From assembly GCA_027013245.1 (NCBI GenBank), contig JALUXT010000111.1, forward strand, positions 1 through 50,418: a stretch of 50,418 nucleotides of DNA, read 5' to 3'. Below are positions 1 through 50,418 of this stretch, piece by piece. How positions within the stretch are numbered: position 1 is the stretch's first letter; each line of letters opens with the position of its first letter. This DNA is from Campylobacteraceae bacterium. Lineage in GTDB: Bacteria > Campylobacterota > Campylobacteria > Campylobacterales > Sulfurospirillaceae. The position numbers were made by a program, and so were the translations under genes. Under the pieces are notes generated by a model. The model did not search any database. It was not told the DNA's origin and was given only the letters and a program-made list of their open reading frames with translations.

Positions 1-1
1 T

Positions 2-604
2 GAATTAAGTGGAATTTACCTTGATATTTCTAAAGATAGACTATACTGTGATGATAAAAATTCACAAACAAGAAGATCATCCCAAAGTGCTATGGCTCTT
101 ATCGCAAGAAGCATGCTAGCTCTTTATGCTCCAATACTCACATACAGCGTGGATGAGATATTAGAACATGCTCCAAAAATCATAAAAGGCGATTGTGAAG
201 ATGTTTTTGATTTAGTATATGAAGAGTTACCTGAAATCAAGATGCCTTTTGATGAAGCCTATATGATGCAAGCTAGAGAGAAATTTTTTGAGATAGTTGA
301 TAATCTTAAAAAAGATAAAAAGATAAAATCAACCTTGGAACTTGTTCTTTATTCAGCCTCAAATGAGCTTAAAAAATTAAGCAGCAACGACGCAGAAGAT
401 TGGTTTACAGTGAGCAATATCATATGTGCAAGTGCAGATAACCCAATCCAAAGTTTTAAAGTGGGTGCTGATGAATTTAATATATATTTTGCAAAAAGAT
501 ATAAATGCCCAAGATGCTGGAAATATAGAGCTAAAGAGGAAGACAATCTTTGTCCAAGATGTAAAGGCGAAAAACCAAAAGAGAGTTGTATTAGCGATGT
601 TTAG
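2..604 (+). CDS. ileS: Isoleucyl-tRNA synthetase, C-terminal part (gene starts before the window)
   Basis: Frame is open from base 2 (ELSGIYLDISKDRLYCD...RRSSQSAM, anticodon-binding domain). C-terminal zinc finger CPRCWKY...CPRC. Lies upstream of gatA as in Campylobacterota. Confidence 0.95.
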   Translation, partial: ELSGIYLDISKDRLYCDDKNSQTRRSSQSAMALIARSMLALYAPILTYSVDEILEHAPKIIKGDCEDVFDLVYEELPEIKMPFDEAYMMQAREKFFEIVDNLKKDKKIKSTLELVLYSASNELKKLSSNDAEDWFTVSNIICASADNPIQSFKVGADEFNIYFAKRYKCPRCWKYRAKEEDNLCPRCKGEKPKESCISDV

Positions 605-704
605 TGAACCAGTAACTCTAAGATTTATCTTTGAGACAATCGGAGTTATATTTGTTTTCATTGCGATAAGCATATTTTTAGTAAAAAGCAGGAGTATGAA
701 TTGA
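597..704 (+). CDS. Small single-TM hydrophobic protein (35 aa, MFSEPVTLRFIFETIGVIFVFIAISIFLVKSRSMN)
   Basis: ATG at 597 overlaps the ileS end and the stop overlaps the gatA TTG start. Fills the ileS-gatA gap exactly and has one hydrophobic helix. Confidence 0.6.
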   Translation: MFSEPVTLRFIFETIGVIFVFIAISIFLVKSRSMN

Positions 705-2056
705 TAACATTAAAAGAAGCTCTTAGCCTTCCCAAAGAAGAGATAGCACATGTTAGGCAAGATTTAATAAAAAAGATAGAAGATAAAAAAGAGATAGGCG
801 CTTATATAGAACAGTTGACAAATACGGAAATTTCTCAGTATATGGATGGCATCCCAATAGCTATAAAAGATAATATCCAAGTAAATGGCTGGGAAGTAAC
901 GAGTGGTTCAAACATACTTCAAGGTTACATTGCCCCATATAACGCAACGGTTATAAACAATATGCTACATCACGGCTTATCCCCATTTGGTAGAACAAAT
1001 ATGGATGAATTTGCTATGGGAAGCTCGACTGAGAGTTCGTTTTATGGCAAAACTAGAAACCCTCATGATTTAAGCAGAGTGCCAGGAGGAAGCAGTGGCG
1101 GAAGTGCGGCAGCAGTGGCTGGGGGCATCGCAATAGCGGCTCTTGGAAGCGATACAGGTGGAAGTATCAGACAGCCTGCGTCTTTTTGTGGTTGCGTTGG
1201 TATGAAACCAACATATGGAAAAGTAAGTAGATATGGACTTGGAGCATATTCTAGCTCACTTGACCAAATAGGACCAATCACTCAAAATGTTGAAGATGCA
1301 GCCATTTTGTATGACATCATAGCAGGACATGAAAGCCGTGATTCCACTAGTGCAAATATCGCTCATAAAAAAGTATCTGATGCTTTAAATCCAGACAAAA
1401 AGATGACTATCGCAGTGATAGAAAACTATCTTAGCGAAGCAAATGCGGATGTGCAAGAAAAGATGAGAGAGAGCATAAAAGCACTTGAGCTTGCAGGCCA
1501 TAAAATCATATATAAAAACTTTATAAATACAAAATACGATATAGCAACCTACTACATCATAGCAACCGCAGAAGCGAGTGCAAATCTTAGTAGATATGAT
1601 GGAGTAAGATATGGCAACAGGCAATCAAACGAGAGCTTAAAAGACATGTATCTACAAAGTAGAAGCCTTGGATTTGGTGAAGAAGTAAAGAGACGAATCT
1701 TGCTTGGAACTTTTGTTTTGAGTAGTGGATATTATGATGCTTACTACATAAAAGCACAAAAAGCTAGACATTTTATAAAAAAACAATATGAAGAGATTTT
1801 TGAAGAGGCAGATTTGATATTTGCTCCAGTTGCTCCAACTCCTGCATTTGAATTTGGAAGTAAAAAAGACCCGCTTGAGATGTATTTAAGTGATGCATAT
1901 ACAATCTCTTTAAATCTTGCAGGACTCCCGGGAATTTCAGTTCCATTGGGTAAAAATGCACAGGGTTTACCAATAGGTGGACAATTGATAGGAAAAGCAT
2001 ATGGCGAACAAGAGCTTTTTAACGGAGCTATGAGTTTAGAAAGAGAATTAAAATAA
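701..2056 (+). CDS. gatA: Asp-tRNA(Asn)/Glu-tRNA(Gln) amidotransferase subunit A
   Basis: Amidase signature GGSSGGSAAAVA and GSDTGGSIRQPA; SANLSRYDGVRYG; EVKRRILLGT. SD AGGAG upstream. Confidence 0.97.
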   Translation: MITLKEALSLPKEEIAHVRQDLIKKIEDKKEIGAYIEQLTNTEISQYMDGIPIAIKDNIQVNGWEVTSGSNILQGYIAPYNATVINNMLHHGLSPFGRTNMDEFAMGSSTESSFYGKTRNPHDLSRVPGGSSGGSAAAVAGGIAIAALGSDTGGSIRQPASFCGCVGMKPTYGKVSRYGLGAYSSSLDQIGPITQNVEDAAILYDIIAGHESRDSTSANIAHKKVSDALNPDKKMTIAVIENYLSEANADVQEKMRESIKALELAGHKIIYKNFINTKYDIATYYIIATAEASANLSRYDGVRYGNRQSNESLKDMYLQSRSLGFGEEVKRRILLGTFVLSSGYYDAYYIKAQKARHFIKKQYEEIFEEADLIFAPVAPTPAFEFGSKKDPLEMYLSDAYTISLNLAGLPGISVPLGKNAQGLPIGGQLIGKAYGEQELFNGAMSLERELK

Positions 2057-2069
2057 AAAACAGGAGAGT

Positions 2070-2151
2070 AAAATGAGATACAGAGTTTTTACTCGCGCAA
2101 TAGGGCGAGGAATTTTTGCGGAATTTACTTCCGTAAAAAGGGGACATTAAA
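2070..2151 (+). repeat. Structured leader element, copy 1 (contains a 25-codon uORF at 2073..2150)
   Basis: Shares ATACAGAG, CTCG, GCGAGGAATTT and AAGGGG blocks and three hairpins with 13108..13192. uORF MRYRVFTRAIGRGIFAEFTSVKRGH has SD CAGGAG and stops 1 nt before the guaB ATG. Confidence 0.75.
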
Positions 2152-3600
2152 ATGAAGATACGCAAAAGAGCTTTAACATTTGAAGATGTTTTGATGGTGC
2201 CACAGTACTCAGAAGTTTTACCAAAGCAAGTAAAATTAAATTCTATGCTAACTAAAAACATAGCTTTAAACATACCTCTTGTTTCAGCTGCTATGGATAC
2301 AGTAACAGAACATAGAGCTGCAATCATGTTAGCTAGACTTGGAGGCATCGGCATTATCCATAAAAATATGGATATAAAAGAGCAAGCAAGAGAGATTCAA
2401 AGAGTTAAAAAAAGTGAAAGCGGAATCATCATAGACCCTGTTTCTGTGCATTTTGATTCAAGTGTGCGAGAAGCAGCAGATATCATGAGTGAGTATAGAA
2501 TCTCTGGAGTTCCTGTTATAAATGATGATGATATATTGATTGGAATTTTGACAAATAGAGATTTAAGATTTGAAACTATGTTTGATAAAAAAGTTGGTGA
2601 AGTGATGACTCCTATGCCTCTTATCACAGTTTCAAAAGGAACTACACTTGACCAAGCTGAAGAGATATTTAAAACAAATAAAGTGGAAAAACTCCCAGTT
2701 GTCGGAAAAAATAACAAACTAGAAGGTTTGATTACTATAAAAGATTTGAAGAAAAGAAAAGAGTATCCAAATGCAAATAAAGATGAATTTGGAAGACTTA
2801 TAGTCGGAGCTGCCATCGGCGTTGGACAAGTGGATAGAGCTACAGCTCTTGTAAAAGCTGGCGTTGATGTACTTGTTTTAGACTCTGCCCATGGTCACTC
2901 AAAAGGCATCATAGATACCGTAAGAAAGATAAAAGAGTTGTTAGATGTTGATATAATAGCTGGAAATATAGCCACTAAAGAAGCCGCACTAGCTCTCATA
3001 GAAGCTGGAGCTGACGCGGTTAAAGTGGGAATTGGACCTGGAAGTATATGCACTACTAGAATAGTAGCAGGTGTTGGAGTTCCTCAAATCTCAGCCATAG
3101 AAGAGTGTAGCGAAATTGGTAAAGCTCACGGAGTGCCAATCATAGCAGATGGCGGTATAAAATACTCTGGTGATTTAGCAAAAGCACTAGCTGTAGGAGC
3201 AAGCTCTGTGATGATAGGAAGTTTACTTGCGGGAACTGTTGAGAGTCCTGGCGAAATCATAACTTATCAAGGACGACAATATAAAACTTATAGAGGTATG
3301 GGAAGTATCGGAGCTATGGCTCAAGGCAGTACAGATAGGTATTTTCAAGATGGAACGGCTACAGATAAGTTAGTGCCTGAGGGCATCGAGGGAAGAGTTC
3401 CACTTATTGGCTCTATAAAAGATGTGGTTCATCAACTTATGGGTGGACTTAGGTCATCTATGGGTTATGTTGGTGGTAAAGATTTAATTGATTTTCAAGA
3501 TAAGGCTGAATTTGTAGAGATTACAAGTGCTGGTTTAAAAGAGAGTCATGTCCACGATGTTATAATCACACACGAAGCACCAAATTATAGGATAAATTAG
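2152..3600 (+). CDS. guaB: Inosine-5'-monophosphate dehydrogenase
   Basis: [12 protein letters not shown]; tandem CBS domains; catalytic [13 protein letters not shown]; KLVPEGIEG. Confidence 0.98.
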
Positions 3601-3606
3601 GTATAT

Positions 3607-4710
3607 ATGAAAATTTTTACAAGCAGTGAGTATTTTGACGAGCAACTCTATCTTGAGAGTGGTCGTATTTTAGAAGGATATACTCTTGCTTATGAAACTT
3701 ATGGTGAGCTAAATTTCGATAAGACAAATGCTATAGTCGTTTTTCATGCACTTACAGGCTCACACCACGCAGCTGGCAAATACGAAGGCGACTCGAAGCC
3801 AGGTTGGTGGGATGGACTTATCGGTGATGGTAAAGTGATAGATACTACAAAATACTTTGTAATTTGCGTAAATATCCTTGGGAGCTGTTTTGGTTCAAGT
3901 GGACCTGTCAGCCAAACCAAAAAAGGACAAAAACCTCTTCGTATGAAGTTTCCTGTGATAACTATAAGTGATATGATTAATTCTCAGATGAGTCTTTTTA
4001 AAAGACTTGGAATCAACAAAGCTTATGCAGTTATTGGAGGCTCACTTGGTGGCATGCAAGCACTTTGTGTTGGAGTTGAACACCCAGAATTTACAGATAG
4101 AGTGATTATGCTAGCCTCTACCTATGCGACAAGCCCTTGGGCGATATCGTTTAATAAGTTGGCCATGGAAGGCATCGTAAAAGACCCAAGATTTCAAGAT
4201 GGCAATTATAAAAAAGAAGATTTTGAAGAGAGTGGATTAAATGGTTTTGCTATAGGTAGGATGGCTGGGCATATTAGCTTTTTAAGCCCAGAGTCTATGC
4301 AAAAGAAATTTGGTAGAAATTATGTTGAAACAGATGGTTTGTATGAGCTTTTTGGAAGATTTCAAGTTGAGAGATATATGGAATATAATGGACAAAACTT
4401 TGCAAAAAGATTTGACCCGTTAAGTTATCTTTATATCATAAAAGCGATGAATATATTTGATGCTTCAAGAAATAAGGATTCTCTAAGTGCTTCACTAAAA
4501 AGTATAAAAGCCAAGATAACACTTGTATCTTTTAGGGGTGATATGCTTTTCATGCCAAGTGAAATGGAGACGATAAGAGACTCTTTAAAAGACTTAGGAA
4601 GAGGCGAACGAGTTGAGTATCATTGTGTAGATAGTAACTACGGGCACGATGCATTTTTAGTAGAATATGATAAATTTGATTTTTATATAAGGAAGGCATT
4701 AGATGGATAA
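3607..4710 (+). CDS. metX: Homoserine O-acetyltransferase
   Basis: YETYG; HALTG; GWWDGLIG; nucleophile GGSLGG; GHDAFL catalytic His. Confidence 0.93.
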   Translation: MKIFTSSEYFDEQLYLESGRILEGYTLAYETYGELNFDKTNAIVVFHALTGSHHAAGKYEGDSKPGWWDGLIGDGKVIDTTKYFVICVNILGSCFGSSGPVSQTKKGQKPLRMKFPVITISDMINSQMSLFKRLGINKAYAVIGGSLGGMQALCVGVEHPEFTDRVIMLASTYATSPWAISFNKLAMEGIVKDPRFQDGNYKKEDFEESGLNGFAIGRMAGHISFLSPESMQKKFGRNYVETDGLYELFGRFQVERYMEYNGQNFAKRFDPLSYLYIIKAMNIFDASRNKDSLSASLKSIKAKITLVSFRGDMLFMPSEMETIRDSLKDLGRGERVEYHCVDSNYGHDAFLVEYDKFDFYIRKALDG

Positions 4711-4900
4711 TGAGATAAGCTTTGAAGATAAGTTAAAAAGTGCAAAAGAGATTTTAGAAAAATTAAGCAGCCCAAGTATCACACTAAAAGATGGTATGAA
4801 TGAATACAAAAAAGGCATAGCAATACTAAACGAAGCTACTAAAATGATAGAAGATGCCAAACTAGAGTATGAAAAACTCCAAATAGACAAGCACTCATGA
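4703..4900 (+). CDS. xseB: Exodeoxyribonuclease VII small subunit
   Basis: 65 aa; SFEDKL..AKEILEKL...ITLKDGM..YKKG pattern. Confidence 0.9.
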   Translation: MDNEISFEDKLKSAKEILEKLSSPSITLKDGMNEYKKGIAILNEATKMIEDAKLEYEKLQIDKHS

Positions 4901-5691
4901 AATGTGCCGCACTTCAACTTTCTACTCTTCCTATGAGTGAAGCAAAATTAGATTATTATTTTAGAATTTGTGAGAAAAAAGGTGTGGAGCTTATTTTATT
5001 GAGTGAATATGCACTAAATAGTTTTTTTAAAGAGTTAGAGACTATGCCGATTCTTATGATAAAAGAGCAGACAAATCACAAAATAAAAATTTTAAAAGAT
5101 TTATGCAGTAGATACAATATCACAGCAATTGCTCCGATTGTTTTGGTTAAAGGTGAAAAACTGTTTAAATCTGTTGCAAAATTTTCGCCTAAAAGTGTGC
5201 ATTATTATAATCAGCAATTTTTGATAAATTTTAAACATTGGGATGAAGAAAAGTTTTTTGACAATGTTGTAGAGATATTTTCTACACCAATATTTACATT
5301 AAATAAGATAAGATTTGGAATCATAAGTGGTTATGAGGCACATTTTGATGCAGTTTGGATGGATGCTATGAAAAAAAATGTAGATGTGGTTTTGATGCCA
5401 TCATCTTCAACATTTGATTCTGCAAATAGATGGCAAGCTATGCTAAAAACAAGAGCATTTTTAAACTCTATGTACATTTTAAGAGCCAATAGAGTAGGAA
5501 ATTACAGTGATGATAAAATATCTTGGAGGTTTTATGGACATAGTAAACTAGTAAATCCTTACGGAGAGATTGAACTCTCACTTGGGCACAAAGAAGAGAT
5601 ACTTCTATGCGATATAGAAAAAGAAGAGTCTTTAAATGCAAAAAAACTATGGGGCTGGAAAAAGCAACTCGCTAAAAGGGGTCAGGGTTAA
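4897..5691 (+). CDS. Carbon-nitrogen hydrolase (nitrilase superfamily) protein
   Basis: AALQL...LSEY; ANRVG; FYGHSKLVNPYG. The typical catalytic Cys position reads ISGYE. Confidence 0.85.
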   Translation: MKCAALQLSTLPMSEAKLDYYFRICEKKGVELILLSEYALNSFFKELETMPILMIKEQTNHKIKILKDLCSRYNITAIAPIVLVKGEKLFKSVAKFSPKSVHYYNQQFLINFKHWDEEKFFDNVVEIFSTPIFTLNKIRFGIISGYEAHFDAVWMDAMKKNVDVVLMPSSSTFDSANRWQAMLKTRAFLNSMYILRANRVGNYSDDKISWRFYGHSKLVNPYGEIELSLGHKEEILLCDIEKEESLNAKKLWGWKKQLAKRGQG

Positions 5692-5735
5692 ACTTTTAAC
5701 TTTTTTAAAAAGTTAAAAGTTTAACCCTGACCCCT
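5677..5735. repeat. 59-bp perfect palindrome (29-bp arms, 1-nt centre), REP/MITE-like
   Basis: AGGGGTCAGGGTTAAACTTTTAACTTTTT-T-AAAAAGTTAAAAGTTTAACCCTGACCCCT. Confidence 0.9.
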
Positions 5736-5748
5736 AAAAGGAAAAAAA

Positions 5749-6882
5749 TTGAAATTTGAACCATATCCGTTTGAAAAATTAACACAATTGTTAAAAGATA
5801 TAAAACCATCGCAAGAGCATAGTGAAGCAATTTTGACTATCGGTGAGCCTCAGTTTGAAACACCTTTGATTATACAAGATGAGCTTAAAAATAGCACTAA
5901 GCTTTTGAAAAAATACCCCAAAACTGCTGGTGAAGAGTATCTTAAAATTGCTCAGTTAGGTTTTGTAAAGAGAAGATTTGGGGTTGAGCTAGAACAAGAT
6001 GAGTTGATACCAACATTTGGTACTAGAGAAGTTCTTTTTAACTTTCCTCAGTTTTTACTTTTTGATGTGAAAAATCCTACTATAGCTTTTACTAATCCTT
6101 TTTATCAGATATATGAAGGTGCCGCAACTGCTTGTAGGGCTGATGTGATTCATCTAAATTTGACAAAAGAAAATGACTTTAAACCTGATATTAGCGATAT
6201 AAGATTAAAAAAGGCAAACTTGGTTATTTTAAATTTTCCAAATAACCCCACCTCTTCAACTATGAGTAAATATGAGTTGGCTAGATGGGTAAAATTAGCA
6301 TTAAAATACGATTTTGTATTGATGAACGATGAATGTTATAGTGAGATTTACTCAAATAATGCACCTGTTTCTTTGCTTGAGGCTAGTTTACATGTAGGAA
6401 ATATGGACTTTAAAAATATACTAGTCATAAACTCTATTTCTAAAAGAAGTAGTGCTCCTGGACTTAGGTCTGGTTTTATAGCAGGTGATAAAAATATATT
6501 AAAAGAGTACTCAAAATACAGAACTTATGTGGGAACTGCAATTCCCCTGCCTTTGCAAAAAGCAGCTAGTATTGCTTGGAGTGATGACTTACATGTAGAA
6601 AATTCAAGGGCAGTTTATAAGAAAAACCTAGAATTGGCAAGTGAGATTTTAGGTGTTAAAAAAAGTGACGCTACTTTTTATGTTTGGCTTGAAGTTGATA
6701 ATGATTTAGAATTTACAAAAAGATTATATGAAAAGAAAAATGTAAAAGTTCTTCCTGGAAGTTTTTTGGGACGAGAGGGAATAGGAAGTGCTTATGTTCG
6801 TGTAGCGCTAGTTGAAAATAGTGAAAAGACGAAAGAAGTGTTGACAAGAATTAGCGACTTTACCAAGGAAGATAATATATGA
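5749..6882 (+). CDS. dapC: PLP-dependent class I/II aminotransferase, probably succinyldiaminopimelate transaminase
   Basis: MKFEPYPFEKL; LTIGEP; GTREVLFNF; NFPNNP; DECYSE; SISKRSSAPGLRSG. Confidence 0.8.
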   Translation: MKFEPYPFEKLTQLLKDIKPSQEHSEAILTIGEPQFETPLIIQDELKNSTKLLKKYPKTAGEEYLKIAQLGFVKRRFGVELEQDELIPTFGTREVLFNFPQFLLFDVKNPTIAFTNPFYQIYEGAATACRADVIHLNLTKENDFKPDISDIRLKKANLVILNFPNNPTSSTMSKYELARWVKLALKYDFVLMNDECYSEIYSNNAPVSLLEASLHVGNMDFKNILVINSISKRSSAPGLRSGFIAGDKNILKEYSKYRTYVGTAIPLPLQKAASIAWSDDLHVENSRAVYKKNLELASEILGVKKSDATFYVWLEVDNDLEFTKRLYEKKNVKVLPGSFLGREGIGSAYVRVALVENSEKTKEVLTRISDFTKEDNI

Positions 6883-8186
6883 AATTCATCCATTTTGTAG
6901 GAATTGGCGGTATCGGACTCTCTGGATTGGCTAGATATCTTCAAAAAGAAGGTTTTGTAGTAAGCGGCTCAGATATAAAAGAAACAAAAATAACTAAAAA
7001 ATTAAGAGAAGAAGGTATAACAGTAAGCATCCCTCACGACGCTAAAAATATTAAAAACCAAGACCTTATTATCTACACATCAGTTGCAAAAGATGATAAT
7101 GTAGAATTAGTGGAATCGAGAAAAAGAAATATCTTGACCTTGTCCCGAAAAGATGCTCTTCCTTTGATATTAAAAGATAGAAGAGTGTTTGCAACATGTG
7201 GCGCTCATGGTAAAAGCACAACTTCTGCGATGCTAGCATCTATGGTCGAAGGCACTGTTATTATAGGTGCTGAAAGTAAGCAGTTTGATACAAATATGCA
7301 CTACCAAGTGAGCAATAACATCATCTTTGAAGCAGATGAAAGTGATGAGAGTTTTTTAAATTCAAACCCTTATGTGGCAGTTGTTACAAATGCAGAGCCA
7401 GAGCATATGGAGTATTATAATTATGATTTAAAAAGATTTTATGGGGCATATGAGCAGTTTTTAAAAAGTGCAACCATTAGAGTGATAAATGCCGAAGATG
7501 AGTTTCTTGGCACACTTGATAAGCTTGAAGCCATAAGACTGTACCCAAGTCGTGATTTAAAAGATATAAAAACATTCATTAAAAATGATGAGCCTTTTAC
7601 TTCGTTTATACTAAAAGATTTAGGAATATTTGAAGTGTGGGGCATCGGTGAGCATATCGTGATCGATGCTTCGTTGGCGGTACTAGCGAGTTTGAGTGAG
7701 ATGGATATAGAAACCGCAAGGGCGAGACTTAAAAACTATAGAGGCATCAAAAAGAGATTTGATATCATAGAAAAAGAGGATAATTTTGCTTTGATTGATG
7801 ATTATGGCCATCATCCCACCGAGATAACAGCCACTATGCATTCTGCTAAAAAATATGCCAAAATGATGAATTTAGAAAAGATAACTGTGGTTTGGCAACC
7901 TCATAAATACTCAAGAGTTTATGATAACCTAAAAGGTTTTGTCGAGTGTTTCGCTGGAGTTGATAAACTTATAATTCTTCCTGTTTGGAGTGTTGGTGAA
8001 AAGAAAATAGATATAGATTTTGAAAAAGAGTTCAAAAGATATAACCCTATCTTTGCAAAAAGTGTCATCAAAAAAACAAAATCATTGGATTTGGTGATAG
8101 ATAGCAAGATAGATAAAAAGCTAGACAGCGGCTTAGTCATCGGTTTTGGTGCTGGCGATATCACATATCAATTGCGAGGTGCATAA
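6879..8186 (+). CDS. murC: UDP-N-acetylmuramate--L-alanine ligase
   Basis: HFVGIGGIGLSG; GAHGKSTT; FEADESD; DDYGHHPTEI. Confidence 0.96.
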   Translation: MKFIHFVGIGGIGLSGLARYLQKEGFVVSGSDIKETKITKKLREEGITVSIPHDAKNIKNQDLIIYTSVAKDDNVELVESRKRNILTLSRKDALPLILKDRRVFATCGAHGKSTTSAMLASMVEGTVIIGAESKQFDTNMHYQVSNNIIFEADESDESFLNSNPYVAVVTNAEPEHMEYYNYDLKRFYGAYEQFLKSATIRVINAEDEFLGTLDKLEAIRLYPSRDLKDIKTFIKNDEPFTSFILKDLGIFEVWGIGEHIVIDASLAVLASLSEMDIETARARLKNYRGIKKRFDIIEKEDNFALIDDYGHHPTEITATMHSAKKYAKMMNLEKITVVWQPHKYSRVYDNLKGFVECFAGVDKLIILPVWSVGEKKIDIDFEKEFKRYNPIFAKSVIKKTKSLDLVIDSKIDKKLDSGLVIGFGAGDITYQLRGA

Positions 8187-8525
8187 GTGCAAATAGTTCT
8201 ATTTTTACTTCTTATTTTGGCTGTTTTATTGGCATTTGTTTCCAAAAATGATTCACTTGCGAAAATAACTAAGATTTATATAATAATTTCTTTGGTGTTG
8301 GTTTTCGCAGTTGGATGGTTGTTTACCGTTTATAATCAAAATGTAGCCGAACATGATAGAGGGATCGTAAATGCTTACAGACAAGGTAAAATTCTAACTT
8401 GCGGTGATTATAAAGTGGATATAAACTCTTTTTCATTTATAAGCGGAACTCTTAGTTTTGTAGCAAAAGAAGATAAAAAAGAGTTAAAAGGTATCGTTAT
8501 AGATATCTCTACATGTAAGAGATGA
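8187..8525 (+). CDS. Small membrane protein with two N-terminal TM helices, function unknown
   Basis: GTG start directly after murC; two hydrophobic segments; overlaps the mutS2 start. Confidence 0.8.
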   Translation: MQIVLFLLLILAVLLAFVSKNDSLAKITKIYIIISLVLVFAVGWLFTVYNQNVAEHDRGIVNAYRQGKILTCGDYKVDINSFSFISGTLSFVAKEDKKELKGIVIDISTCKR

Positions 8526-10720
8526 AAAAACTACTCTCAAAGCTAGATTTAGCAGAGTTTACAGACTCTTTTTATGGCTACCTTGCAAGACCAAAGCCAC
8601 TTTTTATGCAAGGTGACTCTAAGATTCATTATAGATTTATAAAAGAATTGATGCAAGCAACTAGCATAAAAGCACCACTAGAAGTTGAGAATCTTGATAT
8701 TCCTTTAGCACATCTAAGTAAAAAAGGCATCTTGAAGATTTATGAAATTTATTCATTTATTAAGATAGTCAAATATTTTATTTATCTAAAAACCATATTT
8801 TTAGAAGGAAATCTTAGTTTGTGGATGCAAAAGATAGAAATTCCTGATGAGATAAAAGAGATTTGCAAATACTTTGATGAAAAAGGCGAGTTAAAAAGTA
8901 GCATAGATGAGCAGTTTGGAGCTATCTCTTATGCTCTTGGCAAGATTAAAGAAGAAACTAGCACCGCTCTTAGGCGTCTTATGTCAAACTCAAAACTTTC
9001 AAATTATTTAGTTGACAGGCAAGTGCATTATATCAATAATCAAGAAGCCTTGCTTTTAAGAGGTGGTTTTAATCATGTCATAAAAGGAAGTGTTGTTGGT
9101 AGAAGTAGTGGTGGATTTTTCTATATATTTCCAGATTCAATCTCTTCTTTAAAATCAAAAGAGAGTGGATTGGTCGATAAAAAAGAGGAATTGATATATA
9201 AATATGCAAAAGAAATATCAGCTAAGTTTTCAAAGTTCGTTCATTTTTTGACATTTGTAAATAGAGAATTCGATAAATTTGATGCTTATTTTGCAAGGGT
9301 GACATTTGCTAAAAATACAAATTTAGAATTTGTTTTAGCCAATAGCGGCCATGACATAACAATATCTAAATTTTCACATCCAGCCCTTGGTAGTCCAAAG
9401 CCCATAAGTGTTGATTTTGATAAACATGTGCTTATGATAACGGGTGTAAATGCTGGCGGAAAAACTATGTTTTTAAAGTCACTTCTAAGTGCTGCTTTTT
9501 TAGCAAAATATCTGCTTCCTATGTCGATAGACTCAACTCACACAAAAATAGGCTCTTTTAAAGATATAGTGGCTATCTTAGATGACCCGCAGAGCGTGAA
9601 AAATGATATATCTACTTTTGCAGGCAGAATGCATGAATTTAGTAAACTTTTTGCCAAAAAATCAACCTTGGTGGGCATCGATGAGATAGAACTTGGAACT
9701 GACGCTGATGAGGCTGCAAGCTTGTTTAAGGTAATAGTAGAAAAATTAATCCAAAAAGATATAAAGATAATCATCACAACCCATCACAAAAGATTAGCTT
9801 CACTGCTTGCTACAAATGAGCAAGTTCAACTCTTAGCTGCAATTTATGATGAAAAAAATCAACAACCTACTTATGAATTTTTAAATGGAACTATCGGGAA
9901 AAGTTATGCATTTGAAACAGCCCTTAGATATAAAATTCCAGCACCTATCATAAAGGAAGCTAGAATCGTTTATGGCGAGGATAAAGAAAATTTAAATGAT
10001 TTGATTCAAAAAAATATAGATTTAGAATTAGAGATGAAAAAACAATCAAAGCTACTTGAAGAAAAATTAGAAGAGGCAAAAAAATTAAAAATTGCCCTAA
10101 AAGATGAGCAAGAGTTGTCGAAACTTGAGTTTGAACGCCAAACTGTAAAGATGCAAAAGAATTTTAACAAAGCTATAGAAGAAGCAAAAGTTGCCATAAA
10201 ATCTAAAGATTCAAAAGAGGGGCATAGGGCATTGAATAGGGCAAACGAGTTTAAGGTAAAAGCAAAAAAGATAAATATAGTCCAAAAAAGTGAAAATTTA
10301 ATGGTTGGAGATTATGTAAAATATGGGAATTCAAAAGGAAAAATAAAAACCATAAAAAAAGATATAGCATCCATAGAGTGTGAAGGAATTACACTTAGAG
10401 TGCCATTAAATACGCTTAAAAAAAGTGGAATTCCTCCAAAAAAAAGAAGAAAAATCACCATCACAAAGCCAAGTGCTACAAGTTCTGTAACTTTAGATTT
10501 GCATGGACAACGAGCAGAGGAAGCCATAGAAAACTTAGATAAATTTCTCTCAGATGCTTTAATAAACGGCTATGATGAGGTGCTTGTTTATCACGGTATT
10601 GGAACAGGAAAATTAGCATATGCAGTTAAGACATTTTTATCTACTTATCCAAGTTTGGTTTCATACTCAGATGCACCAATCAATATGGGAGGATATGGAG
10701 CAACTTTGGTAAAATTATGA
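8522..10720 (+). CDS. mutS2: Endonuclease MutS2
   Basis: ITGVNAGGKT Walker A; DEIELGTD; C-terminal Smr domain LDLHG...HGIGTG...GGYGAT. Confidence 0.95.
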   Translation: MKKLLSKLDLAEFTDSFYGYLARPKPLFMQGDSKIHYRFIKELMQATSIKAPLEVENLDIPLAHLSKKGILKIYEIYSFIKIVKYFIYLKTIFLEGNLSLWMQKIEIPDEIKEICKYFDEKGELKSSIDEQFGAISYALGKIKEETSTALRRLMSNSKLSNYLVDRQVHYINNQEALLLRGGFNHVIKGSVVGRSSGGFFYIFPDSISSLKSKESGLVDKKEELIYKYAKEISAKFSKFVHFLTFVNREFDKFDAYFARVTFAKNTNLEFVLANSGHDITISKFSHPALGSPKPISVDFDKHVLMITGVNAGGKTMFLKSLLSAAFLAKYLLPMSIDSTHTKIGSFKDIVAILDDPQSVKNDISTFAGRMHEFSKLFAKKSTLVGIDEIELGTDADEAASLFKVIVEKLIQKDIKIIITTHHKRLASLLATNEQVQLLAAIYDEKNQQPTYEFLNGTIGKSYAFETALRYKIPAPIIKEARIVYGEDKENLNDLIQKNIDLELEMKKQSKLLEEKLEEAKKLKIALKDEQELSKLEFERQTVKMQKNFNKAIEEAKVAIKSKDSKEGHRALNRANEFKVKAKKINIVQKSENLMVGDYVKYGNSKGKIKTIKKDIASIECEGITLRVPLNTLKKSGIPPKKRRKITITKPSATSSVTLDLHGQRAEEAIENLDKFLSDALINGYDEVLVYHGIGTGKLAYAVKTFLSTYPSLVSYSDAPINMGGYGATLVKL

Positions 10721-10775
10721 TTTTTTAATATAAAAAATCTTATAATATGAATGGCTTCTAAAAAAGGAAAATGAC

Positions 10776-11990
10776 TTGAGCAATCTACAAATAGATGCAT
10801 TGACAAATCTCCATGACAGAGTTGCACTTATGAAAGATATCTATGCCATGGACAAACCAAAGCTTATAATCCTCAATATCGACTCCTTTAAAGATATAAA
10901 TGAATACTATGGCAATGAAACAGGTGATTATGTTTTATGCGAAGTCGCAGATATTCTTAAAAATCTATCCATACAAGAGGGTTTAAATTTATATAGAATT
11001 GGAGCAGATGAGTTTGCATTACTAGAGAATGCTGCGCTTGATATAGACAGATATGAAGAACTCTCAATAGAAATATCAAATATGTTTAAAGGCAAAATGA
11101 TAGATAATCCAAATTATAAAGATGAGATTGAGATAAATGTAACTTTAGGGTTTGCGTTGGAAAAAGATCATATCTTAGAAAAAGCTTCTATGGCCTTAAA
11201 AGAAGCAAAGATAAAACAGATAGATTATCAATGTTATTTTAAAAGAATTGACGATAAAAAAGAGTATATAAATCAGATAAAATGGTCAAAATTTATAAAA
11301 AATGCTATAAAAGACGATAGGGTTATACCATTTTATCAACCAATTTTTAATGCACATCGAGAAATTATAAAATATGAATGTTTAGTAAGGATACTAGATG
11401 AAAATGAAGAGATTATTCCCCCAGGACTCTTTTTGGATGTTTCTAAAAAGGTGAAAAGATATGCAGATATAGAAAAACTTCTCATAGAAAAAAGTTTTGC
11501 TAAGATAAGCGAGACTGGGGCTACTGTTTCTGTTAATCTTTTGGCAAGAGACATGAGCGATAGCAATGTGAGTAATTTTGTGATTTCGATGCTAAAAAAA
11601 TATAGAGTATCTAAACAAGTTATTTTTGAAATTTTAGAAGATGAAAATATAACTCAAATTGAGCGAGCTGAGAGTTTTATACAAAGATTAAAAAAAATGG
11701 GATGTAAGATTGCGATAGATGATTTTGGTACTGGTTATAGTAATTTTTCTTATCTTATGAAATTACACCCTGATTATGTTAAGATTGACGGGTCTTTGAT
11801 AAAAAATATAGATAAAGACAAGAACTCATATGCAATTGTAAGCTCAATTATCGCATTTGCAAGAAAACTTGATATAAAAACTATAGCTGAGTTTGTTCAT
11901 AGTGAAGAAATTTTTGAAATTTGTTTAGATTTAGGCATAGATGAGTTTCAAGGTTTTTACCTTGGCGAACCATCCCCTAAACTCAAATAG
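10776..11990 (+). CDS. Cytoplasmic GGDEF-EAL protein, probably a c-di-GMP phosphodiesterase
   Basis: DALTNL...YRIGADEF (degenerate GGDEF); ECLVR; DDFGTGYS; IAEFV; QGFY. No sensor or TM region. Confidence 0.9.
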   Translation: MSNLQIDALTNLHDRVALMKDIYAMDKPKLIILNIDSFKDINEYYGNETGDYVLCEVADILKNLSIQEGLNLYRIGADEFALLENAALDIDRYEELSIEISNMFKGKMIDNPNYKDEIEINVTLGFALEKDHILEKASMALKEAKIKQIDYQCYFKRIDDKKEYINQIKWSKFIKNAIKDDRVIPFYQPIFNAHREIIKYECLVRILDENEEIIPPGLFLDVSKKVKRYADIEKLLIEKSFAKISETGATVSVNLLARDMSDSNVSNFVISMLKKYRVSKQVIFEILEDENITQIERAESFIQRLKKMGCKIAIDDFGTGYSNFSYLMKLHPDYVKIDGSLIKNIDKDKNSYAIVSSIIAFARKLDIKTIAEFVHSEEIFEICLDLGIDEFQGFYLGEPSPKLK

Positions 11991-12003
11991 GAAAAACTAC
12001 AAT

Positions 12004-13098
12004 ATGACACTTCAAGAACTTTTTTTCAAACTACTTCGTCATAAATCAATAACACCTGATGATGCAGGTTTACTTGATTTTATAGAAGAATATTTATCAG
12101 ATTTCACAGCTATAAGAATAGATATAAATGATACAAAAAATCTTTTTTTATATAAGGTATTTTCAAAAGGCGAACACCTCTGTTTTGCTGGACATGTAGA
12201 TGTGGTTCCCCCAGGAATTGGTTGGAATAGTGATCCATTTGAGCCAACGCTCAAAGACGGATTTGTTCATGCAAGAGGCACGCAAGATATGAAAAGTGGA
12301 GTGGCCGCGTTTTTAAAAGCTTGTAAAGATGCAAAAGATTTTAATGGGACTTTGTCTATTATCTTAACTAGTGATGAAGAAGGTGATGCTAAATTTGGAA
12401 CTATTGAGGTTTTAAAATATCTTAAAAACAAAAACATGATTCCAGATTTTTCGATAGTAGCGGAGCCTACATGTGAAGGTGTTTTTGGAGACACTATTAA
12501 GATAGGAAGGCGTGGGTCGATAAACGGAATCATAGAAGTTTTTGGCAAACAAGGACACGCTGCCTACCCCCAAAAGTCCGTCAATACTATAAATCTTATA
12601 TCTCCACTATTGGACAAATTAACTGCTCATAATTTTGATAGAGGGGATGAAAATTTTGCTCCAAGCGAGCTTGTTGTTACGGACATAAGAAGTGGAATGG
12701 AAGTGACAAATGTAACACCAGGGCATTTAAAACTTATGTTCAATGTAAGAAATTCTACAAAAACCAGCAAGGAAGATATAGAAACTTATATAAACACTCT
12801 TTTAAAAGAATTAGATTTTAAATTGATTCTTAATCAAAGTGCAAAATCTTTTGTGACAAAAAGAGATTCTAAAATCGTAAAATTACTCCAAAGCGTTGTG
12901 CAGGACATAACGAAAGTAAATCCACAATTAACAACAGGTGGAGGTACAAGTGATGCTAGACTTTTAGCAGAATTTGGAGTAAAAACAGTAGAACTTGGCG
13001 TGATAAATGATAGAATTCACGCTATAAATGAAAGATGCAAACTTCAAGAAGTAGAAGATTTAACCAAAATATTTATCAAAATAATAGAAAAATTTTGA
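12004..13098 (+). CDS. dapE: Succinyl-diaminopimelate desuccinylase
   Basis: FAGHVDVVP; ARGTQDMK; SDEEG; GRRGS; GHAAYP; TGGGTSDAR. Start placed at ATG 12004, after the upstream stop. Confidence 0.95.
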   Translation: MTLQELFFKLLRHKSITPDDAGLLDFIEEYLSDFTAIRIDINDTKNLFLYKVFSKGEHLCFAGHVDVVPPGIGWNSDPFEPTLKDGFVHARGTQDMKSGVAAFLKACKDAKDFNGTLSIILTSDEEGDAKFGTIEVLKYLKNKNMIPDFSIVAEPTCEGVFGDTIKIGRRGSINGIIEVFGKQGHAAYPQKSVNTINLISPLLDKLTAHNFDRGDENFAPSELVVTDIRSGMEVTNVTPGHLKLMFNVRNSTKTSKEDIETYINTLLKELDFKLILNQSAKSFVTKRDSKIVKLLQSVVQDITKVNPQLTTGGGTSDARLLAEFGVKTVELGVINDRIHAINERCKLQEVEDLTKIFIKIIEKF

Positions 13099-13107
13099 GG
13101 AGACAAT

Positions 13108-13192
13108 AAAATGAAATTATACAGAGCGATAGCTCGTGCTTTAGTCGCGAGGAATTTGTCAGGAGCTTTGCTCCTAACAAAGGGGGCATAAG
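13108..13192 (+). repeat. Structured leader element, copy 2 (contains a 26-codon uORF at 13111..13191)
   Basis: Homologous to 2070..2151 with covarying stems. uORF MKLYRAIARALVARNLSGALLLTKGA has SD GAGGAG and stops 1 nt before the ridA ATG. Confidence 0.75.
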
Positions 13193-13570
13193 ATGAAATT
13201 TATCCAAACAAATAAAGCACCAACTGCAATAGGACCATACTCTCAAGCTGTTGAGGTAGGTGAGATGATATTTACATCAGGACAGATTGGGCTCACAAAA
13301 GATGGTGATTTGGTTGAAGGTGGCGTGGAAGCGCAGGCAAAGCAAGTTTTAACAAATCTTAGTGAAGTTTTAAAAGAAGCTGGAAGTTCTCTCTCTAATG
13401 TAGTAAAAACTACTATATTTTTGGCAGATATGAGTGATTTTGCTGAGGTAAATAAGATTTATGCTGAGTTTTTTGGTGATCATAAACCAGCTCGCTCAAC
13501 TGTGGCGGTAAAAACTTTGCCTCTAAATGTTAGCATAGAAATAGATGCTATTGCCATAAAATTAAGATAA
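13193..13570 (+). CDS. ridA: RidA/YjgF family enamine-imine deaminase
   Basis: APTAIGPYSQA; SGQIG; VVKTTIFL; PARSTVAVKTLP..IEIDAIA. Confidence 0.92.
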   Translation: MKFIQTNKAPTAIGPYSQAVEVGEMIFTSGQIGLTKDGDLVEGGVEAQAKQVLTNLSEVLKEAGSSLSNVVKTTIFLADMSDFAEVNKIYAEFFGDHKPARSTVAVKTLPLNVSIEIDAIAIKLR

Positions 13571-13644
13571 TATATTATAATTAATCATAAAAATTTATCA
13601 TAATATTAGTCTATTATGTAACAATATAAAAATTTCTTCTAAGG

Positions 13645-14994
13645 ATGAATTATATGATGAGAAACCACTATGAAGTATTGGTTATTGGTGGAGGCATTTC
13701 TGGTGCCGCCATATTTTACGAATTGGCAAAATATACTGATATTAAAAAGATTGCACTTTTTGAAAAATACAATACTCTAGCAAAATTAAACTCTAAAGGC
13801 ACAAGCAACTCACAGACGATTCATTGTGGTGATATTGAAACCAATTATACTGTTGATAAAGCCAAAAATGTTAAGCGAACTGCAAAAATGGTAGAAAAAT
13901 ATTGCTTACAGTATGGTTATGAAGACAAATTTATGTTTGCTATGCAAAAGATGGCTATCGGTGTAGGGGATGAAGAAGTGGCTTATATGCGACACAGATA
14001 TGAAGATTTTAAAGAGCTTTTTCCATATCTAGAAGTTTTTGAGAAAGATAAACTTGCCAAAATTGAGCCAAGTTTGATTTTTGATGAAAATGGTAAGCAA
14101 AGAGATGAAAATATCGTAGGCGTTGGAGTTGAAGGTGGACAATATAGTACAGTAGATTTTGGCTCTATGACAGAGAGTTTAGTAGAAAATGCAATCAAGA
14201 TTGAAGACAAGCAAACAGATGTATTTTTAAACTCAAAAATAGTCCATATAAAACAATTAGGAGAGATGCATATAGTGCAAACTGCAACTCACACATATAC
14301 TGCAGATTTTGTAGTTGTCGATGCGGGGGCTCACTCTTTGTTTTTAGCTCATGAGATGGGGCATGGGTTAGATTATAGTTGCTTGCCGATGGCTGGGAGT
14401 TTTTATCTTAGCACTAAGAAGATTTTAAAAGGCAAGGTATATATGGTTCAAAACCCAAAATTGCCATTTGCTGCACTTCATGGCGACCCTGATATCTTAG
14501 CAAATGGATATACAAGATTTGGGCCAACTGCTCTTGCCTTGCCAAAGCTTGAGAGATATACAGGTGGGACTTATATGGATTTTATAAAAACCCTTAGATT
14601 TGACCATAATGTTGGAAAAATTTTCTTAGATTTGTTATCAGACTCCACTATACGAAATTATGTCTTAAGAAACTTTTTATTTGAAGTTCCATATTTGAAT
14701 AAAAAATTCTTTTTAAAAGATGTGAGAAAAATAGTACCTTCTTTGCAACTTGAAGATATAGAATATGCAAAAGGATTTGGAGGCATAAGACCACAAGTTT
14801 TGGACAAGAAAAACCAAAAGCTAATGCTTGGTGAAGCTAGCGTAAATCCAGGGACTGGCATACTGTTTAACATGACACCGAGTCCAGGAGCGACAAGCTG
14901 TCTTGGAAATGCAGAGCGAGATGTTAAAATCGTGTGTGAATATCTAAACAAAACATTTGATACTCAAAAATTTAATAAGGATTTAGTTGATTGA
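13645..14994 (+). CDS. mqo: FAD-dependent malate:quinone oxidoreductase (epsilonproteobacterial type)
   Basis: VIGGGISG FAD motif; NSQTIHCGDIETNY; LPFAALHGDPD; NMTPSPGATSCLGNA. Confidence 0.85.
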   Translation: MNYMMRNHYEVLVIGGGISGAAIFYELAKYTDIKKIALFEKYNTLAKLNSKGTSNSQTIHCGDIETNYTVDKAKNVKRTAKMVEKYCLQYGYEDKFMFAMQKMAIGVGDEEVAYMRHRYEDFKELFPYLEVFEKDKLAKIEPSLIFDENGKQRDENIVGVGVEGGQYSTVDFGSMTESLVENAIKIEDKQTDVFLNSKIVHIKQLGEMHIVQTATHTYTADFVVVDAGAHSLFLAHEMGHGLDYSCLPMAGSFYLSTKKILKGKVYMVQNPKLPFAALHGDPDILANGYTRFGPTALALPKLERYTGGTYMDFIKTLRFDHNVGKIFLDLLSDSTIRNYVLRNFLFEVPYLNKKFFLKDVRKIVPSLQLEDIEYAKGFGGIRPQVLDKKNQKLMLGEASVNPGTGILFNMTPSPGATSCLGNAERDVKIVCEYLNKTFDTQKFNKDLVD

Positions 14995-15673
14995 GCCATT
15001 AGATTTATATGCCAAAATAGAACCAATGATTGGTTTTTATAGAGAATATGAAGAGTTATACGAAAAATATTTAAATTTACTATCTGTTCTTGATGTAAAA
15101 AAAGTATTGGATATCGGTTGTGGCAATGGTAAACTGTTGAAACTTTTAAAAAATAAGGGTTTTAACTCTTGCGGTATAGATAGAAGTGAAATGATGGTAA
15201 AAAGAGCTAAGAGTTTAGGTGTCAATGCTTGTACAAAAGAATTAAATGAACTCGAAGATGCATCTTTTGATTGTGCCTTGGGGGTTGCTGATGTTCTTAA
15301 TTATATAAAACTTGATGAGATAGATGGCTTTTTCTCGCAACTCTCAACCGTTTTAAAACCTGATGGCTATTTTTTAGCAGATGTAAATACAATTGAAGGT
15401 TTTGAATTAGCTGATGGGGTTATGGTTAGAGATGAAAATGATAGATTTTTATCTGTAGAATCCTATTTTGAAGAAGAAATACTCACTACAAACTTAACTT
15501 TTTTTGAAAAAAAAAGAGATTTTTTTATAAAATCAACTGGTAAGATACTGCAATATTATCATCATAAAAAAACTTTTGAAAATATAAAAAACTTTAAACT
15601 TATAGAGACATTTCCAATAGATTTATTTGGAAGTGGTACAGAAAAACTACTTATGGTATTTCAAAGACATTAA
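14987..15673 (+). CDS. Class I SAM-dependent methyltransferase
   Basis: VLDIGCGNG; GIDRSEMM; LKPDGYF. Confidence 0.88.
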   Translation: MIEPLDLYAKIEPMIGFYREYEELYEKYLNLLSVLDVKKVLDIGCGNGKLLKLLKNKGFNSCGIDRSEMMVKRAKSLGVNACTKELNELEDASFDCALGVADVLNYIKLDEIDGFFSQLSTVLKPDGYFLADVNTIEGFELADGVMVRDENDRFLSVESYFEEEILTTNLTFFEKKRDFFIKSTGKILQYYHHKKTFENIKNFKLIETFPIDLFGSGTEKLLMVFQRH

Positions 15674-15701
15674 AACTCATAGATTTTTTTAAGCATTATA
15701 T

Positions 15702-15710
15702 TGGTATAAT
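15702..15710 (+). promoter_or_regulatory. Sigma70 extended -10 promoter of aclBA
   Basis: TGGTATAAT 52 nt upstream of the aclB ATG, preceded by TTTTAAG; SD AAGGA follows. Confidence 0.65.
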
Positions 15711-15761
15711 ATAATATATTTTAATTAATAAATAATTTTAAGAAAACTTAAAGGATTTACT

Positions 15762-17090
15762 ATGGCTCAAAGAGCGATTCGTGAATATGATGGGAAGGCA
15801 CTTTTTTCCAAGCATTGGGAAAAATACTTTAGTGGATTTCAATATGGGTTTAAATCTGTATTAGTTAGTAGTGGAGACGAATTAAGAAAAAAAGCAAATG
15901 AACATGGTTTTGAGTGGCTCAAACAAGAAACACTCGTAGCTAAACCAGACATGCTGTTTGGAAAAAGAGGAAAAAACGGTCTGGTTTTATTTAAAGATAA
16001 AAAACCAGGTGATGTCTCTTTGGAAGTTGCCGCAAGTTGGATAGATGAGCAAATATCTCACCCCACAACTCTTCTTTCAGGTCAGCATGGAACTCTTACA
16101 CACTTTATAATTGAGCCATTTACTCCTCATAGCGAAGAGCAAGAGTATTATATATCTGCTACAACTGTTGGTGAAGATGATGTTCTTTACATGTCAACTG
16201 AAGGCGGCATGGAAGTAGAAGATGGATGGGAAGAAAAAGTAACAGAAGTTGTGATCCCTATAAATATGCAAGATGCGAATATAGACCATTTGGTTCGTGC
16301 AAATGCGCCAGTTGATTTACCTGCGGATAAAAAAGAAGCATTTATATCTTTTGCTATAGATTTTTTTAGATTTTACAGGGATTTAAACTTTGCATATCTT
16401 GAGATTAACCCTCTTGTTATGCTTGAGCAAAACGAGATGGCAATTTTAGACTTAGTGGCAAGACTAGACGATACTGCAGGGTATCTTATGCTAGAAGATT
16501 GGGGCAAGATTGAGTATCCAACCGCTTTTGGCATGGAAGATCAATCAACTGAAGAAAAAGCCATATCTGATGCCGATGCAAAGAGTGGAGCTTCACTAAA
16601 ACTTACTATTTTAAACCCAATGGGAAGAATTTGGACTATGGTGGCAGGCGGTGGTGCTAGCGTTGTTTATGCAGATACTATAGCAGACTTAAGTGGTAAT
16701 GTAAGCGAACTTGCAAACTATGGAGAGTATAGTGGAGGACCAACCACCGACGAAACCAAATTTTATGCAGACACTATATTTGATCTTATGACAAGATTTA
16801 AAGACCCAAAAGGCAGAGATAAGATTCTTATAATTGGTGGTGCAATCGCAAATTTTACAGATGTTGCAAAAACATTTACAGGCATCATCCAATCCTTGGA
16901 AGAGTATGCCCAGAAATTTAAAAAAATAGGTGTGAAGATTTATGTCAGACGAGGTGGACCAAACTATAAAAAAGGTTTAAAAGACATCAAAGAAGCAGCA
17001 GATAGATTGGGTCTATATATGGAAGTTTATGGTCCCCAAACACATGTAACTGACATAGTAAGAATGTCTCTAGCTAAGGAGGAAAAATAA
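15762..17090 (+). CDS. aclB: ATP citrate lyase, ATP-grasp/citrate-binding subunit
   Basis: MAQRAIREYDGK; KPDMLFGKRGK; WTMVAGGGASVVYADT; ANYGEYSG; GGAIANFT; RRGGPNY. Confidence 0.95.
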   Translation: MAQRAIREYDGKALFSKHWEKYFSGFQYGFKSVLVSSGDELRKKANEHGFEWLKQETLVAKPDMLFGKRGKNGLVLFKDKKPGDVSLEVAASWIDEQISHPTTLLSGQHGTLTHFIIEPFTPHSEEQEYYISATTVGEDDVLYMSTEGGMEVEDGWEEKVTEVVIPINMQDANIDHLVRANAPVDLPADKKEAFISFAIDFFRFYRDLNFAYLEINPLVMLEQNEMAILDLVARLDDTAGYLMLEDWGKIEYPTAFGMEDQSTEEKAISDADAKSGASLKLTILNPMGRIWTMVAGGGASVVYADTIADLSGNVSELANYGEYSGGPTTDETKFYADTIFDLMTRFKDPKGRDKILIIGGAIANFTDVAKTFTGIIQSLEEYAQKFKKIGVKIYVRRGGPNYKKGLKDIKEAADRLGLYMEVYGPQTHVTDIVRMSLAKEEK

Positions 17091-17092
17091 TC

Positions 17093-18907
17093 ATGAGCAG
17101 GTTATTTACAAAAGATACACAAGCGATATTCTGGAACAACAATAGAAGTGCGATTCAAAGAATGTTGGATTATGACTATACTATAGAGCGAAAATTACCA
17201 TCAATCGCAGCAATCGTTGCACCAACAAGTACTGCAAAATTTGATAAATTCTTTTTTGGTAATGCTGAAATTATGATACCTCTTTATAGAAGCACAGCAG
17301 AAGCTGCGGAGGCTTTTCCAGGCGCTGATGTTTTACTAAACTTTGGTTCATTTAGAACGGCGTATGATGTTGTTATGGAGGCTATAGAGCTTGATGGGCA
17401 ATTTAAAACTATCATGGTGACTGCTGAGGGTATACCTGAGCGAAGAGCAAGAACTATGAATCAAGCTGCTAGAGATAAAGGTGTCACAGTTATAGGACCT
17501 GCAACTGTAGGGGCCATCGCTCCGGGAGCTTTTAAGATAGCAAATATCGGCGGAACTATGGAAAATATTATAAATTCCAAGTTAAATAGATGCGGTAGTT
17601 GCGGGCTTGTTACTAGAAGTGGCGGTTTGTTTAACGAAATGTCAAATATCATCTCTTTAAATGCTGATGGTATAGCTGAGGGTGTAGCAATCGGTGGAGA
17701 TAGATTTGTAGGCTCCGTTTTTATAGATAATCTTCTAAGAATGGAAAGCAACCCAGATGTAAAATATATGATTTTACTTGGAGAAGTTGGTGGAACTGAA
17801 GAGTACAAAGTCATAGAAGCTGTAAAAAGTGGAAAAATTAAAAAGCCTATCATAGCTTGGTGTATTGGAACTATTGCTAAGCATTTTGAAAGTGGTGTTC
17901 AATTTGGTCATGCAGGTGCTAGTGCAAATGCAGACAGAGAAACTGCTGAAGCTAAAAATATAGCCATGAGCGAAGCTGGATTTTTTGTGCCAGATTCATT
18001 TAACGATATTCCCGCTACTATACATAAAGTTTACGAAGATTTACTAGCAAAAGGTGTTATCAAAGAGATAAAAGAGCCAAATGTTAGAGAAATTTCAAAT
18101 ACAAGAAAAGCCAGAAATTTTATTTGTACTATCAGTGATGACAGAGGCGAAGAGGCAACATATTGTGGTATTCCAATCTCAAAAGTGGCAACTCCAGATA
18201 CTGGATATACACTTGGTGATGTTATGAGTATTCTTTGGTTTAAGAAGAGATATCCAAGATGGGCAGTTGATTTTATAGAAACAGTTTTAAAAACAGTAGC
18301 AGACCATGGGCCAGCAGTTAGTGGGGCACACAATGCAAAAGTAACGGCAAGAGCAGGAAAAGATGTTGTAAGCTCACTCATAGCTGGACTTTTGACGATA
18401 GGACCAAGGTTTGGTGGAGCTATAGACAACGCTGCTAAGTATTTTAAATATGGATTTGATAATAATTTAAGCCCAAAAGAGTTTTTAAAATACATGAAAA
18501 AACAAGGTATCCCAATTCCTGGTATTGGACATAGAATTAAATCAGTTAGAAACCCAGATTTGAGAATCAGTAGTCTTAAAAAATTTGTAAGTGAAAATTT
18601 CCCTTCAAGTCCAATTTTACAATACGCACTTGAAGTCGAAAAAGAGACAACAAGTAAAAAAGATAATCTAATCTTAAATGTTGATGGAACTATCGGTGTA
18701 TTGATGGTTGATATGTGGAGAGAGCTTGGATATAGCGATGTTGAGATAGACACATTTATAGAAGCCGGGGCTTTAAATGCGTTTTTTATCCTAGGGAGAT
18801 GTATCGGTTTTATCGGACATATCTTGGATGAAAAAAGACTAAATATGCCAATGTATAGACATCCTTGGGATGATATACTCTATGATGTGGAACAATTAGA
18901 ATATTAA
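17093..18907 (+). CDS. aclA: ATP citrate lyase, CoA-binding/citryl-CoA lyase subunit
   Basis: IQRMLDYDY; GPATVG; phospho-His QFGHAGA; ADHGPAVSGAHN; GIGHRIKS; LILNVDG; YRHPWDD. Confidence 0.95.
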   Translation: MSRLFTKDTQAIFWNNNRSAIQRMLDYDYTIERKLPSIAAIVAPTSTAKFDKFFFGNAEIMIPLYRSTAEAAEAFPGADVLLNFGSFRTAYDVVMEAIELDGQFKTIMVTAEGIPERRARTMNQAARDKGVTVIGPATVGAIAPGAFKIANIGGTMENIINSKLNRCGSCGLVTRSGGLFNEMSNIISLNADGIAEGVAIGGDRFVGSVFIDNLLRMESNPDVKYMILLGEVGGTEEYKVIEAVKSGKIKKPIIAWCIGTIAKHFESGVQFGHAGASANADRETAEAKNIAMSEAGFFVPDSFNDIPATIHKVYEDLLAKGVIKEIKEPNVREISNTRKARNFICTISDDRGEEATYCGIPISKVATPDTGYTLGDVMSILWFKKRYPRWAVDFIETVLKTVADHGPAVSGAHNAKVTARAGKDVVSSLIAGLLTIGPRFGGAIDNAAKYFKYGFDNNLSPKEFLKYMKKQGIPIPGIGHRIKSVRNPDLRISSLKKFVSENFPSSPILQYALEVEKETTSKKDNLILNVDGTIGVLMVDMWRELGYSDVEIDTFIEAGALNAFFILGRCIGFIGHILDEKRLNMPMYRHPWDDILYDVEQLEY

Positions 18908-18913
18908 AATAAA

Positions 18914-18942
18914 TTTGCAGGCTATGAAAATTAGTCTGCAAA
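18914..18942 (+). terminator. Stem-loop after aclA, probable terminator
   Basis: TTTGCAGGCTA / TAGTCTGCAAA, 11-bp stem with one GU pair; weak U tract. Confidence 0.55.
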
Positions 18943-18968
18943 ATCTTACTCTTACTTTAGAACTTTAA

Positions 18969-18977
18969 TGATATAAT
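18969..18977 (+). promoter_or_regulatory. Extended -10 promoter of the djlA-like gene
   Basis: TGATATAAT followed by SD AAGGAG and ATG at 19003. Confidence 0.6.
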
Positions 18978-19002
18978 CTCTTTTTTTTAAAGGAGCAATC
19001 AA

Positions 19003-19752
19003 ATGAAATCTATACTACTTTTTTTCGCAGTCATTGTATTTTATATGCTAACCCGCAATTATAAAAGCGATGGCTATAATATAAAAGTTGATGCAAGGCA
19101 AAAATTTAACGGTGATTTAAAAGACCATGAAGCTGGACTTCTCATCGCTTTGATGGCAAAAGTGGCAAAAGCTGATGGACATGTAAGCGAACTAGAAGCA
19201 CAAATGCTTAGTAACACTCTCACCCAACTTTCATCAGTTTTTCAAAACCAAGAAGAGATAAGAGCGAAACTAAAAGATATATACAAAAAAGAGCTTGAAG
19301 GTTTTGAAAATACACTTGAAATCGCTCAAAAATATTTAAAATTAACAAAACGAGATTATAGAAAAAGACTCTCCACTTTAGAGTATTTGTTAAACTTAGC
19401 TTTTATTGATAATGAATTTACAAACGAAGAGCGTATGGTTTGCGAAGATATTGCAAATGCCTTAGAGATAAAAAAGAGTGATTTTGAAAACTTAATCAAA
19501 AAATTTCAAAATTTTTATGCAAATCAATACAATCAACAAGTAAATACACTAGAAAATGCCTACAAAGTTTTAGGTGCAAGCAAAGAAGATGACATGATAA
19601 TCATCAAATCAAAATACAAAAAACTAGTGCGAGCAAATCATCCTGATTTACTGATGGGAAAGGGAGCTGAGCAGTCAATCATAGATAAAGCGACTGTAAA
19701 ACTCCAAGAGATAAATGAAGCTTATGGGATTATTAAAAAGAGTAGAGCTTGA
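19003..19752 (+). CDS. djlA: DjlA-like co-chaperone (N-terminal TM, TerB-like domain, C-terminal J domain)
   Basis: AKVAKADGHVS TerB-like motif; AYKVLG...NHPD...EINEAY J domain. Confidence 0.8.
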   Translation: MKSILLFFAVIVFYMLTRNYKSDGYNIKVDARQKFNGDLKDHEAGLLIALMAKVAKADGHVSELEAQMLSNTLTQLSSVFQNQEEIRAKLKDIYKKELEGFENTLEIAQKYLKLTKRDYRKRLSTLEYLLNLAFIDNEFTNEERMVCEDIANALEIKKSDFENLIKKFQNFYANQYNQQVNTLENAYKVLGASKEDDMIIIKSKYKKLVRANHPDLLMGKGAEQSIIDKATVKLQEINEAYGIIKKSRA

Positions 19753-20552
19753 AAAAAATAGTTCTATTACTCCTTTTATCTCTATCTCTTTATGCCTTAG
19801 ATATAGTAAAGGGAGAAGTGGCACTTGTTGAGCTAAAGCAGGGAGATACTATATCTTTAGATGGCAAAGAGTTGCCGATACTTCAAAATCCAGTAGAAAA
19901 GAACAAAAGATTTGCACTTATAGCGATTGATTATAAGAGTAAGCTTAAAGATGAAGTTTTAAAGATAGATGGTAAAAAAATACCTCTACATGTAAGAGCA
20001 GGAAAGTACAAAAAAGAGCAAATTAAAGTAGCAAAATCAAAAGTAAAACCAAGTAAAAAAGCACTCAACAAGATATATGCACAGTACAAAGAAGCCAAAA
20101 TAATATATGCGACTACTACACCAAGAAGGTATTGGAATAAGCCTTTTATCTTGCCTTTGCATTCGAAGATTACTAGCTCTTATGGCAATGCAAGGATGTT
20201 TAATAGTGTCTTAAAAAGCTTTCACTCAGGGACTGATTTTAGAGCAAAAATCGGCACGAAGATAAAGGCAACAAACGATGGAGTAGTGGTGATCGCTAAA
20301 AAAAGATATTATGCAGGTGGCTCAGTTGTCATCGACCATGGAGATGGGCTTTATAGCTGTTATTATCACCTAAGTAAGATTTTAGTGAAAGTAGGAGACA
20401 AAGTAAAGCAAAATGAAATCGTAGGACTAAGTGGAAAAAGTGGAAGAGTAAATGGACCGCATCTGCATTTTGGTATAAGATTGTATTCACACGCCATAAA
20501 TCCGCTACAATTTGTAAGTACTGTAAATAAACTTTTTAAAGCTAAAATGTGA
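19749..20552 (+). CDS. M23 family metallopeptidase, exported
   Basis: Signal peptide; HSGTDF; IDHG..YYHL; GPHLHF. Confidence 0.92.
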   Translation: MKKIVLLLLLSLSLYALDIVKGEVALVELKQGDTISLDGKELPILQNPVEKNKRFALIAIDYKSKLKDEVLKIDGKKIPLHVRAGKYKKEQIKVAKSKVKPSKKALNKIYAQYKEAKIIYATTTPRRYWNKPFILPLHSKITSSYGNARMFNSVLKSFHSGTDFRAKIGTKIKATNDGVVVIAKKRYYAGGSVVIDHGDGLYSCYYHLSKILVKVGDKVKQNEIVGLSGKSGRVNGPHLHFGIRLYSHAINPLQFVSTVNKLFKAKM

Positions 20553-20570
20553 AGATTTTACATCAAGTGC

Positions 20571-20960
20571 TTAACCTTCTATCTCTTGAACCCATTGCAT
20601 CATTTTTTTATTTGCCACGGGGCTAGGGGCTTGAAGAAAGCTTACTACATAAGCATTGTCTGTAACAACTATACCAAATGAACGAGGTCTGATAGCTGCA
20701 ATTTGAGGGGAAATAAGTTTATCTCCAAAACAGCACAAAATATTTTTTGCGTCATGTATGTCTTCTGAGATTTCGTGTGATTCTAATCCTTTTGTATAAG
20801 TGTAATGGTCAAATATACCTATATATATAGCAATAGGATCTTTTTCTATTTTCTGGCGAAGATATGAAATAATTTCGTCCATATTATTGAAGTGTGTTTT
20901 ATCTTTTTCTATTGTTTTTGTAAATACAGGATATTTATCCATAAATGTGATTTGTTGCAT
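20571..20960 (-). CDS. Conserved hypothetical protein (DUF6858/DUF302-like)
   Basis: SD GGAGGAG before ATG at 20960; FDHY.YT and RPRSFG motifs. Last gene on the nar strand. Confidence 0.75.
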   Translation of the reverse strand: MQQITFMDKYPVFTKTIEKDKTHFNNMDEIISYLRQKIEKDPIAIYIGIFDHYTYTKGLESHEISEDIHDAKNILCCFGDKLISPQIAAIRPRSFGIVVTDNAYVVSFLQAPSPVANKKMMQWVQEIEG

Positions 20961-20993
20961 GTTCTCCTCCAAAAATAGTTTTATGATTTAAAC

Positions 20994-21019
20994 GGGAGAG
21001 TAAAATTATACACTCTCCC
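20994..21019 (-). terminator. Stem-loop downstream of the distal narK
   Basis: GGGAGAGT / ACTCTCCC 8-bp stem followed on the minus strand by GTTT. Confidence 0.55.
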
Positions 21020-21032
21020 TTGCGCTAAATTA

Positions 21033-22589
21033 TTAGCATTTAACTTCAGAATTTTTTCTATCGTAGTACCACCAATTTAATACAAGACACAACATATAAT
21101 ATGCAACAAAACCATAAATAGCATACTCTGCATGCCCAGATTTTATTTGTTGACCAAATAGTTTTGGCATAATAAATGCTCCATAAGCAGCAATTGCAGC
21201 AGTCCAACCCAATACAGGACCTGCTTGAGTCTTATTGAATATATATGGGATACTTCTAAATGTAGAACCATTACCGATACCAGTGCCAGCAAAAAGAGCC
21301 ATAAATCCCCAAAAGAATGGCCACCAATACTGAGCAGCGGCAGCTTCAGGACCTGATATAGCAGCAACTTCTCTAGCTCTTACAATAAAATAACCAACAG
21401 CTAAAGCAGAAACGACTTGAAGAATAGTACTCCAAGTGGTTACTTTTGAACCAGAATTTACTTTATCAGCTAACCAACCACCAACAGGTCGAATTAAAGC
21501 ACCAACCAATGGTCCAAGAAATGCATAGTGAAATGGATTGATTTGACCTTGAAAGATATCTTGGATAAGTTTTGGAAAAGATGCAGCATATCCGATAAAC
21601 GAACCAAATGTCATTGTATAAATAATAGTCATAATCCAAGTATGCTTGTTTCCAAAAATATCAAACTGTTTATTAAGATTGCCTTTTAACTCGCTAGGAG
21701 ATAAAAATTTCATCAATAGCAAGGATACAATTACAACAGTAGGAAGAACTATCCACATATTGATTTTTAAGCCAATTAGCATATATGCACCAACTCCTGA
21801 AGCAATTACACCAAAAATCAATAACAATATAGTTTTTCCAAATTCACCTGCGTAATTACCTAATTTTGGAGTAGCACTTTTAAGGTTATTCATACCAAAA
21901 AATGAAGCTATAACTACAACCATAAGCAAAGGAACCCAAACCCAAGCAGCATCTTGGAGGTAAACAATTTTGTCGGAATTTGGCATAGTCATACCAGCAG
22001 AAAATACGCCAGTAGCAAGAACTATTGGAATTAGAAATTGCATTACACTAACACCTAAGTTACCAAGTCCTGCATTTAAACCTAAAGATGTACCTTGCAC
22101 TCTCTTTGGGAAAAAATAAGAGATATTTGACATAGAAGATGAAAAATTACCTCCACCAAAACCAGATGTTGCAGCTAAAATAGCGAGTGTTGCATAAGAA
22201 ACATTTTTGTCGCCCATCACCAAACCAGCACCAAAGGCAGGAATAAGTAAAAGTGCAGTAGTCAAGAAAATAACATTTCTTCCTCCACCGATACCAATCA
22301 AAAATCCATTTGGAATCCTAAGAGTAGCACCTGCAAGACCAGCAACGGCAGGAAGAGTCCACAGCATTGAATTTACATTTGCCCAATCTGCTGGAGTCTG
22401 TGGATTCATACCTAGTGTAAAGCCCATTTTTTTCATCTGGACTATCAGCATCCCCCACATTAGCCAAACTGAAAAAGCTAACAATAGTGCAGGAATAGAT
22501 ATCCATAAATTTTTATTGGCTATACTTTTTCCTTCTCTTTGCCAAAATCCTTCGTCTTCTACATCCCAATTCGTTATATTTATAGACAT
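21033..22589 (-). CDS. narK: Nitrate/nitrite MFS transporter (NarK2-like)
   Basis: WDVEDEGFW; NLWISIPALLLAF; GATLRIP; GFGGGNF; GLGNLG; TFGSFIG; GIGNGSTF. Confidence 0.92.
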   Translation of the reverse strand: MSINITNWDVEDEGFWQREGKSIANKNLWISIPALLLAFSVWLMWGMLIVQMKKMGFTLGMNPQTPADWANVNSMLWTLPAVAGLAGATLRIPNGFLIGIGGGRNVIFLTTALLLIPAFGAGLVMGDKNVSYATLAILAATSGFGGGNFSSSMSNISYFFPKRVQGTSLGLNAGLGNLGVSVMQFLIPIVLATGVFSAGMTMPNSDKIVYLQDAAWVWVPLLMVVVIASFFGMNNLKSATPKLGNYAGEFGKTILLLIFGVIASGVGAYMLIGLKINMWIVLPTVVIVSLLLMKFLSPSELKGNLNKQFDIFGNKHTWIMTIIYTMTFGSFIGYAASFPKLIQDIFQGQINPFHYAFLGPLVGALIRPVGGWLADKVNSGSKVTTWSTILQVVSALAVGYFIVRAREVAAISGPEAAAAQYWWPFFWGFMALFAGTGIGNGSTFRSIPYIFNKTQAGPVLGWTAAIAAYGAFIMPKLFGQQIKSGHAEYAIYGFVAYYMLCLVLNWWYYDRKNSEVKC

Positions 22590-22604
22590 TCTATGTCTCC
22601 TTTT

Positions 22605-23216
22605 TTATAGTTTTGCAAATTCTTCATCAGAAAAATTTCTATGTGCATATGTGAATATTATAGTTTCTTCTCTAAAAATATGAACTCTAAGTAACTCTGC
22701 AAAAGATCTTGATTCTGTTATCGCAGCGTCTAAAACAATGATTCTTGATCTCTCATCAGGAATTCTTGAAAAAAGAGCAAACAGATTAAAAGTAACAGCT
22801 GCCATTTGAAGAAATTTAGCATGTTCATCTTCTAATACATCTATAGAATTAAACTCATCCATACCTTTTGAATGATCACCATCTTTATTCATCTTTTCGC
22901 TTAAAATCCTAAAAAATATTTTCTCTTCTCTTAGGTTGTGAGTTCTCAACTCTTCATCAAAATACTCAAAAAACTTTTGCAATCTCTTATCTATCTCTCT
23001 ATCGACTTTTCCTTGCTCCATCATAACTAAGGTTTCTTCAAATTCTGTCAATCTATCCAAAACCTCTTTGTGTTCATCGGTCAAATTTTGTAGAAATGGA
23101 TGCAACTCTTCATAAGGAACTTCATCATCCACCTTGGGAGGATTATAAGCATCTGGTGGAGAGTACGGAGAAGCACCATCTCCTAAATTCATATTTTCAT
23201 CTACTACTTCATTCAT
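22605..23216 (-). CDS. Hemerythrin/HHE cation-binding domain protein
   Basis: DEH...HNLREEKIFF...DEH...HIFREETIIF di-iron ligand pattern. Confidence 0.85.
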   Translation of the reverse strand: MNEVVDENMNLGDGASPYSPPDAYNPPKVDDEVPYEELHPFLQNLTDEHKEVLDRLTEFEETLVMMEQGKVDREIDKRLQKFFEYFDEELRTHNLREEKIFFRILSEKMNKDGDHSKGMDEFNSIDVLEDEHAKFLQMAAVTFNLFALFSRIPDERSRIIVLDAAITESRSFAELLRVHIFREETIIFTYAHRNFSDEEFAKL

Positions 23217-23228
23217 TAATTTTTTTCC

Positions 23229-24698
23229 TTATTTTTTATCAGCTTCATTAGTAATCTCTGTCATCAGCCACCATAAAGCCAACAATGAAACTACAAACAT
23301 AAATACCCAAGCACTAGACCAAATACCAGTGAATTTCAATAAATACCCTAAAATAATTGGTATTATAAACCCACCAAGTCCACCAAGAACTCCAACGACA
23401 CCGCCTACCATACCAACATCTTGTGGATAGTGTTCAGGAATATACTTATAAACAGAAGCTTTTCCTATACCAAAAGTAGAACCTAAAATAATCACCAATA
23501 ATGCAAATATCCAAACATTTGCTTGAAAAGATATTTTAGTGAACCCTTTAATTAAAAGTTGTTTTTTCTTTACTTTGTCTCCAACTTTTACTATGGCTGA
23601 TTGCCAAGATTGCTTAACAGGAAGGATATACATGTCTTTACTATCGATAATATTATCCCCTGCATTTTCTTTCTTAGGAGTAAAATGATATACCGTTTTA
23701 CCAACAGTTACACTATTTCCACTAATAGCTATTACTGTTCCTGGTATTTTTGCTACAACACCTGGCCCAGGAGAAGAAATATCCATCTTTGGAACCATCA
23801 ATAAAGCAGTAATTCCTATAGTAACAGTTAAAACCCACATTGTTACTTTTCTTTCACCGTAAACATCAGATAACCATCCACCGAATGCTCGAATTACACC
23901 TGATGGTAAACTAAATGCAGCTGCGAATAGTCCTGCTGTTACGAGTGGAAGATAATACACATTTACAAAATATGGGATTAACCACTGAGAAAATGCAACA
24001 AATCCACCGAAAACCAAAAAGTACCAATAACCAAATTTCCATACTTTTAAATCTTTTAGTGGAATCATCATTTGTGCGAGTGTTTTATGCGATGATGCAG
24101 TAAGCTTATTTTCTGTTACAAATAAAAATACTATACCCATGACAACAAGCATCACAGAATAATAAATAGGCAATGTTCTCCACCCATCAAGATTTGCTCC
24201 ATTGTTTGTCAAATGTTTTAAAACGGTTGGAGCCAAAATTGCAGTTGCTGCTGCACCTGCATTACCTGCACCGAAAATTCCAAGAGCGATACCTTGATTC
24301 TTCTTTGGATACCAAACAGATGTAAATGCGATACCTACGGCAAAACTAGCACCTGTTATACCAAACCCTAAACTGTAAAGTGCATACTCGGTAAAACTGT
24401 TTGCTGTTGAAAGTAGATACATCGGAATTGCGGATAAAATCAGCAAAAAACCATAAACATATTTTCCGCCAAATTTATCTGTCAATATTCCGACTGGAAA
24501 CCTCGCCAACGCTCCTGTCAAAACTGGAATACCTATAAGCCAACCAGCTTGCACCATGTTCCAATCAAATACTTGATTGCTCATTAAAAAAGTTACTAAT
24601 ACCCCATTTAGCATCCAAGCTGCAAAAGCTATCGTAAATGCTAGGGTATTGAAAAAAAGCATTTTATGCGATTTTCCTGTTGCGACTTTTATCATCAT
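23229..24698 (-). CDS. narK: Nitrate/nitrite MFS transporter (NarK1-like) with an inserted soluble domain
   Basis: PVLTGALARFP; SFAVGI; GIFGAGNAG; FGGFVAF; RAFGGWLSD; GGLGGF. Confidence 0.9.
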   Translation of the reverse strand: MMIKVATGKSHKMLFFNTLAFTIAFAAWMLNGVLVTFLMSNQVFDWNMVQAGWLIGIPVLTGALARFPVGILTDKFGGKYVYGFLLILSAIPMYLLSTANSFTEYALYSLGFGITGASFAVGIAFTSVWYPKKNQGIALGIFGAGNAGAAATAILAPTVLKHLTNNGANLDGWRTLPIYYSVMLVVMGIVFLFVTENKLTASSHKTLAQMMIPLKDLKVWKFGYWYFLVFGGFVAFSQWLIPYFVNVYYLPLVTAGLFAAAFSLPSGVIRAFGGWLSDVYGERKVTMWVLTVTIGITALLMVPKMDISSPGPGVVAKIPGTVIAISGNSVTVGKTVYHFTPKKENAGDNIIDSKDMYILPVKQSWQSAIVKVGDKVKKKQLLIKGFTKISFQANVWIFALLVIILGSTFGIGKASVYKYIPEHYPQDVGMVGGVVGVLGGLGGFIIPIILGYLLKFTGIWSSAWVFMFVVSLLALWWLMTEITNEADKK

Positions 24699-24723
24699 TT
24701 TTTCCTTTTTTTTAAATTAAAAC

Positions 24724-25434
24724 TTATATATTTTTTGGTCTTGTAACAGTCCAAGGAGTACTTGTATCTCTAATTTCTTTTCTATCCCAGTACCATCTAA
24801 CAACCTGATAAGGTCTTGAAATATAGTGAAAAGGTGCCACTAGAAAGTGTACAAATCTAGAAAATGGAATTAGGAAGATAAAAAGAGATGCTCCAACAAC
24901 ATGAAGTTGCACAGCTATAGGCATAGCAGAAATAGCACTGATATCAGGGTTAAGCATCCAAATAGATCTTAAATATGGTACCATTACAGAAGCATACCAT
25001 TGTGAGCCCCATCCTAAACTAGTTGCAATATAAATACCTAATCCAAACTGGACAAGAAGAACAAACTCTATAAAAACATCCATTTTTGTGGTTACTGCCT
25101 TAATTCTATCATTAGTAAATCTTCTTATCATTAGAAAAAGAAGTCCTACGATAGCAGAGATACCAAAAACTAATGATACTGTTTCAAAAGTTACTATCCC
25201 TGAACCACCTATTCGTGTAAATAGTGAAGGGAACAAAAAGCCTACTAAATGACCAGTTAGAATAACCAAAATACCAATGTGAAAAGGAACAGAAGCTAAA
25301 AACAGTTTTTTTGTTTCTAGAAACTGTGAAGATAGAGAAGAGTATTTAAACCCTGTTTGATATCTCCATATTGTTCCTATAATAAACACAACTACAGCCA
25401 CATAAGGAAATGCGCCAAACAATAAAATATCCAT
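24724..25434 (-). CDS. narI: Respiratory nitrate reductase gamma subunit (cytochrome b)
   Basis: SSLSSQFLE; FHIG...GH; LH...PFSRFVH heme ligands; RPYQVVR. Confidence 0.95.
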   Translation of the reverse strand: MDILLFGAFPYVAVVVFIIGTIWRYQTGFKYSSLSSQFLETKKLFLASVPFHIGILVILTGHLVGFLFPSLFTRIGGSGIVTFETVSLVFGISAIVGLLFLMIRRFTNDRIKAVTTKMDVFIEFVLLVQFGLGIYIATSLGWGSQWYASVMVPYLRSIWMLNPDISAISAMPIAVQLHVVGASLFIFLIPFSRFVHFLVAPFHYISRPYQVVRWYWDRKEIRDTSTPWTVTRPKNI

Positions 25435-25460
25435 ATTAAATCCTTTTATTTATTAAAATC

Positions 25461-26165
25461 TTAACAACCGCTGCTGCCGCAGCCAACGGTACCGCAACTA
25501 TTGGAACTCTGTTTACCCTCTTGAATCTCAAGCTCACCTCTAATATGCCCTAAAAAGCTCTCATTTTTAAATGGTTTATTCTCTTTTAATAAAGAAAAAT
25601 CACTATCTAAACTTATATATAGTGCTTTAAGAATATGCAAAAATATAGTTATAGAGGAAGATGGTACAATCAATGTTTTGTGTTGCTTCATATAAAGCTT
25701 ATCTTTTGCTTCAAGCGAAGATGGCTGAAATTCATTTATCATTTTTTCAACAGCAGGAGCCATAAGCATAGTGACCATCTCTGTTTTAACCTCATTATCT
25801 TCTAATTTAGGTAATAATCTCAATAGATTCGGAAGGAAATCACCAAGCTCCCTGCCACAATCATTATGTAATTTCGCATGTTCTTCGTTTAGTTTGACTA
25901 ACACAACCCCTCTTTGATAATCATCTCCATAAAGAACATAACCTACATCAAGAGAAGTTACAGCTTGCACCTCAAATGATTTTGAGTAAAGTTCCTGAAT
26001 TTCAAATATTTGTTTTGGAAGAAGTTCTGAAAATGTCTCTAGCTCTTTCTTTGCTTCTGGATAAGCATTTGATAATGATGCTATAGCTTCTGCTACAACA
26101 TCATTATAATTATCTTTTGGATAGTCAAAAAGTTTCGAGATAGAATTATAATGTTTTAAACTCAT
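25461..26165 (-). CDS. narJ: Nitrate reductase molybdenum cofactor assembly chaperone
   Basis: Between narH and narI; LFDYP; QELY..F; LYGDDYQRG; ELGDFLP. Confidence 0.85.
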   Translation of the reverse strand: MSLKHYNSISKLFDYPKDNYNDVVAEAIASLSNAYPEAKKELETFSELLPKQIFEIQELYSKSFEVQAVTSLDVGYVLYGDDYQRGVVLVKLNEEHAKLHNDCGRELGDFLPNLLRLLPKLEDNEVKTEMVTMLMAPAVEKMINEFQPSSLEAKDKLYMKQHKTLIVPSSSITIFLHILKALYISLDSDFSLLKENKPFKNESFLGHIRGELEIQEGKQSSNSCGTVGCGSSGC

Positions 26166-27712
26166 TATAATCCCCTAACAGGTTTTTCAGTGAAACCAAA
26201 TCCTGTATTGCCTTTGACTTCTTCTGTGGCCTCTAGCATCTCTAGAGCTTGTTCTCTATGAGCCGCTGGAATCACAAATCTTTCATTAAATTTAGGTAAT
26301 GAAGTCATTTTGTATATAGCTTCAGCCTCGTCTTCGGTCAAACTAACTTCTTTTAACGCAGCAGCAGATTTTTGAGCAGATATATCCCCTACTGTTGTGT
26401 GTCTTCTGTAAATTCTAATAGCCATTAATTTTTTAAGTTTATCTGCTACTAAAGCTTCATTTCCCGCACCAAATAAATTTGCCATATACTTCAGTGGTAA
26501 ACGCATATTGTCAATAGTTCCAAAAATACCATCTAAACTTGTGTCGTACAACCATTTGTCATCCCAGTTTTTAGCGACTGCATGTAATTCTGGAGTATCT
26601 TCTTTTTGCTCTCCAACCATCGCCATAACTGGTAGCATTGGTGGCACATAAAAAAGATTTGGCAATGTTCTAAACTCTGCATGAAGTGGCAATGCAATCT
26701 TCCACTCTTTTACAAATTTGTAAACTGGTGAATTTTGAGCTGCTGCTATAGTAGAATCAGCTATACCATTTGCTCTAGCTGCTTCTATTACTTTTGGATC
26801 ATGCGGATCTAAGTATATATCTATTTGATCTTGGATTAAATTATCATCATCAGAAGATGCGATTGATTCTATTTTATCTGCATCATAAAGCATAACTCCT
26901 AAGTATCTGATTCTACCGACACATGAGTGCATACAAGCTGGAGCTTCTCCGACTTCGATTCTTGGAAAGCATAGTACGCATTTTTCAGATTTACCAGTGC
27001 TCCAATTGTAGTAAGTTTTCTTGTATGGACAAGCAGTCACACACATTCTCCAACCTCTACAAACGCTTTGGTCAATCAAAACAACACCATCTTCACCTCT
27101 TTTATAGATAGCTCCTGAAGGACAAGAGGCTACACAAGCTGGGTTTAGGCAGTGATTACAAATCCTAGGTAAATAGAAAAATGCCATCTTCTCTAACTGA
27201 AACATAGCTTCTTGTTCTGCAGCTGATAAGTTTTCCAAGTTAGGATCTTTTCTTGCAAAATCAGGGGTACCACTTAAATCATCATCCCAGTTTGGCCCCA
27301 TCTTAATATCTATTGGCTTTCCAGTTATAACTGAAACTGGTCTAGCTACTGGCTGAACATCTTGCTCAGGTGATTCTATTAAATCCAAATACTTATATGC
27401 AAATGGCTCATAATAGTCACCAATAACTGGTAAATTAGGATTATGAAATATATTTAACAATCCTTTTCTTTTACCAGCTCCTTTTAGAGAGATGCTTCCT
27501 GAGCCATTTTGCTCCCAACCACCTTTATATATATCTTGGTCTTCCCATTTAGTAGGGTAACCTGTTCCTGGCTTTGTTTCAACATTATTCCACCACATAT
27601 ATTCAGAACCTTCACGATCTGTCCATATATTTTTACATGCAACGGTACATGTATGACAACCTATACATTTATCTAAGTGAAAAACCATTGACATTTGTGA
27701 TCTTATATCCAT
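26165..27712 (-). CDS. narH: Respiratory nitrate reductase beta subunit (Fe-S)
   Basis: LDKCIGCHTC; WNNVETKPG; PRICNHCLNPAC; CRGWRMC; SEKCVLCFPR. Confidence 0.97.
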   Translation of the reverse strand: MDIRSQMSMVFHLDKCIGCHTCTVACKNIWTDREGSEYMWWNNVETKPGTGYPTKWEDQDIYKGGWEQNGSGSISLKGAGKRKGLLNIFHNPNLPVIGDYYEPFAYKYLDLIESPEQDVQPVARPVSVITGKPIDIKMGPNWDDDLSGTPDFARKDPNLENLSAAEQEAMFQLEKMAFFYLPRICNHCLNPACVASCPSGAIYKRGEDGVVLIDQSVCRGWRMCVTACPYKKTYYNWSTGKSEKCVLCFPRIEVGEAPACMHSCVGRIRYLGVMLYDADKIESIASSDDDNLIQDQIDIYLDPHDPKVIEAARANGIADSTIAAAQNSPVYKFVKEWKIALPLHAEFRTLPNLFYVPPMLPVMAMVGEQKEDTPELHAVAKNWDDKWLYDTSLDGIFGTIDNMRLPLKYMANLFGAGNEALVADKLKKLMAIRIYRRHTTVGDISAQKSAAALKEVSLTEDEAEAIYKMTSLPKFNERFVIPAAHREQALEMLEATEEVKGNTGFGFTEKPVRGL

Positions 27713-27748
27713 TTTTATTCCTTTTATAGCTATTTTTTCACTATCGAA

Positions 27749-30700
27749 TCAAACGACAACTTTTGTCATCTTTTTAATTATGACATGCGCATCTCTATTT
27801 ACAGCAACTGGACCCCAATAATTCATATGATATGTAAATTGTCCATATCCACCTGCTAATAAATTCGGTTTCAAACGAACACGAGTAATAGAGTTATTTC
27901 CGCCTGTTCTTTTACCTTTTCGCTCTTGCGAAATAGGGGCACCCAATGTTCGTTCAACTGTATGATAAACGATAGTAACACCTTTTGGAATTCTTGTACT
28001 AACAACTGCTCTAGTGGCATATACGCCATTATCATTGATAACTTCTACCCAATCATTATCTTGAATTCCCATCTCTTTTGCATCAGCTTCGCTAAGCCAA
28101 CAAGGTTCTTTACCGCGTGAAAGTGTAAGCATTCTAGGGTTATCCATATAAGTTGAATGTATGTGCCATTTTCCATGAGGAGTTAAACAGTTTAGAACTT
28201 TTGCATCTTTGTTGTTTTTCAAAGTTTCCCTTAAATCACCAAATACTTCTGGACTTGGAGATGGTTTGTATGTTGGTAATTGCTCACCGAAAGCCAAGTA
28301 TAAATCATGATCTAAATATGTATGTTGACGACCTGTTAATGTTCTCCATGGAATCATCTTTTCAACATTATAAGTAAATGCCGAGTAAGCTCTTCCTTTA
28401 TCCATGAGTCCTGACCACACAGGAGACATATTGTATCTTTTTGGAGATTCTTGTAAATTTTTATACTGATAATGTATATCTTCTTGACCAGCAGCAATAT
28501 CCGCAAGTTTTACTCCGGTTTTCTTTTCTGCATTTTTATAAGCTTGTACGGCTAACTTACCATTTGTTAAGCTAGAAAGATGTAAAACTGCGTTGATAGC
28601 TGATATATCTTTTTTCAAAGATGGATACTCAACGCCATCAATCTTTTCTGTAGGGAAGTGATTTGATTTAAGCATAATATCATATTCATCTGCAACATCC
28701 ATATGATTACCGTGTGCTCCTGTGCCATTTTCTCTAACACCTTTACCAAGCGTAATAAATTTATCATAAATCTTAGTATAGTCTCGCTCTGTTACAGAGA
28801 TTTTATGCATGGTTTTACCAGGAATCGCTTCACATTCACCTGTGTACCAATCTTTTATTGATGTTTGTGAAATCTCATCAGGAGTATCGTGCATTAAAGC
28901 AGTGGTATAAATATCTTTTTGAACACCTGGAAGATGTGTTTTTGCTAATTCACTTGTTCCCTTTGCGATATCGCTAAAGATATCCCAATCTGTTTTTGAC
29001 TCCCAACAAGGAGAAACTGCTTCGGATAATGGATGGATAAACGAGTGCATATCTGTAGAATTTATATCAGCTTTTTCATACCAAGAAGCAGAAGGTAAAA
29101 CTATATCTGAATATAGTGCTGAAGAGTCCATTCTAAAGTTAAGATCTACTACTAAATCCATCTTTCCAACTGGAGCCTTTTCATGCCATACAATCTCTTT
29201 TGTTTTAGCTTGATCTTGAGCAATGATACTGTCATCTGCGCCAAGATAATGTTTAAGACAATACTCTTGTCCTTTCATACTACCACCAATCGCATTTCCT
29301 CTCCAGATATACCAAACTCTTGGAAAGTTTTCTTCTGCATCAGGATCTTGGATAGAATACTCTAGTTTTTTATTTTTCAAGGAATCTAAAACATAAGCTG
29401 AGATATCATCATCATCTTTCGCACCGTTCTTAATCGCCTCTTTACTTAATTCTAGCGTATTAGTTTTAAATTGTGGATAGTGTGGCATCCAACCCATTCT
29501 AACAGATTTAAAAATATCGTCTGCCATATGATTTTTTGTTAGCTCATGGTCTGGTGTAGTATTGTATGCTGAAGTTAAGCCATCATATCTATATTGGTCT
29601 GTATTGATATAGTGCCAAAGTGGAGCTTGTTGCATTCTTGTTCCACCACCCCAGTCTTTACCTGTGCTGATAGTTCCCCAAGAATCAACCGGAGCTAATT
29701 TTTCTTGTCCAACATAGTGATTCATTCCACCACCATTTCTACCGATAGCTCCTACAAATATAAGCGCCATAGATGCAGCACGGTACATTAGGTTTTGATG
29801 GAACCATTGGTTTACCCCAGCACCTACGATAACCATACATTTGCCCTTAGTTATCTCTCCAGTATTGCCCCATTCTCTAGCAATATTGATGATTGTTTTT
29901 GAATCAACACCAGTAAATACTTCTTGCCAAGCAGGAGTGTATGCAGCATTTTTGTCGTCATAGTCTTTCGGATAAGCACCTTCTAAACCTCTACTTATAC
30001 CATACTGTGCCATCAATAGGTCAAATGTTGTACAAACTGCTACCTTTTCTCCGGAAGTAGTTGTTACATATTTAACAGGAACACCTCTTAAGGCCTTATT
30101 GTCTAAACCAAAATCATCAAATGCGGCTAATAATACATCTTCTTTTTCATCAATAATAGATAATTTAGGGTCATATTCTTTGTTATCAATAGAGTTTTCA
30201 AGTTTTGTATTCCACTTGCCTGTTTCTTTTTTATCCCATCTATGACCAGATGAACCTTTTGGAACTACGAAAGAGCCTGTTTTGTCATCAATTTGAATAA
30301 ATTTCCAGTCTCCATTTTCGATGTCTTTATACTCTTCGATTTCATTAGCTCTTAATAATTTGCCACCTCTATAAGCATCGCCATCTTTTTCTATCTTGAC
30401 TAAAAATGGAGTATCTGAATATTTTTTAAGATAATCTATAAAATATGGAACTTGCTTATCTATATAAAATTCTTTTAAAAGCACATGTGTGATTGCTTGC
30501 CAAAATGCACCATCACTTCCTGCATGAAGTGGTACCCATTGGTCTGCAAATTTACTTACTTGACTAAAGTCAGGTGAGCAGACTACTGTTTTTGTACCAT
30601 TATGTCTTGATTCTACAAAAAAGTGAGCATCAGGAGTTCTAGTCATATTGAGATTGGCTCCCATATCAACTACCATCTTGGCATTATACCAATCAGCACT

Positions 30701-31372
30701 TTCAGCAACATCTGTTTGTTCTCCCCAGATTTCTGGAAATGAAGGTGGTAAATCACAATACCAATCGTAAAAGCTTAAATTTACACCACCAAAAAGTTGT
30801 AAAAATCTAGAACCAGCAGCAAAACTAAGCATTGACATAGCAGGAATTGGTGAAAACCCTACAACACGATCTGGACCATATTTTTTAGCAGTATGAATAT
30901 TGGCAGCTGCCATAATCTCATGAGCTTCTTCCCAGCTAGCTCTTCTAAATCCGCCTTTTCCTCTGGCTTTTTGGTATCTCTTGCGTTTATCTTTATTTGC
31001 TTGAAGATTACTCCATGCAAGAACTGTATCACCATTTGCTTTTCTTTTTTCTTCTCTAAAAGCGTCAAGTAATGCACCCCTAATCAGAGGATATTTGATT
31101 CTTACTGGGCTATATAAATACCAAGAAAAAGATATACCACGCTGACAACCTCTAGGCTCATAAGGCGGAAGAGAACTCTCTAACAGTGGATAATCTAACT
31201 GCTGAGTTTCCCAAACAACGATACCATTTTTTACATGCACCTGCCAGGAACAACTACCTGTGCAGTTTACGCCGTGTGTGCTTCTAACAATTTTATCATG
31301 TTGAAATCTATTTCGATAAAACTCCTCCCATTTACGTGTTTTTGGATCTACTATATCTTTTATCCAACTCAT
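27749..31372 (-). CDS. narG: Respiratory nitrate reductase alpha subunit (Mo-bisPGD)
   Basis: RSTHGVNCTGSCSW; EPRGCQRG; SFYDWYCDLP; HYVGQEK; TPHGKWHIHSTY. No Tat signal peptide. Confidence 0.97.
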   Translation of the reverse strand: MSWIKDIVDPKTRKWEEFYRNRFQHDKIVRSTHGVNCTGSCSWQVHVKNGIVVWETQQLDYPLLESSLPPYEPRGCQRGISFSWYLYSPVRIKYPLIRGALLDAFREEKRKANGDTVLAWSNLQANKDKRKRYQKARGKGGFRRASWEEAHEIMAAANIHTAKKYGPDRVVGFSPIPAMSMLSFAAGSRFLQLFGGVNLSFYDWYCDLPPSFPEIWGEQTDVAESADWYNAKMVVDMGANLNMTRTPDAHFFVESRHNGTKTVVCSPDFSQVSKFADQWVPLHAGSDGAFWQAITHVLLKEFYIDKQVPYFIDYLKKYSDTPFLVKIEKDGDAYRGGKLLRANEIEEYKDIENGDWKFIQIDDKTGSFVVPKGSSGHRWDKKETGKWNTKLENSIDNKEYDPKLSIIDEKEDVLLAAFDDFGLDNKALRGVPVKYVTTTSGEKVAVCTTFDLLMAQYGISRGLEGAYPKDYDDKNAAYTPAWQEVFTGVDSKTIINIAREWGNTGEITKGKCMVIVGAGVNQWFHQNLMYRAASMALIFVGAIGRNGGGMNHYVGQEKLAPVDSWGTISTGKDWGGGTRMQQAPLWHYINTDQYRYDGLTSAYNTTPDHELTKNHMADDIFKSVRMGWMPHYPQFKTNTLELSKEAIKNGAKDDDDISAYVLDSLKNKKLEYSIQDPDAEENFPRVWYIWRGNAIGGSMKGQEYCLKHYLGADDSIIAQDQAKTKEIVWHEKAPVGKMDLVVDLNFRMDSSALYSDIVLPSASWYEKADINSTDMHSFIHPLSEAVSPCWESKTDWDIFSDIAKGTSELAKTHLPGVQKDIYTTALMHDTPDEISQTSIKDWYTGECEAIPGKTMHKISVTERDYTKIYDKFITLGKGVRENGTGAHGNHMDVADEYDIMLKSNHFPTEKIDGVEYPSLKKDISAINAVLHLSSLTNGKLAVQAYKNAEKKTGVKLADIAAGQEDIHYQYKNLQESPKRYNMSPVWSGLMDKGRAYSAFTYNVEKMIPWRTLTGRQHTYLDHDLYLAFGEQLPTYKPSPSPEVFGDLRETLKNNKDAKVLNCLTPHGKWHIHSTYMDNPRMLTLSRGKEPCWLSEADAKEMGIQDNDWVEVINDNGVYATRAVVSTRIPKGVTIVYHTVERTLGAPISQERKGKRTGGNNSITRVRLKPNLLAGGYGQFTYHMNYWGPVAVNRDAHVIIKKMTKVVV

Positions 31373-31884
31373 TTAACAGGCTCCTTCCAAGATGTTTTTA
31401 ATTGTCTATCATATAATTCTTGATTAACAGATAATTTTTTTCTATTTTTTCCTAATATTGATAGTATTAAAAATAGAATTATAGCACCAATAATACCACC
31501 TAAAATGAACTTTGTATAGTCATTTGATGCTTTAGTATTGTCTGCTGCAGCTTTATTGAAAAAAGCAACTAAATCGGCTTGTTCACTCGCAGTTAATGGC
31601 TTGCCTTTAAAGGCATCTTTCATTACAGGCGAAGATGCATTTTCAGGCTTTAATATTGTGTATTGTATGCCTGCGCCACCCATCTTTGTCAAGTCTATAG
31701 CCAATTTTCCACCACTTTTGACTAGCTCGTTATTGACATTATGGCACGATATGCAAGCAACAGCACCATTTTTGAAATGCTTTGTTCCTTGAAATAGCTT
31801 TGCGCCATCAATAGCATCAGCATTTAGACCAGTAATAAGTATAAAACTGGCAAATAATATTGAAACAATATAACCTTTTCCCAT
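31369..31884 (-). CDS. Membrane-anchored monoheme cytochrome c at the head of the nar operon (NarC-like)
   Basis: Signal peptide; CISCH; distal SPVM; C-terminal TM helix. ATGA overlap with narG; SD GAGGAGG. Confidence 0.88.
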   Translation of the reverse strand: MGKGYIVSILFASFILITGLNADAIDGAKLFQGTKHFKNGAVACISCHNVNNELVKSGGKLAIDLTKMGGAGIQYTILKPENASSPVMKDAFKGKPLTASEQADLVAFFNKAAADNTKASNDYTKFILGGIIGAIILFLILSILGKNRKKLSVNQELYDRQLKTSWKEPVK

Positions 31885-31908
31885 TGAAACCTCCTCTTGA
31901 AAATAAAT

Positions 31909-32099
31909 TAATAAATATATTAATCGATAGCGAGCATCAATATATTCTCCTAAATTAAAGTACTAACTGTAAACATATAAATAATAGATTTTTTACACAA
32001 TCTCTTGTATACTTAGAAGTGACAAGATTTTGCAAAAAGTCTAATATATTTATGAAATATCACAAGTTAGCACTTAGCCTATCGAGCAATATTTTATTA
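31909..32099 (-). other. ~190-nt degenerate inverted repeat in the predicted nar 5' leader
   Basis: Nested complementary blocks centred on 32015-32016; details in findings. Confidence 0.7.
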
Positions 32100-32131
32100 A
32101 AAAACACCACTCTTTGAACCTTTCTATGTGT

Positions 32132-32140
32132 ATTGTAGCA
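32132..32140 (-). promoter_or_regulatory. Extended -10 promoter of the nar operon
   Basis: TGCTACAAT on the minus strand; predicted TSS about 32125. Confidence 0.7.
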
Positions 32141-32159
32141 TTTAATTAACTACAAAAGA

Positions 32160-32173
32160 TTGATTTATATCAA
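32160..32173. promoter_or_regulatory. FNR/Crp-family binding site
   Basis: Perfect TTGAT-TTAT-ATCAA, centred at -41.5 from the predicted TSS. Confidence 0.85.
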
Positions 32174-32243
32174 GAGTATTTAGGGGGAAAATATGGAAAA
32201 AAAACATAAAGATAATATTTTAATTAGTATGTAAGGTTAGATG

Positions 32244-32912
32244 CTATTTTTTGCTTATTGCAAACTTTTGAGCTCTTAAAGTTATATCTGTTGTGACAAA
32301 AGGTGAGTTTATTATATGTAAAACTTCTTTTGCTATCTCTTTTGGGTCGATATAACTCTCTTTGTCATCTGTTGGTTCAAAGTTTAATTCATCAAAAAAA
32401 GCAGTTTTTGTGATATCTGGATTTATATTTGTAGCTCTAACACCTGATTTTCTTAACTCTTCAAAAAGACATAGTGAAAAATCTCTAAGTCCTCCTTTTG
32501 TAGCACTATAAAGGGCAGAAAATTTTGAGTGTCTAGTCGCTTCGATAGAAGATATATTTATGATTTTCCCTTTTGTTTTTTTTAAACTTCTTAAACAAAG
32601 ATTTGTCAATATTATTGGAACTTTTAAGTTTACATCTATAAGTTCAGTGATTTTTTTTGTAGATATCTCTTCATGAGGAGCAAAAATACCAAGTCCAGCA
32701 CAATTTACAAGTAAGTCCAAATCACTGTTTTTTAAAAACTCTTTTATTTTTCTTTCTAAAGTTTTAGTATCTTGCAAATCACACTCTATCTCACAATCAT
32801 GTCTGCCGATGCCATAAACTTTGTATTCATTGTGTAGCAACTCATCATAGATAGCTTTACCAATACCACTACTTGAGCCTGTGATGAGTGCTGTTTTATT
32901 ATTTGTTTTCAT
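32244..32912 (-). CDS. Short-chain dehydrogenase/reductase
   Basis: TGSSSGIG; NCAG; YSATK. Start placed at ATG 32912 (MKTNNK). Confidence 0.9.
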   Translation of the reverse strand: MKTNNKTALITGSSSGIGKAIYDELLHNEYKVYGIGRHDCEIECDLQDTKTLERKIKEFLKNSDLDLLVNCAGLGIFAPHEEISTKKITELIDVNLKVPIILTNLCLRSLKKTKGKIINISSIEATRHSKFSALYSATKGGLRDFSLCLFEELRKSGVRATNINPDITKTAFFDELNFEPTDDKESYIDPKEIAKEVLHIINSPFVTTDITLRAQKFAISKK

Positions 32913-32940
32913 ATCTATATTGTACAATATAGCGAGTTAA

Positions 32941-34794
32941 CTATGCCTTATATCTCTCTAACAAACTAGATAGATTTACACTCATTTGTGCCATGTGTTT
33001 AGAGGCATTTACTATCTCTTCTACACTCCTTGCATTGTCGCTTGAGAAGCGATGTATGTTTTCTATCTTTTTTAGTATTTTATTTGTTGCATCAGCATTT
33101 TTTATATAACCATTTATGATTTTTTCAATCTCATTTATAGAATTTTGCATTTGATCTACATTTTGATCTATGCCTTGTTCTACTTCATTTGCATTTAAGG
33201 CAAGGGTTGTTGCTTTTTTTGCATTTTTGTTTATTTGTTCGGTCGTGTCTGAAATTGATTGAATTATTATACTAATGCTTGCATTTATCTCTGTTAGGCT
33301 CTTTTGTGTCCGCTCAGCCAACTGTCTTACTTCATCTGCTACGACTGCAAAACCTCTTCCGTGTTCTCCCGCACGAGCTGCTTCTATGGCTGCATTTAGT
33401 GCTAGAAGATTTGTTTGGTCTGCTATATCATTGATGACAGTAAGCACATCTCTAACTTGTTCAGCATTAGAGTTTAATTGTTGTAGTTGCTCTGCCATAT
33501 CAGTTTCAGTATTAGAGTTTTCATTGACACCATTTGATAGTTTAGCTATTTTTTCTTTTGCACTCTCAAGGCTTTTCCCTGTTTGAATTATCTCGTTTTT
33601 TGTGTTTTTAGAACTCTCTATCGATACTTGCAGTACTTCTTGAAGCCCTTTACCTTCCTCTACAACCGTTTTTACTATACTTGATACCTTTTCTGCTTTT
33701 TCACCTATTTGTAGTGATATTTGAGATAAATCTTGGGCAATAGAGCTATTTTCTGTACTGCTTAGTTTTGCTTCTTTGACTGTTGTATGTACTTTTTTTA
33801 TAAATTCATTTATATATTTGCTAACTTTTGATATCTCATCGTTTCCATTTTCTGTGAGTCGTTGTGTCAAATCTCCTTCACCTCGAGCCAAATCTTTTGT
33901 AGTTTTTTCAAGATCCCCAAGAGATTTCATAATCGTCTTAGCAATAAAAAAGATGAATATCACTATAAACAATATCAGTACAGTTTGGACTATCCGAAGA
34001 AGAGTATCTAAAAATGATATTTTCTCATTTGTTATTTGAGCAAATTCTCTTGTAAACTTTGTCATGATAGTACTGCTTTTATGAACAGTAACTCTCATTT
34101 TACCCATAATGCCCTCTTTTTCATTTAACCCTTTTACTTGATACATTTTTACAAGATTTATAAAAGCCATCTTGTATGTTTTTACATTCTTTAGTAGCTC
34201 TGTATTATTTGGAATTGTCGTGATGTATTGAAATATATCGGTGAGTTGAGTATCGAATTCAGCTACATATTTCATATTTTTTCGTAGCATAAAGTCTTTT
34301 TCATGTCTTCTTAGCATTAAAATCTTTACATAGAGTTTGTCATCTTCAATCTTTTTTGCTACACCTTCTGCTTTGTGCACAGAAGTTCTTAGTGCACCAT
34401 ACAAGCCATCTTTTTCGTTTAAACCTATCTCCTTTTGAGTTTTTACTACCATCATAAAGTGAATTTTATAACTTTTTATTATATTATTAAAAGCTGTTAT
34501 ACTAGATGTCGGTAGAGACTTGCTTTTGAGAAAATTTTTCTCTTTTTTTATATCTTTTCGCAAAGATGACATGTTTTTTTGAAACTTTTTAACTTCATTG
34601 AGAGAGAGTCTAGCTAGGAAATCTTTTTCATTTTTTCGAAGTTTTTGCACCTTTGTTTGCATGGAAGCGAGATTTATCTCTGCATCTTTAAAACTTATCA
34701 ATTGGTTCTGTATGTAGGAAGTAAAAAACATACTAATCGAAAATGAAAGCAAGACTGCTACTATTGTTGTCATAAGTTTAGTTTTTATTGTCAT
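32941..34794 (-). CDS. Methyl-accepting chemotaxis protein
   Basis: Two TM helices; periplasmic helical sensor with repeated LR+xEKDF; HAMP (GDLT...DEI); [31 protein letters not shown]. Confidence 0.95.
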
Positions 34795-34892
34795 GAAAAT
34801 CCTTTAAAAAGTTGGTATAACTTTTGAGTATTATACATCATTTTTTTTTTGTTACAGTTTTAATTTTTATTAAGGGTATTTGCAAATAAGTG

Positions 34893-36143
34893 TTACTTAT
34901 AGTAACAGATTTTTCTTCTATATGATTGAATCATATCTGTTTCCATCTCGTCATTATTTTCATACTCATATCCAAAGACTTTTTTCCAAAGACTATGGTC
35001 TTCCATACACATATAAAAATAGACCTTTTTATGCCAAGGCTTAAAAGCATCATAAGCATTTCTAAACATTTCAATTTTTGTCTCTAGTGGATAGGAAAAT
35101 TTTCCACTAGCATCTATGAGGGGCATTTGTAGGATTTTGCTTTTAAAATCTCTGTTTCTTATTTTTTTTATCACAGGCTTTATAAAAGTTAAAGTTCCAA
35201 ATGATACAAGTGCCACTTCGCTAGCATCAAACATATCGGTTATTTTTTCTATTGTAGCTTGATACTCATTTAGATATCCCTCGTAAACAACAATAGGATG
35301 AAAATGAAACCCAACAAGGACTCCTTTATCCGCCAAAGCTCTCGCACTCTCTAGCCTTTGCTCTAAAGTGGCACTTAAATGCTCCTCATTTTCTATGATG
35401 GTTGGAGTGTTTATCGACCAAGTGCATAGGATATTTTTTGGAACATCATTTTCTAGGAGATATTTTATATTGTTAGACTTACTTTTAAATTCAAGTATGG
35501 CATTTGGATTTTTTCTTGCAAAATCAAATAAAGCATCCATTATGCCAGTCTTATTTCCCCAAAGAAGCGAATCAGAGCTTTGCCCTGTTCCTATATGATA
35601 GTCCTTGTTGGGGTCAAGTACTAGATTTTTTAACTTTTTAGCAAAGTTATTGTCTATACCGATTCTGTTTTCATTATAAAAAGATTGGATAGAACAGTAT
35701 GAACAATCAAACCCACAACTCTCAACTGCATCAAGTGTCATAAGATTGCAACACCTTGTTTTTGGAGATGCCACGGGACATTTCCCAAGTCCCAACTCTT
35801 CTTTGTTGTTTTGGATGAAACTTATCTTTCTTGAGTGATTATATGGTGCAACTTTAGAAAATTTTGCGTAGCTTTTTGGATTGTTTTTTAACTCTTCGTA
35901 AATCTCTTTTATGTATGCAAATGTCTGTTTTTTATTTTCAAAATCTTTCCATATCTCATAAATTCTCTTTTCATTCCACATTTCAAAATCTACACTCATG
36001 TCGATTAGTTGCTTTAACTCTTGAAAAGAAAATCTAAAACACAGAGCTTTTTCTTTTATAAAATCTTGTGTTTTTGTGTCTAGTTTTAAAAAATATGTGT
36101 TTTTTATGTTTTTATCAAATTTTTCTTTTAAATCAAGCTTCAA
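34893..36143 (-). CDS. Spore photoproduct lyase-like radical SAM protein
   Basis: CGFDCSYC motif; GTGQSSDSL; LEFKSKS; WSIN; GFHFHP; YMCME. Confidence 0.82.
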   Translation of the reverse strand: MKLDLKEKFDKNIKNTYFLKLDTKTQDFIKEKALCFRFSFQELKQLIDMSVDFEMWNEKRIYEIWKDFENKKQTFAYIKEIYEELKNNPKSYAKFSKVAPYNHSRKISFIQNNKEELGLGKCPVASPKTRCCNLMTLDAVESCGFDCSYCSIQSFYNENRIGIDNNFAKKLKNLVLDPNKDYHIGTGQSSDSLLWGNKTGIMDALFDFARKNPNAILEFKSKSNNIKYLLENDVPKNILCTWSINTPTIIENEEHLSATLEQRLESARALADKGVLVGFHFHPIVVYEGYLNEYQATIEKITDMFDASEVALVSFGTLTFIKPVIKKIRNRDFKSKILQMPLIDASGKFSYPLETKIEMFRNAYDAFKPWHKKVYFYMCMEDHSLWKKVFGYEYENNDEMETDMIQSYRRKICYYK

Positions 36144-36660
36144 TGTATTTTTCCCAACTTTTTATGGTATTTTTTATTAAATTTTCTACAAATTCTTTGC
36201 TAGGTATAGTTTTATCCAAATAATCTGAAACTACCTTGAAAACAAATATATTTTCATCGTTTAGATATTGTTTGCTTACATGTAAGAAACTTTTTGACTC
36301 CATATCCACAAGCATAGAAGATAGTTGCTCTTTATCATACAAGGGCTCATCAACACAAGAAAGAGTGGCATAACACATATCTTCCAAGCGATGATTTGTG
36401 CAAAACAAAGAGCCTATAGCAACATCTTTATCTTTGCAACCAGCTATACCGACATTAATCGCCTGTTTTATATGATTAATCTCAAAAATATCCTCTATAT
36501 GTAAGGCTTTTTCGCTACCCATGCCACTAACCATAAGTAACATATCATTTTTATGATAAATCCTGTATGGTTTTGTTTGCAAACATTGCATTTTAAAGTG
36601 CTCTATGATAGGTTTTGCCTCACAAAAAAGTGCAGTGTGAATTAGAGTTTTTGGGTTCAT
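36133..36660 (-). CDS. Nucleoside phosphorylase/MTA nucleosidase-fold protein
   Basis: TALFCEA; VSGMG; INVGIAG; VDMES; KVVSD. Confidence 0.78.
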   Translation of the reverse strand: MNPKTLIHTALFCEAKPIIEHFKMQCLQTKPYRIYHKNDMLLMVSGMGSEKALHIEDIFEINHIKQAINVGIAGCKDKDVAIGSLFCTNHRLEDMCYATLSCVDEPLYDKEQLSSMLVDMESKSFLHVSKQYLNDENIFVFKVVSDYLDKTIPSKEFVENLIKNTIKSWEKYIEA

Positions 36661-36687
36661 GGTGCTAAACTTTAAGCATACCTTAAC

Positions 36688-38763
36688 TTAAATGCTAACA
36701 TCACTATTTTTCAGTGGTGCCGGCAATGGCTTAGAAAAGAGATACCCCTGTGCATACTCTATTCCTAATTTCTGCAATAGTAATGCCAACTCTTTTGTTT
36801 CGACAAACTCGGCCACATTTTTCATATTCATTCCAGATGTAAAGTTATGAATAGTCTGTAAGATATGTAGCTTTCGAGGATTTGATACTATCTCTTTTGT
36901 TATGGAAGCATCAATTTTGAGTGTATCAATATCTAAATCTGACAAATAGGAAAAGTTTGAGTATCCTGTTCCAAAGTCATCTATGAGGACTTTGGAGCCG
37001 TAACTATGAACTTTTCTGATAAAATCGCCAATACGACTATCGTCAACTGCTACCAGTTCTGTTTCAAGCAGTTCAATATCTACTCTCTTTGCTGTCTCCT
37101 TGTCCGCATCAAAGAGTTGAAAAAGAGTGTAAATGATATTTTCATTGATTATATCTTGCATGGAAAAGTTGATAGAAAATCTTTGCATTGTGTGTATTTT
37201 TGCCACTTCCATCGTTTTTCTTATCATCACTTTTGTAATCTCATAATAGTAATGGGTCTTGCTTGTTATATCTAAAAAAGCATAGGGAGAAAGCACTTCG
37301 CCAGAGGGTAGAATCAGCCGTACTAACGCTTCATATTTTTCAATTTTTAGCGTTTGTAGATTGACTATGCCTTGAAAGTATGGAACGACTCTATCTTCTT
37401 TGAGTGCAGATTTAACCATATTGATAACTTTAATATTTTTTTGCCACTCTTTCTTGATACCTAGTTCTTCTTTATACGCCATCACATGCAGGTTTATATC
37501 TTTTTTTACAACTTTGAGTGCCAAGTCTGCATTTTCAAGTAGCGGAATCTTAGCGTTTATGGCAATACTGACAGAGAAGTTGGTGCGAATGTTATCAATT
37601 TTAAAATTTTTACTTCTAATAGTTTCTTCTAAATTTTCACCGATTTCCATAACTTTATCAACCGATTTGTCTGTAAATATAACCGCAAATTCATCTCCGC
37701 CGACTCTATATAATTTTGCTCTACTGATTTCGCTCAAATATACATTTAACAACCTTGTTAGTTTGATAAGCACTCTGTTTCCAAAATCATTTCCATAAAT
37801 ATCATTAATCTCTTTAAATGCATCAATATTTAAAAGGAGGATAATCGCATTTTTTCGTAAAGCTAATGTATCCTTCACCAAAGAGCTTCTGTCATTAAGT
37901 CCTGTTAATTTATCATGACTTAATGAATAATTTAAAGATTGATTTGCTTTTTGATATCTTAGAAAAAGATAAATAGCAAGTAAAAGATAAAGAAGAAGTG
38001 ATATAGTGACTACAAATGCAAATCTATCAAAAAAAACAAAATTATGAAGAGTTATTTTGTTGAACTCTTTTTTTTCTTTGTGCAAAGTAACATCAACTCT
38101 GTTTACTACCACATCTTTTGTCGTTGTAATAAAAGCAGGAAGTTTTTTCATCAAATACGATGCATGCAGATTAAATGTTTTTACAAAAAGTTTGATTTTT
38201 TTATCTTGAGAATTACTTTGCAAAAGATAGTGCATTCTATATAAATAATCCAAATCTTGCATCTTTTTTGTATTTTGAAATGCATCTAAAATTTTTACTG
38301 CTTTGACATAAAGCATTGGTTCTATTTTTTGTGTATATGAAGCACCATTTACATGTGAAGATAAAAAAACGATAGAGTTTTTTACAGCAGCATTAAGTAA
38401 CATAAAATTTTGTATTTTTATTAAAAAATTATCAACTTGGGTTCGCAGTACCTTGTCCATATTTTCTTTTATATTTAGATAAGATTTATTGTCTAAGATT
38501 TTAGAATTTTGCAATTGCTTTAACTCTTGTTGCATTACATCATAATCATAAGCGATTTTATCGAAAGAGTTGTATGTAAAAAGTGAGTTTTTCAGAGCTT
38601 CGCTTGTTAAATCGCTATTGTAGTTGTCTAAGTTATTTAGGTGAATTAAAAACTCACGCTGATTTTTTACAAAGGAGCGTTGTGTAAAATAAAAATATGC
38701 CATCGAACCAAAAGAGAATAAGCCAAAAAGCATGAGAATTGTAACAGCTTTTTTGCGAAACAT
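36688..38763 (-). CDS. Membrane sensor (DAHL-like periplasmic domain) with GGDEF and EAL domains
   Basis: Two TM helices; HDKLTGL; YRVGGDEF; YEALVRL; DDFGTGYS. Confidence 0.9.
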   Translation of the reverse strand: MFRKKAVTILMLFGLFSFGSMAYFYFTQRSFVKNQREFLIHLNNLDNYNSDLTSEALKNSLFTYNSFDKIAYDYDVMQQELKQLQNSKILDNKSYLNIKENMDKVLRTQVDNFLIKIQNFMLLNAAVKNSIVFLSSHVNGASYTQKIEPMLYVKAVKILDAFQNTKKMQDLDYLYRMHYLLQSNSQDKKIKLFVKTFNLHASYLMKKLPAFITTTKDVVVNRVDVTLHKEKKEFNKITLHNFVFFDRFAFVVTISLLLYLLLAIYLFLRYQKANQSLNYSLSHDKLTGLNDRSSLVKDTLALRKNAIILLLNIDAFKEINDIYGNDFGNRVLIKLTRLLNVYLSEISRAKLYRVGGDEFAVIFTDKSVDKVMEIGENLEETIRSKNFKIDNIRTNFSVSIAINAKIPLLENADLALKVVKKDINLHVMAYKEELGIKKEWQKNIKVINMVKSALKEDRVVPYFQGIVNLQTLKIEKYEALVRLILPSGEVLSPYAFLDITSKTHYYYEITKVMIRKTMEVAKIHTMQRFSINFSMQDIINENIIYTLFQLFDADKETAKRVDIELLETELVAVDDSRIGDFIRKVHSYGSKVLIDDFGTGYSNFSYLSDLDIDTLKIDASITKEIVSNPRKLHILQTIHNFTSGMNMKNVAEFVETKELALLLQKLGIEYAQGYLFSKPLPAPLKNSDVSI

Positions 38764-39683
38764 TATGGATTCTTCACTATCTTAGGTTTTTCACCAGTTA
38801 AAGTTTTTAAAAAAGCGACAATTTTTTGTGCATCATCAAGTGGCATTTCAATCCCAAGGTTATAATGTGACACTGCTTTTACTGCTTTGAGTAAAGTCTT
38901 TGCACTGCCATCATGAAAATATGGAGAGGTTAGAGCGATATTTCGCAGTGTTGGCACTTTAAAAACATTATGATATTTTTTATTTTTTAACACATCTGCC
39001 CTATCTGGATAACTAGCATTTGTATGATAAGAAAAAAAAGTGCCCATTTCTTGAAAAGAGTTTCCCCCGATATTTATCCCGTTATGACATGTGATGCATC
39101 CATATTGTTTAAATAGTCTATATCCCTCTTGTTCATCTGAGTTTAAAGTGGTCTCTCCTCTTAAATATCTATCAAACTTTGCATTTGGCGTTATTAGTGC
39201 TTTTTCAAATTCAACAATCGCATCTATAGCTTCATTAAATGTAATTCTACTTGAGTGATATACTTGATAAAAAAGTTTTTTGTAGGTTTTTGAGGCATTG
39301 AGACGCTTCTCTATAAGTTGTGGGCTCATGCCAAGTTCATTTGGATTTTTCAGTGGCCCTTCTGCCTGCTCTTTGAGATTGGCAGCGCGCCCATTCCAAA
39401 ACTGTTTAAAGTTATATCTAGCATTATAAACCGTTGGTGCTTGAATATTTCCTAATCTTCCATCTACTCCGCGAGATACTTTTCGTGAATCCGCACCACC
39501 ACTTCTAAGATTATGACAGGTGACGCATGAAATAGTGTTATTTTTAGACAATAAAGTATCGTAAAAAAGCTTTTTCCCAAGTAAAGCTTTTGCTTTGTTG
39601 TACTCTACTGTTTTTGGAATTGGACTGATAGGCTCACTTGCAAATGATACGATACAGACACATATAATTAGATATTTAAGCAT
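38763..39683 (-). CDS. Diheme cytochrome c peroxidase/MauG family protein
   Basis: LGKKLF.D..LS; CVTCH; QFWNGRA; CITCH; FKVPTLRN; PYFHDGS. The stop overlaps the next gene's ATG by 1 nt. Confidence 0.9.
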   Translation of the reverse strand: MLKYLIICVCIVSFASEPISPIPKTVEYNKAKALLGKKLFYDTLLSKNNTISCVTCHNLRSGGADSRKVSRGVDGRLGNIQAPTVYNARYNFKQFWNGRAANLKEQAEGPLKNPNELGMSPQLIEKRLNASKTYKKLFYQVYHSSRITFNEAIDAIVEFEKALITPNAKFDRYLRGETTLNSDEQEGYRLFKQYGCITCHNGINIGGNSFQEMGTFFSYHTNASYPDRADVLKNKKYHNVFKVPTLRNIALTSPYFHDGSAKTLLKAVKAVSHYNLGIEMPLDDAQKIVAFLKTLTGEKPKIVKNP

Positions 39684-39764
39684 AAACAACCTCTGGAAAC
39701 TATATATTAATCTAAATTAAATCTTCTATTAAAAAGATTATATCTAAAATATATTCAAATTTGT

Positions 39765-40382
39765 CTAAAACCCTTCACATGCAAGTTGCCATAGATTTTC
39801 TATTTTAGAGTCATCAAAAAATATAGTGCTTTTATTTGAAAACAGTTCCTTTACATGCGCGATATCGTAACTATTTGTATATGAACATTGTTTGTGTGCT
39901 GGTAGAAATGCTCTTAAAAAGGAGACTTCTGTTTCGATTTTCTTTTCACATTCAAAGCAGATAAAATCATCATGGAGTCTCCCTTCAAATTCCAATAGCT
40001 TTATATAACTTTCAATTGCAATTCTCTTTGAGCTTTGTTCACTCCAAATATCATATGAAAAATCTAGTAAATCAAAATAAAAACTTTCTATGTCTTCTAT
40101 GCCTTTTAAATGAGTATAAAAAGATTTGATAAATTGCTGCCAGATATACATCTTCTCTCTTTTGATATTCCATTTTTTTGCTAAGTGAAGGACATTTCTT
40201 AGTTGAGGTATGCTTGATTTGTATGAGTGTTGAAGTTCAAAATCGATTTTATAACCAAGATTTATGACAGAGTGCCTTGCCCCATAAAATCTATATGTTG
40301 TATATTGTTTTTTTTTAGTTAAAATCGTGATGATTAAGTCTTCATCTTTTGCTTTATTTATATTTATGATGTAACCTTGCAT
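39765..40382 (-). CDS. recO: Recombination protein RecO (epsilonproteobacterial type)
   Basis: MQGYI; YRFYGARHS; FEGRLH; CFEC...H..C zinc site. Confidence 0.88.
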   Translation of the reverse strand: MQGYIININKAKDEDLIITILTKKKQYTTYRFYGARHSVINLGYKIDFELQHSYKSSIPQLRNVLHLAKKWNIKREKMYIWQQFIKSFYTHLKGIEDIESFYFDLLDFSYDIWSEQSSKRIAIESYIKLLEFEGRLHDDFICFECEKKIETEVSFLRAFLPAHKQCSYTNSYDIAHVKELFSNKSTIFFDDSKIENLWQLACEGF

Positions 40383-40584
40383 ATATGAATGATACCAAAA
40401 TAATGACTTAATTTGGTATAAATATTGAAATTAATTATATTTACATAACTTAATTGTATATTAAGCATAAATTAGATATTTATAGAGCCCATATTGCTGT
40501 TTAGGTTATATTTATCAAATACTAAGTAAAATTATAGTATATTCACTGCTCCTACATAATAAATACATATAAAAAGGGTTACTA

Positions 40585-43500
40585 GTGATTGATCTTATAA
40601 CTGGGTTTAAAGATAATTGTGGCTTTGGACTTCTTGCAAATATAAACAATAAGGCGACTTACAAAAATACTACTGATGCTATAACTGCACTGGAAAGAAT
40701 GATGCACAGAGGTGCAATCGCAGCTGATGGAAAAAGTGGAGATGGTAGTGGGCTACTGTTTTCTTTGCCGACTGATTTTTTGAAAAAAGAGGCGAAGATA
40801 TTGGGTGTTGATTTGCCAAAACAGTTTGCTGTTGCTATGATTTTTCTACAAAATGATGAGCAAATGGAAATTTTTACGAATATATGTGAAAAAAATGATT
40901 TAAAAGTTGTATTACAAAGAAATGTTCCAATAAACAAAGATGCACTAGGCAAACAAGCATTGGAGCTACTGCCTAAAATCGTACAAATATTTGTAACCCC
41001 AGCTTCTTTGATGGCAACAAAAAGATTTGAAGCACTTTTGTATCTAAGTAGAAAAGAGATAGAAACCAAACTAAAAGATGACAAAGATTTTTATATAGCT
41101 TCTTTTTCTAACAACACTATATCTTATAAGGGTTTGATAATGCCTACATATATCAAATCTTTTTATATGGATTTGAATGATGAAGATTTTAAGACGAAAT
41201 TTGCACTTTTTCACCAAAGGTTTTCGACAAATACTCTTCCGCAATGGAAACTAGCCCAACCTTTTAGAGCTTTGGCTCACAATGGAGAGATAAACTCTAT
41301 ATCAGCAAATAGAGCAAATATAAAAGCAAGATACAGCACCCTAAAGAGTGAAGTTTTTTCTGATGCTGAATTGAAAAAACTCTTTCCGATAACAAACTCT
41401 CAAGTAAGTGATAGTGCAAGTTTAGACAATATGTTTGAATTTATGATAGCAAATGGATATGATTTTTTCAAAACCATAAGATGTCTAATCCCTATGCCTT
41501 GGCAAAATGCACCTTATATCGATAGTGAACTTAGAGCATTTTATGAGTACTCTAGCATCAGTTTTGACCCATGGGATGGACCAGCAGCTGTCTCTTTTAC
41601 AAATGGCAGATACATAGCTTGTGTGCTCGATAGAAATGGCTTAAGACCTGCGAAATATGTGATAACAAAAGATGATAGAATTATAATATCTAGTGAATAT
41701 GGTGTGTTAGATATAGAAGAAGATGAAGTGATTGAGCAAGGAAGACTTCAAAGTGGGCAGATGATAGGAGTGGATTTAAAATATAATAAAGTTTTGAAAA
41801 GCAAAGATATAGATGATTATATAAAAGCATCAAAACCATATGGTACTTGGCTAAATGAAAAGTTAATATATTTGCAAGAATATGTAGAAATGCCATTTGA
41901 AGATACAAGTGATTACGAAAGAGACAACCTGGAAATCGAGCAAAGATTTTTCAATATCACACAAGAGTTTCAAAATATGATTGTGCGACCAATGATGAAA
42001 GATGGAAAAGAAGGGGTTGGCTCCATGGGGGACGATACCCCGTTAGCCGCATTTAGTAGAAGGCAGAGAAATTTCAGTGATTTTTTCAAACAAAAATTTG
42101 CTCAAGTCACCAATCCACCGATAGACCCTATTCGTGAAAAAATTGTTATGAGTTTAAATACTGGATTTGGAAAGTTATGCAATATATTAGATGAATCACC
42201 TGCCCATGCTGCTAGAATTAAAACAATATCTCCGATTTTAATGCATGAAAAGATAGAAATTTTAAAAGATTTTGGTGACAAAAGTAAGCCTAGATATAAA
42301 GATGAATATAAAGGGCAAACTTTTTCTACTCTTTTTGAAGATAATTTAAAAGGCAGCTTAGAAGATTTGGCTTATGATGTTCTTGAAGCTGTGAAAAATG
42401 ACAAAGTTACTATGGTGTATCTTGATGACAGAGGACTTGGCAACAAACTCAAACCAATGCCAATGCTTATGTGCATAGGAAAGATTCATGAAGTTTTATT
42501 GGAGAGTGATTTAAGAGATACGATTAGCATCATAGCTATAACTGGCGAAGCTCTTGATTCTCACTCTTGTGCATGTATGGTAGGATTTGGTGCAAGTGCA
42601 ATATATCCATATATGCTATATTCTACAGTTCTTGAAGAAGCAAAGAGAATAGAATCTACAAAATATGAGATAAAAACAAGTTTGAAAAATGTAAATCATG
42701 CTTTAAACCAAGGACTTCTGAAAATCATATCAAAGATGGGAATAGCTACGATATCATCATATAGAAATTCATCTTTATTTGATTCATTAGGTCTTTCTAG
42801 CGAGGTAGTAGAGGATTGTTTTGCTGGTGTCTATGCTCTAATACCTGGTATTGGATATGAAGATATAGAAAAAAAGATAAATTTTAATTATGAAAGTGCA
42901 AATGATTTGAATTTAACTAAAAGATTGTTTCCTTTAGAAATAGGAGGATTTTATAAGTACCTTGATGGAAGTGAATATCATGATTATAACCCAACAGTTG
43001 TACATGCCATTCATAAAATGGCAGATAGTGGAAAAAAAGAGGATTACAAATCTTTCGCAAAACTTGTAAATGGTAGAGATAAAAAATTGATTCGTGACTT
43101 TTTTGAACTTAAATCAGATAAGGAGCCTATCGATATAAACGAAGTTGAGCCAGTAAAAGAGATATTTAAAAGATTTAATACGGCTGCTATGAGTTTGGGT
43201 TCAATTTCTCCTGAAGCACACGAAGCGTTGGCAGAGGCCATGAATAAGATAGGCGGTATGTCAAATTGTGGCGAAGGTGGAGAGGCCCCCCAGAGATTAA
43301 AAACAAATAAAATCTCAAAGATAAAACAGGTGGCATCTGGTCGTTTTGGAGTTACTCCAGAATATCTAAGAAGTGCATCTGAAATACAGATTAAAGTAGC
43401 TCAAGGAGCAAAACCAGGCGAAGGTGGACAGCTTCCTGGGCATAAAGTTTCTCCCTTGATCGCTAGTTTAAGATATACGATTCCAGGCGTTACTCTCATA

Positions 43501-45012
43501 TCCCCACCTCCTCATCATGATGTGTATTCTATAGAAGATTTGGCACAGCTTATATTTGACTTAAAGCAGATAAATCCAATAGCAGTCATAACTGTGAAGC
43601 TTGTTTCGACAGCAGGAGTTGGTACGATTGCAACTGGTGTTGCCAAAGCTTATGCAGATAAAATCATCATTTCCGGTGGCGATGGAGGAACAGGTGCGGC
43701 ACCGCTTAGTTCTGTAAAATTTGCAGGAAACCCTTGGGAGATAGGATTAAGTGAAGCACATAATGCTCTTAAAGCAAACCATCTTAGAAGTAAAGTTCAT
43801 TTGCAAACAGATGGTGGTTTGAAAACTGGCTTGGATTTGATAAAAGCTGCACTTTTAGGAGCTGAAAGTTATGCTTTTGGAACTTTGGCTTTAACGATGC
43901 TTGGTTGTAAAATTCTTAGAATTTGTCACTTAAACAAATGCTCAGTCGGAGTAGCAACACAAGATAAAAAACTTCGAGAATTTTTTACAGGAAATGTTGA
44001 TAAGCTTGTAAACTTTTTTACTTTTATCGCTGAAGACATAAGAGAGATTTTAGCAAGTCTTGGTTATAAAAGTATGGAAGAAATCATAGGTAGAAGTGAC
44101 CTTTTAAATGTCATCGATGACGAGTTTGCCAAAAAATTTGATTTCTCATCTATTCTCATGCGGATTGAAGGTGCTGATACTCACAATAAGTTACCAAATA
44201 AACCTTTTGATGATAATAAATTTGAAAAAACTGCACTAGAAGAAGTGCGAAAAGTCATAGAAAATCCTGAACAAGATATAGTAATTCATAAAAAAATTAG
44301 AAATATAAATAGAAGTTTTGGTACATTGATAAGCGGAGAAATTGCAAGATATTATGGAAACAAGGGTTTAAAAGATGGAAGTATTATATTTAACTTGCAA
44401 GGAATTGCAGGTCAATCTCTTGGTGCATTTTTAACAAATGGTATAACTTTGAATTTAAAAGGTGCTGCCAATGATTATGTCGGAAAAGGCATGAATGGTG
44501 GAAAGATTGTTATAACACCAACAAAACAGAAAAAAGATTATGCATGTGCTGGAAATACTTGCTTATATGGAGCTACTGGCGGAAAACTTTTTGTAGCAGG
44601 AATAGTTGGTGAGAGATTTTGCGTGAGAAACTCTGGTGCTACTGTTGTTGTTGAGGGCACGGGGGACCACGCTTGCGAATATATGACAGGTGGGATTGTA
44701 GCGATTTTAGGAGATACTGGTGTTAATTTTGGTGCAGGAATGACAGGAGGAATTGCATTTGTATATGATCAAAATAGAGAATTTATAGATAAACTAAATC
44801 AAGAGTTAGTTATCGCAGTTAGAGTAGATATCGACGAGATGGATGAAGCTAAACATTTCTTGAAGAAACTTTTGAGAACGCATATAAATGAAACAGATAG
44901 CTTAAAGGCAACAGATATTTTGAAAGATTTTAGACACAATGTTAGAGATTTTTGGATGGTTATGCCAAAAGATATGACTAAGATTCCATTGAATCCAGAT
45001 GAGGGAGATTAA
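40585..45012 (+). CDS. gltB: Glutamate synthase large subunit
   Basis: DN-CGFG N-terminal Cys; HQRFSTNT; EIQIKVAQGAKPGEGGQLPG; CKILRICHLNKC; GXGXG domain. Confidence 0.97.
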   Translation: MIDLITGFKDNCGFGLLANINNKATYKNTTDAITALERMMHRGAIAADGKSGDGSGLLFSLPTDFLKKEAKILGVDLPKQFAVAMIFLQNDEQMEIFTNICEKNDLKVVLQRNVPINKDALGKQALELLPKIVQIFVTPASLMATKRFEALLYLSRKEIETKLKDDKDFYIASFSNNTISYKGLIMPTYIKSFYMDLNDEDFKTKFALFHQRFSTNTLPQWKLAQPFRALAHNGEINSISANRANIKARYSTLKSEVFSDAELKKLFPITNSQVSDSASLDNMFEFMIANGYDFFKTIRCLIPMPWQNAPYIDSELRAFYEYSSISFDPWDGPAAVSFTNGRYIACVLDRNGLRPAKYVITKDDRIIISSEYGVLDIEEDEVIEQGRLQSGQMIGVDLKYNKVLKSKDIDDYIKASKPYGTWLNEKLIYLQEYVEMPFEDTSDYERDNLEIEQRFFNITQEFQNMIVRPMMKDGKEGVGSMGDDTPLAAFSRRQRNFSDFFKQKFAQVTNPPIDPIREKIVMSLNTGFGKLCNILDESPAHAARIKTISPILMHEKIEILKDFGDKSKPRYKDEYKGQTFSTLFEDNLKGSLEDLAYDVLEAVKNDKVTMVYLDDRGLGNKLKPMPMLMCIGKIHEVLLESDLRDTISIIAITGEALDSHSCACMVGFGASAIYPYMLYSTVLEEAKRIESTKYEIKTSLKNVNHALNQGLLKIISKMGIATISSYRNSSLFDSLGLSSEVVEDCFAGVYALIPGIGYEDIEKKINFNYESANDLNLTKRLFPLEIGGFYKYLDGSEYHDYNPTVVHAIHKMADSGKKEDYKSFAKLVNGRDKKLIRDFFELKSDKEPIDINEVEPVKEIFKRFNTAAMSLGSISPEAHEALAEAMNKIGGMSNCGEGGEAPQRLKTNKISKIKQVASGRFGVTPEYLRSASEIQIKVAQGAKPGEGGQLPGHKVSPLIASLRYTIPGVTLISPPPHHDVYSIEDLAQLIFDLKQINPIAVITVKLVSTAGVGTIATGVAKAYADKIIISGGDGGTGAAPLSSVKFAGNPWEIGLSEAHNALKANHLRSKVHLQTDGGLKTGLDLIKAALLGAESYAFGTLALTMLGCKILRICHLNKCSVGVATQDKKLREFFTGNVDKLVNFFTFIAEDIREILASLGYKSMEEIIGRSDLLNVIDDEFAKKFDFSSILMRIEGADTHNKLPNKPFDDNKFEKTALEEVRKVIENPEQDIVIHKKIRNINRSFGTLISGEIARYYGNKGLKDGSIIFNLQGIAGQSLGAFLTNGITLNLKGAANDYVGKGMNGGKIVITPTKQKKDYACAGNTCLYGATGGKLFVAGIVGERFCVRNSGATVVVEGTGDHACEYMTGGIVAILGDTGVNFGAGMTGGIAFVYDQNREFIDKLNQELVIAVRVDIDEMDEAKHFLKKLLRTHINETDSLKATDILKDFRHNVRDFWMVMPKDMTKIPLNPDEGD

Positions 45013-45017
45013 GAATT

Positions 45018-46400
45018 ATGCAAGAATTTATAAATATAGAAAGAATAAGTGCAAATGTTAGAGAAAGTAGCGATAGAGTTGGTGATTTTAAAGAGATATA
45101 TGACCTTTTAAATAAAGAAGATGCCACGACTCAAGCTAGCAGATGTATCCAGTGTGGTGATCCGTATTGTCACAATAAATGTCCTTTGCATAACTATATC
45201 CCCTATTGGTTGAAATCAACTGCAAATATGGACTTGAAACTCTCTTTTAATCTTTCAAATGAATCAAATCCATTTCCAGAGATAACAGGTAGAATCTGCC
45301 CACAAGAGAGATTGTGTGAGGGAGATTGCACTCTAAATGATGGTCATGGTGCTATCACGATAGGAAATATAGAAACTTTTATATCAGAAGAAGGTTTTAA
45401 GAAAGGTCTTAAGCCTTATTTTCCAGGGATTACGACCAATAAAAAAGTGGCTATCATAGGAAGTGGGCCAGCTGGAATTGCAGCTGCTACTTATCTTTTA
45501 AGAAGTGGTATAAAAGTAAATATGTATGAGAGACAAAATAGAGCTGGAGGACTTTTGACATATGGAATTCCAGGGTTTAAACTAGATAAAAATATCGTAC
45601 AAAGAAGAATTGATTGGCTACTAGAAGCTGGCATGAGCTTACATGTAAATACAAATGTAGGAAAAGATTTGTATTTTGATGATATATTGAGTGAAAATGA
45701 CGCTGTTTTTATAGGTATTGGTGCCCAAAAGTCTAGAAAAGCAAAGATAAATAATGAATCTTCCAAAAATGTCTTTATGGCGATAGATTATCTTAGAAAT
45801 ACGCAAAAAAGAATTTTTAAAGAAGAGTCTGATATAAAATACGACTTAAAAGATAAAAAAGTTGTAGTGATTGGTGGTGGAGACACTGCAATGGATTGTG
45901 TTAGGACTGCTCTTAGACAAGAGGCGAAAGAGGTAACTTGCCTGTATAGAAGAGATAAACACAATATGCCAGGAAGTAAAAAAGAGTTTAAAAATGCAAG
46001 AGATGAGGGTGTAAAATTTATCTATAATGTAAGCCCAAAAGAGATTGTCGTAAATAATGATGATGAAGCTATAGGTATCATAATGCAAAAAACTATACTT
46101 GGTAAGCCAGATATTAGCGGAAGAAGTAGTATTGAGCTCATAAAGGGAAGCGAATTTAAAGTAGATGCAAATGTTATCATACTTGCACTAGGTTTTATGC
46201 CTTCAAAGCCTGATTTTTTAGCTTCTAATGGCATAGAGATTAATAAATGGGGTGAGATAGAAACTGGGGATGACTATCAAACTAGTAAACTCGGTGTTTA
46301 TGCTGGCGGAGATTGTAAGCGAGGAAGTGACTTGGTGGTAACTGCTGCAAAAGAAGGAAAAGAAGCAGCCCAGCATATAACTAAAAGTTTACTTTGTTAA
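45018..46400 (+). CDS. gltD: Glutamate synthase small subunit
   Basis: RCIQCGDPYC..CP; GRICPQERLCE; GSGPAG; GGGDTAMDC. Confidence 0.95.
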   Translation: MQEFINIERISANVRESSDRVGDFKEIYDLLNKEDATTQASRCIQCGDPYCHNKCPLHNYIPYWLKSTANMDLKLSFNLSNESNPFPEITGRICPQERLCEGDCTLNDGHGAITIGNIETFISEEGFKKGLKPYFPGITTNKKVAIIGSGPAGIAAATYLLRSGIKVNMYERQNRAGGLLTYGIPGFKLDKNIVQRRIDWLLEAGMSLHVNTNVGKDLYFDDILSENDAVFIGIGAQKSRKAKINNESSKNVFMAIDYLRNTQKRIFKEESDIKYDLKDKKVVVIGGGDTAMDCVRTALRQEAKEVTCLYRRDKHNMPGSKKEFKNARDEGVKFIYNVSPKEIVVNNDDEAIGIIMQKTILGKPDISGRSSIELIKGSEFKVDANVIILALGFMPSKPDFLASNGIEINKWGEIETGDDYQTSKLGVYAGGDCKRGSDLVVTAAKEGKEAAQHITKSLLC

Positions 46401-46404
46401 ATAC

Positions 46405-47115
46405 TTGAAATTCAAAAAAGCAGTTATTGGTGCAAATAAAGATATATTAGAGCTGATAAAAACTAAATCTCACGATACATTATGCGAAAAAATCTCCATA
46501 GGACATGGTGGAGATGTGAGCATGAGAGTTGATCTTTTAGCAGAAGAGATATTTGTAAAATACTTGAGCAAATATGGAAATATTTACTCAGAAGAGTGTG
46601 GTTATATCGATAATAAAAGTGAATTTGATTTGATAATTGACCCGATAGATGGAAGTTCAAATTTTGCATCGAACTTGCCGTATTTTGGTACTTCTGTAGC
46701 TCTTAAGAAACAAGATAAGCATATATGCTCAGTGATTACAAATCTTGCAAATCAAGATATATTTATCAAAGATGCCAGGGGCCTGCTTAAGGGTAAATTG
46801 GACAGTTTAATTTTTAAAAAGATAGATATAAATGCAAACTCATGCGTAGGTATATTTGAAAGGGCATATTGCTCACAAAATATTGCTGAAAAATTGAAGA
46901 TGATTAAGATAAAATACAGATCCCCGGGTGCTTTTGCACTCTCATTGGCTTATGCAAGAGATGTAGATTTTGTTATATATGAAGGAATTTTAAGAGCATT
47001 TGATATAGAAGCAGGATTACATATGTGTGAAGATTTAAACTTATATGAAAGTTCCCAAATCTTATTTATAAGTAAAGATAAGGAAACTTTTGATAAAATA
47101 TCCAAATTATTTTAA
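46405..47115 (+). CDS. Inositol monophosphatase/FBPase family protein
   Basis: SEE; IDPIDGS.NF; FDIEAG. Confidence 0.85.
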   Translation: MKFKKAVIGANKDILELIKTKSHDTLCEKISIGHGGDVSMRVDLLAEEIFVKYLSKYGNIYSEECGYIDNKSEFDLIIDPIDGSSNFASNLPYFGTSVALKKQDKHICSVITNLANQDIFIKDARGLLKGKLDSLIFKKIDINANSCVGIFERAYCSQNIAEKLKMIKIKYRSPGAFALSLAYARDVDFVIYEGILRAFDIEAGLHMCEDLNLYESSQILFISKDKETFDKISKLF

Positions 47116-47128
47116 AAGGAGATGAATT

Positions 47129-48007
47129 ATGAATTTTGGCGAAATATTTGGTAGTTTTCGAAAAAGACAACCATCTCCTAGTGAAGCACCAACTCATTGG
47201 ATTAAGTGTAAAAATTGTCACTCTATTATGTATTACAAAGAAGTTGAAAACCAATTAAATGTATGCCCAAAATGTGGATTTCATCTAAGAATCGATGTAA
47301 AAAAACGAATAGAACAGATATCTGATACAGATACTTTTGTAGAATTTGATGCAGGCTTGGCTCCTGTAGATCCTTTAAAATTTGTAGATAAAAAGTCGTA
47401 CAAAAAAAGAATACAAGAAGCATACGCTAAAACTGGAAGAAATTCTTCTGCGGTATCTGGTGAATGCAGTATAAATGGAATTGATACGCAACTGATTGTT
47501 TTTGATTTTTCATTTATGGGTGGAAGTTTGAGTTCGGTTGAAGGTGAAAAAATCAACAGAGCAGTCCAAAGGGCAATAGAAAAAAAACAGGGCTTGGTGA
47601 TAGTAAGTGCAAGTGGTGGTGCTAGGATGCAAGAAAGTACATTTTCACTTTTTCAAATGTCTAAAACTTCAGCCGCATTAAAACAACTTGCAAATAAAAA
47701 ATTGCCATTTATCTCTGTTTTAACGGACCCAACTATGGGGGGTGTTAGTGCTTCTTTTGCGTGGCTTGGCGATATTATAATCGCAGAACCAGGGGCATTG
47801 ATTGGGTTTGCGGGGCAAAGAGTTATAAAGCAAACCATAGGTGCAGAACTACCTGAAGGATTTCAAAGAGCAGAGTTCTTGCTAGAGCATGGTTTGATTG
47901 ATATGATAGTTAAAAGAAGTGATTTGAAAAAAACGGTATCTGATATGTTGAGTTTTTTTCTTAGTGAGAAAGAAGATTTTCAATTAAAACTAAAAGAGAG
48001 TCTTTGA
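47129..48007 (+). CDS. accD: Acetyl-CoA carboxylase carboxyltransferase beta subunit
   Basis: WIKC..C / CPKC zinc finger; FMGGS; SGGARMQE; DPTMGGV; FAGQRVI. Confidence 0.96.
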   Translation: MNFGEIFGSFRKRQPSPSEAPTHWIKCKNCHSIMYYKEVENQLNVCPKCGFHLRIDVKKRIEQISDTDTFVEFDAGLAPVDPLKFVDKKSYKKRIQEAYAKTGRNSSAVSGECSINGIDTQLIVFDFSFMGGSLSSVEGEKINRAVQRAIEKKQGLVIVSASGGARMQESTFSLFQMSKTSAALKQLANKKLPFISVLTDPTMGGVSASFAWLGDIIIAEPGALIGFAGQRVIKQTIGAELPEGFQRAEFLLEHGLIDMIVKRSDLKKTVSDMLSFFLSEKEDFQLKLKESL

Positions 48008-48459
48008 ACATAACTGTTTACGCTATCGAAAAATCTAAAAATGAAGCGATGCAAAGTGTAATCAAAGATTATCTAAAGATGACAAAAAGATTTGCAAAAC
48101 TTGAAGATAAATCTATCTTCAACAAGCAAATAGCTTTGGCTCAGACAAAAGGAGATATAGAAGCAAAAAAATCTTATAGTAAGGCATATGAGCCATTTTT
48201 AAATGGATTTAATGTGGCATTGGATGTGTTAGGAGATGAGTTAGATAGTTTTGAGTTTAGTGAAATTTTTAAACAAAATTCAAATGTGAATTTCTTTATT
48301 GGAGGAGCATTTGGTTTTGAGAAAGAGTTTTTAAAGCAAACTCAAAAGGTTATAAGCTTAAGTCGGCTAACATATGCACATAAGGTTGCAAAGGTAGTAT
48401 TATTTGAGCAAATTTATAGAGGACTTTGCATAAATGCAAATCACCCTTACCATAAATAG
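48004..48459 (+). CDS. rlmH: 23S rRNA (pseudouridine1915-N3)-methyltransferase
   Basis: FFIGGAFG; SLSRLTYAH; EQIYR; HPYHK. Confidence 0.93.
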   Translation: MNITVYAIEKSKNEAMQSVIKDYLKMTKRFAKLEDKSIFNKQIALAQTKGDIEAKKSYSKAYEPFLNGFNVALDVLGDELDSFEFSEIFKQNSNVNFFIGGAFGFEKEFLKQTQKVISLSRLTYAHKVAKVVLFEQIYRGLCINANHPYHK

Positions 48460-48494
48460 GTTTCAATAATGTTATTAAAAAAATAGGTGGAAAA

Positions 48495-48854
48495 ATGAGA
48501 AAAAATGAATTAAAATTTTTTGAGGATATGTTGCTTGAGAGAAAAGCACAAATTATAAAAAATATAGAAGAATCAGCCAAAGGGATTACCGCCTTAACAC
48601 AACATGATGTTGGTGATGAAGCCGATCATGCTTCTGTGAGTACAGATAGAATGATTGAAGAAGCTATAAGCCAACAATTAAACAAAGAGTTGCGCGAGAT
48701 AGAGTATGCGCTCGGAAAGATAAGTGCTGGAACATACGGAATCTGTGAAATGTGTGAAGAAGATATCAGCTTTCAAAGACTTAAAGTGAAAGTACATGCA
48801 AAATATTGTATTACATGTAGAGAAATAATAGAAAAATCTGCAAATAAAAATTAA
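48495..48854 (+). CDS. dksA: RNA polymerase-binding protein DksA
   Basis: GDEADHA coiled-coil tip; YGICEMC...RL...CITC zinc finger. Confidence 0.92.
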   Translation: MRKNELKFFEDMLLERKAQIIKNIEESAKGITALTQHDVGDEADHASVSTDRMIEEAISQQLNKELREIEYALGKISAGTYGICEMCEEDISFQRLKVKVHAKYCITCREIIEKSANKN

Positions 48855-48872
48855 GACAAAGGTGGAAATGAA

Positions 48873-49886
48873 ATGGGAATAAAACGCTATATATTGCTCT
48901 CAATCGTATATATGCTAGCTGTGGGTTTGTATGTTTATAGTTTTAATGGAGATAAATATCCATTGGATTTATATGCATTATCGCTTGACCTACCTATTGC
49001 CGTATGGATAATTGTGCCAGTTTTTATCTTGTTTTTAGTTTCGATTTCTCATTTGTCTTATTATAGTTTTAAAGATTTTTTTTACAAAAGAGCGCTTCAA
49101 AAAGATTATGATACATTTTTAAATGTAGCAAAAAGAAAAATATTGGACGAAGATAGTAATCTAAAATTTAAAACAAAATGGTTTAAAATTCCAGGAATTT
49201 TTATAAAAAATTTCGATTATGCAGGCAAATTGGATGTAAGCCAAATTGATGATGACAAGATAAGGCAATACACCCAGCTTGTGGAAAAGATACAAAGTGG
49301 TAGTTATGAAGATATCAAAAAATACAAACTCCCAGCGACAAATAAAATATTTATAAAAAATGAAAAAAACAGATTGGAAAATGATCCAAAATATGCATAT
49401 ACAGTCCTTAAGACTTGCCACGATATTGATAATGAATTGTGTAAAATGGCTTATGATAAGCTCCTAGATATAGCAACATTTGCAGAGATTAAGAAGTACG
49501 ATTTTCCTATAGATAAAGACATTTTTAGAAAGATGATGGAGAGATATTTAGACGAAGAAGATGAGTTTGATATAGATATAAATTCAATTGAAAATATGCT
49601 AGAACAATTTAACGCAAATAATGAAGATTACTTAGAGTTGGCACAAGAAATTAAAGTAAAATTGGACCCTGAAAGGCTTATAAAACTATTTAGAAAATTA
49701 TATAATGAAAAAGGACAATTGGCTGCAAATGCATATCTTTATATTCTTTATGAGTTGCAAATGATAGATAAAGTCAGAGAGATTTTGGAAAACTCTGATG
49801 AAGATGAATTCTTAAAATTTAAAACTCTTCTATTTTTGCGCGACCACGGAAAGACTATAGATACTATAAAATTTTTAAAGGTATAA
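48873..49886 (+). CDS. Conserved membrane protein with two N-terminal TM helices, function unknown
   Basis: Long ORF between dksA and dus; LPIAVW motif; helical C-terminal region. Confidence 0.85.
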   Translation: MGIKRYILLSIVYMLAVGLYVYSFNGDKYPLDLYALSLDLPIAVWIIVPVFILFLVSISHLSYYSFKDFFYKRALQKDYDTFLNVAKRKILDEDSNLKFKTKWFKIPGIFIKNFDYAGKLDVSQIDDDKIRQYTQLVEKIQSGSYEDIKKYKLPATNKIFIKNEKNRLENDPKYAYTVLKTCHDIDNELCKMAYDKLLDIATFAEIKKYDFPIDKDIFRKMMERYLDEEDEFDIDINSIENMLEQFNANNEDYLELAQEIKVKLDPERLIKLFRKLYNEKGQLAANAYLYILYELQMIDKVREILENSDEDEFLKFKTLLFLRDHGKTIDTIKFLKV

Positions 49887-49888
49887 AT

Positions 49889-50418
49889 ATAGCAAAGATT
49901 GATTTTGACCAAGGCATTGTTGCCTTGGCTCCACTTGCTGGTTTTACTGACCTTCCTTTTCGCTCCTTAGTGAAAAAGTTTGATGCTGATTTGACTTTTT
50001 CAGAGATGATTAGTGCAAATGCTTTAGTGCATAATTCTAAAAAAACTTATAAAATGTTAGAAAAATCCCCTTTAGAGACGCCATACATCGTTCAAATCGC
50101 AGGCTCAGATTTAGATGTTATAAAAAAAGCAGTGGAGATTTTAAACGAGATTGATGGAATTGATGGTATAGATTTGAATTGTGGCTGTCCTGTACCTAAA
50201 GTAGTCGCTCAATGTGCTGGTTCATCTTTACTTCAAGATCTATCAAAAGTGCAAAAAGTTTTGGAAACTATAAAGAAATATTCTAACAAAGAGTACCTAA
50301 GTGCAAAAGTTAGACTTGGCTTTAACGAAAAAATTCCCGAAGAAATTGCTTTGGCATGCCAAAGAGCTGGTGTTGATTTTATGAGTATGCATGGACGAAC
50401 AAGGGCAGGAAGATATAA
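49889..50418 (+). CDS. dusB: tRNA-dihydrouridine synthase, truncated by the window end
   Basis: KIDFDQGIVALAPLAGFTDLPFR; FSEMIS; QIAGS; IDLNCGCP; KVRLG; MHGRT. Absent from the ORF track because it has no stop in the window; start codon uncertain. Confidence 0.88.
   Translation, partial: MAKIDFDQGIVALAPLAGFTDLPFRSLVKKFDADLTFSEMISANALVHNSKKTYKMLEKSPLETPYIVQIAGSDLDVIKKAVEILNEIDGIDGIDLNCGCPVPKVVAQCAGSSLLQDLSKVQKVLETIKKYSNKEYLSAKVRLGFNEKIPEEIALACQRAGVDFMSMHGRTRAGRY

What the first reader, a model, noticed from the sequence alone, without database searches (positions are those of the whole stretch)
2070..2151. Dispersed ~80-nt structured leader with covarying, mutually exclusive hairpins and a coupled uORF (copy before guaB)
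Seen: this spacer and 13108..13192 share ATACAGAG, CTCG, GCGAGGAATTT and AAGGGG in the same order. The variable parts differ in sequence but keep their pairing. Stem A is GAGT-tttt-ACTC (2083-2094) vs GAGC-gata-GCTC. Stem B is CTCGC..GCGAG (2092-2109) vs CTCGTG..CGCGAG. Stem C is TTTTTGCGGAA..TTCCGTAAAAA (2113-2139) vs TTTGT-C-AGGAGC..GCTCCT-A-ACAAA. Stems A and B compete for the same CTC, and stem C abuts the downstream SD. Each copy lies inside an SD-led uORF of 25-26 codons ending TAA-N-ATG. The shared GCGAGGAATTT block is read in different frames in the two uORFs, so conservation is at the nucleic-acid level and not the peptide. Inference: an unannotated cis-regulatory RNA switch or a non-autonomous mobile element that inserts at gene starts. 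I cannot match it to a named riboswitch or REP family.
Basis: partly seen in the sequence, partly recalled or inferred. Interest (0 to 1): 0.85.

Follow-up and report, generated by a model that had tools for sequence, protein, structure and literature searches.

The report
Mobile hairpin cassette at start codons
This is one copy of an apparently undescribed, roughly 82-base hairpin repeat of sulfur-cycling Campylobacterales; it sits on the transcribed strand just before start codons with its own ribosome-binding site, is precisely present or absent between close strains, and is likely a small selfish mobile element rather than a gene-specific switch.

Summary
Stem C covaries strongly, with G-T wobbles favoured on the sense strand. 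All 131 scored terminal copies are sense to the downstream feature, most with ATG 9-14 nt after stem C. Copies also sit in RNase P RNA P12 (14 of 49 loci), before the 16S rRNA 5' end and before a tRNA, where nothing is translated. A ~98%-identical contig from another study lacks exactly the 82 nt of copy 2, which lie between 8-nt ATGAAATT direct repeats. The gatA-guaB copy is missing in 9 same-genus genomes. So the 'uORF' is likely the host's own start left upstream by the duplication; a loose SD+ATG precedes only 39 of 122 solo copies. Host genes form no regulon. Best reading: a non-autonomous REP/MITE-like element that brings its own Shine-Dalgarno site and so is tolerated. No Rfam match, GTAG tag, terminal inverted repeats or adjacent transposase; the mobilising enzyme was not found.

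The parts
2073..2151 (+). Copy 1 (gatA-guaB spacer), about 79 nt from the upstream ATG to the base before guaB ATG; type X with a worn core
   Evidence: spacer only -4 to 26 nt in 9 same-genus genomes
2062..2081 (+). Upstream SD and ATG, likely the host's own guaB start left behind; imperfect direct repeat of 2148-2160; forms the 'uORF' start
   Evidence: resembles the SD and ATG of empty alleles in G004 and G008; inference
2083..2094 (+). Hairpin A, copy 1
   Evidence: sequence
2097..2112 (+). Conserved core, worn here; a near-identical contig in run X2 has the consensus core
   Evidence: 3 of 4 substitutions and the 1 insertion over 286 nt fall in 2096-2104
2113..2139 (+). Stem C, copy 1 (11 bp)
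2140..2151 (+). Element-borne SD and spacer, ending TAA-A before guaB ATG
13111..13192 (+). Copy 2 (dapE to Rid-family gene): exact 82-nt unit, absent from an otherwise ~98% identical contig
   Evidence: joint 13110 to 13193, skips 82, 8 letters fit both sides, 3529-nt contig
13111..13118 (+). Left 8-nt direct repeat ATGAAATT (the 'uORF' start)
13124..13135 (+). Hairpin A, copy 2
13138..13154 (+). Conserved core (type X)
13155..13181 (+). Stem C, copy 2 (12 bp with one mismatch, TTT loop)
13182..13192 (+). Element-borne SD and spacer
13193..13200 (+). Right 8-nt direct repeat, the real start of the Rid-family gene
701..2056 (+). gatA (flank)
   Evidence: TIGR00132
2152..3600 (+). guaB (host gene)
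   Evidence: TIGR01302
11941..13098 (+). dapE (flank)
   Evidence: TIGR01246
13193..13570 (+). Rid-family hydrolase (host gene)
   Evidence: TIGR00004

Best explanation
The feature is one copy of a dispersed ~82-nt hairpin repeat that lies sense to transcription just before an ATG, and it is likely a non-autonomous mobile element of the REP/MITE kind that would enter and leave by recombination across a short direct repeat containing the ATG. Shown: the anatomy (hairpin A, invariant core, covarying stem C, SD, spacer, ATG), the precise empty allele, patchy occupancy, tandem arrays and block swaps. Inferred: entry duplicates about 7-8 nt around the ATG, so the old start stays upstream as a short stop-terminated 'uORF' while the element's own SD drives the gene; that is why such copies are tolerated. 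Inferred: SD-less variants (type Z) persist where a second ribosome site would cost most, before highly expressed genes and in stable RNAs. Untested: the agent is likely a single-strand HUH (Y1) enzyme acting in trans on the folded sense strand, with host recombination causing arrays and swaps.
For: Precise 82-nt absence with 8 letters fitting both sides. gatA-guaB is empty in 9 same-genus genomes and filled by different subtypes in 4 genomes of other genera. dapE-Rid is empty in 9 and filled in G002, G011 and G006. G002 has copies at two sites empty in G000 (C36, C57). Copy number runs from 2-3 to 107 inside one family. 43 internal tandem units were found. Five of 12 hand-picked orthologous G000/G002 pairs differ by whole blocks while flanking genes are 91-99% identical. 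The base before the 16S 5' ATG is occupied in 6 of 15 genomes by four subtypes, is empty in 6, and carries a 10-nt duplication in G206. RNase P P12 is occupied in 14 of 49 loci. Sequence around an upstream ATG matches the copy's own downstream start better than permuted pairs (n=31, p=0.0016 and 0.0012). A sister repeat with terminal inverted repeats and free orientation shares three modules. X/Y copies have a start 9-12 nt after stem C in 58 of 59 cases; Z copies use a separate start 20-94 nt away in 18 of 19.
Against: No mobilising gene was found: only 1 of 40 Y1 loci has a copy (0.8 kb from an IS200-type gene), GIY-YIG hits are one ~600-aa gene per genome, and a reverse transcriptase occurs in 1 of 5 genomes. 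The clean empty allele is probably a loss: it is in a ~98% strain while G002 and contigs in X3 and X9 (~95%) carry the copy, and deletion between direct repeats needs no transposase. The same genes (purH, nadC, glmM, argF, trxB, rplK; names partly recognised from sequence) carry copies in several genomes, which old inheritance could also explain. The 31-copy duplication test still holds one tandem member and one orthologous pair. Seven of 12 orthologous pairs are as conserved as their genes. No true copy was found in viral contigs, phages or plasmids. An invariant core and strict sense orientation are unusual for neutral REPs and suggest selection on the RNA.
Confidence: 0.62

Rival explanations
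1. The element is a domesticated RNA signal: a host protein or nuclease binds the invariant core and stem C on the transcript and sets stability, processing or initiation. It is kept by selection and spread only secondarily.
For: 0 of 131 terminal copies are antisense or convergent, against 83 of 638 (13%) of WWATGRA intergenic sites in G000. G-T outnumbers A-C 103 to 27 on the sense strand. The core loop is mostly GNRA and resembles the 23S sarcin-ricin loop of these genomes. Both GGA/SD-like motifs are lost together in type Z (T/A 47, G/G 244, G/A 12, T/G 2). Copies persist in RNase P across a genus.
Against: Occupancy differs between ~98% strains and across a genus with no shared pathway. 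P12 copies are often deleted or replaced by other hairpins. Copy number varies about fortyfold. G-T bias also fits single-stranded DNA, and is reported for REPs (PMC3733652, section 5).
Confidence: 0.18
2. No dedicated enzyme is involved. Hairpin-driven replication slippage and microhomology recombination at the A/T-rich SD-ATG region make arrays, swaps, precise losses and rare gains, and selection removes every copy that does not supply a working start.
For: Variable break points of partial tandem units, block swaps, precise loss between 8-nt repeats, no linked enzyme, and an inverted copy of the target beside the element in G045 and G009.
Against: It does not explain why the core stays invariant over nine families while stems are rewritten, nor why neutral convergent gaps are never used (22 of 638 sites) although the sister repeat uses them.
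Confidence: 0.16
3. It is a metabolite- or ribosome-sensing switch whose uORF is coupled to the downstream gene.
For: Folds A and B compete in silico, in opposite directions in types X/Y and Z. Both window copies have SD-led uORFs ending TAA-N-ATG.
Against: uORFs occur in a minority of copies, in all frames, without a conserved peptide. Hosts are unrelated and include non-coding RNAs. The SD is mostly unpaired in both folds. The uORF start is the duplicated target.
Confidence: 0.04

Closest known systems
REP/REPIN elements with RAYT (GTAG and CGTC families; PMC3733652: passages, section 5 and a supplement search; PMC6006769: passages)
   Same: Many intergenic copies, covarying stems with G-T pairs, short T-rich loops, tandem clusters that include flanking DNA, chromosomal inheritance.
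   Different: No conserved GTAG or CGTC tag (GTAG before the core in 43 of 301), no flanked RAYT, always sense and at gene 5' ends, built-in SD, ATG-containing direct repeat. The consensus of the paper's Sulfurovum families is in a figure I could not see, so overlap with them is not excluded.
Bacterial MITEs, especially Rickettsia palindromic elements (RPE; PMC2229807: passages)
   Same: Small structured repeat tolerated inside essential RNAs; RPEs are reported in M1 (RNase P) RNA and tmRNA.
   Different: No terminal inverted repeats in the copies as a set, no TA duplication, no in-frame fusion seen (all 5 frame-0 uORFs have stops). It is tolerated by supplying a new start, not by an open frame.
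TD-1 motif of Treponema denticola and MAEB of Burkholderia (PMC1950547: passages)
   Same: Multi-copy covarying motifs in 5' position before unrelated genes; MAEB forms tandem arrays.
   Different: No Rfam hit, different taxa; here precise empty alleles and stable-RNA hosts are shown.
Specialised group IIB1 introns at start or stop codons (PMC12584367: passages)
   Same: Mobile elements that colonise translation signals of housekeeping genes and leave the gene working.
   Different: 82 nt, no ribozyme, no reverse transcriptase, no sign of splicing.
TIRYT, Y1 subclass 2.1 with GGGG[AT][CG]A[CG] inverted repeats (PMC6006769: passages)
   Same: Type X ends often read GGGGACAG, the same motif; such Y1 genes occur in the same genomes.
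   Different: The motif is absent in types Y and Z, lies at one end only, and no copy flanks a TIRYT gene.
TAACTGA repeats of Beggiatoaceae (PMC4679880: abstract and outline)
   Same: Repeats a few nucleotides before start codons of unrelated genes.
   Different: Unstructured heptamers, no reported empty/filled pairs.

Membership tests
REP/REPIN (RAYT-associated) | Many intergenic imperfect palindromes with covarying stems | tested here: met
REP/REPIN (RAYT-associated) | Conserved GTAG or CGTC tag at the foot of the hairpin | tested here: not met
   4-mer before the core: AAAG 89, CGTG 59, GTAG 43 of 301
REP/REPIN (RAYT-associated) | Cognate Y1 transposase gene flanked by the repeats | tested here: not met
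   1 of 40 Y1 loci has a copy, 0.8 kb from an IS200-type gene; 40 of the 63 listed matches were examined and draft genomes may lack the gene
REP/REPIN (RAYT-associated) | Either orientation, including convergent gaps (recalled property) | tested here: not met
   0 of 131 terminal copies antisense or convergent
MITE (Correia/ERIC/RUP/RPE type) | Terminal inverted repeats | tested here: not met
   mean longest match 4.24 own against 4.22 cross, n=285; an outer stem exists in RNase P copies and in the sister family
MITE (Correia/ERIC/RUP/RPE type) | Target-site duplication and precise empty site | tested here: met
   8-nt direct repeat, 82-nt precise absence; direction (gain or loss) not settled
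MITE (Correia/ERIC/RUP/RPE type) | Ends shared with an autonomous IS | tested here: inconclusive
   only the GGGGACAG likeness to TIRYT ends
Rfam cis-regulatory RNA or riboswitch | Match to a covariance model at gathering score | tested here: not met
Rfam cis-regulatory RNA or riboswitch | Coherent set of regulated genes, conserved between relatives | tested here: not met
Rfam cis-regulatory RNA or riboswitch | Ligand binding or expression change | not testable with these tools
   needs probing and reporters
Leader-peptide attenuator | uORF with conserved frame and peptide | tested here: not met
   39 of 122 solo copies; frames 0/1/2 = 5/9/25
Intrinsic terminator | U-run after the hairpin | tested here: not met
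   stem C has the T-run before and the A-run after on both strands
IS200/IS605-type single-strand element | Orientation fixed by replication direction | tested here: inconclusive
   11 of 13 loci co-directional in complete G013 if the terminus lies opposite dnaA; housekeeping hosts give the same bias

The most novel reading that the evidence does not exclude
A new class of minimal mobile element: an 82-nt 'start-codon cassette' that recognises WATGRA on the exposed sense strand of transcribed DNA (or on RNA), integrates and excises through a circular or single-stranded intermediate joined at the ATG, and pays its way by carrying a portable ribosome-binding site. It would rewire translation initiation at dozens of housekeeping genes and add a domain to RNase P RNA, using an as yet unidentified enzyme that reads the invariant core.
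Probability: 0.2. Interest if true: 0.85.

Novelty: new variant of a known kind. Interest (0 to 1): 0.62.

Why it matters
Small bacterial repeats usually avoid harm by sitting after genes or keeping a frame open. This family seems to avoid harm by replacing the gene's translation start, and it does so at up to about 100 copies per genome in dominant vent and marine sulfur bacteria. Natural filled and empty alleles that differ by exactly 82 nt make it directly testable whether such repeats are parasites or regulators. The family also creates false 25-codon ORFs and breaks metagenome assemblies at gene starts.

Tried and rejected
Rfam: no gathering-score hit in the window and only chance hits at E-value thresholds. 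Viral contigs: 5 pattern hits, none with stem C or SD. Phage and plasmid blastn: none. Earlier scan findings: none. No RNA holder listed, so expression is untested. Mobiliser search: Y1, GIY-YIG and RT gave no link. K-turn, hammerhead, HDV-like, hairpin-ribozyme, boxA and triplex readings of the core were weighed by eye against recalled consensus patterns and dropped: types X and Z break the K-turn rules, and the junction correlation rests on a few subfamilies. The sarcin-ricin likeness is noted, not claimed: a subtype in the 16S leader lacks it and the predicted fold often pairs the GAGA. The hairpin A wobble count is unusable because my score rewarded A-C. The first duplication test held tandem members and was redone. 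The class-level model search scored only 30 candidates per genome and undercounts. Paper searches (listings only unless cited) showed no description of this family; subscription papers, ISfinder and figure-only consensus sequences were not searchable.

Full report
Observation. The hosts are gatA-guaB and dapE-Rid. Rfam has no match.

It is a family. An iterated HMM gives 38 hits at E<0.01 among 46 listed, at 28 loci. All are intergenic. A looser pattern occurs in 99 of 401 genomes of the order, in 9 families, and in none of the genomes searched from f10 (43), f12 (42), f14 (21), f18 (42) and f19 (20); the reversed control gave 2 hits in all. The covariance model finds 29 copies in G002, 86 in G003, 107 in G010, 55, 36 and 30 in three others, and 2-3 in genus g3.

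Anatomy. TTCT (or TACAG), hairpin A, GCTTYAGT, G(A/C)GAGGAA, a 12-bp stem C with a TTT loop, GGAGA or GGGGAC, about 7 nt, ATG. Stem C is 90.5% paired on 81 copies, with 326 double-change cells against 128 in shuffles. Over 131 distinct stems there are 1382 Watson-Crick pairs, 103 G-T, 27 A-C and 60 other on the sense strand. The folded strand is therefore the sense strand, as RNA or single-stranded DNA. Folds A and B compete in prediction, but the SD stays mostly open in both. Types X and Y carry an SD and have a start 9-12 nt after stem C in 58 of 59 cases. Type Z has lost both GGA motifs and uses a separate start in 18 of 19 cases. Its hosts include rplK, rpoZ, infA, soxZ and oorD and, by my reading of the sequences, tuf, rplL, rpsG, rpsJ and dnaK.

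Orientation. Of 459 HMM hits, 343 parsed as distinct full copies and 301 passed a core filter. Leaving out pattern-selected loci, 43 internal tandem units and 7 copies near ends, 131 terminal copies remain, some orthologous to each other. Of these, 121 have a sense ORF start within 59 nt (93 at 9-14 nt). The other 10 are four short ORFs, rpsG at 94 nt, a tRNA, 16S rRNA, two RNase P RNAs and a lepA end duplication; all are sense. In G000, 83 of 638 intergenic WWATGRA sites are antisense or convergent (rough ORF calls), so the rule is not chance.

Non-coding hosts. The element lies in P12 of RNase P RNA (Rfam RF00010) in 14 of 49 readable loci, with an outer stem and with partly deleted forms in relatives. 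It ends at the ATGGAGAG 5' end of 16S rRNA in 6 of 15 genomes, as four subtypes; 6 are empty, 1 has a worn insert between 10-nt duplications, and 2 were not informative. The right boundary is thus an ATG-containing sequence even where nothing is translated.

Dynamics. The gatA-guaB spacer is -4 to 26 nt in 9 same-genus genomes, a remnant in 2, and filled with other subtypes in 4 genomes of other genera (27 of 30 loci parsed). dapE-Rid is empty in 9 relatives; G001 keeps only the SD. G002 has copies at two sites that are empty in G000. Of 12 orthologous filled pairs that I picked from 22 loci, 5 differ by whole blocks and 7 do not. In run X2, a 286-nt contig over copy 1 differs by 4 substitutions and 1 insertion, all but one inside the core. 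A 3529-nt contig in the same run skips exactly 13111-13192, with 8 letters fitting both sides. This defines the unit and its ATGAAATT direct repeat. More distant strains carry the copy, so this allele is probably a precise loss; that limits what it proves about insertion. Across 31 solo copies, bases around the upstream ATG match the copy's own downstream start better than permutations (p about 0.001-0.002, with the caveats given above).

The uORF. A loosely defined SD+ATG precedes 39 of 122 solo copies; frames are 5/9/25 and peptides are unrelated. It follows from the duplicated start and the stop-rich 3' end.

Mobiliser. Y1 genes occur in 32 of 41 genomes, mostly TIRYT-type with GGGG[AT][CG]A[CG] ends (PMC6006769, passages). 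Only 1 of 40 Y1 loci has a copy nearby. GIY-YIG and RT searches gave nothing linked. A sister repeat (5 copies in G000, 19 of 61 family genomes) has terminal inverted repeats and free orientation, and shares the TTCTC-hairpin, GCTTYAG and GC-TTT-GC modules and a similar right end. This suggests descent from a MITE/REP-like ancestor (inference).

Comparison and verdict. It works like a REP/MITE-type non-autonomous element but fails the REP tests (tag, RAYT, orientation) and the MITE inverted-repeat test. RPEs in RNase P RNA (PMC2229807), TD-1 and MAEB (PMC1950547) and start/stop-codon introns (PMC12584367) are analogies, read as passages. Nine paper searches showed no description; the figure with Sulfurovum GTAG and CGTC consensus sequences in PMC3733652 could not be seen. 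Verdict: new variant of a known kind, interest 0.62. The mechanism of gain and any effect on expression are untested.

Noticed in passing
window 5678-5734: Perfect 57-nt palindrome with GGGGTCAG...CTGACCCC ends, a TIRYT-type miniature element; related repeats recur many times in G000 and upstream of its Y1 genes.
   Followed up: partly
G000 C7:18110, C9:145, C33:2821, C74:5889, C102:11117: Sister ~120-nt repeat with terminal inverted repeats, any orientation, sharing modules with the finding; in 19 of 61 family genomes.
   Followed up: partly
L376, L379, L381, L385, L386, L388 (RNase P genes of G002, G012, G211, G212, G205, G004): A further hairpin family (CTGCCCATA...TATGGGCAG) occupies P3 and/or P12 of RNase P RNA and replaces stem C in three G002 copies; RNase P RNA is a hotspot for mobile hairpins here.
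   Followed up: partly
L249 (G045:C14:168789): Copy lies between ~52-nt direct repeats of a gene end (lepA by my reading) and is preceded by an 11-nt antisense copy of that target.
   Followed up: no
L380 (G003:C1): A second, divergent RNase P RNA on a 2.5-kb contig, also with the element in P12; may be contamination.
   Followed up: no
G000 C17:3069 and C54:11781: Two nadC-like genes with different element subtypes upstream; may reflect strain mixing.
   Followed up: no
L232 (G002:C175) against G000 C56: Element marks a break in synteny: G002 has a PIN-like gene upstream (recognised by eye), G000 a different gene and only the SD.
   Followed up: no
window 13138-13154; 23S in L402, L403, L408: The core resembles the genomes' own 23S sarcin-ricin loop, with variation mostly at the N and R positions of a GNRA loop.
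   Followed up: partly
L400 and L415 (G179): Two rRNA operons of one genome carry different variants of the 16S-leader insert.
   Followed up: no
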